This document shows positions 1-46,037 of a stretch of DNA of 46,037 nucleotides, piece after piece (within the stretch, counting starts at the first letter, position 1; each line of letters opens with the position of its first letter). Location: the sequence record PQ850598.1. One strand, written 5' to 3'. Origin of the DNA: Escherichia phage ClaudiaMuster_Bas77. The notes under the pieces are model-generated. The model was not told the origin of the DNA. It worked only from the letters and a program-made list of their open reading frames with translations, and made no database searches. Both the position numbers and the translations under genes were made by a program.

Positions 1-489
1 ATGTGCAGACGCGAAATGAAAATGCATGGTGCTACACAAAAAATCATACAAATGGTAGATGAAATGAAGCTAACAAAAAAACAACGCGAAGAGCTACGCA
101 TGAAGTTCGGTGGTCGCTGTGCTTATTGTGGGTGTGAGCTACCCGAGAAAGGTTGGCATGCAGACCATGTTGAACCAGTGCTACGTAAATCTGAACAGTG
201 CATGAAGGCAGCGGCGAAAGGGATTTTCAAGCTGAAGGCAACCGGTGAGCTATATCGACCAGAAGCCGAGCGACTGGAAAACCTTTACCCTGCGTGCGCC
301 CCCTGCAATCTGATGAAAACTTCCTATTCCCTGGAAATGTTCAGGAAGCAGGTATCTCTTCAGGTTGCTCGTGGGCGCAAAAGCAGCATGAATTTCCGCA
401 CTGCAGAGCGTTTCGGTCTTATCGCCGTGGTGGAGAAACCAGTTGTTTTCTGGTTTGAGAAATACCAGGAAGAGAACGAAAAAAAATAA
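1..489 (+). CDS. HNH endonuclease (terminase-associated)
   Basis: Track ORF 162 aa; HNH motif elements GGRCAYCGCEL ... WHADHVEP ... ACAPCNLMK (CxxC, H-x-D-H, CxxCN); lies immediately upstream of terminase genes. True start uncertain (window edge; internal ATGs at 16 and 51). Confidence 0.7.
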   Translation: MCRREMKMHGATQKIIQMVDEMKLTKKQREELRMKFGGRCAYCGCELPEKGWHADHVEPVLRKSEQCMKAAAKGIFKLKATGELYRPEAERLENLYPACAPCNLMKTSYSLEMFRKQVSLQVARGRKSSMNFRTAERFGLIAVVEKPVVFWFEKYQEENEKK

Positions 490-669
490 ATGTGTTTATG
501 ATGCTCTGTTGGCAAGCGCGATAATGATGGTGTACAATAAACGCATAACCACCATTGCTTTCACTCATATCATCACCCAACCTTTAATCCGCCTTGTGCG
601 GGTTCTTTTTTATCTACGTCTATGTGTTAAAATTAGCGTATGTGAGTTACTCAAAGAACACAAAAAGAC

Positions 670-1113
670 ATGGCGAATCCAAATCCAAAACACAAGTTTT
701 CCTCTACAAATCAACCGCCTCCGCGCGGTAAGAGTTATCGCACAGTGCTGCTTGAGGCGCTTCGTGCTGCAAATACACCGATGAATGAGATTGAATTCGT
801 CACGTATTACATCAATAGGGCCATGACATGCGAAGACGCTCAGGCAACTGGTATGCTTCGAGAGATATTCCTGCGGCTCAACCCAATTCCTAAGCCTGTA
901 GCTCCTCCTGTGGAGTTTGACTTCCCTGCTGACGGAACTCCGGTTCAGAAAATGGATGCAATCATCAAGGGTGTATCCACTGGCGTTGTGCCTGCTGACA
1001 TAGGCAAGATGATGGCTGACATTATCAAGTCTGGCCTTGATATTCAGGAAATCACCGAACTCGCCGCGCGACTTGAGCGACTGGAGAAATTACTGGAGCA
1101 GCAGAATGCGTGA
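670..1113 (+). CDS. putative terminase small subunit
   Basis: 147-aa ORF directly upstream of the large terminase, C-terminal coiled-coil (ELAARLERLEKLLEQQ); assignment by position and size only. Confidence 0.45.
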   Translation: MANPNPKHKFSSTNQPPPRGKSYRTVLLEALRAANTPMNEIEFVTYYINRAMTCEDAQATGMLREIFLRLNPIPKPVAPPVEFDFPADGTPVQKMDAIIKGVSTGVVPADIGKMMADIIKSGLDIQEITELAARLERLEKLLEQQNA

Positions 1114-1253
1114 TGTTGTTACGTGGTGCTTTGTGGCATCTATCGCTATGAGCATGATCAGCGTCATTACGCCATCGGGAGATTTTGCTGGAAGCATATT
1201 CGGTTTTATGTTCCGGATATCAGGATTGGTTATCGCTTGGGGGCGGATTCGAT

Positions 1254-2678
1254 ATGGCTCGTAAACGACTCTCCGCGCTGGCAATCGAAAAACTTGAACA
1301 GGTAGTTGGCAACTCAACTGCAAAGCCTGAATCAGCAGTTTTTGGGCTTGTAGATAAGTTACTTCAGGATGGTTCTCCCAATGTCGTAAAGCGACTTAAG
1401 ATGACAGTCACTGGGGTATCTGAAACTGATGAAGAGCCAACAATATTAATTCCTGAGCGGATGGAGCTTATCCTTTACCCACGGCGCTTTAAGGTGTTTT
1501 ATGGTGGTAGGGGCAGTTCCAAGAGCCGAACGTGTATATCCTACCTTATCGAAAAGGCAAGGTTCCGCAACAGTCGCGTTGGTTGTTTTCGTGAGATACA
1601 GAACTCAATCAAAGAATCAAGCTATGCAGAGCTGGTCGATGAGATAAACAGGAAGGGGCACGCTCAGGAATATCGTTGCGTTGATGGTGAGATAACGCAC
1701 CACTCAACGAGATCAAAGTTTGTTTTCCGTGGACTGTGGCGAAATATAACCGCCATCAAGGGTATGGCTGGTCTGACTGATGTATTCTGCGAAGAGTCTG
1801 AAAACATCAGTCAGGTGTCATGGGATACGCTGATTCCAACAGTTCGCGCCGCTGGCTCTGAAATTATTATTGTTTTTAACCCAAATAAAGAGACAGACCC
1901 GACGTGGACTAACTTTGTTGAGCCTTACATCGACAAGATGGTTGATGGCATATATCAGGATGATGACATAGTTGTTGTTAATGTTAACTACGTCCACAAC
2001 CCGTGGTTCACGGAAGAACTTAAACAGCATATGAACCAGATGAAGGCGGTGGATTATGACCGCTATCTGTGGGTGTATGAAGGATTATTCAACAAGCGGT
2101 CTGAGGAAGCTGTGCTTGGCGGGAAATGGCAAACGCTGGACTTCGAGCCATCTCCCGAATGGGGAGGGCCATATTATGGCATTGACTTTGGTTTTTCTCA
2201 GGATGCAACCGCAGCAACAGAATCATATGTAGAAGATTTGGGAGATGGGCGCAGAAATCTATATATCTATCGTGACTTTGCAAAGGTTGGCCTTGAGATA
2301 ACTGACACGCCGGAAGCGATGCGCTCAGCATTCCCAAATTCAGAGAAGTACAGGTGGTATGGGGATTGCGCAAGGCCTGAAACAATAAGCCATATACGAC
2401 GATCTGGATTCGATATTCATCCGTGCGCAAAATGGCCGGGTAGCATTGAGGACGGGATTACGTGGCTGCGTGGGTGTGACAGAATTTACGTACACTCAAG
2501 ATGTAAGCACGTCATTGAAGAGATGACAATGTACAGCTACAAGGTGGATAAATTAACAGGAAACATACTCCCTGACATAGTTGATAAGTACAATCACGCG
2601 ATTGATAGCCTACGCTATGGCCTTGGTGACCACATCGTTCAGCGCGGTAGCGGAATGCTAATCCGGCGCAGGCGATAA
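1254..2678 (+). CDS. terminase large subunit
   Basis: Track ORF 1185..2678; ATG at 1254 (MARKRLSALAIEKLEQ) preferred; P-loop YGGRGSSKS near N-terminus, ~475 aa, followed by portal module. Confidence 0.85.
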   Translation: MARKRLSALAIEKLEQVVGNSTAKPESAVFGLVDKLLQDGSPNVVKRLKMTVTGVSETDEEPTILIPERMELILYPRRFKVFYGGRGSSKSRTCISYLIEKARFRNSRVGCFREIQNSIKESSYAELVDEINRKGHAQEYRCVDGEITHHSTRSKFVFRGLWRNITAIKGMAGLTDVFCEESENISQVSWDTLIPTVRAAGSEIIIVFNPNKETDPTWTNFVEPYIDKMVDGIYQDDDIVVVNVNYVHNPWFTEELKQHMNQMKAVDYDRYLWVYEGLFNKRSEEAVLGGKWQTLDFEPSPEWGGPYYGIDFGFSQDATAATESYVEDLGDGRRNLYIYRDFAKVGLEITDTPEAMRSAFPNSEKYRWYGDCARPETISHIRRSGFDIHPCAKWPGSIEDGITWLRGCDRIYVHSRCKHVIEEMTMYSYKVDKLTGNILPDIVDKYNHAIDSLRYGLGDHIVQRGSGMLIRRRR

Positions 2679-2694
2679 ATCCGCATAACCACAC

Positions 2695-2723
2695 TTGACC
2701 AATCTACACCGAGCGCATAGTAT
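2695..2723 (+). promoter_or_regulatory. sigma70-like promoter (TTGACC-17-TAGTAT) carrying two AATCTACA motif copies
   Basis: TTGACC at 2695-2700, 17-nt spacer, TAGTAT at 2718-2723; directly after terminase stop and ahead of a block of small genes. Confidence 0.55.
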
Positions 2724-2754
2724 AATCTACATCATGCTTACCGGAGATATCACT

Positions 2755-2961
2755 ATGCGCAGCTATGCAGGATTCACACAGGAGGAAAAAGAGCAGGTTT
2801 ATTCACTGGCTCGGGCTGGTGTGCCTGATGATGTGATTTGCCGTCGGTATGACATCGACGAGGATTTCCTGCTGCGCGTTTTGGATGACGTTTTCGTTAA
2901 CCTGCAGGAGAAGCGCGGGTACAAGGGTATCTGCTGCAAGAATGATTTTTTGAGAGGGTGA
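2755..2961 (+). CDS. hypothetical protein (68 aa)
   Basis: Track ORF 2695..2961 begins inside the promoter; ATG at 2755 with GGAG 9 nt upstream (MRSYAGFTQEEKEQ...). Confidence 0.5.
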   Translation: MRSYAGFTQEEKEQVYSLARAGVPDDVICRRYDIDEDFLLRVLDDVFVNLQEKRGYKGICCKNDFLRG

Positions 2962-3167
2962 TTATGAGGGGTTTTGTAAGAGATTTCCTGTTTATTGGCA
3001 TTAAGTACACCATTGCACTGGTGATTGCTGTTCCGCTTATCTGGTTGATTAGATGGGAGGAGCCAAGTATTGATGACATTATAAACTGGCAGGTTTTCAG
3101 ACTTGTTATCGGCTTGTGGATTATTTCAGCTATTGCCGCATGGTGGATTAATCATGTTCAGAAATAA
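2958..3167 (+). CDS. small membrane protein (2 predicted TM helices)
   Basis: 69-aa ORF, hydrophobic stretches FLFIGIKYTIALVIAVPLIWLI and LVIGLWIISAIAAWWI; start overlaps upstream stop (ATGA). Confidence 0.5.
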   Translation: MIMRGFVRDFLFIGIKYTIALVIAVPLIWLIRWEEPSIDDIINWQVFRLVIGLWIISAIAAWWINHVQK

Positions 3168-3561
3168 ATTAAAGAAAATAATCCGCGATGCTGCGGATAA
3201 GAAGTACACCAAAAAGATTGACATATCATTTATCGACTGCACTGGACTGTACAATCACGCATGCCACCTGAATGCAGTGAACCGTGCACGGGATGGTAGT
3301 TCGTGCGCAGTGGTTGAGGTGGTTATGATTAATGATGATGGCGCAACAGCGCATTACATCAATATGCAGTCAGACGGCGCATACATCGACTACACGCTTG
3401 GATGGCACTGGTCTGGTGCTGATTACCGGTTTGTGCGGTTTGTTCCGTTTACTGAGTGGCCCGATATCACAGGATCGTTAAGCAAACTGAAAGCTGAACT
3501 GTGTAAGCCAGTGGCTAAATGGCAGAGGTTATTGATGGTAACTGATGGTGAACTTTGTTGA
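3154..3561 (+). CDS. hypothetical protein (135 aa)
   Basis: Track ORF 3103..3561; ATG at 3154 (MFRNKLKK) chosen. Confidence 0.5.
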   Translation: MFRNKLKKIIRDAADKKYTKKIDISFIDCTGLYNHACHLNAVNRARDGSSCAVVEVVMINDDGATAHYINMQSDGAYIDYTLGWHWSGADYRFVRFVPFTEWPDITGSLSKLKAELCKPVAKWQRLLMVTDGELC

Positions 3562-3569
3562 GGTGAGTG

Positions 3570-3743
3570 ATGAAAATCGAAGGTGATTACGGGCAGCATA
3601 TTATGGTTGATAAGGATTTCAAGTATGGTAACGACCTATTAGTAGTTAGGCAAACTGGTGATGTAATCGTCGTTGCAATTGAGCAAGCAGAGCAGCTTAT
3701 CGAAGTCCTGCAACGCTGGGTTAATGGTGAGGAGATTGAGTGA
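3570..3743 (+). CDS. hypothetical protein (57 aa)
   Basis: Hand-translated ORF below track cutoff: MKIEGDYGQHIMVDKDFKYGNDLLVVRQTGDVIVVAIEQAEQLIEVLQRWVNGEEIE; GGTGAG upstream; stop overlaps next start. Confidence 0.4.
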   Translation: MKIEGDYGQHIMVDKDFKYGNDLLVVRQTGDVIVVAIEQAEQLIEVLQRWVNGEEIE

Positions 3744-3928
3744 TGAGCGTTTATTTTATTCATGCTGAAGTGCTTAATGGTGGTGCTATTGTCGCAAAAA
3801 TATGTGCTGTTTCTACTGCATCTGACCCAGAAAGAGCATTTGATATGTTTTTTAATTGCGACAGGGTGAAAGGCCACGAAAGCAAAGGTCGTGATGTTGT
3901 AATTGATAAACTGGAAAAGGTGGAGTGA
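3743..3928 (+). CDS. hypothetical protein (61 aa)
   Basis: Track ORF 3740..3928; translationally coupled to neighbours. Confidence 0.4.
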   Translation: MSVYFIHAEVLNGGAIVAKICAVSTASDPERAFDMFFNCDRVKGHESKGRDVVIDKLEKVE

Positions 3929-4089
3929 TGGCACTATTCTGGTCGTTCTGGATTCCACTTAATTTTATGTTCTGGTGGGCTATGGCTGCCGGAGTGAATG
4001 AACCAAGCAGGATACATTTCATGGTTGGCTCATTTTTCGCTGTGGTAACTGGTATTGTGCCATGCTTGTTGTATCAATATTTCAAATAG
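3928..4089 (+). CDS. small hydrophobic protein (53 aa)
   Basis: Hand-translated: MALFWSFWIPLNFMFWWAMAAGVNEPSRIHFMVGSFFAVVTGIVPCLLYQYFK; ATG overlaps upstream stop. Confidence 0.4.
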   Translation: MALFWSFWIPLNFMFWWAMAAGVNEPSRIHFMVGSFFAVVTGIVPCLLYQYFK

Positions 4090-4099
4090 AGGTGGAGTG

Positions 4100-4348
4100 A
4101 TGATAGGGATAATTCTTACTCTTATCGTTACGGCGTTCTTTGTTTATATCCTGATAAGACATCAGCTTGTTTATATTGCCAGAGGAAGATTCATAAACTA
4201 CTTCTATACAGAAGACCATAATGGATATGCAGCCGGCAAGATATTCCATGAGTCGCTACCAAGCTACGATGAGATGCTGTGGAAATTCTGGGTGTGGCCT
4301 CTGTCAAAATTCTATCCGGCGTACAGAAATCGAAATCGCAATAAGTGA
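4100..4348 (+). CDS. small membrane protein (82 aa)
   Basis: Track ORF 4055..4348; ATG at 4100 (MIGIILTLIVTAFFVYILI) preceded by GGTGGAG; one clear TM helix. Confidence 0.5.
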   Translation: MIGIILTLIVTAFFVYILIRHQLVYIARGRFINYFYTEDHNGYAAGKIFHESLPSYDEMLWKFWVWPLSKFYPAYRNRNRNK

Positions 4349-4357
4349 CCATGCTAT

Positions 4358-4388
4358 AATCCCATCCAACGTGATGGGATTTTTTATT
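4358..4388 (+). terminator. rho-independent terminator-like hairpin
   Basis: AATCCCAT ... ATGGGATT stem followed by TTTTTTATT, just upstream of portal start. Confidence 0.5.
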
Positions 4389-4396
4389 GGTGACAT

Positions 4397-5809
4397 ATGT
4401 CAAAAATTGATGCATTAAACGCCTATATACGCGACCGCGTGGCGAACAATAACCGGGCGCTTCAGCAGCAGCGGCTTTGTGCTGGCGGGAAGAATCTGGA
4501 CCAGAAACGTGAGTTCATGTGGAAGGAACTGGGCTACCCGCAGGAAATAACCGCCGAGATGTTCCGCTATGCATACGAGCGACATCCAGCCGCCGCCGCT
4601 GGCATTAACCGCATTATTAATAAATGCTGGCAGAAATACCCAGAAGTGGTTGAGGATGGCGAGGATGACAAGAACTCAACGTCGTGGGAGCTGTCCATCA
4701 ACGACATGATGAAGCGCGCCTACCCGTTCATCAAGGAGGCTGACAAGCGCAACGCCATCAACCGCTATTCCGCTGTTATCCTGCAAATCCGTGACGGCAA
4801 ACAGTGGAGTGAACCGGTAGACATCACCAAAACACGCCGCATTAAAGATAAATCCATTGTTCGCTTTATCCCAGTATGGGAAGAGCAACTCCGCGTCAGC
4901 GCATGGAATAACGATGAAACAAGTGAAGACTACGGCATGCCTGAGATGTACGAATATCAGGAAAGCGCCGTAGAGGATTTCGATAGCGACGGCAAGCCTG
5001 AGCGTTCCGTGCAGATTCATCCTGATCGCATTATCATTCTGGCAGAGGGTAGCTTCGATGGCAGTATGTTCAGTGGCATCCCGATGCTACGTGCTGGCTA
5101 CAACAGCCTTATCGACATGGCTAAGGTTTCCGGTAGTTCAGCAGAAGGCTTCCTGAAGAATGCCAGCCGTCAACTGGCTGTTAACTACACGAAGGACAAC
5201 GTAACGCCAGCAAGCCTTGCACAGTCAATGGGTGTATCTCAGGATGAGCTTATTGACATCATGAATGACAATATCGAGATGCTGAATTCTGGCATTGACG
5301 CTGCACTATTTAGCATGGGCGCCGAGACTCAGGTGTTATCCGTAACGCCAGCTGACCCGAAACCAACATGGGAAGTGGCTGCCAACCAGTTCGCTGCATC
5401 AATGGCGCTTCCGTTCACCGTCATTTTCGGGCAGCAAACCGGACGCCTTGCGAGTGATGAAGACAAGATGCAGGAGGCGATGACTGCCAAGCAGCGCCGA
5501 GAAACATGGGTGGATTATGTTATCTCAATGTTCGTTGAGCGCATGATTCAGTTCGGCATCGTCGATAAAGCACCGGCAAATGGCTACAAGGTTAAGTGGG
5601 ACGACCTGCTTGCTCCATCAGAGCTGGATAAGGCGGAGTTGCTGTCTAAGCTCGCCACTGCGAACAAGTCGTTCTTTGATGCTGGTCAATCTGCGTTGCT
5701 TACCGTCGATGAGGCTCGCGGCATGGTTGGTATGGAGCCGATTGAACTTGATGAAAGTTATCGCGAAGACACGCCACCGGAAGATGAAAATGAAGATACT
5801 CCGGTTTAA
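4397..5809 (+). CDS. portal protein
   Basis: 470-aa ORF following terminase, acidic C-terminus ([14 protein letters not shown]), overlaps start of Mu F-like head morphogenesis gene; size and position typical for a portal. Confidence 0.8.
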
Positions 5810-6740
5810 CGCAAGACTTCCGCAGCCGCGCATATCGCAGAGCCTGACCGACCCGTTAGGCGCTGCAACCCGCATGTCGAAGATGGACAAGGTGATAACG
5901 CGCAAATATAAGCAACTCAGGACTCGTGCGCTTGAGTTGTTTCGCACCATTCCGCATAGTCAGACTAACGCAGAATCAAGCGGTCTGTATTTCTATGATT
6001 TCAGTAGTGCGCGCGCCGCTACTTTCATGGATGAGTTGCAGGCGCTGATTGACGAGATTCTGCTGGAAGGTGACGACTTCAGTCACGGCAGGATGTGGGC
6101 CAATGTGTTCATCGGTGATGCGTATCAGGCAGGAACGCAGAAGGCCAACTCTGAACTATCAAGCCTGTCTCCGGTTTATGCCGAGCAGAGGCCTATTGCC
6201 GCGATACTCTACAGTGAGCCATATCTGAATCGGCTGCGGCTTGCGTATACAGCTGGTTACTCGGACTGGCGAGGATTGAGTGATTACTCACGCCAACAAC
6301 TGGCATCCGTCATTATGGAAGGCATTGCCCGTGGTGCCAATCCTCGAGATGTTGAAGCTGATATCGTCAAGCGTGTTGATGTATCTCATAGCTACGCGAA
6401 ACAGATAGCACAGACTGAAATCACCGGAACGCTGCGTCAGGCTAACAGAAGAGAAGTCATTGAGGCGCGCGAGGAATTAGGAATTGAAACGGTGATGCTG
6501 TGGCAATCGGCATTAATGCGCACGACACGCCAGACTCACGCGGCGAGACATGGAAGGTTTTACACGCCAGAAGAAATTGATACGTTTTATAGTGAAGTTG
6601 CTAACCGCAGGAATTGTCACTGTGCGCAAACTCCGGCGTTATTAATGGATGGGAAACCAGTCATTCTTGAGTCATCACAGGAAAGGCTTGATAAGCAGCG
6701 CGAGGCATGGCAATCAGCAAACAAAAAGCCCTCTAAGTGA
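5784..6740 (+). CDS. head morphogenesis protein (Mu F / SPP1 gp7-like)
   Basis: Track ORF 5580..6740 (out-of-frame overlap with portal); ATG at 5784 (MKMKILRF); ~318 aa directly after portal, characteristic position. Confidence 0.7.
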
Positions 6741-6753
6741 GGGCTTGGTTTTA
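6728..6753 (+). terminator. hairpin terminator (GCCCTC...GAGGGC + T-tract)
   Basis: Inverted repeat spanning the head-morphogenesis stop codon, followed by TTGGTTTTA; separates the plus-strand head genes from a minus-strand cassette. Confidence 0.45.
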
Positions 6754-6824
6754 TCTTATGAGCATACACAGAACGAATATTATTATCGCATAGCACAATA
6801 TCTCTACGACGCTGAATATTGTCT

Positions 6825-7433
6825 TTAATCATCAAGTTTCACGCCGGGAATTTTGCCTGCTGCGATGGCTTCATAAATTAGCTTAGCCTCATCCTCGCGC
6901 TTGTAATCTTGCGCTACCATTTCTAATACCGCGCAGATAGATTCAAGTACAGCCTCATGCTTCCTTTCTGCTTCTGTGCGAAATGGGATGAAAACATCCT
7001 TATTGGATGGGGTTATTGCGTAGTAAATCTCACCAGATGGTCTGATAACTATTTTTTCGCCATCAAGACCAATAACCTTGACTTTTCCCCATGACGTTCC
7101 GTTGCTGATATACTCACATTCACACCCAACTGGCGGCAGTCCTTCTCCGTTCCATGCTGAATTTTTCGATGCTGCGAGCGCTGCTTTGTATTGCCAATAG
7201 GTTACTATCGACTCCTTATGGTCGGAAGATAATGGCGTAGCCCATTCTTCTCCATACCAGAAATGCACAAGGCTATTGCCAGTGTGGTGTTTCCATGAGA
7301 ACCCTTCGTAGTGTGGGTCATTCGTGTCCCATACGCACAGTGAACCGTCATTATCTTGAGTAATTGACAGCGCGTTTTGAGGCCACCCACCACGCTTAGG
7401 CAATTCTTGAACTAACAGGTCGATAAGTTTCAT
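6825..7433 (-). CDS. hypothetical protein (202 aa)
   Basis: Track ORF; last gene of minus-strand cassette 6825-8112. Confidence 0.5.
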   Translation of the reverse strand: MKLIDLLVQELPKRGGWPQNALSITQDNDGSLCVWDTNDPHYEGFSWKHHTGNSLVHFWYGEEWATPLSSDHKESIVTYWQYKAALAASKNSAWNGEGLPPVGCECEYISNGTSWGKVKVIGLDGEKIVIRPSGEIYYAITPSNKDVFIPFRTEAERKHEAVLESICAVLEMVAQDYKREDEAKLIYEAIAAGKIPGVKLDD

Positions 7434-7445
7434 TTTTGTTCTCCG

Positions 7446-7661
7446 TTAATAATTTGGCTTTACGTCTTTCATTGTTAGTGGCTTCCATCCACTTGCGATT
7501 GCAATATCAATACAATCCTCAAGCGTTTCAGCTTTTATTGGCTCACCAACTTCACTATCATCAAATTTTCTCTGTATTTGATAGCCATCTACGACATAAA
7601 GAATCTCTACAGAACCATGTAGTGTGTGCATCGACTCAAGCCATTGCAGGTGGTAGCTCAT
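7446..7661 (-). CDS. hypothetical protein (71 aa)
   Basis: Track ORF; tightly packed with neighbours on minus strand. Confidence 0.45.
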   Translation of the reverse strand: MSYHLQWLESMHTLHGSVEILYVVDGYQIQRKFDDSEVGEPIKAETLEDCIDIAIASGWKPLTMKDVKPNY

Positions 7662-7978
7662 TTTGTTCCCCCTAATGCCTTATTAACCGCAGCACGCGCA
7701 TTATCTAGAGCGCGGCGCTTACTTGATGTTGTCCAGACTTTGCCGTCTGCAGAATCGTAGCATTCAATCATTTGCTGCGTAGCAATAATCAATTCGGAAA
7801 TAAGCATGTCGCGATATGCTAACTCAGCAGCAATAGCTGATTTTGAGTGCAATGATTCAGAGCTCATGGCGCCAACATGCTGTGAATAAAAGCCACCAAT
7901 TTCATCAAGGATATCTATATCCCGCTCTGCATACAGATTATTGCTGTCAGTCATTTGATATACTCCATAATCTCGCAT
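7658..7978 (-). CDS. hypothetical protein (106 aa)
   Basis: Track ORF; start overlaps upstream small ORF. Confidence 0.5.
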   Translation of the reverse strand: MRDYGVYQMTDSNNLYAERDIDILDEIGGFYSQHVGAMSSESLHSKSAIAAELAYRDMLISELIIATQQMIECYDSADGKVWTTSSKRRALDNARAAVNKALGGTK

Positions 7979-8112
7979 TCACGCATCTGCACCAGACTAA
8001 ATGGCGCAACCACTTTGCCGCATGGGCGGATTTTGATTTGCTCAAGGCCGAACATTCCGCAGCGTCCGTTTTCTTTGAATTTGACCATTACCATAATTTC
8101 TTCCTCACTCAT
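7951..8112 (-). CDS. hypothetical protein (53 aa)
   Basis: Hand-translated from reverse complement: MSEEEIMVMVKFKENGRCGMFGLEQIKIRPCGKVVAPFSLVQMRECEIMEYIK; first gene after minus-strand promoter. Confidence 0.4.
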   Translation of the reverse strand: MSEEEIMVMVKFKENGRCGMFGLEQIKIRPCGKVVAPFSLVQMRECEIMEYIK

Positions 8113-8126
8113 CGTTTGATGTAGAT

Positions 8127-8173
8127 ACTATGCACCACCACTCAATCTACGTCAATAGCCATTGTGATAGAAT
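8127..8173. promoter_or_regulatory. divergent promoter region with TCTAC-core motifs
   Basis: Minus strand: TTGACG (rc of 8150-8155), 17-nt spacer, CATAGT (rc of 8127-8132). Plus strand: extended -10 TGaTAGAAT at 8165-8173, ahead of the lysis cassette. Confidence 0.5.
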
Positions 8174-8199
8174 TAATCATTATTTGAACAGGAGGCAGA

Positions 8200-8478
8200 A
8201 TGAAACTATCGCAACGCGGCATGGAGGTGTTTGGAATTACCGATGCCGTAGATATATCGCCTTACATCACCACTGAGACAACACAGAATCAGTTTGATGC
8301 GCTGACAAGCCTTGCCACCGACATCGGCATTGACTCGTTCCGCAAATCAACGCTTCTGAAGAAACACAATCTCCGCTGCTTCTCATGTGTCGTCGCGCAT
8401 TTCATCGTGTGGGGTGAGAAGACTGGCGACAAAGCAAAACGCAAGGCTGAAAAAGAGGTTTACTGGTATGGCTATTAG
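8200..8478 (+). CDS. hypothetical protein (92 aa), first gene of lysis operon
   Basis: Track ORF with AGGAGG-like RBS; no TM helix, so not an obvious holin. Confidence 0.5.
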   Translation: MKLSQRGMEVFGITDAVDISPYITTETTQNQFDALTSLATDIGIDSFRKSTLLKKHNLRCFSCVVAHFIVWGEKTGDKAKRKAEKEVYWYGY

Positions 8479-8932
8479 CAAAAACATGAAGGCGTTTCTG
8501 GATATGCTGGCGTACAGCGAGGGCACTGATAACGGGCGGCAGAAAACCAATAATCATGGTTATGATGTGATTGTTGGCGGCTCACTGTTTACCGACTATT
8601 CCGATCACCCGCGCAAGCTGATTAGCCTGCCTAAGCTGGGCATCAAATCCACTGCCGCCGGGCGCTATCAGGTGCTGGCTAAATTTTATGATGCGTACAA
8701 AAAGCAACTGCGCCTGCCTGACTTCTCCCCCGCGTCACAGGACGCTATCGCAATGCAACTAATCCGTGAATGCAAAGCCACCGCCGATATTGAGACTGGT
8801 CGCATTGCTGATGCTATCCATAAATGCCGCTCCCGCTGGGCTTCATTACCGGGCGCTGGCTATGGTCAGCATGAGCAGAAGCTGGATAAGTTGATTCAGG
8901 TATACAAAGAGGCTGGCGGAGCTGTGGCATGA
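8468..8932 (+). CDS. endolysin, lambda R-like lytic transglycosylase
   Basis: Track ORF 8387..8932; ATG at 8468. KAFLDMLAYSEGTDNGRQKTNNHGYDVIVGG...FTDYSDHPRK...WASLPGAGYGQ matches lambda R as recalled from memory. Confidence 0.85.
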   Translation: MAISKNMKAFLDMLAYSEGTDNGRQKTNNHGYDVIVGGSLFTDYSDHPRKLISLPKLGIKSTAAGRYQVLAKFYDAYKKQLRLPDFSPASQDAIAMQLIRECKATADIETGRIADAIHKCRSRWASLPGAGYGQHEQKLDKLIQVYKEAGGAVA

Positions 8933-9168
8933 AAAAGCTAAGCAACTGGCTGCTCGGCGCGTGGATTTCATTCTGCTCACTATTGCAGCTATGGCCTGAT
9001 GCAATGATGCACGTGTGGGTAATGATGCCGGACGACCTGAAAGCGGCGCTACCGCCAATCGTGGTCAAAGGTGTAAGCTACTCCATCATGCTGGTTGGTA
9101 TTCTCGGAAAAATGCACGGCATGAGGAAGGAGAACCGGAGGCTGCGCAATGATGTCAATTCTCGCTAA
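8929..9168 (+). CDS. putative holin (two TM helices)
   Basis: 79-aa ORF between endolysin and spanins; TM segments LLGAWISFCSLL and SYSIMLVGILG, basic C-terminus. Confidence 0.5.
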   Translation: MKKLSNWLLGAWISFCSLLQLWPDAMMHVWVMMPDDLKAALPPIVVKGVSYSIMLVGILGKMHGMRKENRRLRNDVNSR

Positions 9169-9640
9169 ATACTGGCGACCACTGGCAATTATTATAATTG
9201 TTGTCTCTGGCGCGTTGTGGGCGCGTAGCGAAATCATCAGCTACGGCGACCAACGATACGCAGAAGGCAAATCCCAAGCAATCGCCGAACAGAAGGCCGC
9301 AGACGAACAAGAGGAGCAACGACGCAATGCAGAACTGCAAAAGATTCAGGCTGACGCACAGCAAAGGATTGACGCTGCGCGCAATGATGCTGTCAATGCT
9401 GCTGCTAAGTCTGGCAGGTTGCAGCAACAGCTCGCAAATATCCGCAAGCAGCTCGTCGGATATTCCACCGCTGAGTCCATTGGCAATCCAGCCGCAGAAA
9501 CCGGAGTTTTGCTTGGAGACGTGCTCGGCAAATCTGTCGAAAGAAATCGACAACTGGCAGATTATGCTGACAGGGCAAGAGAGGCAGGATTAGCGTGTGA
9601 GGCGCAGTATAATTCGCTGCGTAATAAAAAAGCCCCGTGA
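9149..9640 (+). CDS. i-spanin (Rz-like)
   Basis: N-terminal TM helix (PLAIIIIVVSGALWA) followed by Q/A/E/R-rich coiled-coil; last gene of lysis cassette. Confidence 0.7.
   Translation: MMSILAKYWRPLAIIIIVVSGALWARSEIISYGDQRYAEGKSQAIAEQKAADEQEEQRRNAELQKIQADAQQRIDAARNDAVNAAAKSGRLQQQLANIRKQLVGYSTAESIGNPAAETGVLLGDVLGKSVERNRQLADYADRAREAGLACEAQYNSLRNKKAP
9384..9593 (+). CDS. o-spanin (Rz1-like), embedded in +1 frame of Rz
   Basis: Internal ATG in track ORF 9198..9593; lipoprotein signal MMLSMLLLSLAGC (lipobox LAGC) then Pro-rich periplasmic segment; wholly inside the Rz gene. Confidence 0.65.
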   Translation: MMLSMLLLSLAGCSNSSQISASSSSDIPPLSPLAIQPQKPEFCLETCSANLSKEIDNWQIMLTGQERQD

Positions 9641-9658
9641 TGGGGCTTGTGTTTAATT
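9629..9658 (+). terminator. rho-independent terminator
   Basis: AGCCCC gtgat GGGGCT hairpin followed by TGTGTTTAATT at the end of the lysis cassette. Confidence 0.6.
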
Positions 9659-9779
9659 GGTTTGTTAAGATTCTTCCCGCTGCTTCCACATCTGTTTCAG
9701 CTGGAAATAAGCATACGCTTCATCACCATCTTTCGCATTGCGCTCCATTTGCTCACACCATGCCGATGGTTTTGGCGGC

Positions 9780-10085
9780 TCACTCTGCTGGCAATGTTGT
9801 TGGCTCATTAACAGATTCCTCAACCGCAGATTCAACGATGCGCACCAGTGAGCACTCAAGATTCGGTGCATTGTAATTACCAGCCAGAAACAGAACACTG
9901 CCGGTGCTGATTAATACCTGCTTTGCGTTCGCCTGTGACAGATTCTGCACGATGAATTGCGCTGTTTCCGTGCCGATTTTTAGCACTGCGCTGCCGTCGC
10001 TGTTCAGTGATACCGGTTGTGCTGAAGTGTCGGTAATATTGGTGTAGCTCGCGTTTCGTTGCGCGATTGTTATGTCTGTGAACAT
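9780..10085 (-). CDS. hypothetical protein (101 aa)
   Basis: Track ORF; start coupled to upstream stop. Confidence 0.4.
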   Translation of the reverse strand: MFTDITIAQRNASYTNITDTSAQPVSLNSDGSAVLKIGTETAQFIVQNLSQANAKQVLISTGSVLFLAGNYNAPNLECSLVRIVESAVEESVNEPTTLPAE

Positions 10086-10086
10086 A

Positions 10087-10308
10087 TTAGCCTCTTACGT
10101 TTAATTTGATTTTTCCATCCACGTCGCGTGATGCACACTCAACAGTGATTGTTAACTTGGTGATCTCTTCGACGTCTGCATCAAGAATCAAGCGGACGCA
10201 ACCACCAACTATTCTACCATCCTGATCAACAACGCGAATTTTATCATCGACTCTTTCAACGTGGAGCCAAACCTTTTCTTCATCACAGCCATTATTGAGA
10301 ATTGACAT
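10087..10308 (-). CDS. hypothetical protein (73 aa)
   Basis: Track ORF; ATG overlaps upstream stop. Confidence 0.5.
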   Translation of the reverse strand: MSILNNGCDEEKVWLHVERVDDKIRVVDQDGRIVGGCVRLILDADVEEITKLTITVECASRDVDGKIKLNVRG

Positions 10309-10739
10309 TATTTAATCTCCAGTTCTTTTGCGCGAATTGCGCTGTCAATGATGTCTTGCAAATCCTGTTCGCGCGATTTATGTCCGCGCTCGCCAGCCTG
10401 TAATGCCTTCTTGATTAAGTGCTGCAATGCAGGGTTGGTGACATTCCACGCCATGAGCACATCGTATACGTCAACAAATATACCCGGCTTAATCTCGTGC
10501 AGGTATTTGTTATCAGCCTCAGGAGCGCCAATGCAATCATTGAGGTCTTGTTCGTCGGTAATTGGCTCGCGGTATGCAATAACAACATCCCCGCGACCCT
10601 CAATCACTTCAATGCGATCAGCATAATATTTGCTTAGATAGAAAATCTCACCAGTCCTTTCTGACTTAACTACAAGATAAGCCGCGTTATGGCCAGCAAA
10701 ATCATCCTCATAACCTTTCAGATATTTCCACTTTTTCAT
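10308..10739 (-). CDS. hypothetical protein with DUF3310-like C-terminal segment
   Basis: 143-aa track ORF; C-terminal DVLMAWNVTNPALQHLIKKALQAGERGHKSREQDLQDIIDSAIRAKE resembles the DUF3310 phage family signature as I recall it. Confidence 0.45.
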   Translation of the reverse strand: MKKWKYLKGYEDDFAGHNAAYLVVKSERTGEIFYLSKYYADRIEVIEGRGDVVIAYREPITDEQDLNDCIGAPEADNKYLHEIKPGIFVDVYDVLMAWNVTNPALQHLIKKALQAGERGHKSREQDLQDIIDSAIRAKELEIK

Positions 10740-10930
10740 TTCATCGTCACCCGATTATTTTCATCAACATTAAAATTCGCACGAATCAAATCATACATGT
10801 CATTTTTAGGCATATCAGCCAGCGCCACATAGCAACGGGCAAAGTAGCGAACATCACGGAGTGTCAGCGGCTGCCGCTTCTCCACAATGCTGGTGATAAT
10901 GTCCATCGGCTCGCGTCGTGGTCTTGGCAT
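10736..10930 (-). CDS. hypothetical protein (64 aa)
   Basis: Track ORF with AAGGAG RBS; first gene of the minus-strand cassette. Confidence 0.5.
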   Translation of the reverse strand: MPRPRREPMDIITSIVEKRQPLTLRDVRYFARCYVALADMPKNDMYDLIRANFNVDENNRVTMK

Positions 10931-10954
10931 ATTTACTACTCCTTCTCGAAAAAC

Positions 10955-11020
10955 ATCTTGACGTTTCTACATCACTTAGTCAATACTTATTGACGTAGAT
11001 TGTACCACAACGGAAAAGGT
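10955..11020. promoter_or_regulatory. divergent regulatory region with GTTTCTACATCA and TTGACGTAGATTG motif copies
   Basis: Lies between divergently oriented gene starts (10930 minus, 11029 plus); contains two TTGACG hexamers and both motif variants; exact -10 elements ambiguous. Confidence 0.4.
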
Positions 11021-11028
11021 GATGTGGA

Positions 11029-11227
11029 AATGCGATACAAAGAAATAGCAGCGAGATACCAGAAAGAAGTGCGCGAGGTTATGGAAATCCTTAACGTTCG
11101 CGAAGATACCATTAAGTATGTGGAAACTGCCATGTGTTCACTTGCTCTTGAAGCGGAGGTTGCAGGTCGTGAAAAGGCTGACGAACTTATATCTGCGTTG
11201 GTTTATAGTTCAACCAGTAACGGTTGA
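11029..11227 (+). CDS. hypothetical protein (66 aa)
   Basis: Track ORF 11000..11227 (TTG); ATG at 11029 with AAGGTGA RBS. Confidence 0.5.
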
Positions 11228-11287
11228 ATATGAAGGTTATCTGTGCGTTGAGCACGTTGTTATCAAGTTCTACGGGAGAAATTATAA

Positions 11288-11482
11288 ATGGCGCATGACG
11301 AACTGTACGAAGAATCGTTAATCCAGCGACTGAATGAAGTTGAGCGCACACGCGAATGGCTGGAGTGCGAATTGCGAGAGGTGCGCAATCGACTGCAACG
11401 CAAACGCAGTCAACAGAAAGATGTTATCGACTGGTCTGGCAATGCACCTAAATTTAACAACATTGGAGAATGGTTGAAATGA
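11288..11482 (+). CDS. hypothetical protein (64 aa), coiled-coil
   Basis: Track ORF; GGGAG RBS. Confidence 0.5.
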   Translation: MAHDELYEESLIQRLNEVERTREWLECELREVRNRLQRKRSQQKDVIDWSGNAPKFNNIGEWLK

Positions 11483-11700
11483 GAAAGTTCAGTACGTTAG
11501 TTGATTTAATTTTTGCTGACATAAGTGAGGATAACGCCAGAAGCGAGAAGTCAAAAAATCAGCGTCAGGATATTACGTTTCGCACACTGCTTAAGCAATC
11601 AATGCGCAATAAGAAGGAGTGGAGATACAGGCGCGACAGAGTTCTGATAAGACTGTGCAAATTGAATATGAATAAGATACTTAAGGATATGACCAAATGA
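11470..11700 (+). CDS. hypothetical basic protein
   Basis: Track ORF; alternative ATG at 11479 has better RBS spacing. Confidence 0.45.
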   Translation: MVEMRKFSTLVDLIFADISEDNARSEKSKNQRQDITFRTLLKQSMRNKKEWRYRRDRVLIRLCKLNMNKILKDMTK

Positions 11701-11945
11701 CAGCACCACATATGCCAATGATGAATGATAGCGGGTTGCTGTGCTGCCCATTCTGTGGCGGGAATGAAGTTTACTTGAATATTGATTTAGTGCTTGTATC
11801 TGTCGAATGCGGAGATTGCTGTGCAAGTTCAGGTGAATGGGGTTCACCGGAAACCGCTGTCAGGCACTGGAACACCCGCAACGGACACCTATACACCGCA
11901 GACGACTTCAATCAGGCAGCAGAGGAGCGTGATTATGGACTATAA
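11697..11945 (+). CDS. Lar-like restriction alleviation zinc-ribbon protein
   Basis: 82 aa; CCPFCGG ... VECGDCC ... AVRHWNTRN matches the Lar family pattern (CPFCG ... C..C ... WN.R) as recalled. Confidence 0.55.
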   Translation: MTAPHMPMMNDSGLLCCPFCGGNEVYLNIDLVLVSVECGDCCASSGEWGSPETAVRHWNTRNGHLYTADDFNQAAEERDYGL

Positions 11946-12423
11946 ATCACAAATCATGCGCGTGATTATGAATCACCCCGGTTCAACGCGCGCATATATT
12001 GAGAAGCATTGCGGAGGAAAGCATTCAAGCACCACAACGCATCGTTTGCATGAGATGCTTGCGCTTGGATTCATTCGCCGTGAGAAGTCCGTGATTCGCG
12101 GTGGGAAGTGGCAGTATAAATATTTCATCTCTGATGATGCAGCTGGTATTGATGATGCTATTAAGTGCCATTTGCTTGATAACGCTGGCGCAGAGGTGAA
12201 AGAAATCAGCGTAGCCACTGGCATTGATTACCGAATCGTGAAAAGCCGCATCCGCATTATGTTTCATAACGGTGATGTAACGCGAAGATATGACCACCAC
12301 AAGAAGCTGTGGCGTTATTCTTGGCATGAGAAGGAAGTTAACGTCAGCAACCTGTTTAATTCACTTCTTCGCAATGTAAGAGGTCGTCATGGGGAAAGCC
12401 AAACGCAAGAAGCAAGAGTATGA
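11935..12423 (+). CDS. hypothetical protein, possible winged-helix DNA-binding protein
   Basis: Track ORF 11794..12423; ATG at 11935 (MDYKSQIMRVIMNHPGSTRAYIEK); helix-turn-helix-like segments; weak call. Confidence 0.4.
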   Translation: MDYKSQIMRVIMNHPGSTRAYIEKHCGGKHSSTTTHRLHEMLALGFIRREKSVIRGGKWQYKYFISDDAAGIDDAIKCHLLDNAGAEVKEISVATGIDYRIVKSRIRIMFHNGDVTRRYDHHKKLWRYSWHEKEVNVSNLFNSLLRNVRGRHGESQTQEARV

Positions 12424-12565
12424 GCCATTACCGCCATGCGAAATGTCAGGAATGCCGCAGCAGGAGGATGTGATTCTCACCGAGGCTGAGTGGCGCAAGG
12501 TGGCAAGAGTGCAAATCATGTTCCGCAAACTTGCTGAGGACGTACTAAATGAGATGGGCTATTAA
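12389..12565 (+). CDS. hypothetical protein (58 aa)
   Basis: Hand-translated: MGKAKRKKQEYEPLPPCEMSGMPQQEDVILTEAEWRKVARVQIMFRKLAEDVLNEMGY. Confidence 0.35.
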   Translation: MGKAKRKKQEYEPLPPCEMSGMPQQEDVILTEAEWRKVARVQIMFRKLAEDVLNEMGY

Positions 12566-12896
12566 GCATAAATCTGGCAGAACTCTGTTTATTACATCGG
12601 ATGAGTTTATTGCCAATAACCGTAGAAAGATGGGCTGGATAGTGGAGGAAGTGAAGATGACGAGTAGAGAGCAGTTTGAGGAGTGGGCCAAGGAGAACGG
12701 AATGAGTCTTGTTTATGGTGACTGTGATTATGTGTATTCGCCAACCGTATGGGCGTGGAAAGCATGGCGAGCATCGCGCTCAGCAATTGAGATTGAATTG
12801 CCAGCGGTAGAGATTGGTTATGAAATGATGGAATACTACGAGCCTCAACAGGTTATTGAGGCAATCAAACAAGCAGGCTTAAAGGTGAAAAAATGA
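12549..12896 (+). CDS. hypothetical protein (115 aa)
   Basis: Track ORF. Confidence 0.5.
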   Translation: MRWAIKHKSGRTLFITSDEFIANNRRKMGWIVEEVKMTSREQFEEWAKENGMSLVYGDCDYVYSPTVWAWKAWRASRSAIEIELPAVEIGYEMMEYYEPQQVIEAIKQAGLKVKK

Positions 12897-13219
12897 TTAT
12901 CCCATTAAACGACATTATGAAAGCAGACATCATTCAGCTTGAAGATTATGACATGCAACTGGCGTTTGAAATAGAAACTGTTGAGCGTCAACTGCAATAT
13001 GCTGATAAGAAGAATGATCGCATCTGGCATGAGAAAGCGCTTAAAGCACGGGACCACATGAAGCGCACGCGCGCACTTATTAAAACTCGTCTGGATAAGC
13101 TGTATTTTGGCGAGGAAAGATATTTGCATGGCGCAATTCTGGCGCAAATCCGCAAGGAAATGCCTATTGGTAAGTTCATGTCATACGTGCACCGGGCAAA
13201 GCAGGAGGCTGGGTTATGA
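12893..13219 (+). CDS. hypothetical protein (108 aa)
   Basis: Track ORF; ATGA overlap with upstream gene. Confidence 0.5.
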   Translation: MIIPLNDIMKADIIQLEDYDMQLAFEIETVERQLQYADKKNDRIWHEKALKARDHMKRTRALIKTRLDKLYFGEERYLHGAILAQIRKEMPIGKFMSYVHRAKQEAGL

Positions 13220-13404
13220 GCGGCCCAAAATTTCCAGAGCTGCCTGTTGAGGTTCAGGTTGCATTGATTAATGCAGCAAGTGCAATGGCGACAAAGAAGA
13301 TTGAGGCAATAGGAAGCGATTACAACAGGAGCATAGACTGGTTTCAGAGGGAGTATCAAAAAATCTGCGACGCACTCTACAAAGAAAACAGGGGTAGACC
13401 ATGA
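13216..13404 (+). CDS. hypothetical protein (62 aa)
   Basis: Track ORF; coupled to neighbours. Confidence 0.45.
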   Translation: MSGPKFPELPVEVQVALINAASAMATKKIEAIGSDYNRSIDWFQREYQKICDALYKENRGRP

Positions 13405-13547
13405 TCCAATTACTGTGGATATTATCAGCATACGCATTCGCGAGAGTATTTGAGGCTGATACTCTGTACCAGATGATTTGCTATGGCGCTCTGTTCTGTC
13501 TCTCTGGTGCCGCGCTTGCATTTATGGATGATGTGATTTCAGACTAA
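13401..13547 (+). CDS. small membrane protein (48 aa)
   Basis: Hand-translated: MIQLLWILSAYAFARVFEADTLYQMICYGALFCLSGAALAFMDDVISD; ATGA overlap with upstream stop. Confidence 0.4.
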   Translation: MIQLLWILSAYAFARVFEADTLYQMICYGALFCLSGAALAFMDDVISD

Positions 13548-13741
13548 CTCCGTATATCTTTTGTTCATTATGGGCTGCTATCATTTAATCAGGAGGTAGC
13601 CCATGAATATAATCCCCATCACTTACTTTCTTACGCTATACGCACTTACCAATTCTCCATTGTTTGCACTGGCTACCGCCTCATGGTGCTATATCTCCCT
13701 GTGTTATAATTCGACCACAAACTAACCGTGGAGAGTTAACC

Positions 13742-15621
<1,880 letters not shown>

Positions 15622-15623
15622 TA

Positions 15624-16694
15624 ATGGAAAAGATTATTTTTACCAAAGACCTGGTAGCCAACTCCGCAGTGGTGGCTGACCAGTGGAAACATCTGACCAT
15701 CGACCGCAAGGTGTTCTGCAATGCAGAAGCTGAACTGGCGAAAACATACGGTGTTAACGCCACCGCACTGGTAACGAAAGATTACTGGCGCGACGTGGAT
15801 AACGTCACCACCCGCGTTTTCCGCAACGAAGCTGGTCAGGACATGATGGCTGACCTGATGGGCATCGCGGCAAACATCAACATCGGAAAGACTGTGGCAA
15901 TCAGCCGCATTGCTTCCGATGCTGGAAAGGTAGTCCGCACTCTGTCTGGTCAGGAGCCGGAAGATTTGGATAAAACTCGCTACGATTACACTGGCGATGT
16001 GATCCCAATCTTCAAAACTGGCTACAGCCGAGAATGGCGCGAGCTGCTGGGTATGCAGTCTGAAGGCTTCGACCCACTGCTGGACGATCAGGCCAACGTC
16101 ACCTTTAACCTGCGTTCCGACATGGCGCAGTATCTGCTGACCGGCGACCAGACTCTGAACGTGAACGGCGTTTACACTGGCTATGGTATCACCAACCACC
16201 CGAACACTGTTCAGGTTAACCTGAATGCTCCCGGCGGCCTTAATATCGACCTGCAAACTGCAACGCCAGACGAAATCGTGACCTTCTTCAATCAGGATTT
16301 CCAGGCTATTCTGGATGCGCAGAACGTATTTGAGCAGGTGACTCTGTGGGTTTCTCCGGCAGTGCGTCGTAGCTTCATGCGTCCGTATTCTGATGCGGCA
16401 GGCTTCAAAGGCGGCACTGTTGAGCAGTACATCACGCAGTTTGGCAATGGTCGCATCGGTAAGATTGGCACCAACTTCCTGCTGACTGGTAACCATTTCG
16501 TTGGCTACGTTCGCAACGACATGTACATCCGTCCGCGTGTTGCTCAGCCAGTTTCCACCTACGCGGCAGCTCGTGCCAACCCGCACGATAACTTTAACTT
16601 CCTCGTGTGGTCTGCTTTTGGTTTGCAGATTCGCAAGGACGCCACTGGCAAGTCCAGAGTGTTCAACGGCTACGGTACGCAAACTCCGGTGTAA
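15624..16694 (+). CDS. major capsid protein
   Basis: 356-aa ORF after scaffold and decoration genes, followed by strong terminators; a 390-aa antisense ORF here is a mirror artefact. Confidence 0.75.
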   Translation: MEKIIFTKDLVANSAVVADQWKHLTIDRKVFCNAEAELAKTYGVNATALVTKDYWRDVDNVTTRVFRNEAGQDMMADLMGIAANINIGKTVAISRIASDAGKVVRTLSGQEPEDLDKTRYDYTGDVIPIFKTGYSREWRELLGMQSEGFDPLLDDQANVTFNLRSDMAQYLLTGDQTLNVNGVYTGYGITNHPNTVQVNLNAPGGLNIDLQTATPDEIVTFFNQDFQAILDAQNVFEQVTLWVSPAVRRSFMRPYSDAAGFKGGTVEQYITQFGNGRIGKIGTNFLLTGNHFVGYVRNDMYIRPRVAQPVSTYAAARANPHDNFNFLVWSAFGLQIRKDATGKSRVFNGYGTQTPV

Positions 16695-16698
16695 TAAA

Positions 16699-16722
16699 AA
16701 AAGGGGCGAAAGCCCCTTTATG
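16699..16722. terminator. bidirectional rho-independent terminator
   Basis: AAGGGGC gaaa GCCCCTT hairpin flanked by an A-run upstream and T-rich sequence downstream. Confidence 0.6.
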
Positions 16723-16737
16723 AATTTGAGGTGAATA

Positions 16738-16935
16738 ATGGCTAAATACGAAGTGATCGCTCGCGGAATCTTTGTTAAAGAGAAGGGCAAGATTCGTGAA
16801 TTGCAGCTTGGCGAGGTGATTACCGAGCCAGACGAGCATCTGCTACCAAAACTGCGCGTTATGCCAGAACTGGAAAAGACTTTCGAAGTCGCAACCCCGC
16901 AACAAAAGACGACAAAGAAAAAGAAAGCAGAGTAA
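16738..16935 (+). CDS. hypothetical protein (65 aa)
   Basis: Track ORF with GAGGTGA RBS, bracketed by two terminators. Confidence 0.5.
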   Translation: MAKYEVIARGIFVKEKGKIRELQLGEVITEPDEHLLPKLRVMPELEKTFEVATPQQKTTKKKKAE

Positions 16936-16938
16936 ACA

Positions 16939-16964
16939 AAACCCGCATCATGCGGGTTTTTTAT
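16939..16964. terminator. bidirectional rho-independent terminator
   Basis: ACCCGCAT c ATGCGGGT hairpin followed by TTTTTTATT; separates the plus-strand capsid operon from the converging minus-strand cassette. Confidence 0.65.
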
Positions 16965-16966
16965 TG

Positions 16967-17506
16967 CTACAGACGCATCGGCATAACAACAATCTTAGCA
17001 GTCTCGCCAGATGGCGCATTAAGACAGCAAACTGCGGCATTTGTGTTTCCATTAAGTTCAAATTTGATACAACTGAATTTAGGATTAAACAGCTTCGCCA
17101 CTTTCTCAACGTCAACCAGATATCCAGCATTGAAGCCAATTTCCTCTGCTGGCAAGGTCTGCTTCGGAATGACGCGATCAATATCAGGGAATCGCCCGTC
17201 AATCTCTTCACAGATACCAGCACCAACCATAACGCCAGCTTCATCATGATACGTTGCAATTTTCGACTTTGTATCAATGATGGCGTAGTCATAGCGTTTT
17301 GTTGGTGACTTGCCAATCTTGATAATCACATTTTCTGTAAGATTATTATCATGGTTTCCACCAATAAATGCGCGATGACCGTCAGTTGATGCAATACGAC
17401 CATCAGGCATAAAGCAAATGCCATTCAGGTAATATCGCACATCGTTGCGCGCCTGAAATATTAATGCTGATTCAAGTAATAGTTTGCCGATTTTTAGTTT
17501 CATCAC
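16967..17506 (-). CDS. truncated beta sliding clamp (DnaN)-like protein
   Basis: 179 aa; [54 protein letters not shown] and C-terminal IVVMPMRL match E. coli DnaN ([67 protein letters not shown]; recalled from memory). It lacks domain I and part of domain III. Confidence 0.65.
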   Translation of the reverse strand: [179 protein letters not shown]

Positions 17507-17676
17507 TTCACCTTAATCATATGCTGTTTTGCAACCTTCAGGCACTCCTCAAAAATGCCACCCTTCTTTGCGCTCTGATTGCGCTTGTAATACTGAACTG
17601 CCGCATCAATTGCCATCTGGTCGATTTCAGGCAGTTTGGTGCGTAGTTGTTTTTCAATGAATTGTTCTGGTGTCAT
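17503..17676 (-). CDS. hypothetical protein (57 aa)
   Basis: Hand-translated: MTPEQFIEKQLRTKLPEIDQMAIDAAVQYYKRNQSAKKGGIFEECLKVAKQHMIKVK; start overlaps the methyltransferase stop (TAATG), stop overlaps the clamp-like gene start. Confidence 0.4.
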   Translation of the reverse strand: MTPEQFIEKQLRTKLPEIDQMAIDAAVQYYKRNQSAKKGGIFEECLKVAKQHMIKVK

Positions 17677-18473
17677 TAAACGGACCTCATGAATGCTTTA
17701 ATGAATTCTGCTGCGACTTGTGGAACTATGGCATTGCCATAACCGCGCAATCGTCCCACTCTTGCGGATACCCCATGAGTTGCCTCGCAAAATCCGCCTG
17801 GTATGACTCTAGTTTCCTTATCTGCTCCATGGTTGGGTTTCCATGAATCCCATAAACATGAAGCCACATCTGGCGATAAAGAGTATCGTTCCTGAATTTT
17901 CCGTCCTTTCTGTAAAATGTCTTGCTGAGATCCCCGTAATCCTTCCATCCTCGCGCCGTTGGTGTCGCCCATCCTCGCGCCAAAGATGATTCTTTTCCTT
18001 TCCTGTGGAGAGCCGACGCTGCAAGCTGGCAATACTGACGCCCCGCAGGCGTAGCCTTTGTCTTCCAGGTTAAGGAATACAAAATCGAGCCAGTGCTTCC
18101 CAATTGCTGCTGCAACCTGCTCTCCAAACAGCAATTCAGGCTTGCACTCTCTGATGAGCCTGAGAAATGCTGGGGCAAGGTGTCGATCGTCGTCAAATCC
18201 GAGAGACTTACCGGCAACGCTAAACGGCTGGCAAGGTGGTGATCCTGTCCAGAGTCGAGTGCTTTCTGGTATTCCTGCCAGCTGGAGTGCAAGGGGCCAC
18301 CCTCCGATTCCGGCAAAGAAGTGACACTGTGTAAATCCTTCCAGGTCTGAAGGGGTGACTTCGGTGATTGATCGTTCATCGACATATCCGTAAGGAATTA
18401 GTTTATTGTTAATTAATTCACGCAGCCATGCCGCTGCGCCCTTGTCCCACTCATTGTAATAGTGGACCATCAT
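17676..18473 (-). CDS. DNA (cytosine-5)-methyltransferase, minimal
   Basis: C5-MTase motifs in canonical order: I FFAGIGG, IV SPPCQPFS, VI-like LFGEQV (ENV variant), VIII QERKR, X GNAIVPQV. Only ~265 aa with a short target-recognition region. Confidence 0.75.
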   Translation of the reverse strand: MMVHYYNEWDKGAAAWLRELINNKLIPYGYVDERSITEVTPSDLEGFTQCHFFAGIGGWPLALQLAGIPESTRLWTGSPPCQPFSVAGKSLGFDDDRHLAPAFLRLIRECKPELLFGEQVAAAIGKHWLDFVFLNLEDKGYACGASVLPACSVGSPQERKRIIFGARMGDTNGARMEGLRGSQQDILQKGRKIQERYSLSPDVASCLWDSWKPNHGADKETRVIPGGFCEATHGVSARVGRLRGYGNAIVPQVAAEFIKAFMRSV

Positions 18474-19282
18474 CACATCTTCTCCAGAATTGCCATCACC
18501 TCGTGAATATCAGCAACAGGAATCTGGATAAACTCCTCATTCTCTGCCACTACATGACCAGCAGGAAGAATAACGTGGTCAGCTGGCTTCAGTAACTCAA
18601 TCAGTCGGTCTACTGGCTTAATCTTTTTCGACTTAAGCACCTTCGCCGTTACCTTATCCTTGCCTTGCGCCTTCGCTTCTTCGACTGCCTCGTCGATAAC
18701 TTTAACCGCATCATCGCCATGTTCGCGAGTTACTGCTACGGCATTTGCATAGCTGATTTGCCCTGCACTGATTCGCGCTTTTACTTCGGCTGGCACATCA
18801 CCCAGTGACAGGTGCATCTGCACGTCAGAAACTGAGCGCCCTACCTTCTTGGCGATTTCCTCGTTGGTCCAGCCAAAACCCTTCAGTCGCGTGTAAGCCT
18901 TTGCGCGTTCAAACGGGTCAAGCTGCTTACCCTGACTGGACGACACCATGAAGGCGATTTTATCTGCTTCGCCTCCTGTGAAATCCTTGCACTCAATACG
19001 AACAATTGGTGCGCCACGCTCAATGGCACGCAACGCTCCGAGATAGCGATGCTGACCATCAAGAATGCGGATTCCCTTCTCGTCTGGAATAACTGTTAAT
19101 GCTGGCAATGGCTGACCTGACTCCCAGCACTGCGCGAAATACTCCACATGCTGCTCATCTGCCTCACGGATGTTGTATCCCGGCTCAAGATAGATTTGCT
19201 CAACTGGAACGAGATATGTTTTGTTAACAGCGATGCCGTTACGCGTTTCTTTGTCTGAATAGATTTTGCTGAGTGTTTTCAT
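18473..19282 (-). CDS. ParB-like nuclease-domain protein (DGQHR motif)
   Basis: Track ORF 18473..19294 (GTG); ATG at 19282. IRILDGQHRYLGALRAIERG carries the DGQHR signature of the DndB/ParB-like family; helix-turn-helix-like segment TNEEIAKKVGRSVSDV. Confidence 0.6.
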   Translation of the reverse strand: MKTLSKIYSDKETRNGIAVNKTYLVPVEQIYLEPGYNIREADEQHVEYFAQCWESGQPLPALTVIPDEKGIRILDGQHRYLGALRAIERGAPIVRIECKDFTGGEADKIAFMVSSSQGKQLDPFERAKAYTRLKGFGWTNEEIAKKVGRSVSDVQMHLSLGDVPAEVKARISAGQISYANAVAVTREHGDDAVKVIDEAVEEAKAQGKDKVTAKVLKSKKIKPVDRLIELLKPADHVILPAGHVVAENEEFIQIPVADIHEVMAILEKM

Positions 19283-19283
19283 A

Positions 19284-19481
19284 TCATTCACCACTTTCTT
19301 CTAACAATTGCTCATAATATGCGACGTATTCATTAGCCAGATGGTACAGGCGATCAGCAGACTTGCGTTCTGCATTGCTTAAGTCATCAATAGACTCAAT
19401 GTTGCCAATTGCATCAACACAATCATTGAAGTCTTGCTCCGTGTTACGGAATCTACAGTAGGACATGTTTGCCATAATCAC
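19284..19481 (-). CDS. hypothetical acidic protein (65 aa)
   Basis: Track ORF. Confidence 0.5.
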   Translation of the reverse strand: MIMANMSYCRFRNTEQDFNDCVDAIGNIESIDDLSNAERKSADRLYHLANEYVAYYEQLLEESGE

Positions 19482-19738
19482 TCCTCGTCACCCTGAAAAA
19501 TACCGCCAAACTCTTCAACCAGTTCATCAATGCATTCGTCCGCCTCAGCGCAATTGCCAGCGGCACTCAGCAGAATATCAACAGCCTCATCGTCAGGAAT
19601 GTTGATTGCCGAGAAGAACTCAACAATGCACATTTTCACAACCTGATATTCACCTTCTGTCTGGCAAGATGCGAAACTGCAAGCGACCGCATCAATCAGC
19701 TTGGCTTTGTCATCACTTGGGTTATCAATATCAAACAT
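19478..19738 (-). CDS. hypothetical acidic protein (86 aa)
   Basis: Track ORF; first gene downstream of the minus-strand promoter; GAGGTGA RBS. Confidence 0.5.
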   Translation of the reverse strand: MFDIDNPSDDKAKLIDAVACSFASCQTEGEYQVVKMCIVEFFSAINIPDDEAVDILLSAAGNCAEADECIDELVEEFGGIFQGDEE

Positions 19739-19778
19739 TTCATCACCTCTAACATTTATTGTTGTTTCTACGTCACTA

Positions 19779-19830
19779 ACTATAAACGCACCATCAATCT
19801 ACGTCAACAGGAATATGCTAAAATCATGCT
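19779..19830. promoter_or_regulatory. divergent promoter region (minus: TTGACG-17-TATAGT) with motif copies
   Basis: On the minus strand, TTGACG (rc of 19802-19807), 17-nt spacer, TATAGT (rc of 19779-19784). GTTTCTACGTCA and CAATCTACGTCAA motif copies present; plus-strand TAAAAT near 19819 precedes the 19855 gene. Confidence 0.55.
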
Positions 19831-19854
19831 AATCAAAAAACAGGAGATTTGAGC

Positions 19855-19974
19855 ATGGGTTCAACAAACGGTCCTTCTCGTTCGCGCGCTACTGGAAATA
19901 CCAAAACTGGCGGAAAAACTGGCGCAGTTAAGCCGAACGGTTCCACCCGTTCACCATCGCGCGGGAAGAAATAA
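19855..19974 (+). CDS. small highly basic protein (39 aa)
   Basis: Hand-translated: MGSTNGPSRSRATGNTKTGGKTGAVKPNGSTRSPSRGKK; AGGAG RBS; stop overlaps next ATG (TAATG). Confidence 0.45.
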   Translation: MGSTNGPSRSRATGNTKTGGKTGAVKPNGSTRSPSRGKK

Positions 19975-20414
19975 TGTTCGGCGCAGACATTGCCATCATG
20001 ATCATGTATGTGCTGGGTTTTGCCTGCACGGGCATGGTTGCGTTTCTGGTGTTCATTCCGGCAATGGCGATGTCTGTGTATCTTGGATGGGTGCTTGCTG
20101 ATTCATTTCCCGCCGAATATCTGTATTACCTTGCGCAGTCTATGGTCTGGCTATTCCCGGCTATTGCACTGCGCAAAAGTACAAAAATGGCGCTCTGCGT
20201 GCTGACGATGAGCCTTTACGAAAGGCTGGTAGCGATAGAGTCATTCGTATGGGAATTTATCACGCCTGTAGAAACGCCGCTTCATGCGCAGTACGCATTT
20301 ATTATTATCGGCATCCATCTGTTCATCCTTTCCATCACTTTTAAATGGGGCGGCGAAATTGGACATTATTCTTGGCGTGGTCGCCATTGTTTTTTCGCTG
20401 ATTCAAGTCTATAA
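19974..20414 (+). CDS. integral membrane protein (about 4 TM helices)
   Basis: 146-aa track ORF with four hydrophobic segments. Confidence 0.5.
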   Translation: MFGADIAIMIMYVLGFACTGMVAFLVFIPAMAMSVYLGWVLADSFPAEYLYYLAQSMVWLFPAIALRKSTKMALCVLTMSLYERLVAIESFVWEFITPVETPLHAQYAFIIIGIHLFILSITFKWGGEIGHYSWRGRHCFFADSSL

Positions 20415-20446
20415 GTGCTGGAAACATATCATCAGCGAGACACGCA

Positions 20447-20731
20447 ATGAACGAAACACTAAGGCAGGCAGCAGAGCAAGTTATAAGCGGGACGACAGGA
20501 CAGGTGATTGACAAGGCTGGATATGCCTCCATTGGTACTGGTATTGGACTGAAAGTTGCAGAGCAAACGCCTGTCACGCAGTCTTATTTTGAGGCTATGA
20601 TTCCACACAGTCTGACGGAGTGGGCGGCAGTAGCGTCAATCCTTGGCGCTCTGTCTCTGGTAATAAAGAACCTGTTTGAAATGTGGTGGAAAGTCCGGGA
20701 GTCAAAGAGAAATGACAGCACCAACACCTGA
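20447..20731 (+). CDS. hypothetical protein with C-terminal TM helix
   Basis: 94-aa track ORF; TEWAAVASILGALSLVIKNLF helix then charged tail. Confidence 0.45.
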   Translation: MNETLRQAAEQVISGTTGQVIDKAGYASIGTGIGLKVAEQTPVTQSYFEAMIPHSLTEWAAVASILGALSLVIKNLFEMWWKVRESKRNDSTNT

Positions 20732-21104
20732 AGAACTGGTCAGCCAAATGGCGAATCGCGGAATGACCATCACCACAACAGATGCGTCTGGCATTCTGTG
20801 TCTTGTGGCGTCAATCAGTGAATGCCTTGAGCTGAACTATCCCAATGATGAATGCCGGCAAAATGCGATCATGCTGTGGGCTTCCATCCTGATTAGCGCA
20901 AATACCGCAGGGCGCTACGTCACCAGTCAGAGCGCACCATCTGGCGCATCGCAATCATTCGCTTATGGCAGCAAGCCGTGGGTGGCGCTGTACAATCAGA
21001 TGAAGCTACTGGATACGGCAGGATGCACTGGCGATTTGGTGGAAGACCCTGACGGAAGCGGTAAGCCGTGGTTTGCGGTTGTGCGTGGGAGTAAGTGTAA
21101 ATGA
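20712..21104 (+). CDS. putative head-tail connector / adaptor protein
   Basis: Track ORF 20676..21104; ATG at 20712 with GGGAG RBS; call by position between capsid and tail genes. Confidence 0.35.
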   Translation: MTAPTPEELVSQMANRGMTITTTDASGILCLVASISECLELNYPNDECRQNAIMLWASILISANTAGRYVTSQSAPSGASQSFAYGSKPWVALYNQMKLLDTAGCTGDLVEDPDGSGKPWFAVVRGSKCK

Positions 21105-21442
21105 CTTCACTGGCTAACTGGAGCTACACGCAACCATGCACCATCTGGCACAAAAGCGGCACTGACAAGTACGGAAAGCCGACTTTTGATGCACCAGTAA
21201 GCATCATGTGCGATTATGGCTTTAACGATGATGTATCGACCGATGCGAAAGGCAATGAGATTGTGCAGAAGAATACCTTCTGGACAGAATACACTGGCGC
21301 TAAGGTTGGTGATTACATCATGACTGGCACAGTGACAGAAGCTGACCCGCTGGCGGCTGGCGCAAACCAGATTCTGAATGTGATTAATTATGGCAACACG
21401 TTCAATCGTGCTGAGCCGCCTGACTTTGCACTGGTGACATAA
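21101..21442 (+). CDS. putative head-closure protein
   Basis: 113-aa ORF translationally coupled (ATGA) within the head-tail joining gene run; call by position and size. Confidence 0.4.
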   Translation: MTSLANWSYTQPCTIWHKSGTDKYGKPTFDAPVSIMCDYGFNDDVSTDAKGNEIVQKNTFWTEYTGAKVGDYIMTGTVTEADPLAAGANQILNVINYGNTFNRAEPPDFALVT

Positions 21443-21906
21443 TGCCAGCGAAATTAAGAGGCATTCAGGAGGCAATTCGCAAAACTGAGCAGATAGCTGG
21501 CACTATCACGGCAGAAAAAGCGGTGAGAGCAATCAAAAGTGCCAACTATATTATTCGCACAGAAGCGGCAACAATAACGCCAATTGATACATCAAACCTT
21601 ATCAATAGCCAATATGATACGGTGGAAGTGTCAGGGACGAGGATAACAGGAAAAATAGGATATTCTGCTGATTATGCTCTATATGTTCACCGCGCACCGG
21701 GGACACTAAAAGGAAAGCCACGCGCTCATTTTGGCAAGACCAATAACCTTTCAGATTTTGGCCCGAAACAGGTTAAGGAATTTGGTGGCGGCTCGCTGAC
21801 AGGTAACTACTGGGACCCAAATGCCGAGCCACAATTCCTGACCAAGGCGGCGCAGCGCACAAAAGACCTGGTTGATAGTGTGATTAAGAAGGAGATGAAA
21901 CTGTGA
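21442..21906 (+). CDS. putative neck / tail-completion protein (HK97 gp10-like)
   Basis: 154-aa ORF; call by position and loose resemblance to the gp10 family. Confidence 0.4.
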   Translation: MPAKLRGIQEAIRKTEQIAGTITAEKAVRAIKSANYIIRTEAATITPIDTSNLINSQYDTVEVSGTRITGKIGYSADYALYVHRAPGTLKGKPRAHFGKTNNLSDFGPKQVKEFGGGSLTGNYWDPNAEPQFLTKAAQRTKDLVDSVIKKEMKL

Positions 21907-22277
21907 ACATGCTTGAGCTGGTTGATGCATATCTTCAGGATGCAGGATTGTATGATGGCTGGACTTCGCAGTTGCAGTTCTGGAACGACACCGGAGATGG
22001 CAACGAGCAATTTATTGTTCTGCAATCCAATGGTGGCACGCAGGTGATGGACGGCCTCGGCGGTGACTTCTATTTCTCGCTGTACGTTGTTGGGAAACAA
22101 GGCCAGTACAATGTTGCTGATGTCGACGCTAAAGCCAATGAGATTATCGAATACATCAAGACACATCCGATTGATTCATGCGTGAACTACATCCAGTTGC
22201 AGGCTCCTCTCGGACGACCAATGTTGACGGAGGAGAAGCGCCCTGTGCATGAGTTGCTTTTGCGGGTTGTGAAATAA
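21903..22277 (+). CDS. putative tail terminator protein
   Basis: 124-aa ORF, last of the coupled head-tail joining genes. Confidence 0.4.
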   Translation: MNMLELVDAYLQDAGLYDGWTSQLQFWNDTGDGNEQFIVLQSNGGTQVMDGLGGDFYFSLYVVGKQGQYNVADVDAKANEIIEYIKTHPIDSCVNYIQLQAPLGRPMLTEEKRPVHELLLRVVK

Positions 22278-22282
22278 ATAAA

Positions 22283-22305
22283 GCCGCACGAAGCGGCCTT
22301 ATTGC
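22283..22305 (+). terminator. weak hairpin (GCCGC acgaa GCGGC)
   Basis: Short GC stem immediately after the 21903..22277 stop; poor T-tract. Confidence 0.3.
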
Positions 22306-22309
22306 TGGT

Positions 22310-22940
22310 TTAAGCATTGCCAGCATGCTTTCTTAATATCCAGCCCCGTAACCCATACATACCCCTACATATGATTGCGATAATGCTGGATATTAAGTGT
22401 TGTGGTGGCCGGTGCTGATATCCGGCATAAGGCGCTTATTCGGCGGCGTCGAGCTTGCTTATTCGCTTGAGCCATCCTCGTGAGTCAGCCACGTCCCACT
22501 GCGCATCAGCCTGCGCATTCACCACAACGGAAATAGCACTGGATAACCAAGCGCGCAGACTCTTCACGATTATCTGCTCAATGCTCTTACCTGTTGTGTG
22601 CCACGTTTCGTGTGGCTTACGGCAACGACATTACCTGGTTATTCGCTGCACCCTTGAGGGATTTACTAAGGCGACATGCCCGTTGTTACCCACGAATGAG
22701 AGTACTGTCTTCGAGCAGACTTTGCGCGCAAGAACGACGATCAATCACAATACCCTCATTTGTGGGTGCCCATTATTAATCACAGCGGGCCACTGCGCCG
22801 AATTTGCTTACAAGGAATCGGAAGACCTTGCTGACTTACAGGCTATTACGCCGCCATCAGAACAACATCATCGTTTGCATTTATCTTTGTGGTCAGTTTC
22901 TAAAAAGTCCGCAAAGTCGCTTACGAAAACCATCTGAAAT
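22310..22940. other. ORF-poor ~630-bp region with 13-bp inverted repeat
   Basis: No convincing ORF on either strand (track ORF 22455..22937 starts at TTG and has non-protein-like composition). CTTAATATCCAGC (22332-22344) pairs with GCTGGATATTAAG (22385-22397); GCCGG tgctgatat CCGGC hairpin near 22409-22427. Confidence 0.4.
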
Positions 22941-22942
22941 AC

Positions 22943-22986
22943 AATCTACACCACAAAATAATCACTGTCAACACCTGTGATATAAT
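22943..22986. promoter_or_regulatory. divergent promoter region
   Basis: Plus strand: extended -10 TGaTATAAT (22978-22986) ahead of the major tail gene. Minus strand: TTGACA (rc of 22967-22972), 18-nt spacer, TAGATT (rc of 22943-22948), pointing into the ORF-poor region. Confidence 0.5.
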
Positions 22987-23022
22987 CACCACGTTAGCAG
23001 CTAACACAATTCGGAGATCGAA

Positions 23023-23739
23023 ATGGCTATTTGTGCAAATGATAAAGGCGTTCTGGTCGGTCGCATGACCAGACTGTTCCTTGCTGAAGGGTGCGGAGAC
23101 GCAGTTCCGGAGGCGGGAGACTGGAAGTATTTAGGCTCAACCACCAGTAAGGGTGTTGACTACTCGCCGCAGACTACCACGTCGGAGGCAGATACCACTG
23201 GCGGTTTTGTTTCCACTCTCGTTACCAGCTCTGATATGACCATCAGCGCAGAGGTGGAAATCCGCAAGAATGACCCGAGCGATGAGTTTGGCTTCCATCG
23301 TCTGGTTGAGATTTACGCCACCGAACTGAAAGCTCGTCGCCAGCCTTCCTTGTGGGTGCGTCAGGTGACTGGTGCGACTATCGTTACGGCGTATTGCAAC
23401 ATCACCAGCATCAGCTACGAAGGTGGTACGAACGATATCGTTACTGGCAGCCTTGAGTTCAAGGTTTACGATTCTGATAGCGTTACCGTCGAAAGCCTTG
23501 AGCCTCTGGCATTCACTACAGACCTGCCATCAACTGGCACGGCTGGCAGCCCGTTAACTGTTGCTGTTGAAGGTGGTGTCGCTCCTTACACTTATGTATG
23601 GCGCAAAGATGGCGTGGTTGTCGGCAGCGAATCAGGCGCGTCTCTGGCAAGCCCTGCCGCTGGCGTGTATACCGTCACGGTGACTGATTCGTCTACTGAC
23701 CCTGAAATTATTATCAGCACGGCTTGCACTGTGTCCTGA
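23023..23739 (+). CDS. major tail protein with C-terminal Ig-like domain
   Basis: 238 aa; located just before chaperone and tape measure genes; C-terminal Ig-like segment (TAGSPLTVAVEGGVAPYTYVWRKDGVVVGSESGASLASPAAGVYTVTVTD). Confidence 0.65.
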   Translation: MAICANDKGVLVGRMTRLFLAEGCGDAVPEAGDWKYLGSTTSKGVDYSPQTTTSEADTTGGFVSTLVTSSDMTISAEVEIRKNDPSDEFGFHRLVEIYATELKARRQPSLWVRQVTGATIVTAYCNITSISYEGGTNDIVTGSLEFKVYDSDSVTVESLEPLAFTTDLPSTGTAGSPLTVAVEGGVAPYTYVWRKDGVVVGSESGASLASPAAGVYTVTVTDSSTDPEIIISTACTVS

Positions 23740-23744
23740 TAAAT

Positions 23745-23778
23745 AAAAAAGCCCCGGAAGGGGCTTTGTTTTATTCTT
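23745..23778. terminator. bidirectional rho-independent terminator
   Basis: AAAAAA GCCCC ggaa GGGGC TTTGTTTTATT. Confidence 0.65.
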
Positions 23779-24037
23779 GCGGTGGCTCTGGTAGTGGCAT
23801 CCAGTGGGTGGCATCACTAATCAAGCCATATTCATTAGTTTGAGGGTGATTACCGCGCCCATCTCCGTATTTAAAACTCTCCATAAAGCCATAATGTTTA
23901 TCACCATTAATGTTCACAAAACCGTAATAAGCAGGAATAACGCCGATCTCACACGTAACCAGTAAGGGAAAACTAGTTCTCCAGTTTAGCTCGCCAATTA
24001 CAGGCATCCTCTCACTGCACTTAATCCACTGGATCAT
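23771..24037 (-). CDS. DUF551-like protein
   Basis: 88 aa; C-terminal ...ATHWMPLPEPP resembles the DUF551 signature as recalled. Confidence 0.45.
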   Translation of the reverse strand: MIQWIKCSERMPVIGELNWRTSFPLLVTCEIGVIPAYYGFVNINGDKHYGFMESFKYGDGRGNHPQTNEYGLISDATHWMPLPEPPQE

Positions 24038-24177
24038 ATCACCTTATCCTCATCAAAAATCACACCAATCACACGAAGCAAGTCTTTCGCCATGCGTTCA
24101 GCTTCTTCATAGTCGTAACCCGCATCGACATACAAATCGGTGTAGAAAATCAGGTCGGATTTTGTTTGTTCGTTCAT
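24034..24177 (-). CDS. hypothetical acidic protein (47 aa)
   Basis: Hand-translated: MNEQTKSDLIFYTDLYVDAGYDYEEAERMAKDLLRVIGVIFDEDKVI; ATGA coupling on both sides. Confidence 0.4.
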   Translation of the reverse strand: MNEQTKSDLIFYTDLYVDAGYDYEEAERMAKDLLRVIGVIFDEDKVI

Positions 24178-24380
24178 TTTTTATCGCCGCTCTTAACTAA
24201 TGCCCAAACAAGCGCGGCGACCCAGCCAATAAAACTCCATCCAACGAGAATATTCAGTACGCAGATTGCAGTCGTGTTTACGTGCTTGCGTTGCAGAGCC
24301 ACAAAAGATGGCAGGAGGTACGCAAATATCACCAACCCAACAAAAAACAACAAAATAACGACGTCCATAGCTAACCTCAA
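24174..24380 (-). CDS. superinfection-immunity-like small membrane protein
   Basis: 68 aa; LLPSFVALQRKHVNTTAICVLNILVGWSFIGWVAALVWA fits the Imm_superinfect family pattern (..R.H.N......N...GWT..GW..ALIWA) as recalled. Confidence 0.5.
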   Translation of the reverse strand: MRLAMDVVILLFFVGLVIFAYLLPSFVALQRKHVNTTAICVLNILVGWSFIGWVAALVWALVKSGDKK

Positions 24381-24400
24381 CTGTTAATAACTTGTTTATA

Positions 24401-24694
24401 TTACATGCCATTCTTTTCACACAAAGCAACAGCCACATCACGCAATTGCTCTTTAGTCATATCCTTGCGTGCATAAACCATTTCTACGATAGCAAGGCCG
24501 ATTATTTCTGCTGATTCGTTGTTTTTTGCAGAACCTTTTACCACCACTTCCGCAAGATTCTTGCTGATACCGTTATCGCGAACATCAGCAGTGTTCATGG
24601 CGATTTCTCCAATGTTTTTGCACATATCGGAAGTCGCACTGGCGGCAAAAGAAGAAGCCAATAGTACAGATGCAATCAACATTTTAATTTTCAT
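24401..24694 (-). CDS. secreted / periplasmic protein with signal peptide
   Basis: 97 aa; N-terminal MKIKMLIASVLLASSFAASA with AxA-type cleavage site; no lipobox. Confidence 0.5.
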   Translation of the reverse strand: MKIKMLIASVLLASSFAASATSDMCKNIGEIAMNTADVRDNGISKNLAEVVVKGSAKNNESAEIIGLAIVEMVYARKDMTKEQLRDVAVALCEKNGM

Positions 24695-24733
24695 AACTCA
24701 CCTCATTTATTCATCACTCGTTTCGATGACTTG

Positions 24734-24782
24734 AATCTACATCACCACCTCGCAGGTGTCAACACCACTGAGATGATATAAT
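24734..24782. promoter_or_regulatory. divergent promoter region
   Basis: Minus strand: TTGACA (rc of 24757-24762), 17-nt spacer, TAGATT (rc of 24734-24739). Plus strand: extended -10 TGaTATAAT (24774-24782) ahead of 24803. Confidence 0.55.
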
Positions 24783-24802
24783 CAACATCAGTCAAATTCA
24801 GG

Positions 24803-25519
24803 ATGCAAAACATGAGCAATCGCACGCCACTAACAGAAATCGGGGAGATGCGCATCTCTCTTTCTGACAGGAGTTTTTTCTTTAAGCCATCATTCCGCGC
24901 CATGAATGAAATTGGCACACCAAAAGAAATCGTCGAGGTGTACGCTAAGCTCAATGGCATTGATTATGTTGCGCCATTGCAGCACGTAGAATACCTACCA
25001 TTTGGCGCGCAGATGCAGGTTATGAAGACTATCAATAAGCCTGTGTATGGTCGCCATGTGCTGAGCGCAGCCTATATTGTCATGCAGTCATGCTGTGAAG
25101 ATGATGTTTCTGTGTTGATTGGTGGCTGGAAGCCAACACCGCGCGGCGTGCGATATGTTCCAGGCATCATGCCAGTGAGCGACATTATTATTATTGCGCG
25201 TAACCTTATGCAGCATGGCATCATCGGAAAATCTCCACTCAAAGTGCCTGAGCGTCTGGAAGAGCAGGGAAAGAAAACCACAAACGAGTTTCATGCATCG
25301 CAATACATCATCTCAGCACGCACGCATTTCGACATGACGCGCGATGAGGCAGAAAACCTGTCTATGACAGAGTTTCAGATGATGATTAAGAATAAATATC
25401 CAGAGCCGAAAGGGTTAACGAAAGAAGAACGCGCAGCAGAGTACGATCAGGCTAAAGCAGACCGTGAGCGCATGAAGGCACTGGCTGAACGCAAAGCGAA
25501 AAAAGCGAGGAATACATAA
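24803..25519 (+). CDS. putative tail assembly chaperone
   Basis: 238-aa ORF between major tail and tape measure genes, stop overlaps tape measure ATG (TAATG); no slippery site verified. Confidence 0.4.
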   Translation: MQNMSNRTPLTEIGEMRISLSDRSFFFKPSFRAMNEIGTPKEIVEVYAKLNGIDYVAPLQHVEYLPFGAQMQVMKTINKPVYGRHVLSAAYIVMQSCCEDDVSVLIGGWKPTPRGVRYVPGIMPVSDIIIIARNLMQHGIIGKSPLKVPERLEEQGKKTTNEFHASQYIISARTHFDMTRDEAENLSMTEFQMMIKNKYPEPKGLTKEERAAEYDQAKADRERMKALAERKAKKARNT

Positions 25520-28001
25520 TGGCTGAAGAAGTCGGCGGAATTGTCTATGAAGTCGGGATGGATGTATCCGGGCTGACGACTGGCGGGCAAAAGGTAAACA
25601 AGGTTCTTCAGGAGATTGAGAAGTCAATTGATGAGTCAATTGCCGGGATAAATAAACTTGATACCGGATTAAAAAACACCGCATCGACAGCTGAGAAATC
25701 TGGCAGGAGTTTCTCCAGTTTAAATAACGCCATGAGACAGGGCGGCTACCAGATTCAGGACTTTGTAGTTCAGGTGCAGAGCGGACAATCGGCACTCGTT
25801 GCTTTAAGTCAACAAGGTAGTCAGTTATTAAGCGTCTTTGGTTCTGGAGGCGCAGTTGCCGGTGCATTGCTAACCATCGGTACGGTAATCGTTGGCTCAT
25901 TAATTGCTGGCATGGATAACGCAGCCGTTTCCACAAAGGCGCTCACCGCAGCACAGCAGCGACTTGCTGACATATTCCAGCTTTCTGCTAATGGAGTTGT
26001 AGTTCTCTCTGACAAATTCGCAACACTGGCTAAACAGTCAGAAAACGCCGCCAGAGCACAGTTAACAATGGCTCTGATTGATGCAAACAATATCATCAAG
26101 GCTTCAGTGCAGGGCGTCAATGAGCTTGGCGACGCACTTGGCTCATGGAAAGCGCCACTATCAGCCGCCATCAGCCAGCTTGACACACTGAAAGCAAGAG
26201 GCATTGATGTAAACACAGCACTCAAGAATCTTGGCGGGACATATGAGGGTAATATCCTCGGACTAAACCAGCTTAATCAGGTGGTAAAAAGTCTGGCAGA
26301 TGAGTTTGGCATAAGCGCCGAGGATGCTTTGAAGCTGGTTGAAGCTCTGGCGGCGGTGAGAAAAAACGCCAATCCTGAAACAATAGCAGAATTACGTGAC
26401 CTGACTGTTGACCTTAGTCAGAAATATGGATATGCAAACAAGTCGCTATCTGAACTGACTGGCAAGGTTGGCGAATATTCCATTTCAGCAGATCAGGCAG
26501 CAGAATCTACAAAAATGGCTACCGACATGCTTAACGGTCACAAGGTAGCTTCAGAAGAGGATGCGAGAGCAACTGAAGAAAACACGAAAAGGCTTCAGGC
26601 TTACATCCAGTCGATCAAGGAAGAAGGTGAAACCATCGCCTTTACCGCCAGACAAAAGGCTCTGTACAGAGCAGAGCAGCTTGGAGCAAGTGACGCAGAT
26701 AAGCAAACAATCAACTCGTCGTTCGACAAGATAGAGGCTTACAAAGCTGAACTTGCCGCAAAGAAAGAGCAGGAAAGGCAAGATAAAAAACGCATAACTG
26801 CATCAACAAAACAGGCCAATCTTGAAGAGTCGGTAGCTCAGAAGCTGGAAAAATTACGCCAGCAAACCATGCTCAATGCCACGTCTACCAGCGAACTATC
26901 ACGCGAGCAAGCAATTCTCAACGCGCAGCAATCGCTTGGCAAGGCCGCCACTCAGGAGCAAATAAAACTGGCTGGTGAGTACGCTGCGAAGATTTGGGAC
27001 CAGAAGAATGCATTGAAGGAGCAAGCAGAAGCGGAAAAAGAAAAGCAACGCGTAGAAAAATCATATCAAGGGTTGCGCGCTATTGCATCGCCAACCACTG
27101 GCATTGACAGTGAATACCAGCAACGTATGGCTGACCTTGACGCCTACGCCGCAGCATATCCGCAGAAAATCACGGAGATTGAGCAGACTCGCGCAGCAAT
27201 TGAAGCACAATACCGCCAACAGCGAATGGACGCTATGTGGGCTGAATGGCAGCAACAAAGCCTCGGTGCGCAACTGTTCGGTACCGCTCTTGATTCAGCA
27301 ATGAGTACGGCATCAAACAGCATCACCGGATTGCTTACCGGAACGATGAGCGTTCAGGATGCCATGCGCAGCCTCGGCTCTACGGTGCTGAACTCTCTGG
27401 TAAACAGCTTCATTGAAATGGGTGTGCAGTGGGTTAAATCTGCTGTTATGGGGCAGACTGCACAGGTTGCGGCTACGGCAACCACAACGGCGGCGCAAAC
27501 GGCAGGATTGGCAACCACAACAGCAGCATCTACGGCGGCGGCAGCAACCACTACGGCGGCATGGACTCCGGCAGCAATCGTCGCATCAATCGGCTCATTC
27601 GGCGGGGCGGCTGCAATTGGGGTAGGTGCCGTTCTCGGAGCGCTGGCGATGGGCATTGCTGGCAAGCGTAAAAATGGTGGCCCTGTTAGTGCCGGAAGTA
27701 TGTACGAAGTTGGCGAAAATGGCTTGCCTGAAATATTCCAGGCGTCCAACGGCCGCCAGTATATGATTCCCGGTAACGATGGATCAGTTATCAGCAACAA
27801 AGACCTGACAGGCGGCAGCAGTGGCGTTGTAGTTTATAATAGCATTATCAATAACAGCTCAGCGCAGGTTAGCAGCAGCGCCAGAGATAATGGTGACGGC
27901 AGCGTGACGATTGAGACGATTGTGAGTGATATAGAAAACAACGGCCCCATTGGGCAAAGCATTAGCCGCAACTACTCAGCAAACCGGAGAGCAACCGAAT
28001 A

Positions 28002-28002
<1 letters not shown>
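25519..28002 (+). CDS. tail tape measure protein
   Basis: 827 aa, largest gene in the tail module; long helical A/Q/E/K-rich regions, Ala/Thr-rich low-complexity stretch, hydrophobic segment (GALAMGIAG). Confidence 0.85.
27470..27585 (+). repeat. low-complexity GCN/ACN codon repeat inside tape measure gene
   Basis: Encodes AATATTTAAQTAGLATTTAASTAAAATTTAAWTPAA; degenerate tandem repetition visible in the DNA. Confidence 0.5.
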
Positions 28003-32724
<4,722 letters not shown>

Positions 32725-32763
32725 TACAATATACATCAAATTCACAAAGGAGCATTTATTATA

Positions 32764-34671
32764 ATGGCTACCACACCAACTAATAAACCAATTCCGTCAG
32801 AAGATCCTCGCGACCTTAAATTTAATGCAGGGAAAATCGACGAGGTGGTAACATCTAACGCGCATTACTACACCGACCGCTTCGGAGTTCGCCGGTTTAC
32901 TATCGCCGGTTTCCAATATACAGCAGAAGAAGCTATCCGTAATTATGGCTATATCACGATGGACAGTTTTGAGGATGGGGCGACACTGACGTTGCCTAAT
33001 CAGGTTCTGCGCTATGAGGCTACTGGCGAATATTACCGCTGGGACGGTGAATTTCCTAAAACTGTTTCTTCCGGCTCAACACCTGAAGCATCTGGCGGTG
33101 TTGGTATTGGTGCATGGGTTAGTGTTGGTGATGCTTCATTGCGCAGTGATTTGGCCCTAAGCACTGGCGCAGGGTTAGTTGGGACAACATCCGGCAGGAC
33201 CGTACAGGCAGAGTTTGACCATTTCAAAATAGGGTATATGACACCCGATGATTTCGGCGCGGTAGGTGATGGTGCCACCGACGACACCACGCCTTTGCAA
33301 CAGGCTATTGACTATTGTTCAAGCAACGGTATCGCGTTAAGAATCCCCGCAAAATCTTATGTTTGGAATGGCGGTATTATAACTTCACCCATAACAATAA
33401 TCGGTGACAGACGTCCAGATTACAATTTTAGCTCCAATTCTATGTCTAACGGGTCTGTCATAATTGGCAATTTAAGATTTTCCGCAAGCCAGGTGATTAT
33501 TAAGTCACTTGGTGTGCGTAGGCCTACAGGCTCCCCCGGAGATTGTCTGGTGTTATCGACCGATAACTATGCTGGTGGGTCTTGTATTGTTCAAGATGTA
33601 GTTGCCGCGGGCCTTTCCGGTTCGGACAAGTACCACAGCGTTCTTGTTGAAGGCTACGATTCCGCGCATGTATCTCAAATAACTGGCGGTTATAATCTTT
33701 TTGGCCTCGCGATTAAGTCAAGAAACGTTGTTGCCAGAGGCGTAATAACCGTAAGCTGTGATACTGGCGTTATCATTAAATCTGATAGTGAGTTCAGCAC
33801 GGCAAAAAATGTGGTGCTGGACGGGCACATTAATGTCGGTAATGGTGTTTCTAGTCAAGGTGTTTGGATTTACAGCACAACCGCACAACTTGAGCGTATT
33901 ACCTGCGCAAACTTACAAAGCATCGATTCCGCTATACATATGCGGATTAAGTCCGAAAACGTAGCTAATGACGTGCAAATTGTTGGGGCAAATTATTCAG
34001 GATCTACTTATGCGGATGTGCTCGTCGAAGGCACTTCGGCTGGCACGTTGTACAATGTTAGTTTAGATAGTATAACCGCAGTAAATAGCCAGAAATTTAT
34101 GGCTGCAGGTTTCTGTGAACAACTGATGGTAACAGGATTCTATGGGTCCCTGAAACCTGGCGCTCCCGCCGATACTGCGTTTGAGGTTAGCACCGCCGTA
34201 GGGCTTTTTAGCGGGTCAAATATCCAACTAGTCCGTCAATACAGCAGTGACCTAATGACAATTAATCTCGGTAACAGTTATCTTAATAATAGATTATCAT
34301 CTGTTAAGGCGAAAGTAATAGGAAACGGCAAACCTAGGCCGGGGTATAAAGAACAGAATCTTAGCGGCGCTGCGGCTACAATGATTGTTGGCGACAGTTT
34401 GGGGCCCTCTGGGGTTGTGTCTGTCACCGCGATATCCGCCGGCAGTTCATTCAGCAGTATTGCTATTAATGACGACTATGGTCAGCCGGTTAAGCCAGGT
34501 TTTCTTCTAATAATCCGAAACGCATCCGCTATCTCGTTCGTTATGAACCATAATCCAGGGTCTGGTGGAATCGCAAATAACGGGGCGGTTGGTAAGACCA
34601 TTGCGGGCGGAGACACTATAATGTACGTTTTTGACGGGGCGAATTGGCGTCAAACTCCATCTATAGCTTAA
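32764..34671 (+). CDS. tailspike with pectate-lyase-like beta-helix (polysaccharide depolymerase)
   Basis: 635 aa; DFGAVGDGATDDTTPLQQAIDY is the classic Pectate_lyase_3 N-cap motif; Gly/Asn/Ser/Val-rich body; AAGGAG RBS. Confidence 0.65.
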   Translation: MATTPTNKPIPSEDPRDLKFNAGKIDEVVTSNAHYYTDRFGVRRFTIAGFQYTAEEAIRNYGYITMDSFEDGATLTLPNQVLRYEATGEYYRWDGEFPKTVSSGSTPEASGGVGIGAWVSVGDASLRSDLALSTGAGLVGTTSGRTVQAEFDHFKIGYMTPDDFGAVGDGATDDTTPLQQAIDYCSSNGIALRIPAKSYVWNGGIITSPITIIGDRRPDYNFSSNSMSNGSVIIGNLRFSASQVIIKSLGVRRPTGSPGDCLVLSTDNYAGGSCIVQDVVAAGLSGSDKYHSVLVEGYDSAHVSQITGGYNLFGLAIKSRNVVARGVITVSCDTGVIIKSDSEFSTAKNVVLDGHINVGNGVSSQGVWIYSTTAQLERITCANLQSIDSAIHMRIKSENVANDVQIVGANYSGSTYADVLVEGTSAGTLYNVSLDSITAVNSQKFMAAGFCEQLMVTGFYGSLKPGAPADTAFEVSTAVGLFSGSNIQLVRQYSSDLMTINLGNSYLNNRLSSVKAKVIGNGKPRPGYKEQNLSGAAATMIVGDSLGPSGVVSVTAISAGSSFSSIAINDDYGQPVKPGFLLIIRNASAISFVMNHNPGSGGIANNGAVGKTIAGGDTIMYVFDGANWRQTPSIA

Positions 34672-34695
34672 AACTAAGGCCCCGAAAGGGGCCTT
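34666..34695. terminator. bidirectional rho-independent terminator
   Basis: AGGCCCC gaaa GGGGCCT hairpin then TTTTATCTTT; between the converging tailspike and SSB genes. Confidence 0.65.
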
Positions 34696-34712
34696 TTATC
34701 TTTGGTCACCAT

Positions 34713-35198
34713 TTAGAAGGGTATTGAATCATCGAAGTCTATCGGATGCTCATTGCCTCCTTGTATGCTTTGTTGTTTTTGCTGTTGTTGTTGCTGTTGC
34801 GATTGTTGGCCTGATTGCTGTCGTGGTTGCTGCTGACTGGAATCATCACGTTTACCACCAAGCATCTGCATAACGCCGCCCACCTGTGGAATAACAATCT
34901 CAGTGGTGTATCGGTCTACGCCATTGCTGTCAGTCCACTTACGAGTGCGTAGCTGACCTTCGATATAAACCTGCGATCCTTTGCGAAGGTATTCTCCTGC
35001 AACTTCTGCAAGTTTCCCGAAGATGACAACGCGATGCCATTCAGTTTGCTCTTTCTTTTCTCCTGTTTGCTTGTCCTTCCACTGTCCAGATGTTGCAACA
35101 GAAAGATTGGCAATTGCAGAGCCTGATGCTGAATATTTAACTTCAGGGTCGTTGCCGAGAGTGCCGACAATAATTACTTTATTTACGCCGCGTGCCAT
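34713..35198 (-). CDS. ssb: single-stranded DNA-binding protein
   Basis: 161 aa; OB-fold core ([22 protein letters not shown] ... [39 protein letters not shown]), Gln-rich linker and acidic tip DFDDSIPF. Confidence 0.9.
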
Positions 35199-35201
35199 TT
35201 A

Positions 35202-36245
35202 TTAAAATCCTTCAATTGGAGTTGGTTTGTGTTCTGTTTTTTCTTCCTGCGGTTCTGGCTGCTGTGGTTGCGGTTTAGCCAGTTTTGCAGGATTGAAATT
35301 ATCCTGCGGAGTTATTACCACAGGAGATAATTGCTCATCATTGATAAAAGACTCAATGCGATCATATTCAGCGGCAGAAGCAGCCAGAGAAGGCCAGATT
35401 GCGCGAATTTTATCTTTCAGGTTATCAGGTATTGATTTTGCTTCTTCCTTCAGGCCTTCCATGCCTTTTGCTGCAGAAAGCTGAAGTCTTGAGCGCCATG
35501 ACTCAAACTCTTCGTCAACTTTAACTCCAGAGTCCACCCATTTGATGAGTCCGCGACCATGCGCCTCGCCAATGTATCCATGACGAACACTTTCACGACC
35601 AGACTCAAAGAAGATTGGGCGTAGTTCTTCTGGTAATTTGGTGAACTCCTGGATTTTTCCTCCATCGTGCATCATCATGCTCACGGTCATCTCGAACATG
35701 AAATCTTTCTCGCACACTGGCTGCAAACCAAGAGACACAGGTTCCTTCGGGTTTGCGAAATCAGTTTTCTGACGGGCGCGAAGGCATACAATGATATGCA
35801 TATTGCTTTGCAGCATGGCGTTCATGAACTTCTTGTGTTCAGCTTTGGCGCGCTTCCAGTCAGCCATCTTTTTACCGTTAAGCAGCGGCTTTTCAGCAAT
35901 CTCCGTGCAACTGCCTTCACCTTCCCATTCATGCGAACCTGAATCAATAACAAGAACCTTAACGCCGGCAGCCTGAAACTCTTCAATGGCCTGACGGTAA
36001 CGGGCCGGGCTGAATGGAGCATACATATCAGCGTGCAGGAATTTGCCATCAAGGATGTTTGAGTACAGGCGACCGCGACCGTTTTCAGTATCAAGGAATC
36101 CGATTTCTTCTGGTGAATCAACCATCCCGCGAGCCAGCTTAAGTGCGCTATATGTTTTGCCGCTACCTGACTGGCCTGAAATGCCGATGACCACGCGAGA
36201 ACCTGAACGCTCTGCTGGTTTAATATTGAGAATACCCATTTGCAT
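35202..36245 (-). CDS. Sak4-like RecA-fold ATPase (recombination)
   Basis: Track ORF 35202..36257 (TTG); Walker A GISGQSGSGKTYS near N-terminus; adjacent to SSB and exonuclease. Confidence 0.6.
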   Translation of the reverse strand: MQMGILNIKPAERSGSRVVIGISGQSGSGKTYSALKLARGMVDSPEEIGFLDTENGRGRLYSNILDGKFLHADMYAPFSPARYRQAIEEFQAAGVKVLVIDSGSHEWEGEGSCTEIAEKPLLNGKKMADWKRAKAEHKKFMNAMLQSNMHIIVCLRARQKTDFANPKEPVSLGLQPVCEKDFMFEMTVSMMMHDGGKIQEFTKLPEELRPIFFESGRESVRHGYIGEAHGRGLIKWVDSGVKVDEEFESWRSRLQLSAAKGMEGLKEEAKSIPDNLKDKIRAIWPSLAASAAEYDRIESFINDEQLSPVVITPQDNFNPAKLAKPQPQQPEPQEEKTEHKPTPIEGF

Positions 36246-36249
36246 TACC

Positions 36250-36447
36250 TCACTCAAATTCTACAAAATCACCACCAACCATTTCGACGATAATGAATCC
36301 AGATTCATCATCATATGTTGCCTGCCATATAGCTCCAGTTTCGTCGCTTATGTTAAAGGTACCACCAAAAAAGTCAGCGCTATACCACTCATCTTCTTTA
36401 AATCTTTTGCTTGTTGAGCTTGCACAAAATAATTTCATTTGCATCAC
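36250..36447 (-). CDS. hypothetical acidic protein (65 aa)
   Basis: Track ORF. Confidence 0.45.
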   Translation of the reverse strand: MMQMKLFCASSTSKRFKEDEWYSADFFGGTFNISDETGAIWQATYDDESGFIIVEMVGGDFVEFE

Positions 36448-36455
36448 CTCACTAA

Positions 36456-37400
36456 TTATAAATTAAACTGTTTTTTGAACCATTCAGGCGTTTCCATTTC
36501 TATGACAGGATTACCCATTGAATAACCGGGCCACGAATTGGCTTTTTTGCACGCCTTGTAAATTTCCATAGCGCCATGCAACTGAATTCGACCGATGCGT
36601 AATTGCTCTTCAGTCAAGCGAATTAACGCAGGAATAAATGGTGCTTTCTTTTCCTGAACGAGAAGATTAACAGAGCGTGGCGCATGACCATATGCCGCAA
36701 CAAACATGTCGTGCTGCATCGCCATTTTCATAAAGTACCCAAGTCTCGCAGCATGACGGAAAAACTCTTCTGGCTTGGCGCTCACCGCTGTTTTGTAGTC
36801 GATGATGTCGCCACCTTTGGTAAGGCAGTCAAAGCGAACTTTTGCCTTCTCTCCGTTAATTTCACCTAGAATTGACACTTCAGCATAAGCACCAGCGAGA
36901 AGACTGCTGTAATAGCTGTTTGCGTGGATTACAGCACGCATTTGCTGAATAGCGTCATAATCACCACCTTCCAGCATTTGCTTTCCTACAGCAGCTTTTT
37001 CAGCCTCTTCACGGATGACATCGTAAATTTTCACTGGCTCGCCAGTCGCCTGGATGATTTTGATCACCTCAGCTTTCGACTTTCCTGAAAGTCCTTTGAT
37101 GCCTCGTTCTTTTGCCCATGAGTTCATATCACTTACAGTAACAAGCAGGTCATCACCAAAATCTTCTTTGGTTGGCATTCGTGCATATTCAGCATCAAAA
37201 CGCTCTGGTTCAAGCAACGCAGTATGGCTACCTGTACCGAATATAAGAGCTTTTGATTGCTCATCCTCTTCGTCTTTGTATCGCCATGCTGCTGGGCATC
37301 TGTCAAGTATATTCCATAATCCAGAGCCATTAATATGCTCTGTGTCTGCGTGGTAATCTTCATTACTGAGTTCATTATTGAAATAGACTTTCATCATCAC
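36456..37400 (-). CDS. PD-(D/E)XK family exonuclease
   Basis: 314 aa; D ... IIDYK core motif (RFDCLTKGGDIIDYKT); position in the recombination module. Confidence 0.55.
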   Translation of the reverse strand: MMMKVYFNNELSNEDYHADTEHINGSGLWNILDRCPAAWRYKDEEDEQSKALIFGTGSHTALLEPERFDAEYARMPTKEDFGDDLLVTVSDMNSWAKERGIKGLSGKSKAEVIKIIQATGEPVKIYDVIREEAEKAAVGKQMLEGGDYDAIQQMRAVIHANSYYSSLLAGAYAEVSILGEINGEKAKVRFDCLTKGGDIIDYKTAVSAKPEEFFRHAARLGYFMKMAMQHDMFVAAYGHAPRSVNLLVQEKKAPFIPALIRLTEEQLRIGRIQLHGAMEIYKACKKANSWPGYSMGNPVIEMETPEWFKKQFNL

Positions 37401-38023
37401 TCTCCGTGGTTACAGAATTCTTTATGCATCTTTTCTCTGAATTTCATCACAGACAACCTCGCTCTCTCAATATCATTGAATAACCCAAGATGGTATCTTT
37501 TCCCGTTAACATCACAGTAAGCCTGCCACTTTTTAACCTGTTTTTGCCAATACACACCTTTAACTCCTGATGTGTTATTTTTTGGTTTTTTAGCGTTATA
37601 CTGGTTCTGCATATTTGTTGCGATTCTTAAGTTGCAAATCCTGTTATCGTCACGCACGCCGTTAATGTGATCAATTTGACCTTCAGGCCAGAAACCATAA
37701 TAAATCAACCATGCCAAGCGATGCGCGTAGTATCTTTTATTATTTATGCTTATCTCTATGTATCCGTTATGTTTTTTCCTGCCAGCGACACTACCCTTTC
37801 TTATACCTCCACCCGTCTTATTTCTAATGAAAACCCCCGTTTCAGGGTTGTAATTTAAGCTATCCAAAACAACATCACGTGGTATTCTTTTTCTTCCTCC
37901 TATGGTGTTTGACTCTGCACTTCCCTGAGCAAAATCTTGCTTTTGCAGTTCCGATAAACTCATTTCCACAAACCTCGCACTTCTTAACGGTGATAGCCAT
38001 TTCTTATCCTCTATTGTAATCAT
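37397..38023 (-). CDS. HNH homing endonuclease with AP2 DNA-binding domain
   Basis: HNH segment YAHRLAWLIYYGFWPEGQIDHINGVRDDNRICNLRIATNMQN; AP2-like segment SGVKGVYWQKQVKKWQAYCDVNGKRYHLGLFNDIERARLSVMKF. Confidence 0.7.
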   Translation of the reverse strand: MITIEDKKWLSPLRSARFVEMSLSELQKQDFAQGSAESNTIGGRKRIPRDVVLDSLNYNPETGVFIRNKTGGGIRKGSVAGRKKHNGYIEISINNKRYYAHRLAWLIYYGFWPEGQIDHINGVRDDNRICNLRIATNMQNQYNAKKPKNNTSGVKGVYWQKQVKKWQAYCDVNGKRYHLGLFNDIERARLSVMKFREKMHKEFCNHGE

Positions 38024-38054
38024 TTACCGTTACATTGCAAGTAACTTTTATTTG

Positions 38055-38082
38055 TTACTAACGATACATTAATCTACGTCAT
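38055..38082 (-). promoter_or_regulatory. promoter-like element upstream of the HNH-AP2 gene
   Basis: aTGACG-16-TAGTAA on the minus strand, embedded in a TAATCTACGTCA motif copy; overlaps the VRR-NUC stop. Confidence 0.35.
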
Positions 38083-38509
38083 CCAGCAAGCCAAAATAGA
38101 AAAGTGTGGCTTTTTTTAGTTCATCAAGACCGTAAGCGATGGCTGCATAATGACCAAGCCTGCACATCTCTGTTAGAACTGCTGATTGATCCTTGCTCAC
38201 TCTGCTCTTACTTTTGTCACGGCGCTTTGCCTCAATCATTCCGCAGCAGTGGTTCGCACCCGGAGTCATTATTACGTTATCGCCTATTCCAGGCTTAACC
38301 CCCATCTTCTGGCGCTTCAGTACGAACTGGACGCGGCTGGATGTTCCTGTTTCATTCGGGACGTGAAACCATAGCACATCAGGGAAACAGTGTTGCATCC
38401 ATGTACCGTAACCCATCTGGTCAGTCTCCTCTTTTGGGCATTCGCCGCGATAACCGCTATCAAATACCCATATACCGCTATCAAGCTGCTTCACTTTGTT
38501 CTCCTGCAA
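38069..38509 (-). CDS. VRR-NUC domain nuclease
   Basis: 146 aa; PGIGDNVIMTPGANHCCGMIEAKR fits the VRR-NUC catalytic pattern (D ... ExK). Confidence 0.55.
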   Translation of the reverse strand: MQENKVKQLDSGIWVFDSGYRGECPKEETDQMGYGTWMQHCFPDVLWFHVPNETGTSSRVQFVLKRQKMGVKPGIGDNVIMTPGANHCCGMIEAKRRDKSKSRVSKDQSAVLTEMCRLGHYAAIAYGLDELKKATLFYFGLLDDVD

Positions 38510-40418
38510 AATCTTTTCTATGGATTATGTCGCGACCTTTATCATTAATGCGATGAGTGATGCGTTTTGGCGCTTTAATCAATCCAGCATACATCATGAA
38601 CTGCTTAGCATTCTGGCATTTCAGGATTTTCCCCGCCATTGACTTATCATCAAGGTGAGGAAAAATAGCCTTTGCCTTGAACATGTTTTTCATGTGAGTC
38701 GCACCGCCATATGGGTAGAAAACTTCGTTAGCCCAGCCTTCTTTGCCATCACAACGATTAATCCAGTAGCGATACAAAATACCTTCTCCATCCTTTGTTA
38801 GCTGGACTTTGAAATCAATAACATCAGCCCACTCATTATCGGTATACGCACGCTCATTCAGTGCCGCATTCGGGTCGCGCAACACGTGATCGCAATGCCG
38901 GCAATAGCGCGCCGTTGGGTCGTTTTTAGTGCCGCATCCATCATCAAAAATCCGTATTCCGTGCTTATCAAAACCGCAACGAATATAACTGAAAAACTCC
39001 TCGCAGCGACCATCTGGCGACAATGCATCTTTGCCAATGCATCGACGCGCATATGGGCTGTTCATTGTTCCACATGTATGACACGGAACTTGTTCGCCAC
39101 TGCGTTTTGAACGTTGCGCTTCAGCTTCTTCCAGAATTGGGTCTTCATATAGCTGACCAAGCTCAAACATCGTGCCTGAGAAATCAAGAACCAGATGGTT
39201 TTCTTTATGATACCCGGCGTCAATTTGGTCTTTCTTCAGCAGTCGCATTCCGCGACCAAGCAACTGAACAAGAAGGGTGAGCGACATTATTTTTCGCAAT
39301 ATAACGCTTGTATCCCATAGCGGGATGTTTACGCCGGTCGTCAAGCAACCAATTTGGAAAACATATTTAATCTTGCCAGTGTATGCATCCTTTAATGCCT
39401 TGCGTCTGGCTTTCTGTCCCATATCTTCGGTGACGATCGCATAACTTCCTTCAGGTAGGTATTTTGCCGCCTCCTGACAGTGCTTCTTGCCAGCGCATGT
39501 AATCAATACGCCGTTTCTGTTTTTTGTCAGCTCCATAACCTTGAGCATGATTTTCTGCGTGAGTGTTCCTTGCTCAAGGATTTCTTTCTGCATCTGCTTG
39601 AGTTGCTCGGTGGTAAATTCCTGAACTCCATCACTTCCTGACGCCTCAAATGCTGACAGGTCGTAATGCAGATCATCAATATCATGAAGACCAAAAATTG
39701 TAGGGACAAGAAAGCCATTATCAACAAGGTATTTGGTATCAATATTTATTATTTCATGCTTCCAGTAAGAACCCTTAATTGACTCAGTTCCACGAAATGG
39801 GCTGCCAGTGTAGCCAATAACAATGACATCGTGTCCGTATTTAGCTTTGCACCTACGGTTAAATTCGGTCATTATTACGCCGTACTGTGTGTCTGAATCT
39901 TCTCCAACAATATCCTCCCAGTTCACTTGATGGCACTCATCAACCAAAATATATCGTGGGCAAAAGTCTGAAAGTGCACACTTTGAGATAACATTGCCTG
40001 ATTCATCCTTTATGTCGAAAAGTGAGTTTTTTATTGTTCTCTCCGTCCCAGCAATAAGCGGGTATGCCGTTGACTTTCTGCCAAGAGACGCGCTGAAAAG
40101 TGAGTTTTTAACACTCAGATTCCATAGCTCTTCCGCATCCTGCTCAATAATTTCCCCCTGTCTGGCAATAACAAGGCCTTCCCACCCCATATCCTGAAAG
40201 CGTCGCGCAATCATGGCAATCATAATGGTCTTTCCAGCACCTACAGATGCCGTCACAAAACTTGGCTTAGGGTCTTTGCCAAACTTGCGGATAACTTCAG
40301 CCGTCTTTTCATAAACCAGCCACTGATATGGTCGCGGCTCAATCTCACCCGTATGAACAACTGACCGCAATTTGTCTATATCCAATTCAGCAATCATTGC
40401 GTCTATTTTATGCGTCAT
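38481..40418 (-). CDS. SF2 helicase with C-terminal zinc ribbons
   Basis: 645 aa; Walker A SVGAGKT, DEAH-like ILVDECHQ, helicase C-terminal motifs (QLLGRGMR), then Cys clusters (CHTCGT...C, CRHCDH). Confidence 0.8.
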   Translation of the reverse strand: MTHKIDAMIAELDIDKLRSVVHTGEIEPRPYQWLVYEKTAEVIRKFGKDPKPSFVTASVGAGKTIMIAMIARRFQDMGWEGLVIARQGEIIEQDAEELWNLSVKNSLFSASLGRKSTAYPLIAGTERTIKNSLFDIKDESGNVISKCALSDFCPRYILVDECHQVNWEDIVGEDSDTQYGVIMTEFNRRCKAKYGHDVIVIGYTGSPFRGTESIKGSYWKHEIINIDTKYLVDNGFLVPTIFGLHDIDDLHYDLSAFEASGSDGVQEFTTEQLKQMQKEILEQGTLTQKIMLKVMELTKNRNGVLITCAGKKHCQEAAKYLPEGSYAIVTEDMGQKARRKALKDAYTGKIKYVFQIGCLTTGVNIPLWDTSVILRKIMSLTLLVQLLGRGMRLLKKDQIDAGYHKENHLVLDFSGTMFELGQLYEDPILEEAEAQRSKRSGEQVPCHTCGTMNSPYARRCIGKDALSPDGRCEEFFSYIRCGFDKHGIRIFDDGCGTKNDPTARYCRHCDHVLRDPNAALNERAYTDNEWADVIDFKVQLTKDGEGILYRYWINRCDGKEGWANEVFYPYGGATHMKNMFKAKAIFPHLDDKSMAGKILKCQNAKQFMMYAGLIKAPKRITHRINDKGRDIIHRKDFAGEQSEAA

Positions 40419-40433
40419 AGCTACTAACCTTTG

Positions 40434-40483
40434 TTGATGTTTCTACGTCAGTTAGCTTATACTCAATCTACACCAACAATCAA
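40434..40483. promoter_or_regulatory. divergent promoter region between helicase and primase-like genes
   Basis: Plus strand: TTGATG-18-TATACT (40434-40463). Minus strand: TTGATT-16-TATAAG (rc of 40456-40483). GTTTCTACGTCA and CAATCTACACCAA motif copies present. Confidence 0.45.
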
Positions 40484-40493
40484 GGGTCAATTT

Positions 40494-41447
40494 ATGAGAT
40501 ATGACTGGAAGGAAATCGAGCCAAAAATGATCGGCAACTGGCAGGCTGCCATCATGTCTATCGTCAATGTGGATAGCAGAGTTTTCAATGGCAAGCACCA
40601 GCCATGCCCTCATTGCATGGGGGTTGACCGGTTCCGTTGGGATAATCACTTCGAAACAAAAGGCGATGGCGGCGCAATCTGCAATCAGTGCGGTTCCGGC
40701 AGCGGCATGAATTGGCTGATGAAACTCTCCGGAATGAGCTTTCCTGAAGCGCTGGAGGCGCTTGGTGGATTCCTGAACATGCACCCGCGCGAAAAGCTGG
40801 AGGCAATCAGGAAGGAGCTACCGAAGATAAATTATAGCGATGACTTCATCACTGAGCAGGAAGTCGCCGCAATAATGGCTAAAACGACTCGTGTCGCGAT
40901 GAATGAGTGGACTTTGATAAATGGTATTGGTTGCGACGTTAACGTCACCAGAGGCAAATCTGGAGAACTTATTGCGGTTGAGATGATGCGAGCTGACACA
41001 ATGAAACTGTGCAACGTGGCATTCATTGGCATGGATGGTGATTCAATCAGAACGTTTTTCCGCGCAGGATACAACAAGGACTCAGCCATCAACGGCAAAC
41101 TCACGCGCGGCGCGATAAGCCCAATCGGAGAAGACAACGGGAAGTTCATTTACCTGGTATCTGATTATGCCGATGCGTGGAAGTGCCATTACTTCACTGG
41201 CGCGCATGTCTGGTGCTGCTGGTCGCCGGAAAACATGTGGGAAGTGGTGCGCTCTGTTAGCAATGAGATGAAGTCACGGTTACGCTGCATAGTTAATTAT
41301 AAATTTGACGAACTTTGCGCTGCGGAAAACGCAGGGATTCCGGTGATGCTTCCTGATGATGCCGACACTATCAGGATGGCAAAGAGAATCAGGAGAAAGA
41401 TTTATGACGCTGGCGAGTTGATAGAAAAAATGTCAGTCAACAGATAA
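40494..41447 (+). CDS. primase-like protein with N-terminal zinc ribbon
   Basis: Track ORF 40431..41447; ATG at 40494 (MRYDWKEIEPK); CPHC ... CNQCGSGSG zinc-binding motif; divergent from helicase; primase assignment is contextual. Confidence 0.45.
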   Translation: MRYDWKEIEPKMIGNWQAAIMSIVNVDSRVFNGKHQPCPHCMGVDRFRWDNHFETKGDGGAICNQCGSGSGMNWLMKLSGMSFPEALEALGGFLNMHPREKLEAIRKELPKINYSDDFITEQEVAAIMAKTTRVAMNEWTLINGIGCDVNVTRGKSGELIAVEMMRADTMKLCNVAFIGMDGDSIRTFFRAGYNKDSAINGKLTRGAISPIGEDNGKFIYLVSDYADAWKCHYFTGAHVWCCWSPENMWEVVRSVSNEMKSRLRCIVNYKFDELCAAENAGIPVMLPDDADTIRMAKRIRRKIYDAGELIEKMSVNR

Positions 41448-41478
41448 AAGAAACCCTCCATATGGAGGGTTTTTTGTT
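41448..41478. terminator. bidirectional rho-independent terminator
   Basis: CCCTCCA ta TGGAGGG hairpin followed by TTTTTT. Confidence 0.65.
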
Positions 41479-41893
41479 ATTTCTTGAACTCTGGTGCTTC
41501 AGTCCAGAAGGCTACATTTCGCAGAGACTTACTCGTGTGATTGCACCAGTATATTCCTGAGTCATCATACTTGGCAGTAACCTTGACGCGATCAGTATCA
41601 ATAATAACAACCTCCTGCCCATCTTTAGGGTCGAAAAGACGCGCATCCTTCCAGTTAGCAATCTCATTAAGGGAAAGAAGAACATAGCCTGGAAGATAAG
41701 CGCCGACATCAGCAATGTGAACTATTGTTCGCTCCGTTCTCTCTCCTGTGTAGTCGCCATTCCACTCATAAAGAATAACCGTGTCTCCAACCTTAAAATC
41801 ACGATCGTTCTTCCTTAGTTCCGCCTTCTTGTGTCCGGTAACAACAGGCCAGAAGTGCTCAGGTAAGATTTTTAGTTCGTGTGTTTTGCTCAT
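41477..41893 (-). CDS. DUF3850 / ASCH-like domain protein
   Basis: 138 aa; N-terminal HELKILPEHFWPVVTGHKKAELRKNDRDFKVGDTVILYEW fits the DUF3850 (ASCH-fold) signature as recalled. Confidence 0.5.
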   Translation of the reverse strand: MSKTHELKILPEHFWPVVTGHKKAELRKNDRDFKVGDTVILYEWNGDYTGERTERTIVHIADVGAYLPGYVLLSLNEIANWKDARLFDPKDGQEVVIIDTDRVKVTAKYDDSGIYWCNHTSKSLRNVAFWTEAPEFKK

Positions 41894-43470
41894 TTCAACC
41901 CCCTCATAAATCTCATGCGCTTAACAGCAGCAGAAAGATAATTTCTAACCGTTGAGTTCATTCGCAGTCCATCCCATGAACCATCGCTGCACATCTTAAT
42001 CGCTCTTGGGTTATCTCTGTCCAGCATTAGTGGTGAATGCTTATTCTCCTCAATCGCAAGAAGAACCTCATAAACAAATTTATCAGGTGTTAGTGTGATG
42101 TTATTAGAGTCAGCAGAATTAATTATCTTTTTAATTCTATCACGACACAGCTTGTTCTTTATAACAGACAAGTAAGGCGTTTTAATGAATGCCTGTGACT
42201 CACAAATTCGCTTAATTTTTTCTACAATGTTCTCCCATTCAGTATTTTCAAGTCCATCAAACTCCTGTTCGCCCTCAAGGAATCTTTGCAGACCAGCGAG
42301 ATGCTCAAGAACCACGATATATCCCCATTCGACATGCTCCATCGTAACTGCTGGCGTCATTCCACGGCGACTTGACAGATCTGCGTAAGCCGCAAGAGTT
42401 GCAAGGTCTACAATCATCAGCCCCATGCGCGGGATAACGTCACCAACAACACCATCGCGATCGCCAAGCTCACTTTCCAGTTTCATAGACAGAGATCTGT
42501 GCAGCTTTTTCACTTCATCATCAGCCCATACAGCGTTAGTTTTCGCGGTAAGAATCCTACCTTTCCACTCATTGATTATTTTTCTTGAAATTGTGCCGCT
42601 AACTTCCACATCCTTCATCGCTGGCATTTCCTCACCAGCAAGATGTCCAAGCTGGAACAGCACTCGCCCCATACCGCCATCTTTCTGCCATGAACGCGCA
42701 GCATCTATTCCCTGCTCTGGAGTGACAGTAATCAGCGGAACAAATTTTGCGTTTTCAATTCCACCGTCTTTTGTTGCAATTTCGTATTCATTCATTGCCG
42801 ACTTGAGCGCGCGACCAACGCTGTGGTCCATCATCGCAAGGCGCTTATAATCTATGACGCCTTTACCATCATCACCACCAGTGAGTGGAACTATCCATCC
42901 CTCAGCGCTTGCTGCCGCCATAATGCGTTTTGGGTTTTGTTCCCAAGTAAGGTTTTCAAGCAACTCCTTTATTATTGGCCTGTTAGGAACCCACACTCCG
43001 CCGTCAGTAAGACCTCTATACCACGCCATAGTGCCGCCAAGATATGCATTACGCGGGTTGTTCCAGTCTTCAAGATGTTGCTTATCATCGTTCACAACGT
43101 AGAGCAAAGACCCACCTCCAGCAATAAGGTCTAACTGCATCTGTTTTGTCGAGGTTGATTTAGATGCGCAAACTCTGGACCCTATTCCCAGCGCGTTGGC
43201 ATATGCCCTGACGAAACTCACCGGCGCACCCTTACCTGCACCAGAGCGAGCTACCAGAAATATGCCGGTATTGCAGATACTACCTGTTGGACCAATCAAA
43301 TATCGGCCAGCCATCGCCTGAGTAAGGCCCAATGCACCAGTTAAACGATACCTCTCACCATCATTACGGCGCTCAAAGTTTTTCGCAATCTCATCCATAA
43401 ACTCACCAAGTGCACCAGGAGCATCCCTATTCATACCCATAGCCATGGACTCAAAATCAATAGCGCCCAT
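41890..43470 (-). CDS. large hypothetical protein with P-loop-like motif
   Basis: Track ORF 41890..43485; ATG at 43470 overlaps upstream stop; ARSGAGKGA glycine-rich loop; no confident family. Confidence 0.45.
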   Translation of the reverse strand: MGAIDFESMAMGMNRDAPGALGEFMDEIAKNFERRNDGERYRLTGALGLTQAMAGRYLIGPTGSICNTGIFLVARSGAGKGAPVSFVRAYANALGIGSRVCASKSTSTKQMQLDLIAGGGSLLYVVNDDKQHLEDWNNPRNAYLGGTMAWYRGLTDGGVWVPNRPIIKELLENLTWEQNPKRIMAAASAEGWIVPLTGGDDGKGVIDYKRLAMMDHSVGRALKSAMNEYEIATKDGGIENAKFVPLITVTPEQGIDAARSWQKDGGMGRVLFQLGHLAGEEMPAMKDVEVSGTISRKIINEWKGRILTAKTNAVWADDEVKKLHRSLSMKLESELGDRDGVVGDVIPRMGLMIVDLATLAAYADLSSRRGMTPAVTMEHVEWGYIVVLEHLAGLQRFLEGEQEFDGLENTEWENIVEKIKRICESQAFIKTPYLSVIKNKLCRDRIKKIINSADSNNITLTPDKFVYEVLLAIEENKHSPLMLDRDNPRAIKMCSDGSWDGLRMNSTVRNYLSAAVKRMRFMRGLK

Positions 43471-43760
43471 CAATATACCCTCCATACTCGCAAGAATTTG
43501 CCAGGGATAATACCTTGTTTCACAGTTACCACCGCACCAGCCCTGTCAGCCTCAATTTTTATCGCCTTCTGAAGTGACGTCATTGTCATCTGAAAACCTC
43601 GCTCTATATCGTATGCGTAGCACCCATCTCTTCCACCAATCAAAATTGAAGTTGAATACCCGTTCTCAAAGTAAAACTGACACCCATCAGGAGCTGTAAG
43701 ATTATTTATCACGTCGTGAGCAAGAGATGTCGTGACAGGGAATATCTGAGCGCAACTCAT
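43470..43760 (-). CDS. hypothetical protein (96 aa)
   Basis: Track ORF 43470..43772; ATG at 43760 with GGAGGTAGGT RBS. Confidence 0.45.
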   Translation of the reverse strand: MSCAQIFPVTTSLAHDVINNLTAPDGCQFYFENGYSTSILIGGRDGCYAYDIERGFQMTMTSLQKAIKIEADRAGAVVTVKQGIIPGKFLRVWRVY

Positions 43761-43762
43761 AC

Positions 43763-44002
43763 CTACCTCCACCCCATGTGTAACAATAAAATTTCGTCTT
43801 TATCAACATTCACCAACACCTTGATACCCATATCCATTGAAACAATACTGACATTTGTTCGAAAACTCGGTAACCCCATCGCGCGCGCACGTTCCCAATC
43901 TTCACCACAAACAAACCACCCATCATGCGTTCTCCTCAGGCGCTTAAGTAACCCGTACACCCACTCAAGATTTGACCCTTTACGGTAATTTAGTTCTTTC
44001 AT
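43763..44002 (-). CDS. hypothetical protein (79 aa)
   Basis: Track ORF 43763..44056; ATG at 44002 with GGAGATGGAGG RBS (MKELNYRKGSNLEW...). Confidence 0.45.
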   Translation of the reverse strand: MKELNYRKGSNLEWVYGLLKRLRRTHDGWFVCGEDWERARAMGLPSFRTNVSIVSMDMGIKVLVNVDKDEILLLHMGWR

Positions 44003-44099
44003 ACTTACCTCCATCTCCAGTGACTCTAATTTTATATAAATAAAAAAGATATGCAATTCTAATATGTGCTGGCTGTACAGTTTGGCTAATTTTTGCTCG

Positions 44100-44510
44100 A
44101 TTTATACCGTCTTTACCTGGTTTTTACCGTGCTATTTTTGATGCAACTAATTGATTAATAAGATTTTACCGGTTTTACCGGATTTCTTAAGTGGTATTTT
44201 AATTATTAAGATTGGCAGTGTATTAATTTGATCTAATTTTAATAAACTTAAATAAAATCAATATATTAATATGAATGAATAACTTACTTACCTCTATAGA
44301 ATTTACCGGGTAAAACCGGTAACTCCTCCGCAAGCCGCGCCATTGCTGGCTTCATTTTTACCACCTGTAGGTAAATACAGTAGTTTTTAAGTGATAATTG
44401 TTTTGGTAAGCTGTTGATTACCGGTGCTTTATTTAAAAAACCGGCATTTACCGGTATTTTGTGGAGTGATTAATAAGTGCGCAATTAGTCCTTGTTTACC
44501 AGAATCAACA
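44100..44510. repeat. iteron array (TTTACCGG core, at least 9 copies) flanking an AT-rich core
   Basis: Copies near 44112, 44122, 44163-44186 (tandem pair), 44301-44328 (palindromic pair), 44354, 44416, 44436-44459 (pair) and 44493; AT-rich stretch 44200-44290; no ORF. Confidence 0.6.
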
Positions 44511-44530
44511 AGTGCGAAACCTAAATAATG

Positions 44531-44559
44531 TTGACGTAGAAACATCATTGATGTAGATT
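44531..44559 (+). promoter_or_regulatory. sigma70-like promoter (TTGACG-17-TAGATT)
   Basis: TTGACG, 17-nt spacer, TAGATT about 30 nt upstream of the 44590 ATG; contains GACGTAGAAAC and GATGTAGATTG motif copies. Confidence 0.55.
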
Positions 44560-44589
44560 GAACTCATCGGAACAAACGAGGGTGAAGAG

Positions 44590-44775
44590 ATGAACAAAGA
44601 AAGCACGTACAGCATCGACCAGATGAAGTTGTTCAGCGATATATGCATGGCATTGTCACAACAGGTTCCAAGTCTACCTGCTGATATGCGCTCAAATGCC
44701 ATCATTGATGCGGCAAACATGATTTGTGAGGCATATGCTATGACTGAAGATGAATATAAGGCATCGAAGAAATGA
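44590..44775 (+). CDS. hypothetical protein (61 aa)
   Basis: Track ORF with GAGGGTGAAGAG RBS. Confidence 0.5.
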   Translation: MNKESTYSIDQMKLFSDICMALSQQVPSLPADMRSNAIIDAANMICEAYAMTEDEYKASKK

Positions 44776-44867
44776 CAGGCGCAGCATTCGAGCTTATCTC
44801 CAGTCTGGTTATCGTGGCATTCATCATTATCGCAGTGGCGGTTTCTAAATCAGGGTATAAGGAGTAA
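44772..44867 (+). CDS. small membrane peptide (31 aa)
   Basis: Hand-translated: MTGAAFELISSLVIVAFIIIAVAVSKSGYKE; ATGA overlap with upstream stop. Confidence 0.35.
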   Translation: MTGAAFELISSLVIVAFIIIAVAVSKSGYKE

Positions 44868-44870
44868 CAA

Positions 44871-45053
44871 ATGGCAAAGACTATCTATCGTCGCGAGAAA
44901 CTGGAGCCTGAACTCGGTCACGTTGGCGCGCAAAACTTTATGAGCAAGCAGGCACGCAATGCAATGGAATCTATACGCGTGAATCGCGTTGTGCGCGTGT
45001 TTAACGGTGAAGGTAAGCGAAGAGTAATGGATGAACTGATTATCGTATTTTGA
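44871..45053 (+). CDS. hypothetical protein (60 aa)
   Basis: Track ORF with strong AAGGAG RBS. Confidence 0.55.
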   Translation: MAKTIYRREKLEPELGHVGAQNFMSKQARNAMESIRVNRVVRVFNGEGKRRVMDELIIVF

Positions 45054-45089
45054 CATCGATTCAGCAGGCTTATTTCTAATGGTGATGAT

Positions 45090-45317
45090 ATGGAAAAAGT
45101 AAAAACATACGAGTTCTGGTTTGTGCAGAACAAAATGTATGCAAGCAGGACAATCAAGAGAGTCAGCTGGTGGAATAAGTGGTTAATCCTCTCCGGCTGC
45201 ATCGTGCTGGCAAAGTGCAAATTCAAAGCGATTGACATCACTGATGAAAACGCACTCAAAATCGCAAAGATTGTGTTTGAAGAGGATGGCTATTACGAAG
45301 AAATTATGGGGGGTTAG
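45090..45317 (+). CDS. hypothetical protein (75 aa)
   Basis: Track ORF. Confidence 0.5.
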   Translation: MEKVKTYEFWFVQNKMYASRTIKRVSWWNKWLILSGCIVLAKCKFKAIDITDENALKIAKIVFEEDGYYEEIMGG

Positions 45318-45320
45318 GGT

Positions 45321-45602
45321 ATGAGTGAAGTTAAAACGTATGCAGTAAACTGCAACGACGCGTGGCTTAATACAGATGGTGATGACATCTCTGGCTCATA
45401 TGTTAAGTATGCTGATTACGCAGCTCTTCAAGCTAAATGCGATGAGCTACTTAAAGAAATTAAAAACATGCAGGACCAAGCCCTTGATGATGGATGCCGA
45501 ATTACAGAGCTTGAAGAAGCCTTGCAAGATAAGCAGGCACTAATTCCTGATGAGCACGACACCACCGCTCTGCAATTCGAAAGCCTGGCTAAAAGTGAAT
45601 AG
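45321..45602 (+). CDS. hypothetical acidic coiled-coil protein (93 aa)
   Basis: Track ORF with GGGGGTTAGGGT RBS. Confidence 0.5.
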   Translation: MSEVKTYAVNCNDAWLNTDGDDISGSYVKYADYAALQAKCDELLKEIKNMQDQALDDGCRITELEEALQDKQALIPDEHDTTALQFESLAKSE

Positions 45603-45665
45603 CCACCCATTCATATTAATTATCAGTGCGCTCTATGTGGCGCACGCTTTAGTGGAGGAATACAT

Positions 45666-45773
45666 ATGACCAGACACCAACGACGAAAGCACACCACTGG
45701 CGCTAAAATATTTCTTGCTGTTTATGTGCTGGCATTGGTAGCAGCTATCGCAGGAGTAGTGCATTATGTTTAA
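45666..45773 (+). CDS. small membrane peptide (35 aa)
   Basis: Hand-translated: MTRHQRRKHTTGAKIFLAVYVLALVAAIAGVVHYV; GGAGG RBS. Confidence 0.4.
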   Translation: MTRHQRRKHTTGAKIFLAVYVLALVAAIAGVVHYV

Positions 45774-45945
45774 CGATATCAGTGACGCAATGCAAAACAT
45801 GTGGGAACGATACTGGAACAGCATGAAGACGTGTCACTACATGATGGTACAGATAGGTAATTACATTGAGGTTGTGCCTGATACTGGTGTTCACAACATT
45901 AAGTGCATGTGTTCTACGAGGGCTTTTGCGAATGCAAACAACTAA
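45766..45945 (+). CDS. hypothetical protein (59 aa)
   Basis: Hand-translated: MFNDISDAMQNMWERYWNSMKTCHYMMVQIGNYIEVVPDTGVHNIKCMCSTRAFANANN. Confidence 0.4.
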   Translation: MFNDISDAMQNMWERYWNSMKTCHYMMVQIGNYIEVVPDTGVHNIKCMCSTRAFANANN

Positions 45946-46037
45946 GCATAAAGTCTGGCAACTCGCCAAACAACACGAATTAGACGATTTCATCGCGAAG
46001 GTTGCAAAGACATTCCCTGACGCGCTTGAAGTCGTTC
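45932..46037 (+). CDS. hypothetical protein, 3'-truncated at window edge
   Basis: ATG at 45932 (MQTTKHKVWQLAKQHELDDFIAKVAKTFPDALEVV...) runs off the end of the window. Confidence 0.3.
   Translation, partial: MQTTKHKVWQLAKQHELDDFIAKVAKTFPDALEVV

Follow-up and report, generated by a model that had tools for sequence, protein, structure and literature searches.

A four-gene membrane cassette upstream of the connector genes

The window analyzed here is the whole 46,037-nucleotide stretch of Escherichia phage ClaudiaMuster_Bas77 (PQ850598.1), a Skatevirus-type siphophage that shares 99.5% identity with Escherichia phage Bas79 across the region used for comparison. A preliminary description of positions 19855-20731 had listed a highly basic peptide, a 4-TM protein and a single-TM protein at the head of the head-tail joining operon, together with an overlapping alternative frame. 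All of these ORFs were found where they had been placed, and the composition and membrane character ascribed to their products were also correct. Comparison with related phages indicates, however, that the segment is a conserved four-gene membrane cassette rather than three genes and a frameshift. The order of the genes from 5' to 3' is p39, p146, pX, and p94, and we are nearly certain that all four, pX included, are real. The first true connector gene, p130, comes after the cassette. The features are as follows:

19739-19854, no strand assigned: divergent intergenic control region with promoter-like elements and repeats
19855-19974, plus strand: p39, ATG start, TAA stop, 39 aa; phrog_34767
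19974-20414, plus strand: p146, ATG start, 146-aa 4-TM inner-membrane protein; phrog_14688
20359-20511, plus strand: pX, TTG start, 50 aa (MDIILGVVAIVFSLIQVYKCWKHIISETRNERNTKAGSRASYKRDDRTGD); unannotated
20447-20731, plus strand: p94, 94-aa membrane protein resembling holin superfamily II; phrog_13738
20712-21104, plus strand: p130, DUF7370 head-tail adaptor-like protein, translationally coupled to p94

The core of the cassette is the overlapping pX-p94 pair, which is present in every relative, and p39-p146 is an optional add-on upstream of this pair. We found the cassette described nowhere in a literature search, and Pfam, NCBIfam, and PADLOC returned nothing for p39, p146, or pX.

An unannotated gene bridging p146 and p94

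The pX gene covers the last 56 nt of p146 and the first 65 nt of p94, in the +1 frame relative to the former and the -1 frame relative to the latter, and its product has an N-terminal TM helix followed by a charged C-terminal tail. This ORF had been listed as 20284-20511 (75 aa) with a TM helix; the helix stands, but the start at the ATG does not, as the conserved start is the TTG at 20359. We rejected the ATG at 20284 because it occurs only in the Skate-type subgroup and stop codons lie upstream in Roufvirus-type phages. What proved valuable in the preliminary description was that it drew attention to the overlap.

A Shine-Dalgarno (SD)-like sequence, GGGGCGGCG at 20347-20355, lies upstream of the TTG, and both are kept in all 76 related loci, 41 of which belong to Klebsiella phages (Roufvirus-type). 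These 41 loci lack p39 and p146, and pX stands there by itself, preceded by an SD and starting with a TTG of its own. For the pX frame, pN/pS was 0.13 within the Skate-type phages and 0.19-0.44 between clades, whereas the other frames reached about 1 or higher; within the Roufvirus-type phages there were 8 variable columns with a ratio of 1.3, which is too little variation to show selection. The ORF is intact everywhere except in one metagenomic locus and in engineered deletions. When a profile of pX was searched against 894 stop-to-stop segments, the top four hits were the equivalently placed ORFs of distant loci (E-values of 2.5e-7, 1.4e-6, 5.7e-4, and 7.6e-4). The start of the p94-like gene was moreover crossed, in the same relative frame, by an ORF encoding a TM helix and a charged tail in 11 of 11 distant loci, against a rate of 10% at random positions.

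That the ORF is not a gene but a chance frame, a sequencing frameshift in p146, or the product of a programmed frameshift is extremely improbable: at about 10% of random positions in the genome one does find an open frame that is 42 codons or longer and includes a hydrophobic window, pX is annotated in no GenBank relative inspected, and its detection by gene callers is extremely rare (one cluster in 5.8 billion), but 32 independent Skate-type loci all show one p146/pX arrangement, pX has its own start signals where p146 is absent, purifying selection is specific to its frame, homologous ORFs occupy the same position in distant lineages, and no canonical slippery heptamer lies upstream in the sequence. 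The comparative data already contradict this reading, including the frameshift or sequencing ambiguity suggested at first. The frame-specific purifying selection, conserved start, and ORF integrity across lineages that are expected of an overlapping gene are all found for pX, which is on this evidence a separate, out-of-frame gene that is new to annotation.

Small membrane-protein genes in another frame of a neighboring membrane-protein gene are known from the lysis genes lambda Rz/Rz1 and T7 18.5/18.7, and these, like pX, are conserved yet routinely missed by annotation. Unlike them, pX bridges two genes, from the 3' end of p146 to the 5' end of p94, and crosses the start site of its presumed partner p94. 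It also has no lipobox and is not a spanin; an embedded Rz1 is present in the same window.

The optional p39-p146 unit and its control region

The p39 product, read here as a cytoplasmic peptide, has a pI of 12.0, with nine Lys/Arg residues and no Asp/Glu, is rich in Gly, Ser, Thr, Asn, and Pro, and is predicted to be soluble and disordered. Across 29 distinct sequences its in-frame pN/pS was 0.12, the two remaining frames giving about 3, and the variable columns were distributed 11/9/31 over the three codon positions. Length variants of 32, 35, 39, 44, and 49 aa occur, every indel among them being in frame, and the C-terminal motif AVKPNGSxRSPxRGK(K/R) is conserved. As p39 also co-occurs strictly with p146, both being missing from the 41 Roufvirus-type loci, these patterns indicate a gene under selection that is tied to p146. 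Polybasic mini-ORFs are found upstream of the 4-TM gene in unrelated lineages too: the one in locus L090 has 13 Lys/Arg in 34 aa, and gp27 of Paraglaciecola phage JLT2 is similar, both being without acidic residues and non-homologous to p39.

The translation signals raise the possibility that p39 is a mere leader or coupling ORF, for which the act of translation would matter, by loading ribosomes onto a poorly initiating p146, and the peptide would not. The SD of p39 (AGGAG at 19842-19846, 8 nt upstream of the ATG) is strong and that of p146 weak, the p39 stop overlaps the p146 start as TAATG in the Skate-type loci that have p39, most lineages have a short ORF of differing sequence before the 4-TM gene, and the p39 C-terminus is dispensable (see below). 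We nonetheless consider this reading quite unlikely, because the pN/pS of 0.12 argues that the amino-acid sequence itself is selected, and the invariably in-frame indels and the recurrence of a polybasic, acid-free composition in the non-homologous L090 and JLT2 versions also speak against it. The earlier comparison of p39 with DNA-condensing or ejected virion proteins found no support either: the gene is coupled to the 4-TM gene, tracks p146, and has a C-terminus that can be deleted or fused in viable mutants.

For p146, the record of phage Vi II-E1 gives four TM helices predicted by TMHMM, and an AlphaFold2 model of p146 is a helical bundle (pLDDT 77). Residues 131-146 form a diverging tail with pLDDT below 50 that is read across the pX start; this tail is unconstrained, and the 3' end that encodes it covers the pX ribosome-binding site and start codon. 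A "lipoprotein" label that has been attached to this family originates from a PS00013 pattern match in phage Vi II-E1. We rejected it: a lipobox has an invariant Cys after a signal peptide, but the Cys in question, Cys18, lies inside TM1, is replaced by Phe, Val, Ile, or Leu in family members, and is absent in locus L077. The propagated annotation is thus a mislabel that can now be corrected. In a Foldseek search against viral structures the p146 model matched only uncharacterized phage membrane proteins, and a sequence search of the PDB with the p146 profile gave no match. Homologs of p146 also occur in loci L092 and L096.

The divergent intergenic region upstream of p39 contains TCTACGTCA twice (19767-19775 and 19798-19806) and a leftward sigma-70-like promoter (-35 TTGACG at 19807-19802, -10 TATAGT at 19784-19779). 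A simple sigma-70 scan of the region detected the leftward promoter only and not a rightward one. There is, however, a candidate rightward extended -10 element, TGcTAAAAT at 19816-19824, ahead of the p39 SD. Positions 19736-19809 are 88% identical to Klebsiella phage ZCKp20p, which also has TGaTAAAAT, and we infer that a rightward promoter serves the cassette. An Rfam search of the cassette region found no RNA family, and a terminator-like hairpin at 20373-20386 is no stronger than shuffled sequence gives.

Distribution and genomic context

The preliminary description regarded membrane proteins as unexpected in a connector operon, but their placement here is a conserved one: in at least six lineages, with identity falling as low as 28%, the DUF7370 adaptor gene comes immediately after the pX-p94 pair. 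The p94-like genes that precede DUF7370, usually overlapping it, are those of the window group and of L085, L086, L087/88, L092, and L093. Elsewhere the module lies away from adaptor genes (L089, L090, L094, and JLT2). The complete four-gene cassette recurs in L090 and in JLT2, where it consists of gp27, gp28, a hidden ORF, and gp29. The L090 module adjoins genes of cell-wall or lysis type (Peptidase_M15_4 and GTA_holin_3TM) and that of JLT2 adjoins a DUF5675 "transpeptidase"; these two are the only relatives in which such abutment was seen. The L094 module precedes the terminase genes, as T7 gene 17.5 does. The module seems to be a property of lytic phages, because a scan of 185,579 bacterial species genomes with the close alignment found none bar two phage-like contigs.

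Distant, sub-threshold resemblance of p94 to class II holins

The p94 protein is predicted to have an N-terminal amphipathic helix, a Gly-rich weak helix at residues 17-38, a single strong TM helix around residues 57-77, and a basic C-terminal tail (KVRESKRND). The helix at 17-38 has weak hydrophobicity, includes D22-K23, and is modeled with low pLDDT; the AlphaFold model as a whole is of low confidence (pLDDT 63). The last 20 nt of the gene overlap the p130 adaptor gene and carry the adaptor SD (GGGAG).

The sole family-level sequence signals for the cassette are to holins. The Pfam family of the P21 holin S (PF04971) matches 5 of 24 members of the p94 family (best E-value 9.8e-4), the HP1 holin (PF16080) matches two, and the T7 holin (PF10746) matches one; p94 itself scores 15.3 bits against PF04971 (E-value 0.021), which does not reach the curated cut-off of 26. 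The PHROG holin phrog_20 matches one family member, P0125, with an E-value of 1.4e-6. In hhalign comparisons the p94 family aligned with T7 gp17.5 (P 4e-4, probability 35%) and with P21 S (P 8e-4, probability 24%), both at the same TM2-plus-tail position, against a best P of 5e-3 among 193 control ORFs that included other TM-plus-charged-tail proteins. BLASTP aligned p94 with P21 S at 36% identity over 36 aa. The matches to class II holins are repeated but all sub-threshold. A sequence search of the PDB with the p94 profile gave no match. In phage Skate, the expert CPT annotation gives p94 no holin label, and PHROGs places it in the category "moron, auxiliary metabolic gene and host takeover".

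There are further likenesses to the class II holins T7 gp17.5, phage 21 S, and HP1. These proteins are of similar size (76-118 aa), have a weakly hydrophobic first helix rich in Gly, Ala, and Ser, and have a TM helix that opens with (S/T)x(D/E)W and is followed by a Lys/Arg-rich tail, while T7 17.5, like p94, lies inside a structural and packaging operon away from the endolysin. In contrast to these holins, p94 has no dual-start motif, and its first helix, which has a conserved Asp-Lys pair, might stay out of the membrane altogether; all of the family matches are sub-threshold.

The phage also has a canonical lysis cassette of endolysin, holin, and Rz/Rz1 (spanin) genes at 8200-9640, and p94 lies 11 kb away from it. 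Members of holin superfamily II are encoded with, or work together with, an endolysin, which is not the case for p94 in the window. The endolysin (8468-8932) begins MAISKNMKAFLDMLAYSEGTD and lacks the hydrophobic N-terminus of a SAR endolysin; relatives annotate it as lambda-R-type or as a transglycosylase. The arrangement differs from pinholin systems, in that the phage has no SAR endolysin partner for p94 and has a holin beside its lambda-R-type endolysin.

Dispensability in genome-reduced mutants of phage seszw

The deposited mutant genomes of a published genome-reduction study of phage seszw allowed us to read off which parts of the cassette are dispensable. Viable deletions cover, in window coordinates, 19974-20407, about 19957-20428, and 20191-20290. 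Viable mutants include clean deletions of p146 and one p39(1-28)::p94(30-94) fusion that keeps only the TM helix and tail of p94. Accordingly, p146, pX, the p39 C-terminus, and the p94 N-terminus (the first 29 residues) are dispensable. The 3' half of p94 is kept in every seszw mutant record listed, including genomes of 36.6-37 kb, and this may be due to the adaptor ribosome-binding site that lies inside it. The deletions of "gene 20" published in that study also took out a second, unrecognized gene.

A possible accessory role in lysis timing

Our preferred reading, which we put forward tentatively as possible rather than probable, is that the cassette is an accessory holin-like module for lysis timing or membrane permeabilization. 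p94 would be a remote relative or analog of class II holins of the T7 gp17.5 and P21 S type, with a C-terminal TM helix and basic tail that would oligomerize in the inner membrane and depolarize or permeabilize it late in infection. pX would be a membrane-embedded partner or regulator of p94. Ribosomes on pX would traverse the SD and start codon of p94, and the invariant weak TTG and the pX/p94 overlap would thus lead to a fixed pX:p94 ratio, like that of dual-start holin/antiholin genes. With p146 and p39 as further modulators, the cassette would tune lysis timing or membrane energization as an accessory to the endolysin-holin-spanin cassette and would not be needed for plaques. Its dispensability in seszw fits such an accessory regulator, and the neighbors of cell-wall or lysis type in L090 and JLT2 and the T7-like position before the terminase genes in L094 also favor a holin-like reading.

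Several observations weigh against a holin-like role. All of the holin matches lie below the curated thresholds, and spurious similarity is common for proteins with a TM helix and a basic tail. A holin is already present in the phage beside a soluble lambda-R-type endolysin that a pinhole could not release, and the dominant conserved neighbor of the module is the translationally coupled DUF7370 adaptor, an adjacency that points to a morphogenesis operon rather than to lysis.

Regulated holin systems of comparable make-up are known. In mycobacteriophage Ms6 the pinholin-like Gp4 works with Gp5, which has a single N-terminal TM helix; P2 has the holin Y and LysA, a non-essential, antiholin-like 4-TM protein; and lambda has S105/S107, a regulated holin system of the kind that sets stoichiometry at translation initiation. 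These resemble the cassette as read here in combining a holin-like protein with a small single-pass partner, a dispensable 4-TM protein, or both, which modulate timing; no sequence relationship was detected. They differ in that they adjoin the endolysin in a lysis cassette, whereas the module in the window heads the connector and tail operon, and in that none has a counterpart of the polybasic p39. A broader proposal is that pX-p94, with the optional p39-p146, represents an unrecognized and widespread holin/antiholin device, in which the regulator is encoded out of frame across the holin start, their ratio is hard-wired, and coupling to the adaptor links the lysis clock or de-energization to virion completion; as it stands we consider this unlikely.

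The cassette could instead be a membrane module for superinfection exclusion, host takeover, or counter-defense, in which inner-membrane proteins made by the infecting phage would keep out the DNA of secondary phages or interfere with a membrane function of the host, as T4 Imm/Sp or HK97 gp15 do. Its PHROGs category, its dispensability in the laboratory, its own conserved promoter region, its moron-like variable position between lineages, and the joint presence or absence of p39-p146 would all fit. T4 Imm/Sp, HK97 gp15, and Cor/Llp are likewise small, dispensable inner-membrane proteins of lytic phages, and some proteins of this type are encoded among structural genes, as the cassette is. We regard this role as fairly unlikely, however, as none of the four proteins has an Imm, Sp, or Sie match in Pfam or NCBIfam or a defense-system match in PADLOC, Bas79 has a separate Imm-like gene annotated elsewhere in its genome, and the family-level signals are only to holins. 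The lipoprotein reading of p146, which would have hinted at a Cor/Llp-type function, fails with the unconserved lipobox Cys, and, in contrast to these known proteins, the module is absent from temperate elements, being found in neither prophages nor bacterial genomes.

A morphogenetic role tied to the adaptor, for example with pX-p94 as a membrane-anchored assembly or DNA-delivery factor and p39 as a virion-internal, DNA-binding or ejected protein, would suit the p94-like genes upstream of DUF7370, the 3' half of p94 retained in the listed seszw records, and the extreme basicity of p39, but it is very unlikely given that the module lies away from adaptor genes in four relatives, that mutants remain viable after losing pX, p146, the C-terminus of p39, or p94 residues 1-29, that p39 follows the 4-TM gene rather than the structural genes and is absent from Roufvirus-type phages with the same virion module, and that PDB searches with the p94 and p146 profiles found no similarity to solved structural proteins.

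Implications

Four entries labeled "hypothetical", "membrane", or "lipoprotein" resolve into one cassette whose carriers range from phages of enterobacteria to a marine phage of Paraglaciecola. Within it, the annotation of about 200 sequenced phage genomes has missed a conserved coding gene, among them those of the curated type phage Skate, BASEL phages Bas78-81, and the phage used for genome minimization. Genetically tractable systems for the holin-like idea are available in Bas79 on E. coli K-12 and in seszw with CRISPR editing. If confirmed, an accessory holin-like role would mean that a lysis regulator can be encoded in a way not seen before, and it would provide a reason for membrane proteins heading the connector operon in these phages.

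Gene content and context of the region

The region at 19700-21100 is 99.5% identical to that of Escherichia phage SusanneMuster_Bas79 and 92-97% identical to those of many Salmonella, E. coli, and Shigella siphophages of the Skatevirus/Segzyvirus/Macdonaldcampvirus cluster, to which the O-antigen-dependent small siphoviruses Bas77-81 belong according to the BASEL paper (bioRxiv 10.1101/2024.09.12.612763). In Bas79, a leftward early-type operon (ParB-like, methyltransferase, RusA) lies upstream, and the region itself is the head of a rightward operon running into neck, tail-completion, and major tail genes. The following features were examined:

19855-19974, p39, 39 aa, pI 12, no acidic residues (phrog_34767)
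19974-20414, p146, four TM helices (phrog_14688, "lipoprotein")
20284-20511, alternative-frame ORF with a TM helix within it; contains pX, 50 aa, from the TTG at 20359 (no PHROGs family)
20447-20731, p94, one strong TM helix (phrog_13738, "membrane protein")
from 20712, DUF7370 head-tail adaptor-like gene, beginning inside the 3' end of p94

The coordinates, composition, and TM helices of the ORFs in 19855-20731 were checked and agree with the preliminary description, which our analysis sharpens by adding a gene; its interpretation stands only in part, as discussed below. All three frames are used in succession (p146 in 0, pX in +1, p94 in +2).

Identity to Bas79 begins abruptly at 19736, and this mosaic junction coincides exactly with the putative divergent promoter region. 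To its left, the window shares with LPSTLL and the Salmonella phage seszw a very acidic "anti-restriction" gene of 86 aa (19478-19738, minus strand; phrog_14587), and a 207-aa gene occupies its counterpart position in Bas79. Klebsiella phage vB_Kpn_ZCKp20p (NC_071149), a lytic relative, carries a TnpB-family RNA-guided endonuclease gene on the opposite strand (L004, 4188-5318), inserted inside its head-tail/minor capsid gene block.

A hidden gene overlapping p146 and p94

The alternative frame, previously suspected to reflect a frameshift or sequencing ambiguity, contains a real gene. In ZCKp20p, a Roufvirus-type phage without p39 and p146, pX is free-standing: an ORF that carries no annotation, TTG-MDIAIGVIVIAFSLVQVYRCWKFIIRRIINERRASARRKPDN, lies after the conserved putative promoter region and before the p94 homologue. 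Every locus compared (73 from IMG/VR, and GenBank relatives) has a homologue that starts exactly 88 nt upstream of the p94 ATG, with or without p39 and p146, and TTG serves as its start codon in 76/76 loci, with (A/G)GGCGGCGAAA just ahead. The ATG at 20284 is confined to the Skate-type subgroup and gives way to stop codons in other clades, which argues against it as the start. Selection is also specific to this frame: across the 88 nt that separate the TTG from the p94 start, pN/pS (Nei-Gojobori counts) was 0.13 among Skate-type phages and 0.19-0.44 when clades were compared, against about 1 or more in the other two frames, that of p146 included (the 8 variable sites within the Roufvirus-type clade were too few to inform). 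The free-standing occurrence, the invariant TTG, and the frame-specific selection together speak against an artefact. p146 is invariant through KWGGEIG, the p146-frame reading of the pX SD and start, and past this point it is divergent, length-variable, and predicted with pLDDT <50; such an unconstrained tail is consistent with pX as a real gene.

Using tblastn, we found pX in 202 phage records, where the features beneath the match are overlapping neighbours only, or "none"; even CPT-curated phage Skate has no pX annotation, and a single cluster in a 5.8-billion-cluster protein collection carries it. Of the natural loci examined, only L069 (IMG/VR 3300045988_076658) departs from an intact ORF: its pX frame is open for >100 codons, which may be a frameshift or assembly error. 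A terminator-like hairpin (TGGCGTGGTCGCCA, then a T-run) lies at 20373-20386, in the stretch that pX shares with the p146 tail; shuffled sequence yields at least as many sites of this kind as the region does.

An old pair with an optional upstream half

The pX-p94 pair has a long history and a wide distribution. A p94-family profile gave only 28 matches among 1.84 billion representative proteins, about twenty of them at 21-43% identity. We compared 11 distant loci, namely the contigs of ten profile matches and one cultured phage found by tblastn, and in all of them an ORF in frame +2 relative to the p94-like start runs across that start; its product has a hydrophobic helix at the N-terminus and then a charged tail (the same ORF test succeeded at 10% of random window positions). 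The equivalently placed ORFs of L094, L093, L092, and L086 were the top four of 894 stop-to-stop segments searched with a pX profile (E 2.5e-7 to 7.6e-4), while those of the other distant loci are positional and compositional analogues only.

The p94-like gene lies upstream of the DUF7370 adaptor gene, usually overlapping it, in the window group, L085, L086, L087/88, L092, and L093. Other contexts occur: neighbours of cell-wall or lysis type are seen both for the L090 module, which has Peptidase_M15_4 and GTA_holin_3TM upstream, and for that of Paraglaciecola phage JLT2, which sits after tail fibre genes and before a DUF5675 "transpeptidase" and a membrane protein; that of L094 lies ahead of terminase genes, a place that recalls T7 gene 17.5, and the L089 gene stands alone among early-type genes. 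A search of bacterial genomes from 185,579 species recovered the module in just two phage-like contigs.

Genes p39 and p146 are either both present or both absent. p39 is under strong purifying selection (pN/pS = 0.12; variable columns by codon position 11/9/31), and its length variants are all in-frame, with a conserved C-terminus, AVKPNGSxRSPxRGK(K/R). Its suggested role as a DNA-condensing or ejected protein found nothing in its favour here apart from charge. Homologues of p146 precede the pX-p94 pair in L092 and L096, other 4-TM proteins take this position in L090, L095, and JLT2, and across lineages a hydrophilic, usually polybasic mini-ORF lies ahead of the 4-TM gene:

Mini-ORFs before the 4-TM gene
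L077: 32 aa
L006: 49-72 aa
L090: 34 aa, 13 K/R, no acidic residues
JLT2: gp27
L092, L096: related C-termini

As this order recurs in other lineages, the three genes first described and the hidden pX form a recurrent four-gene cassette. The "lipoprotein" label of p146 originates from a PS00013 pattern match in phage Vi II-E1, and we rejected it because the cysteine lies within TM1 and is not conserved.

Dispensability in phage seszw

Yuan et al. used CRISPR to minimise the genome of phage seszw, and their mutant genomes are on deposit (PMC9825161). Mapped onto the window, a clean deletion of 19974-20407 is found in many of the mutants and takes out p146 along with the pX start and TM helix; in clone 260L, about 19957-20428 is missing, the p39 C-terminus included; and clone 2t2 lacks 20191-20290. 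Clone 180S, viable with small plaques, has an in-frame fusion, p39(1-28)::p94(30-94). Examples among the mutant records are MZ375309 (L005), MZ375345 (L081), OL964752 (L083), and protein P0051. From these viable deletions, p146, pX, the p39 C-terminus, and p94 residues 1-29 are dispensable for plaques on Salmonella. None of the mutant records listed, the smallest of 36.6 kb, has lost the p94 TM helix and tail, but the adaptor SD lies within this segment, and retention therefore leaves a need for p94 itself unproven.

Resemblance of p94 to class II holins

No family matched p94 above threshold. The only recurring signals in its superfamily were to class II holins, all below threshold: PF04971 (P21 S) in 5/24 members, PF16080 (HP1) in 2/24, and PF10746 (T7) in 1/24. 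Holin phrog_20 matched protein P0125 over nearly its full length (E 1.4e-6), and two more holin PHROGs gave weaker matches. With hhalign, the superfamily alignment matched relatives of T7 gp17.5 (P 4e-4) and of P21 S (P 8e-4), in both cases through its C-terminal TM helix and basic tail, compared with a best P of 5e-3 for 193 other window ORFs, among them pX, Rz, and the DUF7940 holin. Contigs of 100% identity verified the S21 sequence used. In consensus, the family reads IDKxGxxSIGxGxG ... (S/T)x(D/E)WAAxxSIxGxxxxIIKNxxE ... R/K-rich; the weak first helix, rich in Gly, and the amphipathic-ended TM helix are features of class II holins too. Judged from sequence, this is probably a remote relationship or convergence rather than membership. 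T7-type and P21-type holin alignments (built from L099-L258) did not detect each other (hhalign probability 0.1%); as the p94 profile weakly detects both at one position, its family may stand between the two in sequence within holin superfamily II.

Possible function of the cassette

We tentatively read the cassette as a holin-like lysis-timing or membrane-permeabilising module, at somewhat less than even confidence. This reading best accounts for what sequence signals there are, for how the proteins are built, for the cassette being accessory, and for those loci where the module adjoins lysis-type genes. It would also give the overlap a rationale, as ribosomes initiating on pX from its weak, invariant TTG would traverse the p94 SD and start and so fix the pX:p94 ratio. 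Against it stand the sub-threshold scores, the dominant synteny with the adaptor gene, and the fact that a canonical holin and a soluble endolysin are already encoded in a lysis cassette (8200-9640) apart from the membrane cassette:

8200-8478, 92-aa lysozyme-family fragment, first "endolysin"
8468-8932, lambda-R-like endolysin
DUF7940 holin, 79 aa
Rz with Rz1 embedded

A role in exclusion or host takeover is unlikely, a morphogenetic one more doubtful still, and some other function takes up the remaining probability.

The 92-aa "endolysin", which overlaps the start region of the lambda-R-like gene, matches only positions 55-114 of 125 of Pfam Phage_lysozyme and thus seems to lack the catalytic portion at the N-terminus; it may be a remnant, or serve as a non-catalytic partner. 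The 9-mer TCTACGTCA occurs seven times in the window (0.19 expected), at 8146, 10991(-), 19767, 19798, 38073, 40442, and 44532(-). Most copies are intergenic and near operon starts, often as caaTCTACGTCAa, and the reverse complement, TTGACGTAGA, has a -35-like TTGACG within it. The 9-mer has the look of a phage promoter element or regulator-binding site common to the lysis, replication, and membrane-cassette operons.

The published "gene 20" deletion in seszw removed two genes, the unannotated pX included, which its authors had no means to know. The region varies known themes, small overlapping genes of the lysis type and proteins resembling class II holins, and includes a gene that annotation has missed.

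Follow-up and report, generated by a model that had tools for sequence, protein, structure and literature searches.

A predicted non-coding RNA operon of Escherichia phage ClaudiaMuster_Bas77 whose first module appears to derive from tmRNA

The locus and its modules

A predicted minus-strand non-coding RNA operon of ~660 nt spans 22935 to 22272 in the window, that is, in the whole 46,037-nucleotide stretch of Escherichia phage ClaudiaMuster_Bas77 DNA (PQ850598.1) that was analysed. As read from its sequence, this is a structured phage RNA operon with a tmRNA-derived first module, the part of it that is universally conserved. Its features, in the direction of transcription, are:

22943..22971, minus strand: sigma-70-type promoter (TTGACA 22971-22966, 17-nt spacer, TAGATT 22948-22943)
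22879..22935, minus strand: 57-nt leader, an antisense copy of host ssrA nt ~64-108
22843..22878, minus strand: tag reading frame ANDDVVLMAA with stops UAA UAG, identified by Rfam matches and a coding signature
22831..22860, minus strand: helix over the tag end and stop codons (CUGAU 22860-22856 with GUCAG 22835-22831), like tmRNA helix 5
22798..22830, minus strand: pseudoknot a (stem 1, CAAGG 22830-22826 with CCUUG 22815-22811; stem 2, CCGA 22821-22818 with UCGG 22801-22798)
22768..22797, minus strand: pseudoknot b (stem 1, CGCAGU 22797-22792 with GCUGUG 22786-22781; stem 2, GCCC 22790-22787 with GGGC 22771-22768)
22603..22767, minus strand: optional structured domain of ~165 nt, delimited by its presence or absence among relatives
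22523..22598, minus strand: long irregular helix 'LH', CACAACAGGUAAGAGCAUUG ... CAGUGCUAUUUCCGUUGUG, its apical insert variable (from the module map of 130 loci)
22400..22526, minus strand: non-canonical tRNA-like unit (cloverleaf-like MFE fold, -51.3 kcal/mol)
22332..22397, minus strand: conserved hairpin formed by a 13-bp inverted repeat, its 40-nt loop carrying AUAGGGGUAUGUAUGGG
22272..22331, minus strand: small hairpin AAGCAUGCUGGCAAUGCUU, then a bidirectional intrinsic terminator (sequence reading)

The promoter matches the consensus at 10 of 12 positions and is kept in Bas81 and ASO78B. The sequence-only reading had recognised the same two hexamers, although it counted 18 nt between them where there are 17. 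Transcription is predicted to start at ~22935 on the minus strand, and similarity to the copies in Schitoviridae, Sashavirus and Ackermannviridae starts at 22935/22934; since the predicted start coincides with the onset of inter-family homology, the RNA probably has a free 5' end here. The earlier suggestion of a structured non-coding RNA transcribed from this promoter is supported by that coincidence and by the covariation analysis against related phages that had been proposed as a check, in which the minus-strand structures covary across relatives.

At the other end of the operon, the terminator stem (22297-22283) is followed by UUUAUUUAUUU on the minus strand, the stem search having listed this stem for the plus strand. 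Relatives carry downstream tRNA-Ser, tRNA-Arg and tRNA-Met genes, the first two between the small hairpin of 22272..22331 and the terminator; all are absent from Bas77, which appears to have lost them. The region as a whole is a mosaic of modules with many indels among relatives, and no gene for SmpB or a tRNA-processing partner was found among the annotated genes of the phage.

The ~165-nt domain is present in Sashavirus, Bas81 and some prophages and absent from ASO78B and PE007, where the flanking blocks join directly; in other phages its position holds tRNA-like inserts. The LH module recurs in relatives before tag modules and before tRNA-like units, and is a putative processing signal. Besides an acceptor-like stem of 7 bp (UGUGGUG 22526-22520 with CACCACA 22407-22401, then A 22400), the tRNA-like unit comprises a D-like hairpin (22517-22500), central hairpins, and a T-like hairpin whose loop has 9 nt. 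This last element, GCCGGATATCAGCACCGGC on the minus strand at 22426-22408, is the second GC hairpin that the sequence-only reading had pointed out. The D-loop GCUGA is complementary to the T-loop UCAGC, a contact that is paired in 99.4% of cells and doubly compensated in one locus (L057), and over the unit 6 pairs show compensatory changes versus 0.7 in shuffles (0/500). Alanine charging is defined by a G3:U70 pair. The 3:70 pair of the unit is U-A, not G-U; A73 is present, and the next bases are CAC, with no encoded CCA. Relatives that do encode CCA are also without G3:U70. Judged by anticodon arm, 7-nt TPsiC T-loop and ARAGORN/RF00005, 22526-22400 is not a canonical tRNA. Such units vary between phages, and in Pollock the tag module stands alone and is followed by a terminator. 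Most copies of the tag module have a tRNA-like unit downstream, which could mean use in cis instead of the use in trans discussed below.

The perfect 13-bp inverted repeat that had first drawn attention to this stretch was verified by direct reading (CTTAATATCCAGC at 22332-22344 and GCTGGATATTAAG at 22385-22397, with a 40-nt loop); the chance expectation for such a repeat within 60 nt is ~6e-4 per 700 bp. The loop motif AUAGGGGUAUGU is kept while the stems covary across Skatevirus-like phages, Sashavirus and Pollock, the variants including several relatives in which U-A is replaced by C-G, Sashavirus with an unrelated stem of 25 bp and Pollock with a 12-bp stem. The informative part of the locus, however, is not the inverted repeat but the promoter-proximal 5' 170 nt, which form a tmRNA-like tag template.

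The tag reading frame and the structures that follow it

Searches for known RNA families gave no gathering-level Rfam match in the window, and ARAGORN at default settings found neither a tRNA nor a tmRNA there. Sub-threshold Rfam tmRNA matches, centred on the tag, were found on the minus strand in 9 of 9 copies tested; the best score in the locus is 28.5 bits against a threshold of 47, and the highest-scoring models are those of two-piece tmRNA. ARAGORN did return a 'permuted tmRNA' with the right tag, at a 70% threshold only; this candidate was rejected, its predicted 5' part overlapping the start of the tail gene and the promoter.

The frame reads GCA AAC GAU GAU GUU GUU CUG AUG GCG GCG (22878-22849), followed by UAA UAG (22848-22843). 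As in tmRNA, 22878-22843 combines an alanine resume codon, a hydrophobic tag end and stop codons. All 138 genuine copies, comprising 36 distinct sequences, have exactly 10 codons and a stop, and 20 different tags were found, each 10 codons long. In every copy codon 9 is Ala or Val and codon 10 is Ala, the latter invariably GCN with all four third bases seen. Single-base codon differences in the tag frame, counted from non-independent pairs and with the first 8 nt of the frame fixed by the search pattern, are 840 synonymous versus 434 nonsynonymous, as against 71:1076 and 142:1024 in the other frames. Moreover, none of 15 chance pattern matches in bacterial genomes has the coding features of the tag family. 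Together, these patterns show that the module has a tag frame of 10 codons, akin to that of SsrA, on which protein-coding selection acts.

The structures after the tag correspond to helix 5 of tmRNA and the pseudoknots 3' of its tag, with compensatory change at 14 of the 23 pairs of the helix and two pseudoknots. Over 72 non-redundant copies of the tag module, 94.2% of cells are paired versus 32-45% in slid controls, and double-change cells number 189 versus 64 +/- 8 in shuffles (0/500). The stop-spanning helix has compensatory changes at 4 of 5 pairs, one pair being A-U 25 times and G-C 33 times. Pseudoknot a is paired in 99-100% of cells, with compensatory changes at 6 of 9 pairs; pseudoknot b keeps its loop AUUAAUAAU invariant while one stem-1 pair is C-G 43 times, G-C 17 times and U-A 12 times, and its stem 2 covaries. 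A scan of 136 copies, some with truncated downstream context, for a canonical T-arm with a complement in the 5' region gave no acceptor stem enclosing the tag. The UGUGGUG in the promoter spacer was considered as a 5' acceptor strand and rejected as a remnant of a helix/acceptor junction, the real partner being the proximal strand.

The leader and its match to host tmRNA

Nucleotides 3-35 of the leader RNA (22933-22901) are antisense to host ssrA nt ~64-108, a stretch made up of the 3' side of PK1, the A-rich linker, the resume codon and tag codons 1-6, and the leader is by its sequence an antisense copy of this part of host tmRNA. An invariant motif at its 5' end, UGGUUUUCGU (22932-22923), lies opposite the host tag codons D-E-N-Y. 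No part of the element is better conserved than the leader, and its conserved complementarity to a defined target, with a 5'-end seed opposite single-stranded target, is what is expected of an antisense RNA. An antisense function had been among the earlier suggestions; it fits, with the difference that the target, host tmRNA, lies in trans. At its 3' end the leader runs directly into the GCA resume codon with the 10 nt AAAGAUAAAU, in which A-6 U-5 A-4 stand as in the AUAGUC of E. coli. The frame-setting context of E. coli tmRNA is A84 U85 A86. In 72 copies of the phage element, the UAAAU before the resume codon is nearly invariant, an A-rich frame-setting context of the same kind.

In local alignments against antisense ssrA, the Bas77 leader scores 27, where the null is 14.6 +/- 2.1 and a single shuffle in 3000 got as high; 27 is tied at one other place and 26 is reached at ~6 more, all on other parts of ssrA. 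These other segments of the window, considered as further regions of similarity, were set aside as chance ties that hit unrelated parts of ssrA. As the Bas77 leader is shortened and its score tied elsewhere in the window, the strong antisense statistics are those of the family, in which leaders score a median of 32 and a maximum of 43 and at least 27 in 65 of 74 cases, P22-like leaders reaching 41 with 33 of 36 aligned bases identical. The duplex of leader and ssrA has a predicted energy of -42.8 kcal/mol versus -28.7 +/- 2.9 in dinucleotide shuffles (0/400). Raw RNAduplex energy was abandoned as proof of antisense pairing, being unexceptional against natural 57-nt windows of this GC-richer genome (z = -1.3, 9% as low), and was replaced by composition-matched shuffles, the local-alignment statistic and a host-versus-self contrast. 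In that contrast, pairing is predicted to be stronger with the host target than with the homologous stretch of the phage RNA itself for each of the 74 leader variants (-29.0 vs -14.4 kcal/mol).

Leader types that diverge in sequence are predicted to pair with one and the same part of host ssrA, each type in its own register; for one subtype the pairing is not significant overall (z = -0.3), although the 5' motif has an 11-nt match. Among 120 ssrA copies from enterobacteria the host target hardly varies, its main polymorphism falling in a predicted bulge, which leaves little variation from which leader-target covariation could be read. Sense-strand alignment to ssrA gave nothing significant beyond the short start of the tag. 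Where tmRNA has pseudoknot PK1, 5' of the resume codon, inspection by eye gave only a possible hairpin in the leader, CUUUGCGG with CCACAAAG (7 of 8 pairs), the leader being too invariant for covariation. A pairing of GACUUUGCG in the leader with CGCAAAGUC in the 165-nt insert was rejected as a family feature: of 20 loci with the insert only 6 have the exact pairing, and 77 loci do not carry the insert.

Distribution, relation to known systems and possible function

The tag module was found in 524 of 50,697 phage genomes (~1%) and in 124 of 5,426 E. coli genomes, and in none of these is it annotated as such. It occurs in Ackermannviridae, Schitoviridae, Chaseviridae, Felix-O1-like phages, Sashavirus and several siphovirus groups, as well as in P22-like prophages of pathogenic E. 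coli, where it lies in prophage late-operon leaders; P22 itself does not have the element. Standard tools miss the RNA, and ARAGORN at default settings overlooked it in 18 of 18 related loci scanned. Neither the family, nor its tag peptides, nor a natural antisense RNA to tmRNA is described in the literature searched, although overlap with the 79 phage tmRNAs of a 2025 database paper is possible.

tmRNA has been seen as a molecule complete in itself, and phage tmRNAs known to date are full copies. With bacterial tmRNA (SsrA, RF00023) the phage RNA shares a GCA resume codon after an A-rich ...AUAAAU context, a 10-codon tag with an A-N-D start, a hydrophobic A-A end and double stops, and a helix across the stop codons followed by consecutive H-type pseudoknots, and tmRNA models are its best Rfam matches. 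Unlike bacterial tmRNA, it has no acceptor stem formed by the RNA ends around the tag, the window is without G3:U70, canonical T-loop and CCA, and the 5' leader is antisense to tmRNA itself. In two-piece tmRNA (alpha- and betaproteobacteria, cyanobacteria; RF01849-51, RF04321), too, the template for the tag can be one RNA and the tRNA-like part another, the two joined by pairing, and the first pseudoknot of the phage RNA is like the betaproteobacterial one (CCUUGUAAnCAAA). In the known two-piece molecules, however, the 5' acceptor strand stands at the start of the coding piece, whose pairing partner is its own acceptor piece from a gene immediately upstream, whereas the 5' end of the phage RNA is predicted to pair with the one-piece tmRNA of the host.

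Genes similar to ssrA have been reported from phages, namely the mycobacteriophage Bxz1 group, Bacillus phage G and, as a two-piece tmRNA, the marine myophage Melnitz (PMC4131195, PMC11915505, PMC9004378). Known phage tmRNAs are either complete or a bare TLD, and ARAGORN detects them, whereas the present family is invisible to it at default settings. Its composition is the opposite of that of the TLD-only RNA of mycobacteriophage DS6A, which is thought to inhibit host tmRNA (PMC4131195), for it has a tag template without a canonical TLD in cis. The interrupted ~38-bp match and exposed 5' seed resemble those of trans-acting antisense RNAs, but no antisense RNA is known that brings a replacement template along. 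The element also resembles phage tRNA clusters, being co-oriented with or embedded in those of Skatevirus-like, Schitoviridae, Felix-O1-like and other phages and having a tRNA-shaped unit; unlike phage tRNAs, this unit has a 9-nt T-like loop, a Watson-Crick contact between D-loop and T-loop, and no anticodon arm.

What could such an RNA do? It is quite possible, though short of probable, that it pairs with host tmRNA, silences the host tag template and supplies a phage-specified one. The transcript from the promoter at 22943-22971 would expose UGGUUUUCGU as its free 5' end, which would seed pairing on the single-stranded host tag template; pairing would extend into host PK1, closing the host resume codon and template. 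The phage strand would exit the duplex beside the host P2/tRNA-like domain, and ~10-22 unpaired nt with the A-6 U-5 A-4 frame-setting context would lead into the phage resume codon. The rescue of stalled ribosomes would still be the work of the host's alanyl-TLD and SmpB, but with (A)ANDDVVLMAA as the tag in place of (A)ANDENYALAA. The tRNA-like unit, the long helix and the GGGG-loop hairpin would be accessory modules of the transcript, variable or missing in other phages. Antisense oligonucleotides to the template region silence wild-type tmRNA, and a tmRNA with a different template still works (PMC7038980). In its more specific form, which I put forward a little more tentatively, the replacement template would act in trans by strand invasion of host tmRNA at PK1, the resume codon and the tag, making a chimeric two-piece tmRNA with no tRNA-like domain of its own in the complex. 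A canonical partner in cis is lacking, given that no acceptor stem encloses the tag in the 136 copies scanned, that the units are variable and without G3:U70, and that Pollock has the tag module alone. The opening of PK1, and a ~38-bp interrupted heteroduplex taking its place on the ribosome, would be without precedent.

Alternatively, the element could be an autonomous, if unusually organised, phage tmRNA, in which tag module and tRNA-like unit cooperate, either within one RNA or after processing into two pieces; the unit would be charged by some synthetase and enter stalled ribosomes with SmpB, and the leader would only remove competition from host tmRNA. The order of tag module and then tRNA-like unit in most of 130 loci, including the divergent Orgeat and Vi01, speaks for this, as do the structural selection on the unit, the canonical T-arms and encoded CCA of some relatives (CGCCACA-A-CCA in locus L034, CACCACA-G-CCA in the L011 type, ...GGC-U-CCA in Vi01) and the unit of L079, which has the highest score of all with the standard tmRNA model (20.2 bits). 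The tag, however, lies 5' of a self-contained unit and not inside it, so that RNase P processing would separate the two, and no pairing between them was found. Furthermore, no unit has G3:U70 (U3-A70 in the window, C3-G70 in Vi01), acceptor sequences differ between phage groups, the unit in the window has a 9-nt T-loop and encodes no CCA, and in phages such as Pollock the tag module is not accompanied by a unit; I consider this explanation unlikely. The same holds for a pure antisense inhibitor or decoy, an RNA that only blocks host trans-translation and whose tag frame is an unused relic, perhaps with tRNA-like decoys that titrate SmpB, by analogy with the proposal for mycobacteriophage DS6A. 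The antisense leader is indeed the most conserved part, synthetic antisense oligonucleotides block tmRNA (PMC7038980, PMC3384345), and TLD-only RNAs inhibit it (PMC4131195). Yet a relic frame should decay, and 138 of 138 copies keep the 10 codons, Ala/Val-9, Ala-10, the stop and the synonymous excess; the A-6 U-5 A-4 context ahead of the resume codon is maintained as well, as are the helix and pseudoknots that follow.

That the stretch is non-functional debris of a tRNA/tmRNA cluster, with decayed tRNAs and a captured ssrA fragment forming a spacer between head-tail and tail genes, would account for the tRNA genes that relatives have here and Bas77 does not, and for the mosaic of modules with its many indels. 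The sequence-only reading had likewise listed a decayed gene, which holds marginally for the lost downstream tRNA genes and is unsupported for a frameshifted protein gene. Debris is nonetheless very unlikely, as both the covariation and the coding signature contradict it: at least six phage groups, unrelated to one another, share the conserved modules, compensatory changes occur in five helices, and there is a dedicated promoter. Still less credible is a plus-strand protein-coding region or frameshifted pseudogene. GenBank has three hypothetical CDS (0053-0055) over the locus in Bas79, a near-identical phage, and similar 'hypothetical protein' calls cover the same block in several related records, whereas most leave the stretch unannotated; these calls are probably spurious. 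The claim that there is no convincing ORF fails mechanically, in that a 160-aa, TTG-started plus-strand ORF runs from 22455 to 22937, and stands in substance, there being no Pfam hits. Only one of the ORFs, of 58 aa, has a PHROG hit, a weak one (E=1e-3), and the alignment to relatives that had been proposed revealed indels that are not multiples of three, which, with the presence or absence of 165 nt, break the frames. In addition, invariant minus-strand G-U pairs would be C-A on the plus strand. Least probable is that the inverted repeats form a site in the DNA for packaging, recombination or replication. Several such repeats, and short motifs (CACAAC / GUUGUG) at module borders, could promote recombination, but the pairings tolerate G-U, which is sensible only in RNA, and the modules are shared by phages that package their DNA in unrelated ways and by the late-operon leaders of prophages; no support was found for the packaging or recombination site suggested earlier.

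What emerges is a large unannotated family of RNAs, widespread in phages of enterobacteria, that appear to hold the template half of tmRNA only, under coding selection and fused to an antisense arm against host tmRNA. If the replacement of the host template is real, viruses would have a way to rewrite the degradation tag with which the cell marks unfinished proteins, and RNA-guided viral reprogramming of trans-translation would extend over ~1% of sequenced phage genomes and the late leaders of P22-like prophages.

The locus and its predicted minus-strand transcript

The locus lies between the last head-tail gene (plus strand, ending at 22277) and the major tail protein gene (plus strand, starting at 23023). 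The window shares 99.8% identity with Escherichia phage SusanneMuster_Bas79, which is a siphovirus of 47 kb and belongs to a Skatevirus-related cluster. GenBank places three hypothetical proteins over the locus. The sequence-only reading had seen no convincing ORF here, which holds insofar as no plus-strand ORF has Pfam support and indels among relatives, brought out by the alignment it had proposed, break the plus-strand frames; however, a 160-aa plus-strand ORF does exist and three CDS are annotated. The only PHROG match at the locus is a weak one (phrog_26260, E = 1e-3), to a 58-aa plus-strand ORF at 22804-22980, and this family may have been assembled from spurious ORFs opposite the conserved RNA. 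The three CDS of Bas79 (0053-0055) probably do not correspond to real genes either.

On the minus strand, the promoter that had been proposed is present at 22971-22943 (TTGACA/TAGATT), although its spacer is 17 rather than 18, and homology between phage families begins at 22935/22934, the predicted transcription start. These two features, with compensatory changes in the minus-strand structures, bear out the earlier suggestion of a structured non-coding RNA, and the locus reads as an RNA operon on the minus strand, served by a dedicated predicted promoter. Its parts are as follows.

22935-22879, minus: leader of 57 nt
22878-22849, minus: tag frame of ten SsrA-like codons, then two stops
22603-22767, minus: optional structured domain of ~165 nt, between pseudoknot b and LH
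22523-22598: long irregular helix module (LH), CACAAC-A-GGUAAGAGCAUUG ... CAGUGCUCUUUCC-GUUGUG, also at the related loci L008, L018, L034, L042 and many more
22526-22400, minus: tRNA-like unit with a cloverleaf-like fold
22408-22426: GC hairpin, as noticed earlier
22332-22344 and 22385-22397: arms of the perfect 13-bp inverted repeat with its 40-nt loop, confirmed by direct reading
22278-22331: interval at whose position relatives have tRNA genes

An Rfam search had been recommended. At curated thresholds it matched nothing at the locus, but a permissive scan gave sub-threshold minus-strand matches to tmRNA_permuted (28.5 bits, threshold 47, E = 9e-4) and beta_tmRNA (17.2 bits). Both are driven by the segment AUAAAU GCA AAC GAU GAU GUU GUU CUG AUG GCG GCG UAA UAG, in which the tag peptide ANDDVVLMAA is followed by two stops, and like matches on the same strand were found in all eight related loci first retrieved. 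The phage tmRNAs described so far are either whole genes or a lone tRNA-like domain (TLD), and ARAGORN can find them (PMC4131195, PMC11915505, PMC9004378), whereas it called no tmRNA in any of 18 related loci scanned, nor, with default settings, in the window.

A conserved template module

The structure was tested on an alignment of 72 non-redundant copies, with an explicit model of pseudoknots a and b and one helix, in which tag codons 7-8 pair with a segment beyond the stop codons. Standard pairs fill 94.2% of cells, against 32-45% with partners slid; compensatory changes occur at 14 of 23 pairs, and double-change cells number 189 against 64 ± 8 in shuffles (0/500). Because of invariant G-U pairs, the RNA strand is the minus strand. 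The layout of tag, stop-spanning helix and consecutive pseudoknots is shared with tmRNA.

Every one of the 138 genuine copies, which comprise 36 different nucleotide sequences, has exactly ten tag codons and a stop, and the first viral scan alone yielded 20 different peptides (ANEEMYLAVA, ANDEQFLAVA and ANDNTFLAVA, for example). With the three codons fixed by the search pattern left out, third codon positions vary most (entropy 1.40 versus 0.94 for first and 0.80 for second positions); upstream of the tag all three positions are invariant. Single-base codon differences, counted over pairs that are not phylogenetically independent, are 840 synonymous to 434 nonsynonymous in the tag frame versus 71:1076 and 142:1024 in the other frames, a large contrast. 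Codon 10 is GCN in every copy, with all four third bases occurring, and codon 9 is Ala or Val throughout. Neither a start codon nor a Shine-Dalgarno sequence is conserved for the frame, and to our knowledge trans-translation is the sole way of reading such a frame. Judged by its codon pattern, the tag reads as a translated frame, and by these comparisons the template module is tmRNA-derived and under both structural and coding selection.

Sub-blocks of the region occur, almost always unannotated, in widely differing phages. More than 120 viral contigs match a pattern linking the tag start to a conserved loop, and a sensitive search found the 168-nt 5' block in 524 of 50,697 deposited phage genomes, all with Enterobacterales hosts (Ackermannviridae, Schitoviridae, Chaseviridae, Felix-O1-like phages, Sashavirus and several siphovirus groups). 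The same block search gave a partial match, leader and tag start only, in the P1-like Enterobacteria phage P7 (71207-71263), possibly a truncated version lying close to the tRNA region of P1. When each bacterial species was represented by one genome, a scan returned 22 pattern matches versus ~28 expected by chance: seven are genuine, all in Enterobacterales, and the 15 chance matches, without tag, leader motif or pseudoknot motif, serve as a negative control.

The element is also present in 124 of 5,426 complete E. coli genomes, within the late-operon leader of P22-like prophages, where ~1 kb between the genes for the Q antiterminator and holin carries no annotation; phage P22 itself lacks it. 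Two prophage copies, L130 (E. coli O26:H11 11368, NC_013361.1 3287139-3287295) and likewise L131, lie in P22-like prophages of pathogenic E. coli, where PGAP leaves ~1 kb unannotated. Stx phages carry tRNA genes and stx in the slot between Q and holin genes.

A leader complementary to host tmRNA

The leader was compared with authentic E. coli ssrA, the host tmRNA gene. The leader's invariant 5' motif (U)AGUUUUCGU(C) is exactly complementary to host tag codons D-E-N-Y (nt 96-106). In RNAduplex, nt 3-48 of the leader pair with nt 54-107 of ssrA, in blocks that include UGGUUUUCGU:ACGAAAACUA, GCGACU:AGUCGC (where the host resume codon lies), UUGCGG:CCGCAA (PK1 stem 2, 3' strand) and CUUUUUA:UAAAAAG. 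The duplex energy is -42.8 kcal/mol versus -28.7 ± 2.9 for dinucleotide shuffles (0/400); for four further leader types z ranges from -3.3 to -5.5. As the leader is AU-rich, its raw energy does not stand out among natural 57-nt windows taken from the phage genome (z = -1.3), and I therefore aligned leaders locally to antisense ssrA. Here the window leader scores 27, a value reached by 1 of 3000 shuffles, with genome windows at 15.0 ± 2.2; elsewhere in the window one tie at 27 and about six scores of 26 all fall on unrelated parts of ssrA. The P22-like leaders score 41 (33/36 aligned bases identical); the 74 distinct leaders have a median score of 32, and 65 of them reach at least 27. Within the window transcript, significant ssrA resemblance is confined to the leader.

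Wherever the phage's own homologous region departs from the host, the leader agrees with the host, at every position, and all 74 variants bind the host target better than their own region (-29.0 vs -14.4 kcal/mol). Divergent leaders stay complementary in other registers (PE007, GCGAUUAU:AUAGUCGC; Orgeat, GAUUAUUUUU:AAAAAUAGUC). The target segment is nearly invariant in 120 enterobacterial ssrA copies, and its main polymorphism, the length of an A-run, is located in a predicted bulge. The predicted host-over-self preference, the register shifts and the target invariance support a real target relationship, and the leader thus aligned reads as an antisense copy of host tmRNA PK1, resume codon and tag segment.

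Downstream modules and a possible mode of action

The recurring order in a 130-locus module map is LH, leader, tag, two pseudoknots, optional domain, LH, tRNA-like unit, and further modules or tRNAs. LH occurs ahead of tag modules and tRNA-like units alike and could act in processing, as a signal, or mark a cassette border promoting module shuffling; its apical loop often holds a tRNA-like element, such as the tRNA-Leu-like insert in Klebsiella phage Magnus. The ~165-nt domain is common to Sashavirus, Bas81 and some prophages and missing from ASO78B and PE007. It contains a hairpin whose loop of 7 nt reads ACGAAAC, as well as a stretch of 9 nt, CGCAAAGUC, that is an exact complement of the leader; in other phages tRNA-like inserts fill its slot. 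The inverted-repeat hairpin (22332-22397) is a separate conserved module, found also at L005, L007 and Skatevirus-like loci, in which the G-rich loop motif AUAGGGGUAUGU(A)UGGG is kept and the stems (12-25 bp) covary freely; neither a function nor a known family was found for it. This hairpin counts among the accessory structured modules of the operon.

Related phages carry minus-strand tRNA-Ser(GCU), tRNA-Arg(UCU) or tRNA-Met genes at the same locus; in Bas81, ASO78B and the related locus L024, tRNA-Ser(GCU) and tRNA-Arg(UCU), sometimes with tRNA-Thr and tRNA-Met, lie between the GGGG-loop hairpin and the terminator. No tRNA gene was called at the locus or elsewhere in the 46-kb window, whose phage has lost them. 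The leader's 5' motif GAUAGUU is identical to the 5' acceptor strand of the relatives' tRNA-Ser (GGAUAGUUGGC).

The tRNA-like unit was compared in 31 variants chosen by acceptor and T-stem pairing, the D-like stem and loop contact not being selection criteria. Compensatory changes occur at 6 pairs versus 0.7 in shuffles. Instead of the usual D-loop/T-loop tertiary contact of tRNA, the unit has a 5-bp Watson-Crick kissing interaction between its D-like (GCUGA) and T-like (UCAGC) loops; 99.4% of cells pair here, and one relative (L057, GUCGA:UCGAC) carries a double compensation. It has no anticodon arm. An autonomous split tmRNA, with this unit serving the tag in cis, is improbable: the unit is self-contained and 3' of the tag, has U3-A70 in place of G3:U70 and a T-like loop of 9 nt, and does not encode CCA. 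Its counterparts differ among phages, some having canonical T-arms and CCA but never G3:U70; in Pollock the tag module ends in a terminator without such a unit; and pairing of the 5' region with a strand after a T-arm was found in none of the 136 copies scanned. Self-containment, position, lack of G3:U70, variability, Pollock and the missing 5' pairing thus make the unit unlikely as the tag's partner, and candidate roles for it are decoy, SmpB or enzyme binding, or processing handle. Salmonella phage Vi01 has a compact tmRNA-TLD-like element ~300-430 nt 3' of the tag, with an acceptor stem GCCGUU/AACGGC, a closed P2-like helix, a canonical T-arm GGGUUCGACUCCC and U-CCA, then a long hairpin; it has C3-G70, not G3:U70, and ARAGORN makes no call. 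By several defining features the element is not a tmRNA, even though its template half is tmRNA-like.

I tentatively favour a model in which the phage RNA would pair with host tmRNA and supply a phage-specified template. Pairing would close the host resume codon and template; the phage strand would leave the duplex beside the host P2/tRNA-like domain and run through 10-22 unpaired nt, with an A-6 U-5 A-4 context, to its own resume codon, thereby offering the phage template to the host alanyl-TLD/SmpB. Such a model would explain why no cis TLD is found, why there are template-only genes, why the frame is under coding constraint, why phage codons 3-6 differ from those of the host and why the family is restricted to Enterobacterales. 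Its logic has a laboratory precedent in antisense oligos against the tmRNA template, which silence wild-type tmRNA while tmRNA with a different template stays active (PMC7038980; see also PMC3384345). A pure inhibitor or decoy RNA would only block host trans-translation, and I consider that reading unlikely, the coding constraint being among the features that a supplied template would explain. A literature search on these tag peptides, phage tmRNA-like RNAs and natural antisense RNAs to tmRNA gave no match, and the BASEL paper is silent on the locus. If true, trans-reprogramming of host tmRNA by a phage RNA would be categorically new.

What the first reader, a model, noticed from the sequence alone, without database searches (positions are those of the whole stretch)
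23771..24694. Minus-strand moron cassette in the tail module with superinfection-exclusion-like membrane and secreted proteins
Inserted between the major tail gene and the chaperone, bounded by a bidirectional terminator (23745-23778) and a TTGACA-17-TAGATT promoter (24734-24762). It encodes a signal-peptide protein (97 aa), a small membrane protein resembling the superinfection-immunity family (GWSFIGWVAALVWA), a 47-aa acidic protein and a DUF551-like protein. The arrangement suggests a receptor-blocking or entry-exclusion function expressed independently of the late genes.
Basis: partly seen in the sequence, partly recalled or inferred. Interest (0 to 1): 0.5.

Follow-up and report, generated by a model that had tools for sequence, protein, structure and literature searches.

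The report
Accessory gene island in phage tail module
A small, separately transcribed group of four genes sits backwards inside the tail genes of a lytic Skatevirus-type phage. One gene is a true relative of the phage T4 protein that stops a second phage injecting its DNA, but the island is already annotated in many related phages, so it is ordinary.

Summary
Four minus-strand genes lie between the major tail gene and the DUF6246 gene, bounded by a two-way terminator hairpin and a TTGACA-17-TAGATT promoter. Profile searches confirm Imm_superinfect (E 1.6e-17; 36% identical to T4 Imm) and DUF551 (E 4.9e-12).

The window is a near-complete genome of a lytic Skatevirus-cluster phage, 98.4% identical here to Escherichia phage Bas79, where the island is already annotated.

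Comparison with 34 Skatevirus loci, including the window, shows a mosaic island, not one system:
- The 97-aa exported protein is absent from 12 loci.
- Imm is absent from 8.
- The DUF551 gene comes in very divergent forms. The window's form is close to Eaa proteins of E. coli and Salmonella prophages.
- Some relatives add a P22 NinX gene.
- Only the 47-aa acidic gene is always present.

More distant relatives have the two tail genes adjacent, so the island is an insertion. Promoter hexamers and the terminator are conserved across two genera.

Best reading: a host-RNA-polymerase-driven accessory island whose Imm gene probably blocks DNA entry at the inner membrane. Receptor blocking is not supported. 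The exported protein is not a Spackle homologue, and its function and that of the 47-aa protein remain unknown.

The parts
23023..23739 (+). Major tail protein gene, the left flank of the island. It has a C-terminal Ig-like domain.
   Evidence: phrog_853 major tail protein, E 1.7e-87. Weak BiPBP_C and Hoc-like matches to residues 154-237.
23748..23767 (.). Two-way intrinsic terminator hairpin with an A-run (23742-23749) and a T-run (23768-23777). It ends both the major tail transcript and the island transcript.
   Evidence: Scored on both strands. Folding energy is -14.5 to -16 kcal/mol, with minus-strand z -5.2. It is present in all 34 Skatevirus loci. Roufvirus-like L038 and L039 keep the hairpin with a different stem sequence, CCCCC/GGGGG.
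23771..24037 (-). orfD: an 88-aa stand-alone DUF551 protein and the last gene of the island. It has no signal peptide or hydrophobic segment, so it is presumed cytoplasmic.
   Evidence: - PF04448 E 4.9e-12.
- 85-89% identical to the C-terminal domain of 135-150-aa Eaa/DUF551 proteins of E. coli, Salmonella and Shigella chromosomes.
- 85-87% DNA identity to phages HK140 and Emek eaa2.
- Most Skatevirus relatives carry forms only 29-41% identical.
- The gene at this position is deleted in the viable mutant seszw_220S.
24034..24177 (-). orfC: a 47-aa acidic protein (pI 4.1) of unknown function. It is the one invariant gene of the island.
   Evidence: - phrog_17424 E 2.3e-36, no Pfam family.
- Present in every one of the 34 Skatevirus loci and in Roufvirus-like loci.
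- Found in 204 phage records.
- dN/dS 0.04.
- Its 4-nt overlap with the Imm stop is kept in Vibrio phage pYD38-A and Flyfo Tbat1_6.
24174..24368 (-). Imm homologue: a 64-aa protein with two hydrophobic segments, of the T4 superinfection immunity family. An alternative TTG start at 24380 would give 68 aa.
   Evidence: - PF14373 E 1.6e-17 and phrog_1039 'immunity to superinfection' E 1e-23.
- T4 Imm itself matches PF14373 at E 7.4e-16.
- BLASTP against T4 Imm: 36% identity over 53 aa, E 2e-11.
- Two hydrophobic stretches.
- dN/dS 0.06.
24401..24694 (-). orfA: a 97-aa exported protein. It has a Sec-type signal peptide (predicted cut after Ala20), then four helices, with two invariant cysteines (C25, C92).
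   Evidence: - Sequence features.
- AlphaFold model: pLDDT 78 overall, about 88 for residues 21-97, four helices.
- Family alignment: invariant C25, R39, D40, C92.
- phrog_2315 E 1.6e-19, no Pfam family.
- dN/dS 0.11.
- Absent from 12 of 34 relatives.
24734..24762 (-). Island promoter, sigma-70 type: GGTGTTGACA-N17-TGTAGATT.
   Evidence: -.
- Both hexamers are unchanged in 32 of 34 Skatevirus loci while the spacer varies. The other two loci have TTGACA-N18-TAGATT.
- TTGACA-N18-TAGATT is also kept in Roufvirus-like L038 and L039.
- The same promoter type is found at 22971..22943 (-), and at 44531-44559 (+) ahead of a run of small genes.
24774..24782 (+). Divergent extended -10 promoter, TGATATAAT, for the DUF6246, tape measure and tail genes. 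Its -35 region overlaps the island promoter's -35 on the other strand.
   Evidence: Pattern scan. The segment is invariant in 34 loci. L038 and L039 have TGGTATAAT. Matching elements sit ahead of the portal (4352), head (13702) and major tail (22978) genes.
24812..25519 (+). DUF6246 gene, the right flank of the island. It occupies the position of a tail assembly chaperone. The likely start is 24812; the ORF listing gives 24803.
   Evidence: PF19759 E 1e-73. Bas79 annotates a 708-nt gene. The chaperone role was not tested.

Best explanation
This is a separately transcribed, mosaic accessory-gene island inserted backwards between the major tail gene and the DUF6246 gene of a lytic Skatevirus-cluster phage.

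Proposed mechanism:
- Host RNA polymerase with sigma-70 starts at the near-consensus promoter 24762..24734. It transcribes orfA, Imm, orfC and orfD as one operon and stops at the two-way hairpin 23748-23767.
- The Imm homologue inserts into the inner membrane. Like T4 Imm, it keeps the DNA of later-arriving phages from crossing that membrane. This protects the infected cell from superinfection and from damage by secondary adsorption.
- orfA is exported by the Sec pathway and folds in the periplasm as a disulfide-clamped four-helix protein of unknown target.
- orfC (always present) and the DUF551 protein stay in the cytoplasm and do something else.

The genes are independent modules that share one expression slot. 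They are not parts of one machine.

Shown: the gene content, family membership, insertion, mosaicism, purifying selection, and conservation of the control elements.
Inferred: promoter activity and timing, export, and the exclusion function itself.
For: Family membership:
- Imm meets PF14373 well above the cut-off and is 36% identical to T4 Imm, the characterised member, which matches the same model.

Insertion:
- Relatives with major tail protein 28-51% identical have the two flanking genes 47-71 nt apart.

Own control elements:
- The -35 and -10 hexamers are unchanged in 32 of 34 loci while the spacer drifts, and are kept in a second genus.
- The terminator hairpin is kept, with a changed stem sequence, in that genus.
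- The same promoter type heads a run of small genes at 44531 that look like early genes.
- Structural gene blocks instead have extended -10 promoters.

Modularity across 34 loci:
- Both orfA and Imm in 14, orfA only in 8, Imm only in 12.
- Optional NinX and a 91-aa gene.
- DUF551 forms only 29-41% identical to each other.
- The window's DUF551 form is shared with prophage Eaa genes.

Other support:
- Purifying selection on orfA, Imm and orfC.
- G+C is 42.4% in the island against 46.7% for the genome.
- A DUF551 deletion is viable in seszw (PMC9825161).
Against: - No experiment on any Imm homologue outside T-even phages was found. T4 Imm's own mechanism is poorly understood (PMC6832632, PMC7677548).
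- PF14373 is a broad family of small membrane proteins.
- RNA-seq of the unrelated Kagunavirus K1B4 placed its Imm homologue among late-peaking genes (PMC12645636). That does not fit an early role.
- The -10 hexamer TAGATT is only 4 of 6 matches, so promoter strength is unknown.
- orfC is universal, and it was retained together with orfA in at least 57 genome-reduced seszw mutants. The island may therefore also carry a function the phage needs, which does not fit a purely accessory reading.
Confidence: 0.55

Rival explanations
1. One reading: all four proteins work together as one receptor-blocking or entry-exclusion system.
For: - The genes share one promoter and terminator, and three of them overlap by 4 nt.
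- Every one of the 34 Skatevirus loci has at least one of orfA or Imm ahead of orfC.
- The Imm-orfC 4-nt overlap is kept in Roufvirus phages.
Against: - The genes assort independently: orfA is absent from 12 of 34 loci, Imm from 8, and DUF551 from 2.
- 'At least one of orfA or Imm' is not significant. About 2.8 loci with neither are expected under independence, so observing 0 has a chance of roughly 0.06, before allowing for relatedness.
- The DUF551 gene is exchanged with prophage Eaa genes and is deletable.
- orfC and orfD have no export signal.
- The receptor is O-antigen, which is too abundant to mask during a lytic cycle (PMC11990801).
Confidence: 0.08
2. Two-layer exclusion as in T4. Imm blocks DNA entry at the inner membrane, while orfA acts like Spackle: a periplasmic inhibitor of a cell-wall hydrolase carried by the incoming tail. 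A candidate target is the gpK-like NlpC/P60 protein encoded at 29811-30326.
For: - orfA has the same design as Spackle: a 97-aa precursor, a signal peptide, a mature helical bundle of about 77 aa, and two invariant cysteines near the two ends of the mature protein. Spackle is a 97-aa precursor giving a 75-aa helical bundle with a Cys29-Cys81 disulfide (PMC7677548).
- It lies next to Imm.
- The tail module encodes an NlpC/P60 domain protein.
- One distant orfA relative sits beside a lysis cassette.
Against: - No homology to Spackle: BLASTP E 1.1, and the profile comparison aligns only the signal peptide.
- orfA occurs without Imm in 8 loci, and Imm without orfA in 12.
- Other distant relatives lie among replication genes.
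Confidence: 0.12
3. The island exists mainly for orfC, a small cytoplasmic protein the phage needs. It might, for example, regulate the overlapping divergent promoters or aid tail production. Imm, orfA, NinX and DUF551 are passengers that use its expression slot.
For: - orfC is the only gene present in all 34 Skatevirus loci and in Roufvirus relatives, and it is found in 204 phage records.
- It has the lowest dN/dS, 0.04.
- It is intact in at least 57 genome-reduced seszw mutants, down to 36.6 kb.
- The island promoter's -35 overlaps the -35 region of the tail-gene promoter.
Against: - No family, fold or motif points to DNA binding or to any other function. The only profile hits in the PDB are designed helical repeat proteins.
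- More distant relatives with the same tail genes lack a detectable orfC.
- The seszw gene-by-gene essentiality table could not be read.
Confidence: 0.15
4. The Imm-like protein is a holin-like or lysis-timing membrane protein, not an exclusion factor.
For: T4 Imm has been said to resemble a holin, and imm mutants shorten lysis inhibition (PMC6832632). The K1B4 study groups its Imm homologue with late and lysis functions (PMC12645636).
Against: - The phage has a separate lysis cassette far away: endolysin, holin and spanin, per the Bas79 annotation.
- Imm is missing from 8 of 34 relatives, with no evident replacement in the island.
- The K1B4 claim rests on annotation, not on a test.
Confidence: 0.07

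Closest known systems
Bacteriophage T4 Imm (superinfection immunity protein, Pfam PF14373)
   Same: - Same Pfam family, with similar scores for both proteins.
- 36% identity over the conserved 53 residues, including the GW..GW..(L/F)(V/I)W motif.
- Both are small proteins with two hydrophobic segments, encoded by a lytic phage.
   Different: - 64 aa against 83 aa; the window protein lacks T4's N-terminal extension.
- It is encoded in a siphovirus tail module, not among replication genes.
- It is co-transcribed with unrelated small genes.
- No functional data exist for it, and the incoming phage's injection apparatus is entirely different from T4's.
Bacteriophage T4 Spackle (gp61.3, PF25676)
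   Same: orfA has the same precursor length (97 aa), a signal peptide, a small helical mature domain and a probable single disulfide. In this phage it sits beside the Imm gene (PMC7677548).
   Different: There is no sequence or profile similarity beyond the signal peptide, and no fold match. It is an analogue in design at most, not a family member.
Morons of temperate phages (Hendrix and co-workers' definition, from my own knowledge)
   Same: - An extra gene block sits between two genes that are adjacent in relatives.
- It has its own promoter and terminator.
- Its G+C is lower.
- Its orientation is opposite to the surrounding late genes.
   Different: The phage is lytic, so there is no prophage state in which the block could be expressed. 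One gene (orfC) is universal, not optional.
Accessory genes of lambdoid and P22-like phages: Eaa/Ea22 C-terminal DUF551 domains and NinX
   Same: - orfD is 85-89% identical to the DUF551 domain of prophage Eaa proteins.
- It shows 85-87% DNA identity to the HK140 and Emek eaa2 genes.
- Some relatives carry a P22 NinX-family gene at the same spot.
   Different: Here DUF551 stands alone, without the N-terminal Eaa part, and it lies in a tail module and not in the early ea or nin regions. Its function is unknown in every context (PMC10834534).
The same island as annotated in Escherichia phage SusanneMuster_Bas79 (PQ850629), Salmonella phage Skate and about 150 other records
   Same: Identical layout: 98.4% DNA identity to Bas79 over 23000-25600. 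Bas79 annotates 'superinfection immunity protein' plus three hypothetical proteins. Skate additionally has two-way terminators annotated.
   Different: Nothing of substance. No record or paper found here analyses the island's mosaic make-up or tests it.

Membership tests
T4 Imm / Imm_superinfect (PF14373) | Match to the family profile above the curated cut-off | tested here: met
   63.6 bits against a cut-off of 27.9, E 1.6e-17, covering profile positions 2-42 of 42. T4 Imm scores 58.2 bits.
T4 Imm / Imm_superinfect (PF14373) | Direct similarity to the characterised member, T4 Imm | tested here: met
   BLASTP: 36% identity, 51% positives over 53 aa with no gaps, E 2e-11.
T4 Imm / Imm_superinfect (PF14373) | Small inner-membrane protein with two hydrophobic segments | tested here: met
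   Kyte-Doolittle 19-residue windows exceed 1.6 at about residues 1-21 and 39-59 of the 64-aa protein; GRAVY 1.31. Actual location and topology were not testable.
T4 Imm / Imm_superinfect (PF14373) | Early expression after infection | not testable with these tools
   There is only a conserved sigma-70-type promoter. RNA-seq of an unrelated phage put its homologue late (PMC12645636).
T4 Imm / Imm_superinfect (PF14373) | Blocks DNA entry of superinfecting phage | not testable with these tools
   This needs plating and DNA-injection assays.
T4 Spackle (PF25676) | Sequence or profile match to Spackle | tested here: not met
   There is no Pfam hit for orfA or for 19 family members. BLASTP gives E 1.1. 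The profile comparison aligns only 17 signal-peptide residues, probability 14%.
T4 Spackle (PF25676) | Fold match to the solved Spackle structure | tested here: not met
T4 Spackle (PF25676) | Periplasmic, disulfide-bonded small helical protein | tested here: inconclusive
   A signal-peptide-like N-terminus, four predicted helices and invariant C25/C92 fit this description. Export and the disulfide are only inferred.
DUF551 (PF04448) | Match to the family profile above the curated cut-off | tested here: met
   47 bits against a cut-off of 22, E 4.9e-12, covering the full profile. The nearest relatives are annotated DUF551/Eaa.
Moron (temperate-phage sense) | Extra genes between two genes that are adjacent in related phages | tested here: met
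   The gap is 47-71 nt in L042, L044, L048-L050, L052 and L059, against 666-1371 nt in Skatevirus loci.
Moron (temperate-phage sense) | Own promoter and terminator | tested here: met
   Both are predicted and conserved. Their activity was not measured.
Moron (temperate-phage sense) | Expressed from a prophage to benefit the lysogen | tested here: not met
   The 98%-identical Bas79 annotation has no integrase or repressor. Skatevirus phages are described as lytic (PMC11990801, PMC9825161).
Known anti-phage defence proteins (PADLOC-DB) | Match to a defence-system protein model | tested here: not met
   There are no hits for orfA, orfC or orfD. Imm gives only a weak transmembrane-segment match to 2TM-TIR, E 0.0012.

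The most novel reading that the evidence does not exclude
The island's front end may encode a previously undescribed exclusion module of siphoviruses. In it, orfA founds a new family of periplasmic, disulfide-clamped four-helix proteins (invariant C..RD.G..C). These would neutralise a component of incoming tails, doing Spackle's job with an unrelated fold. They would be interchangeable or additive with Imm, and both would act through the universal 47-aa partner orfC.
Probability: 0.1. Interest if true: 0.6.

Novelty: new member of a known kind. Interest (0 to 1): 0.27.

Why it matters
Superinfection immunity by Imm has only been studied in T-even phages. A conserved homologue in a small, genetically tractable lytic siphovirus would be a simple system for asking how Imm blocks DNA entry and how specific that block is. 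The close relatives Bas77-81 are in the BASEL collection, and seszw already has a genome-reduction toolkit.

For phage cocktails built from Skatevirus phages, the Imm-only, orfA-only and both-genes variants could affect whether co-applied phages exclude each other.

Beyond that, the island is a routine example of a mosaic accessory slot, and it is already annotated in public records.

Tried and rejected
**orfA as a Spackle homologue: rejected**
- orfA against the PDB by sequence and by profile gave nothing below E 0.05.
- Pfam on 20 family members gave nothing.

**orfA family context**
- An exhaustive profile search found only 21 cluster representatives with E <= 0.001.
- Their contexts differ: replication genes, beside a lysis cassette, or short contigs. 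No shared neighbour points to a function.
- A locus search with the divergent alignment failed because no stretch was conserved enough.

**DUF551 fold**
- The lambda Ea22 NMR structure is not a DUF551 domain. Only the Ea22 V2 variant carries DUF551 (PMC10834534).

**orfC**
- Close homologues are confined to this phage group.
- The only profile hits in the PDB are designed helical repeat proteins, which is a composition effect.

**Other searches**
- PADLOC and NCBIfam gave nothing meaningful.

**'At least one of orfA or Imm' as evidence of redundancy**
- Not significant: about 2.8 loci with neither expected, 0 seen, and the loci are related to one another.

**First classification of the phage: corrected**
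- I first took the phage for Guernseyvirinae. It belongs to the Skatevirus cluster.

**Essentiality of orfA and orfC in seszw**
- The supplementary tables are not held.
- Only indirect evidence from the deposited mutant genomes could be used.
Full report
**What the window is**

The 46-kb window is an almost complete genome of a small lytic siphovirus.
- Region 23000-25600 is 98.4% identical to Escherichia phage SusanneMuster_Bas79 and 91-93% identical to about 150 Salmonella, Escherichia and Shigella phages such as Skate, C1, Sf11 and seszw.
- The BASEL paper places Bas77-81 in the Skatevirus cluster: O-antigen-dependent small siphoviruses with a single tailspike (PMC11990801).
- The Bas79 annotation shows no integrase or repressor.

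**The observation**

Four minus-strand genes fill the space between the major tail gene (23023-23739, phrog_853 E 1.7e-87) and the DUF6246 gene (PF19759 E 1e-73), which precedes the tape measure gene.

In transcription order they are:

| Gene | Coordinates | Size | Notes |
|---|---|---|---|
| orfA | 24401-24694 | 97 aa | signal-peptide-like N-terminus |
| Imm | 24174-24368 | 64 aa | ATG start with a GAGG site; the 68-aa TTG start is less likely |
| orfC | 24034-24177 | 47 aa | pI 4.1 |
| orfD | 23771-24037 | 88 aa | DUF551 |

- The last three overlap by ATGA.
- The hairpin 23748-23767 is flanked by an A-run and a T-run. It scores as an intrinsic terminator in both directions, with a minus-strand folding z-score of -5.2.
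- The promoter TTGACA-17-TAGATT lies at 24762..24734. The pattern is found three times in the genome where 0.19 is expected.
- Pfam confirms Imm_superinfect (E 1.6e-17) and DUF551 (E 4.9e-12) above their curated cut-offs. orfA and orfC have PHROG families but no Pfam family.
- Across relatives, dN/dS is 0.11, 0.06 and 0.04 for orfA, Imm and orfC. An overlapping 82-aa ORF in another frame gives 1.57 and is not a gene.

The description is therefore correct in every particular I could test.

**It is an insertion**

I fetched 55 loci from viral contigs with the DUF6246 protein.
- In relatives whose major tail protein is only 28-51% identical, the two flanking genes are 47-71 nt apart (L042, L044, L048-L050, L052, L059).
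- In 34 Skatevirus loci, including the window, the gap is 666-1371 nt.
- Island G+C is 42.4% against 46.7% for the genome.

**It is a mosaic, not a system**

Gene content of the 34 loci, read from the promoter end, is: [91-aa membrane-anchored gene] [orfA] [Imm] orfC [NinX] [DUF551], where brackets mark optional genes.
- orfA and Imm occur together in 14 loci, orfA alone in 8 and Imm alone in 12.
- No locus lacks both. With about 2.8 such loci expected by chance, and with related genomes, this is not significant.
- DUF551 comes in forms only 29-41% identical to the window's. Only two loci share the window's form.
- That form is 85-89% identical to the C-terminal domain of 135-150-aa Eaa proteins in E. 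coli, Salmonella and Shigella chromosomes. It is 85-87% identical in DNA to HK140 and Emek eaa2. This points to recent exchange with temperate phages.
- The optional 96-136-aa gene is P22 NinX (PF10765, E 2e-13).
- orfC alone is universal. It is present in all 34 loci and in Roufvirus-like loci at 51-55% identity, and in 204 phage records including Klebsiella, Vibrio and Aeromonas phages. In every locus examined it sits in this slot.
- Where Imm is present in Roufvirus phages (pYD38-A, Flyfo Tbat1_6), it again overlaps orfC by 4 nt.

**Control elements**

- In all 34 loci the first gene starts at the same distance from the promoter, whichever gene it is.
- The -35 and -10 hexamers are unchanged in 32 loci while the 17-nt spacer varies at several positions. 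The other two loci, and the Roufvirus-like L038 and L039, have TTGACA-N18-TAGATT.
- The terminator hairpin is present everywhere. In L038 and L039 it has a different stem (CCCCC/GGGGG), so the structure is kept rather than the sequence.
- Back-to-back with the island promoter is an extended -10 promoter, TGATATAAT (24774-24782), for the tail genes. Its -35 region overlaps the island's -35 on the opposite strand.
- Four such extended -10 elements precede the portal, head, major tail and tail-assembly blocks.
- The TTGACA...TGTAGATT type recurs at 44531 ahead of a run of small genes that look like early genes.

This suggests, but does not show, that the island is read by unmodified host polymerase on a different schedule from the structural genes.

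**What the proteins are**

*Imm*
- T4 Imm itself matches PF14373 (E 7.4e-16). It aligns with the window protein at 36% identity over 53 residues without gaps.
- Both have two long hydrophobic stretches.
- In T4, Imm and the periplasmic protein Spackle together give superinfection exclusion. Imm is a plasma-membrane protein whose action is not well understood (PMC7677548, PMC6832632).

*orfA*
- It has a Sec-type leader (MKIK, hydrophobic core, ASA|TS). A confident four-helix model covers residues 21-97.
- A wider search found a thin family of about 100-aa phage proteins with invariant C25, R39, D40 and C92.
- The tail module does encode a gpK-like NlpC/P60 protein (29811-30326). This would be a conceivable target, but that is speculation.

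*orfC and orfD*
- They have no export signals and no informative matches by sequence, profile or fold.
- DUF551 is a portable domain of unknown function (PMC10834534).

**Experimental hints from the literature**

Phage seszw (island layout orfA-orfC-DUF551) was subjected to CRISPR-based genome reduction (PMC9825161).
- The deposited mutant seszw_220S lacks exactly the DUF551 gene, so that gene is dispensable in the laboratory.
- The orfA-orfC segment is intact in at least 57 deposited mutant genomes, down to 36.6 kb.
- The gene-by-gene table was not available, so essentiality is undecided.
- RNA-seq of the unrelated Kagunavirus K1B4 placed its Imm homologue among late-peaking genes (PMC12645636). 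This is weak evidence against an early role.

**Conclusion**

The reading as one receptor-blocking cassette is not supported. The genes are independent modules sharing an expression slot; Imm acts after adsorption, at the inner membrane; and strict 'moron' status does not apply to a lytic phage.

The most likely function of the one assignable gene is T4-like immunity to superinfection, at confidence about 0.55, because no homologue outside T-even phages has been tested. The functions of orfA and orfC are open.

The island is already annotated in many public genomes, so it is a new member of a known kind and of modest interest. The points added here are:
- its mosaic structure;
- the universal 47-aa gene;
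- the conserved overlapping divergent promoters;
- the exchange of its distal genes with temperate phages.

Noticed in passing
window 22268-22990: A second minus-strand unit with the same layout lies just upstream of the major tail gene.
- A terminator-like hairpin sits at 22281-22300 (minus strand).
- About 650 nt follow with no convincing ORF on either strand.
- Then come GGTGTTGACA-N17-TGTAGATT at 22971..22943, back-to-back with TGATATAAT at 22978-22986.
- Across 34 relatives the middle part is mosaic, but block 22303-22405 is 93-99% identical, more than the adjacent coding sequence 22150-22300 (84-97%).
- That block holds a perfect 13-nt inverted repeat (22332-22344 / 22385-22397).
- Region 22268-22420 folds at about -51 kcal/mol on either strand (z -3.7 and -3.8).
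- There is no Rfam match at gathering score and no tRNA.

It could be a phage small RNA (hairpin plus terminator) or a DNA site.
   Followed up: partly
window 4352, 13702, 22978, 24774 (+ strand): Four extended -10 promoter elements (TGnTATAAT) without good -35 boxes each sit just ahead of a structural gene block: portal, head, major tail, and tail assembly. They look like a distinct promoter class for the structural genes.
   Followed up: no
window 44531-44559 (+ strand): A third copy of the island-type promoter (TTGACG-N17-TGTAGATT) heads a run of small plus-strand ORFs (44590-45602) that look like early genes.
   Followed up: no
window 22797-22969 (- strand): Weak sub-threshold Rfam matches to tmRNA models: permuted tmRNA at 28.5 bits against a gathering score of 47 (E 8e-4), and beta tmRNA at 17.2 bits. 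They overlap the minus-strand promoter and ARAGORN finds nothing there, so they are probably chance.
   Followed up: no
window 24193-24441 (- strand): An 82-aa ORF overlaps Imm in another frame. It recurs in relatives but has dN/dS 1.57 and a 3rd-position-poor substitution pattern. It is not a gene.
   Followed up: yes
window 29811-30326 (+ strand): A tail protein with an NlpC/P60 domain (E 9.8e-9), in the position of lambda gpK. It could be a virion-borne cell-wall endopeptidase.
   Followed up: no
L068 (Vibrio phage pYD38-A) 2501-2632; L069 (Klebsiella phage 6991) 2622-3107: In Roufvirus relatives the same island carries an HNH endonuclease gene right after orfC. The orfC homologue is unannotated in pYD38-A.
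   Followed up: no
L034 3582-3896: One Skatevirus relative has a 104-aa Imm with an extra N-terminal hydrophobic extension. The Pfam domain covers residues 56-97, E 1.4e-15. Roufvirus Imm genes are also about 99 aa.
   Followed up: no
window 23023-23739: The C-terminal third of the major tail protein (residues about 154-237) matches Ig-like and Hoc-like decoration domains. It is likely a surface-exposed Ig-like domain on the tail tube.
   Followed up: no

Follow-up and report, generated by a model that had tools for sequence, protein, structure and literature searches.

The nuclease gene and its flanks

The window, that is, the whole stretch of DNA analyzed, comprises 46,037 nt of Escherichia phage ClaudiaMuster_Bas77 (PQ850598.1), a Skatevirus-like siphophage. 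Within a minus-strand block of replication and recombination genes lies an open reading frame (ORF) at 37397..38023 that, read from an ATG at 38023, would encode a maximum of 208 amino acids (aa). The most likely coding sequence of the gene is shorter, spanning 37397..37963 (minus strand) and encoding 188 aa plus a stop codon from a nested ATG at 37963..37961. The ORF contains a catalytic HNH_3 domain (37601..37732, minus strand; residues 98-141 of the 208-aa ORF) with the motif DHINGVRDDNRICNLR, which matches Pfam PF13392 with an E-value of 1.3e-16. Both Pfam and the family profile place an AP2-type DNA-binding domain (PF00847) C-terminal to the HNH domain (37421..37570, minus strand; residues 152-201 of the 208-aa ORF), the Pfam match (E 9.5e-6) having a score of 26.3 bits, below the gathering score of 33.3 bits. 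A family profile of 36 homologues matches the AP2 domains of WRI1 (7WQ5, 2.7e-6) and of the plant structure 7ET4 (5.5e-4), as well as the HNH homing endonuclease I-HmuI (1U3E, 1.4e-4), and PHROG 99, ‘HNH endonuclease’, matches the ORF at 3e-73. Residues H99, N101, N107, N111, N120, and N123 (188-aa numbering) do not vary across these aligned homologues. Collectively, the Pfam, PHROG, and profile matches bear out the original prediction of an HNH and AP2 endonuclease gene in the replication operon. Taken alone, the identification of 37397..38023 as an HNH-AP2 homing-endonuclease gene of sporadic distribution is very likely correct. In itself, the nuclease is ordinary, as its family is known and relatives in GenBank already annotate an HNH endonuclease.

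The prediction also named a VRR-NUC gene and an exonuclease gene as neighbors. The downstream flank (36456..37394, minus strand; ATG 37394) does encode an ExoVIII-like PD-(D/E)XK exonuclease, identified by Pfam DUF3799, PHROG 412, and the annotation of Bas78; its ribosome-binding site, read from the sequence as GGAGAG, lies within the last codons of the nuclease gene. The upstream flank (38069..38509, minus strand) matches PHROG 824 and is VRR-NUC-like, but its Pfam VRR_NUC match is weak (E 0.21, below threshold). Some annotators of related phages name this gene VRR-NUC. Its C-terminal codons vary among relatives with no consistent tie to the presence of the nuclease, and no target-site or immunity-to-cutting polymorphism was recognized in the flanks of relatives. 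At the other end of the window, the gene at 1..489 adjoins the terminase. The window has two HNH genes, as claimed, because 1..489 also encodes an HNH protein (Pfam HNH, 1.2e-5), but the presence of this second gene does not in itself point to another homing element.

Promoter, palindromes, and zinc-ribbon leader

The cassette very probably has its own promoter. A sigma-70-like element identified in a promoter scan (38013..38040, minus strand) combines a -35 box TTGCAA (38040..38035), a 16-nt spacer, and a -10 box TACAAT (38018..38013), and an equivalent TTGAC(T/A)-16/17-TACAAT stands at the matching position in distant leader lineages. Because the scan of the 7-kb region returned 8 sites against 11.8 expected, its matches are not above chance as such. 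The original prediction had likewise proposed a promoter belonging to the gene, but the element it named, TGACG-16-TAGTAA, is not supported. The strings TGACGT (38081..38076) and TAGTAA (38060..38055) are present on the minus strand, but they match sigma-70 boxes at only ~4/6 and 3/6 positions, lack the T at position 6, and do not appear in the scan output. The TAATCTACGTCA motif noted at the same place is real, but GRYGTAGAWW, of which it is a copy, occurs 18 times in the window against 1.0 expected, and 0 of 100 shuffles attained that count of 18. This copy (GACGTAGATT; 38071..38080, minus strand) represents a genome-wide promoter-associated motif and is part of the host phage rather than of the insert: relatives with an empty site carry a tandem GATGTAGATTGATGTAGATT at this position, and the insert starts within the second copy.

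Two palindromes accompany the cassette promoter on the minus strand. The first, AGTAAC-AAATAAAA-GTTACT (38040..38059), is a perfect GTAAC-N8-GTTAC and abuts the -35 box. The second, GTAAC-GGTAAATG-ATTAC (38016..38033), occupies the promoter spacer, and its 3' arm overlaps the -10 box. They are the only two sites of the GTAAC-N8-GTTAC type in the window, and inspection by eye of the empty-site spacer of ST46 and Bas81 revealed no similar site. Across leader lineages, the promoter palindromes are conserved and strongly enriched upstream of leader ATGs: the 18-mer class has 16 matches in 19 x 75 nt upstream of these ATGs vs. 6 in ~112 kb elsewhere at the same loci.

Downstream of the promoter, a 41-codon ORF (MAITVKKCEVCGNEFIGTAKARFCSGKCRVKHHRRKKKNTT followed by a stop; 37875..38000, minus strand) overlaps the 5' end of the nuclease ORF, with the nuclease frame at +1 relative to it. 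The original prediction overlooked this frame. Its Shine-Dalgarno sequence, read from the sequence as AGAGGA (38007..38012, minus strand), lies 6 nt before the ATG and forms a strong ribosome-binding site, with AGAGG conserved among enterobacterial and Vibrio leaders. The encoded peptide has a Cys4 pattern and a basic tail, with weak matches to the DUF2116 ‘treble clef’ and to HNH-associated zinc fingers in PHROG, and is referred to here as a zinc ribbon. AlphaFold predicts beta-hairpins for the 41-aa peptide alone at a low confidence (pLDDT 66) that is too weak for a fold search. A terminator-like hairpin just past the leader stop (37847..37835) is probably due to chance, because it is not kept in Bas79, CHRF_10034, and HC6. 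Codon composition partly explains why the +1 frame of the leader is open and the +2 frame closed.

Conservation singles out the zinc-ribbon frame. The peptide is identical or nearly so in all relatives that carry the nuclease gene, and it retains 50-70% amino-acid identity and all four Cys residues even in Vibrio and metagenomic phages. The leader's unique nucleotide changes are 11 synonymous and 8 non-synonymous in the zinc-ribbon frame, vs. 2 and 17, respectively, in the nuclease frame, and only 16% of leader sites are variable vs. 54% in the nuclease body. Judged by these substitutions, the zinc-ribbon frame is the one under selection in the overlap, and the first part of the 208-aa ORF probably does not code for nuclease. 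Homologues of the leader occur in 75-125 phage records, including Skate-like, Klebsiella, Vibrio, Listonella, and metagenomic phages. The whole unit of promoter, GTAAC-N8-GTTAC palindrome, and zinc-ribbon ORF heads at least 10 different nuclease bodies or downstream ORFs, with the nuclease frame at +1, and the 142-bp leader occurs a second time in Bas78, attached to another gene. Because stand-alone leaders also exist (L044 and L052), the micro-protein can work as a separate product.

Alternative readings of the nuclease gene

With moderate confidence, the nuclease is taken to start at the nested +1 ATG 37963, giving 188 aa, and the micro-protein to act as a controller-like autoregulator. A candidate ribosome-binding site, GAGG (37973..37976, minus strand), is found 9 nt upstream of this ATG, and GGAG or GAGG precedes the +1 ATG by 6-9 nt in most lineages whose nuclease lacks its own start. 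The 188-aa start is used by the annotators of HC6, NX263, CHRF_10034, and SCNJ1-C and in database clusters P0001-P0004. In 10 of 10 lineages, the +1 frame has a start codon and stays open from there to the junction (joint null ~0.008 by synonymous-codon resampling), and this codon is ATG in 8 of the 10 vs. ~4 expected, statistics that are modest and come from lineages that are not fully independent. The nested ATG is drawn from either Asn-Glu codons or Tyr/His codons ending in T, a complementary pattern, and it is absent from leaders whose downstream gene starts by itself (L052, L076, and L078). One leader (L016) has ATA at the nested start position. A leader mRNA structure able to hide the nested start was sought and was not significant (z -0.57). 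From the nested ATG to the junction, the +1 frame has accumulated 2 synonymous vs. 13 non-synonymous changes. Such absence of purifying selection is expected for non-coding sequence and for a dispensable N-terminal tail alike.

The main rival to the nested start is a programmed +1 frameshift, which we consider unlikely. Translation would begin at the leader ATG 38000 and slip on the Lys run (AAG AAA AAG, AAA_A) to yield a zinc-ribbon-HNH-AP2 fusion of ~200 aa, the 41-aa peptide being the non-shifted majority product. Such a mechanism would account for the +1 position of the body in every lineage with a leader overlap and for the coincidence of the junction with the natural N-terminus of the nuclease families, the majority of which now lack their own start. 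Nearly all junctions contain AAA_A or AAA_G, AGGAGG-AAG-AAA in the window mimics the spacing of prfB, and L070 and L071 have no +1 ATG, only GTG or TTG. In addition, other phage proteins (L039-L041) carry zinc ribbons of the same type as tandem in-frame repeats ahead of their HNH domains, whereas an in-frame version of the leader fusion is nowhere found: a search of 5.8 billion proteins with the leader profile returned no leader-nuclease fusion, only four clusters of 44-50 aa.

Other observations speak against slippage. The A site lacks a conserved slow or stop codon, with AAA_A/G followed by ordinary codons, and the zero-frame stop lies 4-15 codons past AAA_A/G. The AGGAGG is not kept in close relatives such as HC6, Bas79, and CHRF_10034, which have AGG AAG, AGG TGG, or AGG CGG instead, or in other lineages. 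A basic tail would be expected to contain Lys codons in any case, and the RNA structure is no more significant for this reading than for the nested start. Furthermore, the +1 frame retains a start codon and remains open more often than by chance, neither of which a frameshift needs. The bodies of L035 and L077 have their own ATG, and the stand-alone leaders show that the peptide is an independent product. The nested start remains the preferred reading.

A different question is whether the cassette moves. Alignment with the empty-site phages ST46 and Bas81 delimits an inserted segment of 670 bp (37395..38064) that replaces 33 bp of a 37-bp intergenic spacer. Its boundaries are clean (37394/37395 and 38064/38065), with homology resuming at the ExoVIII ATG (37394) on one side and at TGTA (38068..38065), directly after the stop of the VRR-NUC-like gene, on the other. 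The nuclease gene is found at this locus in only 8 of 177 related phage records; ~95% of relatives lack it, with the flanking genes intact. In other relatives, the same slot holds the empty 37-bp spacer, another HNH-AP2 gene, 38% identical and equipped with a TTGACA-17-TACAAT promoter of its own, or ORFs of 58 or 91 aa that are unrelated. In this survey, 77 of 186 records are a mixture of empty sites and small inserts, with pieces at most ~640 bp apart having been joined. The wider HNH-AP2 family extends to 1250 phage records at several other slots. The original prediction had considered the gene mobile, and the comparison with relatives is in keeping with it: instead of universal presence without insertion boundaries, a sporadic distribution, clean boundaries, and alternative occupants were found, which together fit a free-standing homing endonuclease. 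On these alignments, the cassette is probably mobile.

It is improbable, by comparison, that the nuclease is domesticated and non-mobile, serving the phage's own replication, recombination, or anti-competitor functions and not homing. Its position among recombination genes and the supply of the ExoVIII ribosome-binding site by its 3' end would suit this role, and such nuclease genes can be co-opted (PMC10448857). However, domestication sits poorly with the absence of the gene from nearly all relatives with intact flanks, with the unrelated cargo or other HNH-AP2 found in the slot, and with the HNH-AP2 paralogues at other slots in the same phage group.

Very little favors the reading in which the 208-aa ORF from ATG 38023 is the real gene, as annotated in Bas78 and Bas79, and the zinc-ribbon ORF a chance overlap. 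The frame is open from 38023 and was called by the BASEL annotators, and most relatives carrying the gene have this ATG. However, purifying selection acts on the zinc-ribbon frame and not on the nuclease frame, and the former is conserved with all four Cys as far as Vibrio and metagenomic phages. ATG 38023 itself sits between the conserved -35 and -10 boxes, lacks a recognizable ribosome-binding site, is not matched by an ATG in this leader at other slots, and is put out of frame by a 1-nt deletion in NX263.

Equally remote is a decaying pseudogene, in which an indel would have disrupted an ancestral fusion of zinc ribbon and HNH: two frames out of phase and the frequent decay of homing endonuclease genes (PMC10448857) might suggest it, but more than 10 lineages share this phase relation and have intact bodies of 190-350 codons, synonymous change in the body is higher in its own frame (133/195) than in the other (62/266), and the in-frame ancestor is absent from every database searched, including the top 120 homologues of the nuclease body, in which 0 such fusions occur and the long proteins are tandem HNH_3 duplications.

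Proposed mechanism and relation to known systems

In the model that emerges, a 670-bp free-standing homing-endonuclease cassette occupies the spacer between the VRR-NUC-like and ExoVIII genes, with HNH_3 presumably providing catalysis and AP2 DNA binding. In co-infecting relatives without the gene, the nuclease would, by analogy with its family, nick or cut the allele near the slot, and recombinational repair would then copy the cassette into the cut allele. The proposed expression module consists of the TTGCAA-16-TACAAT promoter, bracketed and penetrated by the two GTAAC-N8-GTTAC palindromes, a strong ribosome-binding site, and the 41-codon zinc-ribbon ORF, with the nuclease ORF nested in +1. 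Initiation at ATG 37963 behind GAGG would produce the 188-aa nuclease, so that its synthesis may be low and dependent on leader translation. The zinc-ribbon micro-protein could bind the palindromes and autoregulate the promoter, like the controllers of restriction-modification systems or the autorepression of I-TevI. For the package as a whole, a homing cassette with its own expression module, nested start, and autoregulating micro-protein, we put the chances at about even.

HNH-AP2 homing endonucleases are known from phages, cyanobacteria, and protists, including the ‘IPA-HNH’ genes of ICP1 (Magnani et al., 2004, as cited in PMC10448857). The Bas77 gene resembles this family in its N-terminal HNH_3 and C-terminal AP2 domains, in standing free beside essential replication and recombination genes, and in its variability among close relatives. 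In contrast, the conserved out-of-frame zinc-ribbon ORF with promoter and palindrome that heads it is not described for the family in the literature searched, and a search for frameshifted, leader-controlled, or zinc-ribbon-associated homing endonucleases returned nothing specific. I-HmuI of Bacillus phage SPO1 shares the HNH_3-type catalytic core; the similarity to the Bas77 nuclease is distant, and I-HmuI is intron-encoded, nicks DNA, and has a C-terminal DNA-binding region that is not AP2.

Closer parallels exist at the level of control. In T4, I-TevI has a binding site over the endonuclease promoter, for which Bas77 offers a candidate site, and translation of the nuclease is limited (PMC2988022). 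Some T4 seg and mob genes also overlap an upstream ORF (PMC2988022). The T4 nuclease is itself the repressor, and its operator resembles the homing site (PMC2988022), whereas the candidate regulator in Bas77 is a separate 41-aa zinc ribbon and the palindrome, unlike the I-TevI operator, bears no resemblance to the empty site and travels with the cassette. In C-protein operons, a small regulator ORF lies upstream of, or overlaps, the nuclease gene on the same transcript, an arrangement that the leader at 38000..37875 fits, and paired palindromic boxes cover the regulator's own promoter, as the candidate operators at the -35 box and in the spacer may do in Bas77 (PMC3874152). The apparent purpose there is to delay or limit a toxic nuclease entering a new genome (PMC3874152), and the same may hold here. 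C proteins are helix-turn-helix dimers (PMC3874152), whereas the Bas77 candidate combines a Cys4 zinc ribbon and a basic tail. By this analogy, the Bas77 leader would be C-protein-like in its working at most, and not a member of the class.

Small phages also encode harmful proteins out of frame, such as phiX174 E within D and MS2 L. As proposed for Bas77, placing a harmful protein out of frame inside a well-translated ORF gives low, coupled expression. The outer gene in these phages is structural or a scaffold, whereas in Bas77 both frames belong to one mobile cassette.

These observations have consequences for annotation and for the biology of homing endonucleases. Gene models would be corrected, in that the 208-aa and many other annotated N-termini are probably out-of-frame readings of the zinc ribbon. 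The leader is a dual-coding element of ~140 bp that extends from Skatevirus-like coliphages to Vibrio and metagenomic phages and has been missed by almost all annotations. More tentatively, and with less expectation of being right than for the Bas77 package, the leader may be a portable control module, in which a paired-palindrome promoter and an autoregulating micro-protein of 41-50 aa precede a nuclease frame that is reached only out of phase, via a nested start or a programmed +1 frameshift. Such a module would be exchanged among unrelated nuclease bodies and among phage lineages of Enterobacteria and Vibrio, almost never being annotated. In its frameshift variant, the zinc ribbon would become fused to whichever nuclease body is attached, and production of the nuclease in this way would constitute a new, widespread recoding site. 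If instead the micro-protein autoregulates, free-standing homing endonucleases would carry a controller analogous to those of restriction-modification systems, which would go some way to accounting for the ability of a newly entered genome to tolerate a toxic mobile nuclease.

An HNH-AP2 nuclease gene in a variable spacer

The ORF at 37397..38023 (-), which can encode at most 208 aa, matches Pfam HNH_3 (1.3e-16), PHROG 99 'HNH endonuclease' (3e-73) and, under the gathering score, Pfam AP2 (9.5e-6). A profile built from 36 of its homologues reaches plant AP2 domains (7WQ5, 2.7e-6) and the HNH homing endonuclease I-HmuI (1U3E, 1.4e-4). These matches make the HNH plus AP2 assignment of the original prediction sound. 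The family itself is known, and the nuclease adds a new member to it. The HNH protein expected beside the terminase is likewise encoded, at 1..489. As to the neighbors, the predicted exonuclease is found downstream as an ExoVIII-like gene (DUF3799, PHROG 412), whereas the VRR-NUC assignment upstream has a weak match (E 0.21). Within the DHINGV motif, the nuclease of the related Escherichia phage SandraMuster_Bas78 differs by a single amino acid, a Cys replacing Gly (DHINCV). The ExoVIII-like gene most likely starts at ATG 37394 (MKVYF..., as annotated in relatives) rather than at GTG 37400 of the ORF list, and 2 nt separate this ATG from the nuclease stop TGA (37397-37399) before it. The last nuclease codons (GGAGAG TGA) supply the new ribosome-binding site of the ExoVIII-like gene.

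The siphophage genome of ~46 kb consists of mosaic blocks 96-99% identical to Bas78, a member of the Skatevirus cluster of O16-dependent small siphoviruses (PMC11990801). Every gene of the replication/recombination block, from SSB (34713) to helicase (40418), lies on the minus strand. Sequence comparison shows mosaicism in the surroundings of the nuclease genes. The blocks 11482-12873 and 41480-44529 resemble Bas78 little or not at all. The third HNH gene of Bas78 (11690-12205) is missing from the window, where its place is taken by other ORFs, among them one of Lar-like zinc-finger type (11697-11945).

Rather than being universal at this locus, the nuclease gene is present in 8 of the 177 phage records that match its flanks (Bas78, HC6, 6947, HC8A, Bas79, NX263, CHRF_10034 and SCNJ1-C), and on a few IMG/VR and metagenome contigs. 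The spacer is empty, with 37 unbroken bp, in ST46 and Bas81, and is occupied by unrelated 58- and 91-aa ORFs in LPSTLL and ST1UNAM. Homology between the window and the empty-site phages ends exactly at the ExoVIII ATG (37394) and picks up at 38065, 4 nt past the VRR-NUC-like stop codon, which gives an insert of 670 bp in place of 33 bp. This scattered presence and these defined boundaries, clearly the opposite of the universal, boundary-free occurrence that would have spoken against it, make the predicted mobility likely. The 10-mer GTGATGATGA occurs both at the ExoVIII-proximal insert end (37395-37404) and in the empty-site spacer of ST46 (~1470-1480 of its locus), 16 nt before the shared ATGAAAGTC; microhomology, a remnant of the integration event, or coincidence could account for this.

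In Salmonella phage 64795_sal3 (1464-2009 of its locus), the same spacer is filled by another HNH-AP2 gene (167 aa, 38% identity) that lacks a zinc-ribbon leader and has its own near-consensus TTGACA-17-TACAAT promoter. For these reasons it looks like an independent invasion, judged by sequence. A total of 1250 phage records contain relatives of the nuclease body; this phage group has them by the terminase and between primase and helicase as well.

The promoter originally proposed, TGACG-16-TAGTAA (38081..38055, -), is present but matches weakly and is absent from the promoter-scan output, which instead gives TTGCAA-16-TACAAT at 38040..38013. The accompanying motif TAATCTACGTCA exists, but is one of 18 copies of GRYGTAGAWW in the window, where 1.0 is expected (for example at 2701-2733, 8118-8153, 10964-11001, 19765-19805, 40440-40474 and 44533-44559). 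Most copies are paired and intergenic and fall in what look like phage promoters, at their -35 (TTGACGTAGAAA) and -10 (GATGTAGATT) parts; the motif probably serves as a promoter element or a regulator-binding element specific to the phage. Empty-site relatives carry a tandem GRYGTAGAWW at this spacer, and the insert starts inside the second copy. Given this paired promoter placement and the tandem at empty sites, the motif belongs to the regulatory repertoire of the host phage and not to the insert.

A zinc-ribbon leader shared with other genes

Although the gene and its likely mobility stood, the original prediction gave an incomplete gene model as well as the wrong promoter, having missed a 41-codon ORF (38000..37875) that occupies a different frame within the 5' part of the 208-aa ORF. 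Its product, MAITVKKCEVCGNEFIGTAKARFCSGKCRVKHHRRKKKNTT, has a Cys4 zinc-ribbon pattern and a basic tail. Directly after the TACAAT comes AGAGGA, a strong ribosome-binding site 6 nt before the ORF, and the nuclease frame is +1 relative to this leader ORF. Among carrier relatives, the 19 unique nucleotide changes in the leader are 11 synonymous and 8 non-synonymous in the zinc-ribbon frame versus 2 and 17 in the nuclease frame. The body shows the reverse (133/195 in the nuclease frame, 62/266 in the other), and variable sites make up 16% of the leader versus 54% of the body. In the leader, selection thus acts on the zinc-ribbon frame. At 30 nt past the leader stop, within the NPETGVF codons of the nuclease, CCCTGAAACGGGG and the T-run after it resemble a terminator hairpin (37835-37847, -); the resemblance is probably due to chance, since the hairpin is not kept in Bas79, CHRF_10034 or HC6.

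Leaders share a promoter pattern consisting of a TTGAC(n) -35 and then GTAAC-N8-GTTAC, whose 3' arm overlaps a TACAAT -10; in enterobacterial lineages a second palindrome copy abuts the -35. This 18-mer class has 16 matches in the 19 x 75 nt upstream of leader ATGs versus only 6 elsewhere in the same loci (about 112 kb). No copy occurs in the window outside the cassette, to which both window copies belong.

The leader peptide is found by tblastn in 75-125 phage records. Skate and some 45 related phages have it in front of a different HNH gene, of 334 aa, located between primase and helicase, and other bodies follow it in Vibrio, Listonella, Klebsiella and metagenomic phages, most with HNH_3 'YNPETG' or Cys-rich motifs annotated as endonuclease VII/HNH. 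Bas78 has a second, 142-bp leader copy, 89% identical to 37915-38056, which heads the 257-aa Bas78_0076 between helicase and primase (40224-40997 of its locus); this gene is missing from the window (40418-40497). 64795_sal3 also has a leader-headed HNH-AP2 gene at its primase/helicase position. Wherever the body overlaps the leader, it does so in +1, and all annotated CDS starts of such bodies are +1 ATGs within the zinc-ribbon ORF. In Pseudomonas phage 15b, the gene after the leader is in +2 with an ATGA overlap. When 5.8 billion proteins were searched with a leader profile, the matches were confined to four clusters with lengths of 44-50 aa, and none was a leader fused in frame.

Gene callers split or mis-start leader-headed nucleases, as in a Logan contig (ERR9384552_221, 3001-3610) and in the GenBank entries of Skate, Vibrio 1.276.O, pYD38-A/B and others. 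Annotated N-termini such as MSLSELQKQ..., MEQQKQK... and MEQQELSS... are zinc-ribbon codons read in +1, which accounts for the spurious N-terminal similarity of unrelated nucleases (e.g., protein cluster P0025).

Translation of the nuclease

There is about an even chance that the nuclease begins at the nested +1 ATG 37963, which has a GAGG 9 nt upstream, yields 188 aa and is already called by several annotators. As a null, leader codons were resampled synonymously with the peptide kept, scoring a +1 start codon followed by an open +1 frame as far as the junction. All 10 lineages have this arrangement (joint null probability about 0.008), and the start is ATG in 8 of them versus about 4 expected. 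The nested ATG arises from Asn-Glu codons or from T-ending Tyr/His codons in a complementary pattern, and it is missing from leaders followed by a gene with a start of its own.

The other serious model, a programmed +1 frameshift at the Lys run, is less probable. It would fit the universal +1 phase, but this bias is explicable by composition, as a Lys/Arg/Glu-rich ORF has a stop-filled +2 frame and not a stop-filled +1 frame. Most junctions contain AAA_A, and the window has AGGAGG-AAG-AAA; the basic tail, however, would have Lys codons anyway. Junctions at the natural N-termini of bodies and two loci without a +1 ATG (L070 and L071) also agree with frameshifting. Against it, no slow or stop codon or stimulator is kept even among close relatives, and frameshifting does not need +1 start codons, an open +1 frame or the complementary ATG pattern. 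Initiation at the nested ATG is favored. Use of ATG 38023 is unlikely because it lies between -35 and -10, is out of frame in NX263 and is missing from the same leader at other positions.

Proposed regulation by the leader cassette

The micro-protein may autoregulate its own promoter, as suggested by the conserved dyad at the core of that promoter. The same role is pointed to by the occurrence of the zinc-ribbon ORF as a stand-alone gene, by zinc ribbons of the same type that other HNH proteins of phages (L039-L041) contain as in-frame DNA-binding repeats, and by the very strong nucleotide conservation of the leader region. The leader is a stand-alone small gene in two lineages, one of them that of Pseudomonas phage 15b. 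On the JGI metagenome contig Ga0233410_10000104 (2930-4350), a 44-aa leader ORF with the same promoter and palindrome lies upstream of a TAGT-domain gene, which has its own ribosome-binding site, and a helicase. As this leader has no overlapping nuclease, the module is not confined to homing endonucleases.

The closest functional analogies are the controller proteins of restriction-modification systems (PMC3874152) and I-TevI autorepression (PMC2988022). The cassette is a member of neither, since the micro-protein is not helix-turn-helix, unlike controller proteins, and the palindrome is unlike the empty site, in contrast to I-TevI. The searchable literature seems to contain no description of the leader cassette, which can be regarded as a variant of the known ways of regulating homing endonucleases.

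Follow-up and report, generated by a model that had tools for sequence, protein, structure and literature searches.

A repeat array around an AT-rich core, exchanged together with an MCM-like helicase gene, is a probable replication origin of Escherichia phage ClaudiaMuster_Bas77

What is the role of the array of short repeats that occupies the gap between two divergent operons of Escherichia phage ClaudiaMuster_Bas77 (PQ850598.1), and which protein would read it? The gap in question spans 44003-44589 (587 bp) of the 46,037-nucleotide stretch of DNA analyzed here, hereafter the window. A sequence-only reading had proposed an origin built from iterons and an unwinding element, with the protein encoded at 41890..43470 as the initiator candidate. 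Our results on the co-variation of the repeats with the helicase, and on the exchange of both as one block, point the same way, and we consider it likely, from these sequence comparisons, that 44102-44502 is a phage replication origin of the type that works with a self-loading helicase-initiator, matched to the adjacent helicase. Sequence inspection and a promoter scan also bore out the gene context described in that reading, with the minus-strand operon (encoding the 79-aa, 96-aa, 526-aa P-loop and ASCH-domain proteins) starting at 44002 and a plus-strand promoter at 44531. From left to right, the gap contains the following features.

44029..44056, minus strand: predicted leftward promoter, recognized by eye (TTGCAT at 44056..44051, a 16-nt spacer, TAAAAT at 44034..44029)
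44102..44181, plus strand: left iteron cluster, all copies pointing to the AT-rich core (TTATACCGT at 44102, TTTACCTG at 44112, TTTACCGT at 44123, TTTACCGG at 44165 and TTTACCGG at 44174)
44182..44301 (120 bp), no strand: AT-rich core, candidate DNA-unwinding element, placed by GC content and by its equivalents in related loci
44302..44323, no strand: right proximal iteron triplet (TTTACCGG on the plus strand at 44302, inverted CGGGTAAA at 44307, inverted CCGGTAAC at 44316)
44324..44349, no strand: GC-rich block TCCTCCGCAAGCCGCGCCATTGCTGG adjoining the core
44357..44375, no strand: palindrome TTTACC-ACCTGTA-GGTAAA, two facing iteron half-sites (44357/44370)
44417..44502, plus strand: right distal iterons (ATTACCGG at 44417, AAAACCGG at 44437, TTTACCGG at 44447 and TTTACCAG at 44495)
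44531..44559, plus strand: rightward sigma-70-like promoter TTGACG-17-TAGATT, outside the exchangeable cassette and part of the phage backbone, preceding the plus-strand gene at 44590

The repeats are concentrated in this gap far above chance. Specifically, four of the five exact copies of TTTACCGG in the whole window lie here, on the plus strand (44165, 44174, 44302 and 44447), leaving a single copy in the other 45.6 kb (Poisson P ~3e-10 from the outside rate), and the TTTACC hexamer occurs 10 times in the repeat region versus 21 times in the remaining 45.6 kb (P ~2e-14). The count of at least nine copies given previously holds when one mismatch is allowed, which yields 10 copies of TTTACCGG within 44112-44502, two of them on the minus strand (44307-44314 and 44316-44323), but not for exact copies, which number four. 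Both the tandem and the palindromic strings that had been quoted are present (TTTTACCGGTTTTACCGG at 44164-44181 and TTTACCGGGTAAAACCGGTAA at 44302-44322), and the tandem pair at 44166-44179 has a perfect 14-nt inverted copy 129 nt away, at 44309-44322. The left cluster holds four to five copies in one sense, while the right side is mixed, with four same-sense and three inverted copies, such that it forms an imperfect mirror of the left in repeat orientation. Between the two lies the AT-rich stretch, which is real, since 44181-44290 includes the lowest-GC 100 bp of the 46-kb window, although its description as about 90 bp of almost pure A/T was overstated, the GC content being 17-18%.

Conservation within the group follows the same elements. 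The intergenic region is ~82% identical in ASO78B, ZCEC08 and Bas81, and alignment with ASO78B and Bas81 shows no change in the repeat cores, in the inverted triplet (44302-44323) or in the palindrome (44357-44375). The Vi II-E1 GenBank record marks two of that phage's own CCCCACG repeats simply as 'repeat_region'. The description of the gap as ORF-free needs qualifying, as it contains two minus-strand ORFs, of 36 aa (44223-44333) and 39 aa (44429-44548), which the near-identical Bas80 record lists as hypothetical proteins; we found no support for either. An Rfam scan of 43900-44700 matched no RNA family. A DnaA-dependent origin was also considered: a search scoring exact DnaA boxes (TTATCCACA) returned no match anywhere in the window, the unwinding element included. 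Finally, the GC-skew inflection that had been suggested as a check gives no independent support for an origin, because the skew changes sign exactly where the direction of transcription does.

Among phages, the helicase operon is swapped together with the repeats and the AT core, in a single block. The region around the repeats is 99.8% identical to that of Escherichia phage ChristineMuster_Bas80 from the BASEL collection, and the relatives of the window include Salmonella phage Vi II-E1 (Macdonaldcampvirus) and Skatevirus phages. Compared with Bas78, the window is 99.9% identical over its first 3 kb, which include the large terminase gene, and 98.6-99.5% identical at 40912-41480 and 44529-46037, whereas the 3,048 bp at 41481-44528 are ~99% identical to Bas80 and do not align with Bas78 at all. 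The window is a mosaic, with Bas78-like flanks and a Bas80-like 3-kb block inside, and the right end of the swapped block falls 2 bp before the -35 element of the rightward promoter. The comparison with Bas78 amounts to a clean natural experiment, in which near-identical flanks enclose one swapped 3-kb block. The genes concerned are listed below.

40461-41447: DnaG-type primase gene
41481..44528, minus strand: exchangeable replication cassette, as defined by alignment with Bas78 and Bas80 (ASCH gene, helicase gene, two small-protein genes, leftward promoter, repeats and AT core)
41477-41893, minus strand: ASCH-domain protein gene, a member of the minus-strand operon
41890..43470, minus strand: MCM-like (SF6, DUF3987-related) P-loop helicase of 526 aa, proposed initiator and replicative helicase
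41890..42180, minus strand: C-terminal domain of the helicase (~residues 431-526), winged-helix-like, proposed iteron reader
43470..43760, minus strand: small protein of 96 aa, whose stop codon overlaps the helicase start codon, with homologues in related loci
43763..44002, minus strand: protein of 79 aa, first gene of the leftward operon, a weak member of the family of helicase-adjacent small proteins

The slot that receives the block is bounded by the DnaG-type primase gene on one side and by the conserved rightward promoter on the other, and in other phages it holds different combinations of helicase and repeat.

Bas78, Vi II-E1, DS8 and HC6: classic DUF3987 helicase (120 bits), CCCCACG repeats flanking an AT core
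Segz_1 and seszw: 495-aa helicase with GGGATAA repeats
YX3973: Prim-Pol-PriCT_2-DUF3987 fusion with TAAATGCCA repeats

One of these phages has been subjected to genome reduction. In Skatevirus seszw, the bearer of the sister GGGATAA cartridge, CRISPR-based deletion showed that 53 of the 81 genes can be removed (PMC9825161). The seszw mutants among the 60 records listed, whose genomes go down to 38.1 kb from 45.9 kb, all keep the helicase gene, and those of the MZ series also keep 'gene 51', an annotated ORF that falls within the AT core and right repeats. The repeat/AT region is kept in both mutant records that we examined in detail, the smallest having its 520-bp spacing intact. This retention, observed in a different cartridge from that of the window, is consistent with an essential cis element.

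The constant partner of the array is a helicase. The 526-aa protein models as an MCM-like (SF6, DUF3987-related) AAA+ helicase fold, with a Walker A motif and a C-terminal winged-helix-like domain, in an AF2 model built from a 14-sequence alignment; an earlier model from six sequences reached a pLDDT of only 43 and was unusable. Direct searches with the protein returned no Pfam match (it scores below the PF13148 gathering threshold for DUF3987), no match in PDB sequence searches, and in PHROG only a weak match to the C-terminal part of 'primase' proteins, and aligning the family profile with the DUF3987 helicase of Bas78 by hhalign gave no significant match. The family is rare, with 49 matches at E < 1e-3 among 1.84 billion cluster representatives in an exhaustive profile search; this search reached the distant members, where a single-protein locus search had given one near-identical locus and a homologue search six clusters. 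Remote members do carry Pfam DUF3987 (P0022, at 40.5 bits against a gathering score of 27), and some are fused to Prim-Pol and PriCT_2, such that intermediate sequences, together with the predicted fold, suggest a link between the 526-aa protein and the DUF3987 family. The literature assigns proteins of that family to the SF6 (MCM-like) helicases of phage replication, with a C-terminal wHTH (PMC4889955), and for one of them 5'-3' helicase activity and binding to its primase have been demonstrated (PMC11724360).

The sequence of the repeats varies with the lineage of the helicase. We compared 11 loci from metagenome and genome assemblies that encode helicase relatives (23-57% identical). Upstream of the helicase gene they share a layout of promoter, direct repeats, an 80-130-bp AT-rich core and mostly inverted repeats, which was seen wherever the contig was long enough (the short contigs of L017 and L018 end before the far side). 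The AT core of every related locus mapped has 12-19% GC over 80 bp and lies between repeat clusters. The repeats themselves vary as follows.

AGTTACCGG: L007, L010 and L011 (TTACCGG core)
TTTACCGG: L013 (TTACCGG core)
GAGTTCCCG: L012 (GTTCCCG)
TTTACCYGATGATCCGG: L014
TTTACTAYG/TTACCATGA: L015
GACTTCY: L016
TTTAACCG: L017
TTTACCAAA: L018
AATCACTGG: L019

At least eight motifs occur across the 11 loci of this one helicase family, and three further motifs accompany the other DUF3987-fold helicases at the same locus. This co-variation suggests that the repeat sequence is specific to its cognate helicase, as in the Rep-ori systems of the SaPI satellites. The arrangement is also shared: in the seven window-family loci with a located AT core, the left copies are 38:3 in one sense and the right copies 34:15 in the opposite sense, and neighbouring copies lie 8-12 bp apart, or about one helical turn, in the nine loci measured (Bas78 included). 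Further details recur, such as the right proximal triplet, which is recognizably conserved in L007, L010 and L013, a comparable pair of like-oriented copies on the far right of the array in L010 and L011, and strings related to the GC-rich block TCCTCCGCAAGCCGCGCCATTGCTGG in L017 (CTGCAAGCCGCGCCATTACTGG), L013 and L007, despite helicases that are only 30-47% identical. Three of the loci, L014-L016, are embedded in different phage backbones, adjoining packaging or lysis genes, which indicates that the array travels with the helicase gene rather than with its surroundings.

These same loci bear on the idea, already raised in the sequence-only reading, that the repeats are packaging signals, namely a pac site recognized by the terminase. 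In the distant loci L014, L015 and L016 the repeats adjoin a divergently transcribed small-terminase-like gene (GP3_package), and the rightward operon of the window leads toward the terminase genes; both observations favor such a site. A pac site would be expected to lie in or beside the small terminase gene and to follow the specificity of the terminase; instead, the window and Bas78 share a first 3 kb, large terminase included, that is 99.9% identical, yet their repeats are entirely different (TTACCGG in the window, CCCCACG in Bas78). Because the type of repeat follows the helicase and not the packaging genes, we regard a packaging function as barely credible.

An origin still leaves the question of which protein reads the repeats, and here the comparison of L012 with the TTACCGG group is informative. 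The helicase of L012, with its GTTCCCG repeat, is 57% identical to that of the window and closer to it overall than are those of L010, L007 and L013, which share the TTACCGG core. Among the positions invariant in the TTACCGG group, those changed in L012 are enriched toward the C terminus, with 20 of 68 in residues 401-526 versus 14 of 134 in residues 1-400 (Fisher P = 0.0012), and they include a change from KNKLCRDR (438-445) to KSGLCRGR plus a 3-residue insertion in the predicted hairpin. Such clustering fits the precedent of the SaPI Reps, whose C-terminal winged helix reads the iterons. That L013 shares the TTTACCGG repeat, yet has a C-terminal domain only 35% identical to that of the window, makes the case a modest one, and by sequence comparison and analogy we see the assignment of the C-terminal domain as the reader as finely balanced.

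Alternatively, the region could be an origin whose repeats are read by the 96-aa and/or 79-aa proteins, which would mark the origin and recruit the helicase much as lambda O recruits P-DnaB. Their position is suggestive: in 9 of the 11 related loci the helicase gene is immediately preceded by a homologue of the 96-aa protein (67-97 aa), and the 96-aa stop codon overlaps the helicase start. The 79-aa gene opens the operon behind a good Shine-Dalgarno sequence (GGAGGT). A loose family connects these proteins, with a member in Bas78 as well; a profile of the helicase-adjacent small proteins scores the 76-aa protein of ASO78B at 32 bits, the 79-aa protein of the window at 12.5 and the 72-aa protein of Bas78 at 12.1, against 4.7 for the best of 350 shuffles. 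Moreover, by eye, their predicted helix/strand pattern could fit a small DNA-binding fold, the DS8 gene at this position has a sub-threshold match to the AP2 DNA-binding domain (20 bits), and the small proteins diverge fast, as a specificity determinant might. On the other hand, L015 and L017 have no small gene between the repeats and the helicase gene, and the similarity of the small proteins does not track the type of repeat: those of the TTACCGG-core phages are only 19-29% identical to the window's, whereas L012, whose repeat differs, has one sharing 44-47% identity with its counterparts in L010 and L007. Neither the 96-aa nor the 79-aa protein has a match in Pfam, PHROG or the PDB, and the SaPI Reps need no accessory protein (PMC9371898). 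We find reading of the repeats by the small proteins rather doubtful; given their absence from L015 and L017 and their similarity irrespective of repeat type, we rank them as accessory factors, a role that they may have.

The location of the array between divergent promoters, where regulator sites would also be expected, and beside genes for small uncharacterized proteins, raises the further alternative that the repeats are operator or activator sites through which a phage transcription factor controls both early promoters, with replication starting elsewhere. In iteron plasmids, the binding sites of the initiator commonly double as autoregulatory sites. The positions of the sites speak against a purely regulatory role. 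The nearest repeats stop ~45 bp short of the -35 element of the leftward promoter, which is itself predicted, and 28 bp short of that of the rightward promoter, such that neither core promoter is covered. The leftward promoter, a prediction made by eye, is too weak for the consensus promoter scan, and better promoters occupy the equivalent place in L010 (TTGACG-17-TATATT), L012 (TTGCAA-17-TACAAT) and L007 (TTGCTT-16-TACAAT). Since the scan yielded four matches versus the 3.7 expected from shuffles, promoter-like matches inside the AT core carry no weight. Further, 154 phage records share the rightward promoter and its leader (~44525-44590) irrespective of the repeats found upstream, which would be unexpected if the repeats were an operator specific to that promoter. 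An arrangement of ten or more sites, in clusters that face each other across 120 bp of 17-18% GC, has the anatomy of an origin and not that of an operator, and in the 11 related loci, as in the other cassette types, the array is constantly partnered with a replicative-type helicase. A pure operator array is unlikely, while autoregulation by a bound initiator is possible, as is a role as the master regulatory region that the sequence-only reading named as its alternative.

Returning to the reading of the region as an origin with a self-loading helicase, we infer the binding, melting, reader domain and start site as follows. The 526-aa MCM-like helicase would recognize the TTACCGG-core repeats, most likely through its C-terminal winged-helix-like domain. 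Because the repeats on the two sides face each other, two helicase rings could assemble across the 120-bp core, melt it and move apart, and the two promoters, firing away from the core, may aid melting through the negative supercoiling left behind. The DnaG-type primase (40461-41447), the phage SSB and a polymerase would then take over, the polymerase probably being that of the host, since the ORFs scanned in the replication module included none. As for the 96-aa and 79-aa proteins, they may act as accessory factors.

The closest parallel is found in the SaPI and other PICI satellites. Rep helicases of SaPIs, which belong to SF3 or SF6, use a C-terminal winged helix to bind 6-12 short iterons, and their origins have an AT-rich center between iterons, with at least two per side in opposite directions (PMC9371898). 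The array studied here shares the short iterons in many copies, the AT-rich center with at least two oppositely pointing repeats per side (plus some same-sense copies on the right), the lineage-specific repeats, and the SF3/SF6-type AAA+ helicase partner with a predicted C-terminal winged-helix domain. There are also differences. The SaPI origin lies immediately downstream of rep, whereas here the origin would lie upstream of the helicase operon, between divergent promoters, with two small genes and a promoter intervening before the helicase gene, though it would be adjacent to that gene and is co-inherited with it. Unlike in SaPIs, genes for one or two additional small proteins lie between the proposed origin and the helicase gene, the core of the repeat measures 7-8 nt (5-6 in SaPIs), and the system resides in a virulent coliphage rather than a satellite. 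The two systems have no detectable sequence similarity, and binding and melting are proposed for the one in the window.

A second parallel is phage P4, whose alpha protein binds octamer repeats (TGTTCACC) at ori through a C-terminal winged-helix domain and relies on the host polymerase. Both are phage-encoded primase/helicase systems with origin repeats and a C-terminal winged helix (predicted here). P4 alpha is an SF3 (D5-type) helicase fused to a primase, and it needs a second repeat site, crr, ~4.5 kb away; in the window, by contrast, an MCM-like helicase is accompanied by a DnaG-type primase with a gene of its own, and a motif count over the whole window revealed no second repeat site. As in ori-lambda with its O protein and in iteron plasmids (RepA/TrfA/Pi), the repeats, here proposed initiator sites, lie beside an AT-rich region, here a candidate unwinding element, and the proposed origin and initiator are exchanged together among related phages. 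The iterons of lambda, however, are 19 bp long, are contained in the O gene to one side of the AT region, and serve a protein that recruits the host DnaB via P, whereas the repeats here are intergenic and flank the core on both sides; plasmid Rep proteins are not helicases, while here the partner itself is one. We also compared the DUF3987/SF6 phage helicases (PMC4889955) and Cch of SCCmec; the window protein falls below Pfam detection of DUF3987, its own family being rare, and in the literature searched we found no description of iteron origins for phage DUF3987 helicases. In anatomy and partner, the region appears to be an origin of the SaPI or P4 kind, which is already known, and not a new kind.

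An origin at this place will not surprise a specialist. Within the literature searched, which did not cover the 2008 E1 paper, we found no published replication origin for this phage group, so that a known type of origin would here be described for a group in which it has not been so far. Placing the origin of a common and tractable group of Salmonella and E. coli siphoviruses aids annotation, phage engineering and genome minimization, for which it marks a region to be kept, and it explains the mosaicism at this locus as the exchange of whole replication cartridges. More tentatively, and as a generalization that we hold slightly less likely than not, we propose that the Skatevirus/Macdonaldcampvirus group of virulent enterobacterial siphoviruses carries, in one fixed slot, a hot-swappable cartridge of origin and MCM-like self-loading helicase, each version of which would use a repeat code of its own, recognized by the C-terminal domain of the helicase, and would dispense with host DnaA and the host helicase loader. 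How self-loading helicases recognize and open their origins is still a question for the SaPI Reps (PMC9371898), and the many matched pairs of helicase and repeat offer a testable system in which to address it for MCM-like enzymes. If the cartridge proposal is true, then a dozen or more matched helicase/iteron pairs would be available in tractable BASEL coliphages, and these could reveal the rules by which bacterial MCM-like helicases recognize DNA and the geometry in which they load as double rings.

By sequence identity, the window combines stretches of two BASEL phages, Bas78 and Bas80, in a mosaic. Its backbone is 98.6-99.9% identical to Bas78 (window 1-3000, 40912-41480 and 44529-46037), whereas the 3-kb replication cassette at 41481-44528 is ~99% identical to Bas80; left of this cassette, at 38490-40322, identity to Bas80 falls to 85%. 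The window also carries two HNH endonuclease genes, whose presence differs among relatives; HNH_3 genes lie near the primase in L007 and L011, two of the loci encoding relatives of the window helicase. The window HNH genes are probably homing endonucleases that add to the mosaicism.

1-489: HNH endonuclease gene, adjoining the terminase gene
37397-38023: HNH endonuclease gene (HNH_3 + AP2), within the replication module

The small proteins of 67-97 aa encoded beside the helicase gene, in one or two copies per cassette, look from their sequences like a single fast-evolving family, present also in the otherwise unrelated-looking cassette of Bas78. Database searches with these helicase-adjacent proteins returned no match; in DS8, the gene at this position instead weakly matches an AP2 DNA-binding domain.

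Window 43470-43760: helicase-adjacent small protein
Window 43763-44002: helicase-adjacent small protein
Locus L002, 2616-2846: helicase-adjacent small protein
Locus L004, 2878-3096: helicase-adjacent small protein

Several further features lie within the candidate replication origin, with the promoter and leader just to its right.

44163-44190 (-): promoter-like match TTAAGA-16-TAAAAT, overlapping the tandem repeats
44223-44333 and 44429-44548 (-): hypothetical proteins of 36 aa and 39 aa, as annotated in the Bas80 GenBank record
44324-44349: GC-rich block TCCTCCGCAAGCCGCGCCATTGCTGG, immediately right of the inverted repeat triplet
44525-44590: rightward promoter, leader and ribosome-binding site, TTGACGTAGAA...GATGTAGATTGAACTCATCG..AACGAGGGTGAAGAGATG

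The two Bas80 hypothetical proteins lie in the AT core and the repeats to its right, and a 79-aa "putative membrane protein" is annotated at the corresponding place in the Skate and seszw records; all of these short ORFs are probably over-calls on origin DNA. Promoter-like matches equaled chance expectation (4 versus 3.7), while terminator-like matches exceeded it (3 versus 0.6). All three of the latter are short hairpins that consist of copies of the repeat itself, formed by repeat pairs, such as ACCGGCATTTACCGGT followed by a T run (44440-44455). The promoter-leader segment at 44525-44590 is 88-97% conserved among the 154 matching phage records; these include one deposited as an Acinetobacter phage (vB_AbaM_AB4P2), which looks out of place.

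Strings resembling the GC-rich block occur at the corresponding position in L017, L013 and L007, despite helicases that are only 30-47% identical; the block could possibly be a priming site, a site for a second protein or a recombination scar. Phages seszw and Segz_1 carry a sister cartridge with GGGATAA repeats instead (L024, from Salmonella phage seszw, 6200-6560); the reverse complement of these repeats, TTATCC (e.g., TTATCCATT and TTATCCATG), is similar to the DnaA box TTATCCACA. Host DnaA might be recruited by the seszw/Segz_1 cartridge.
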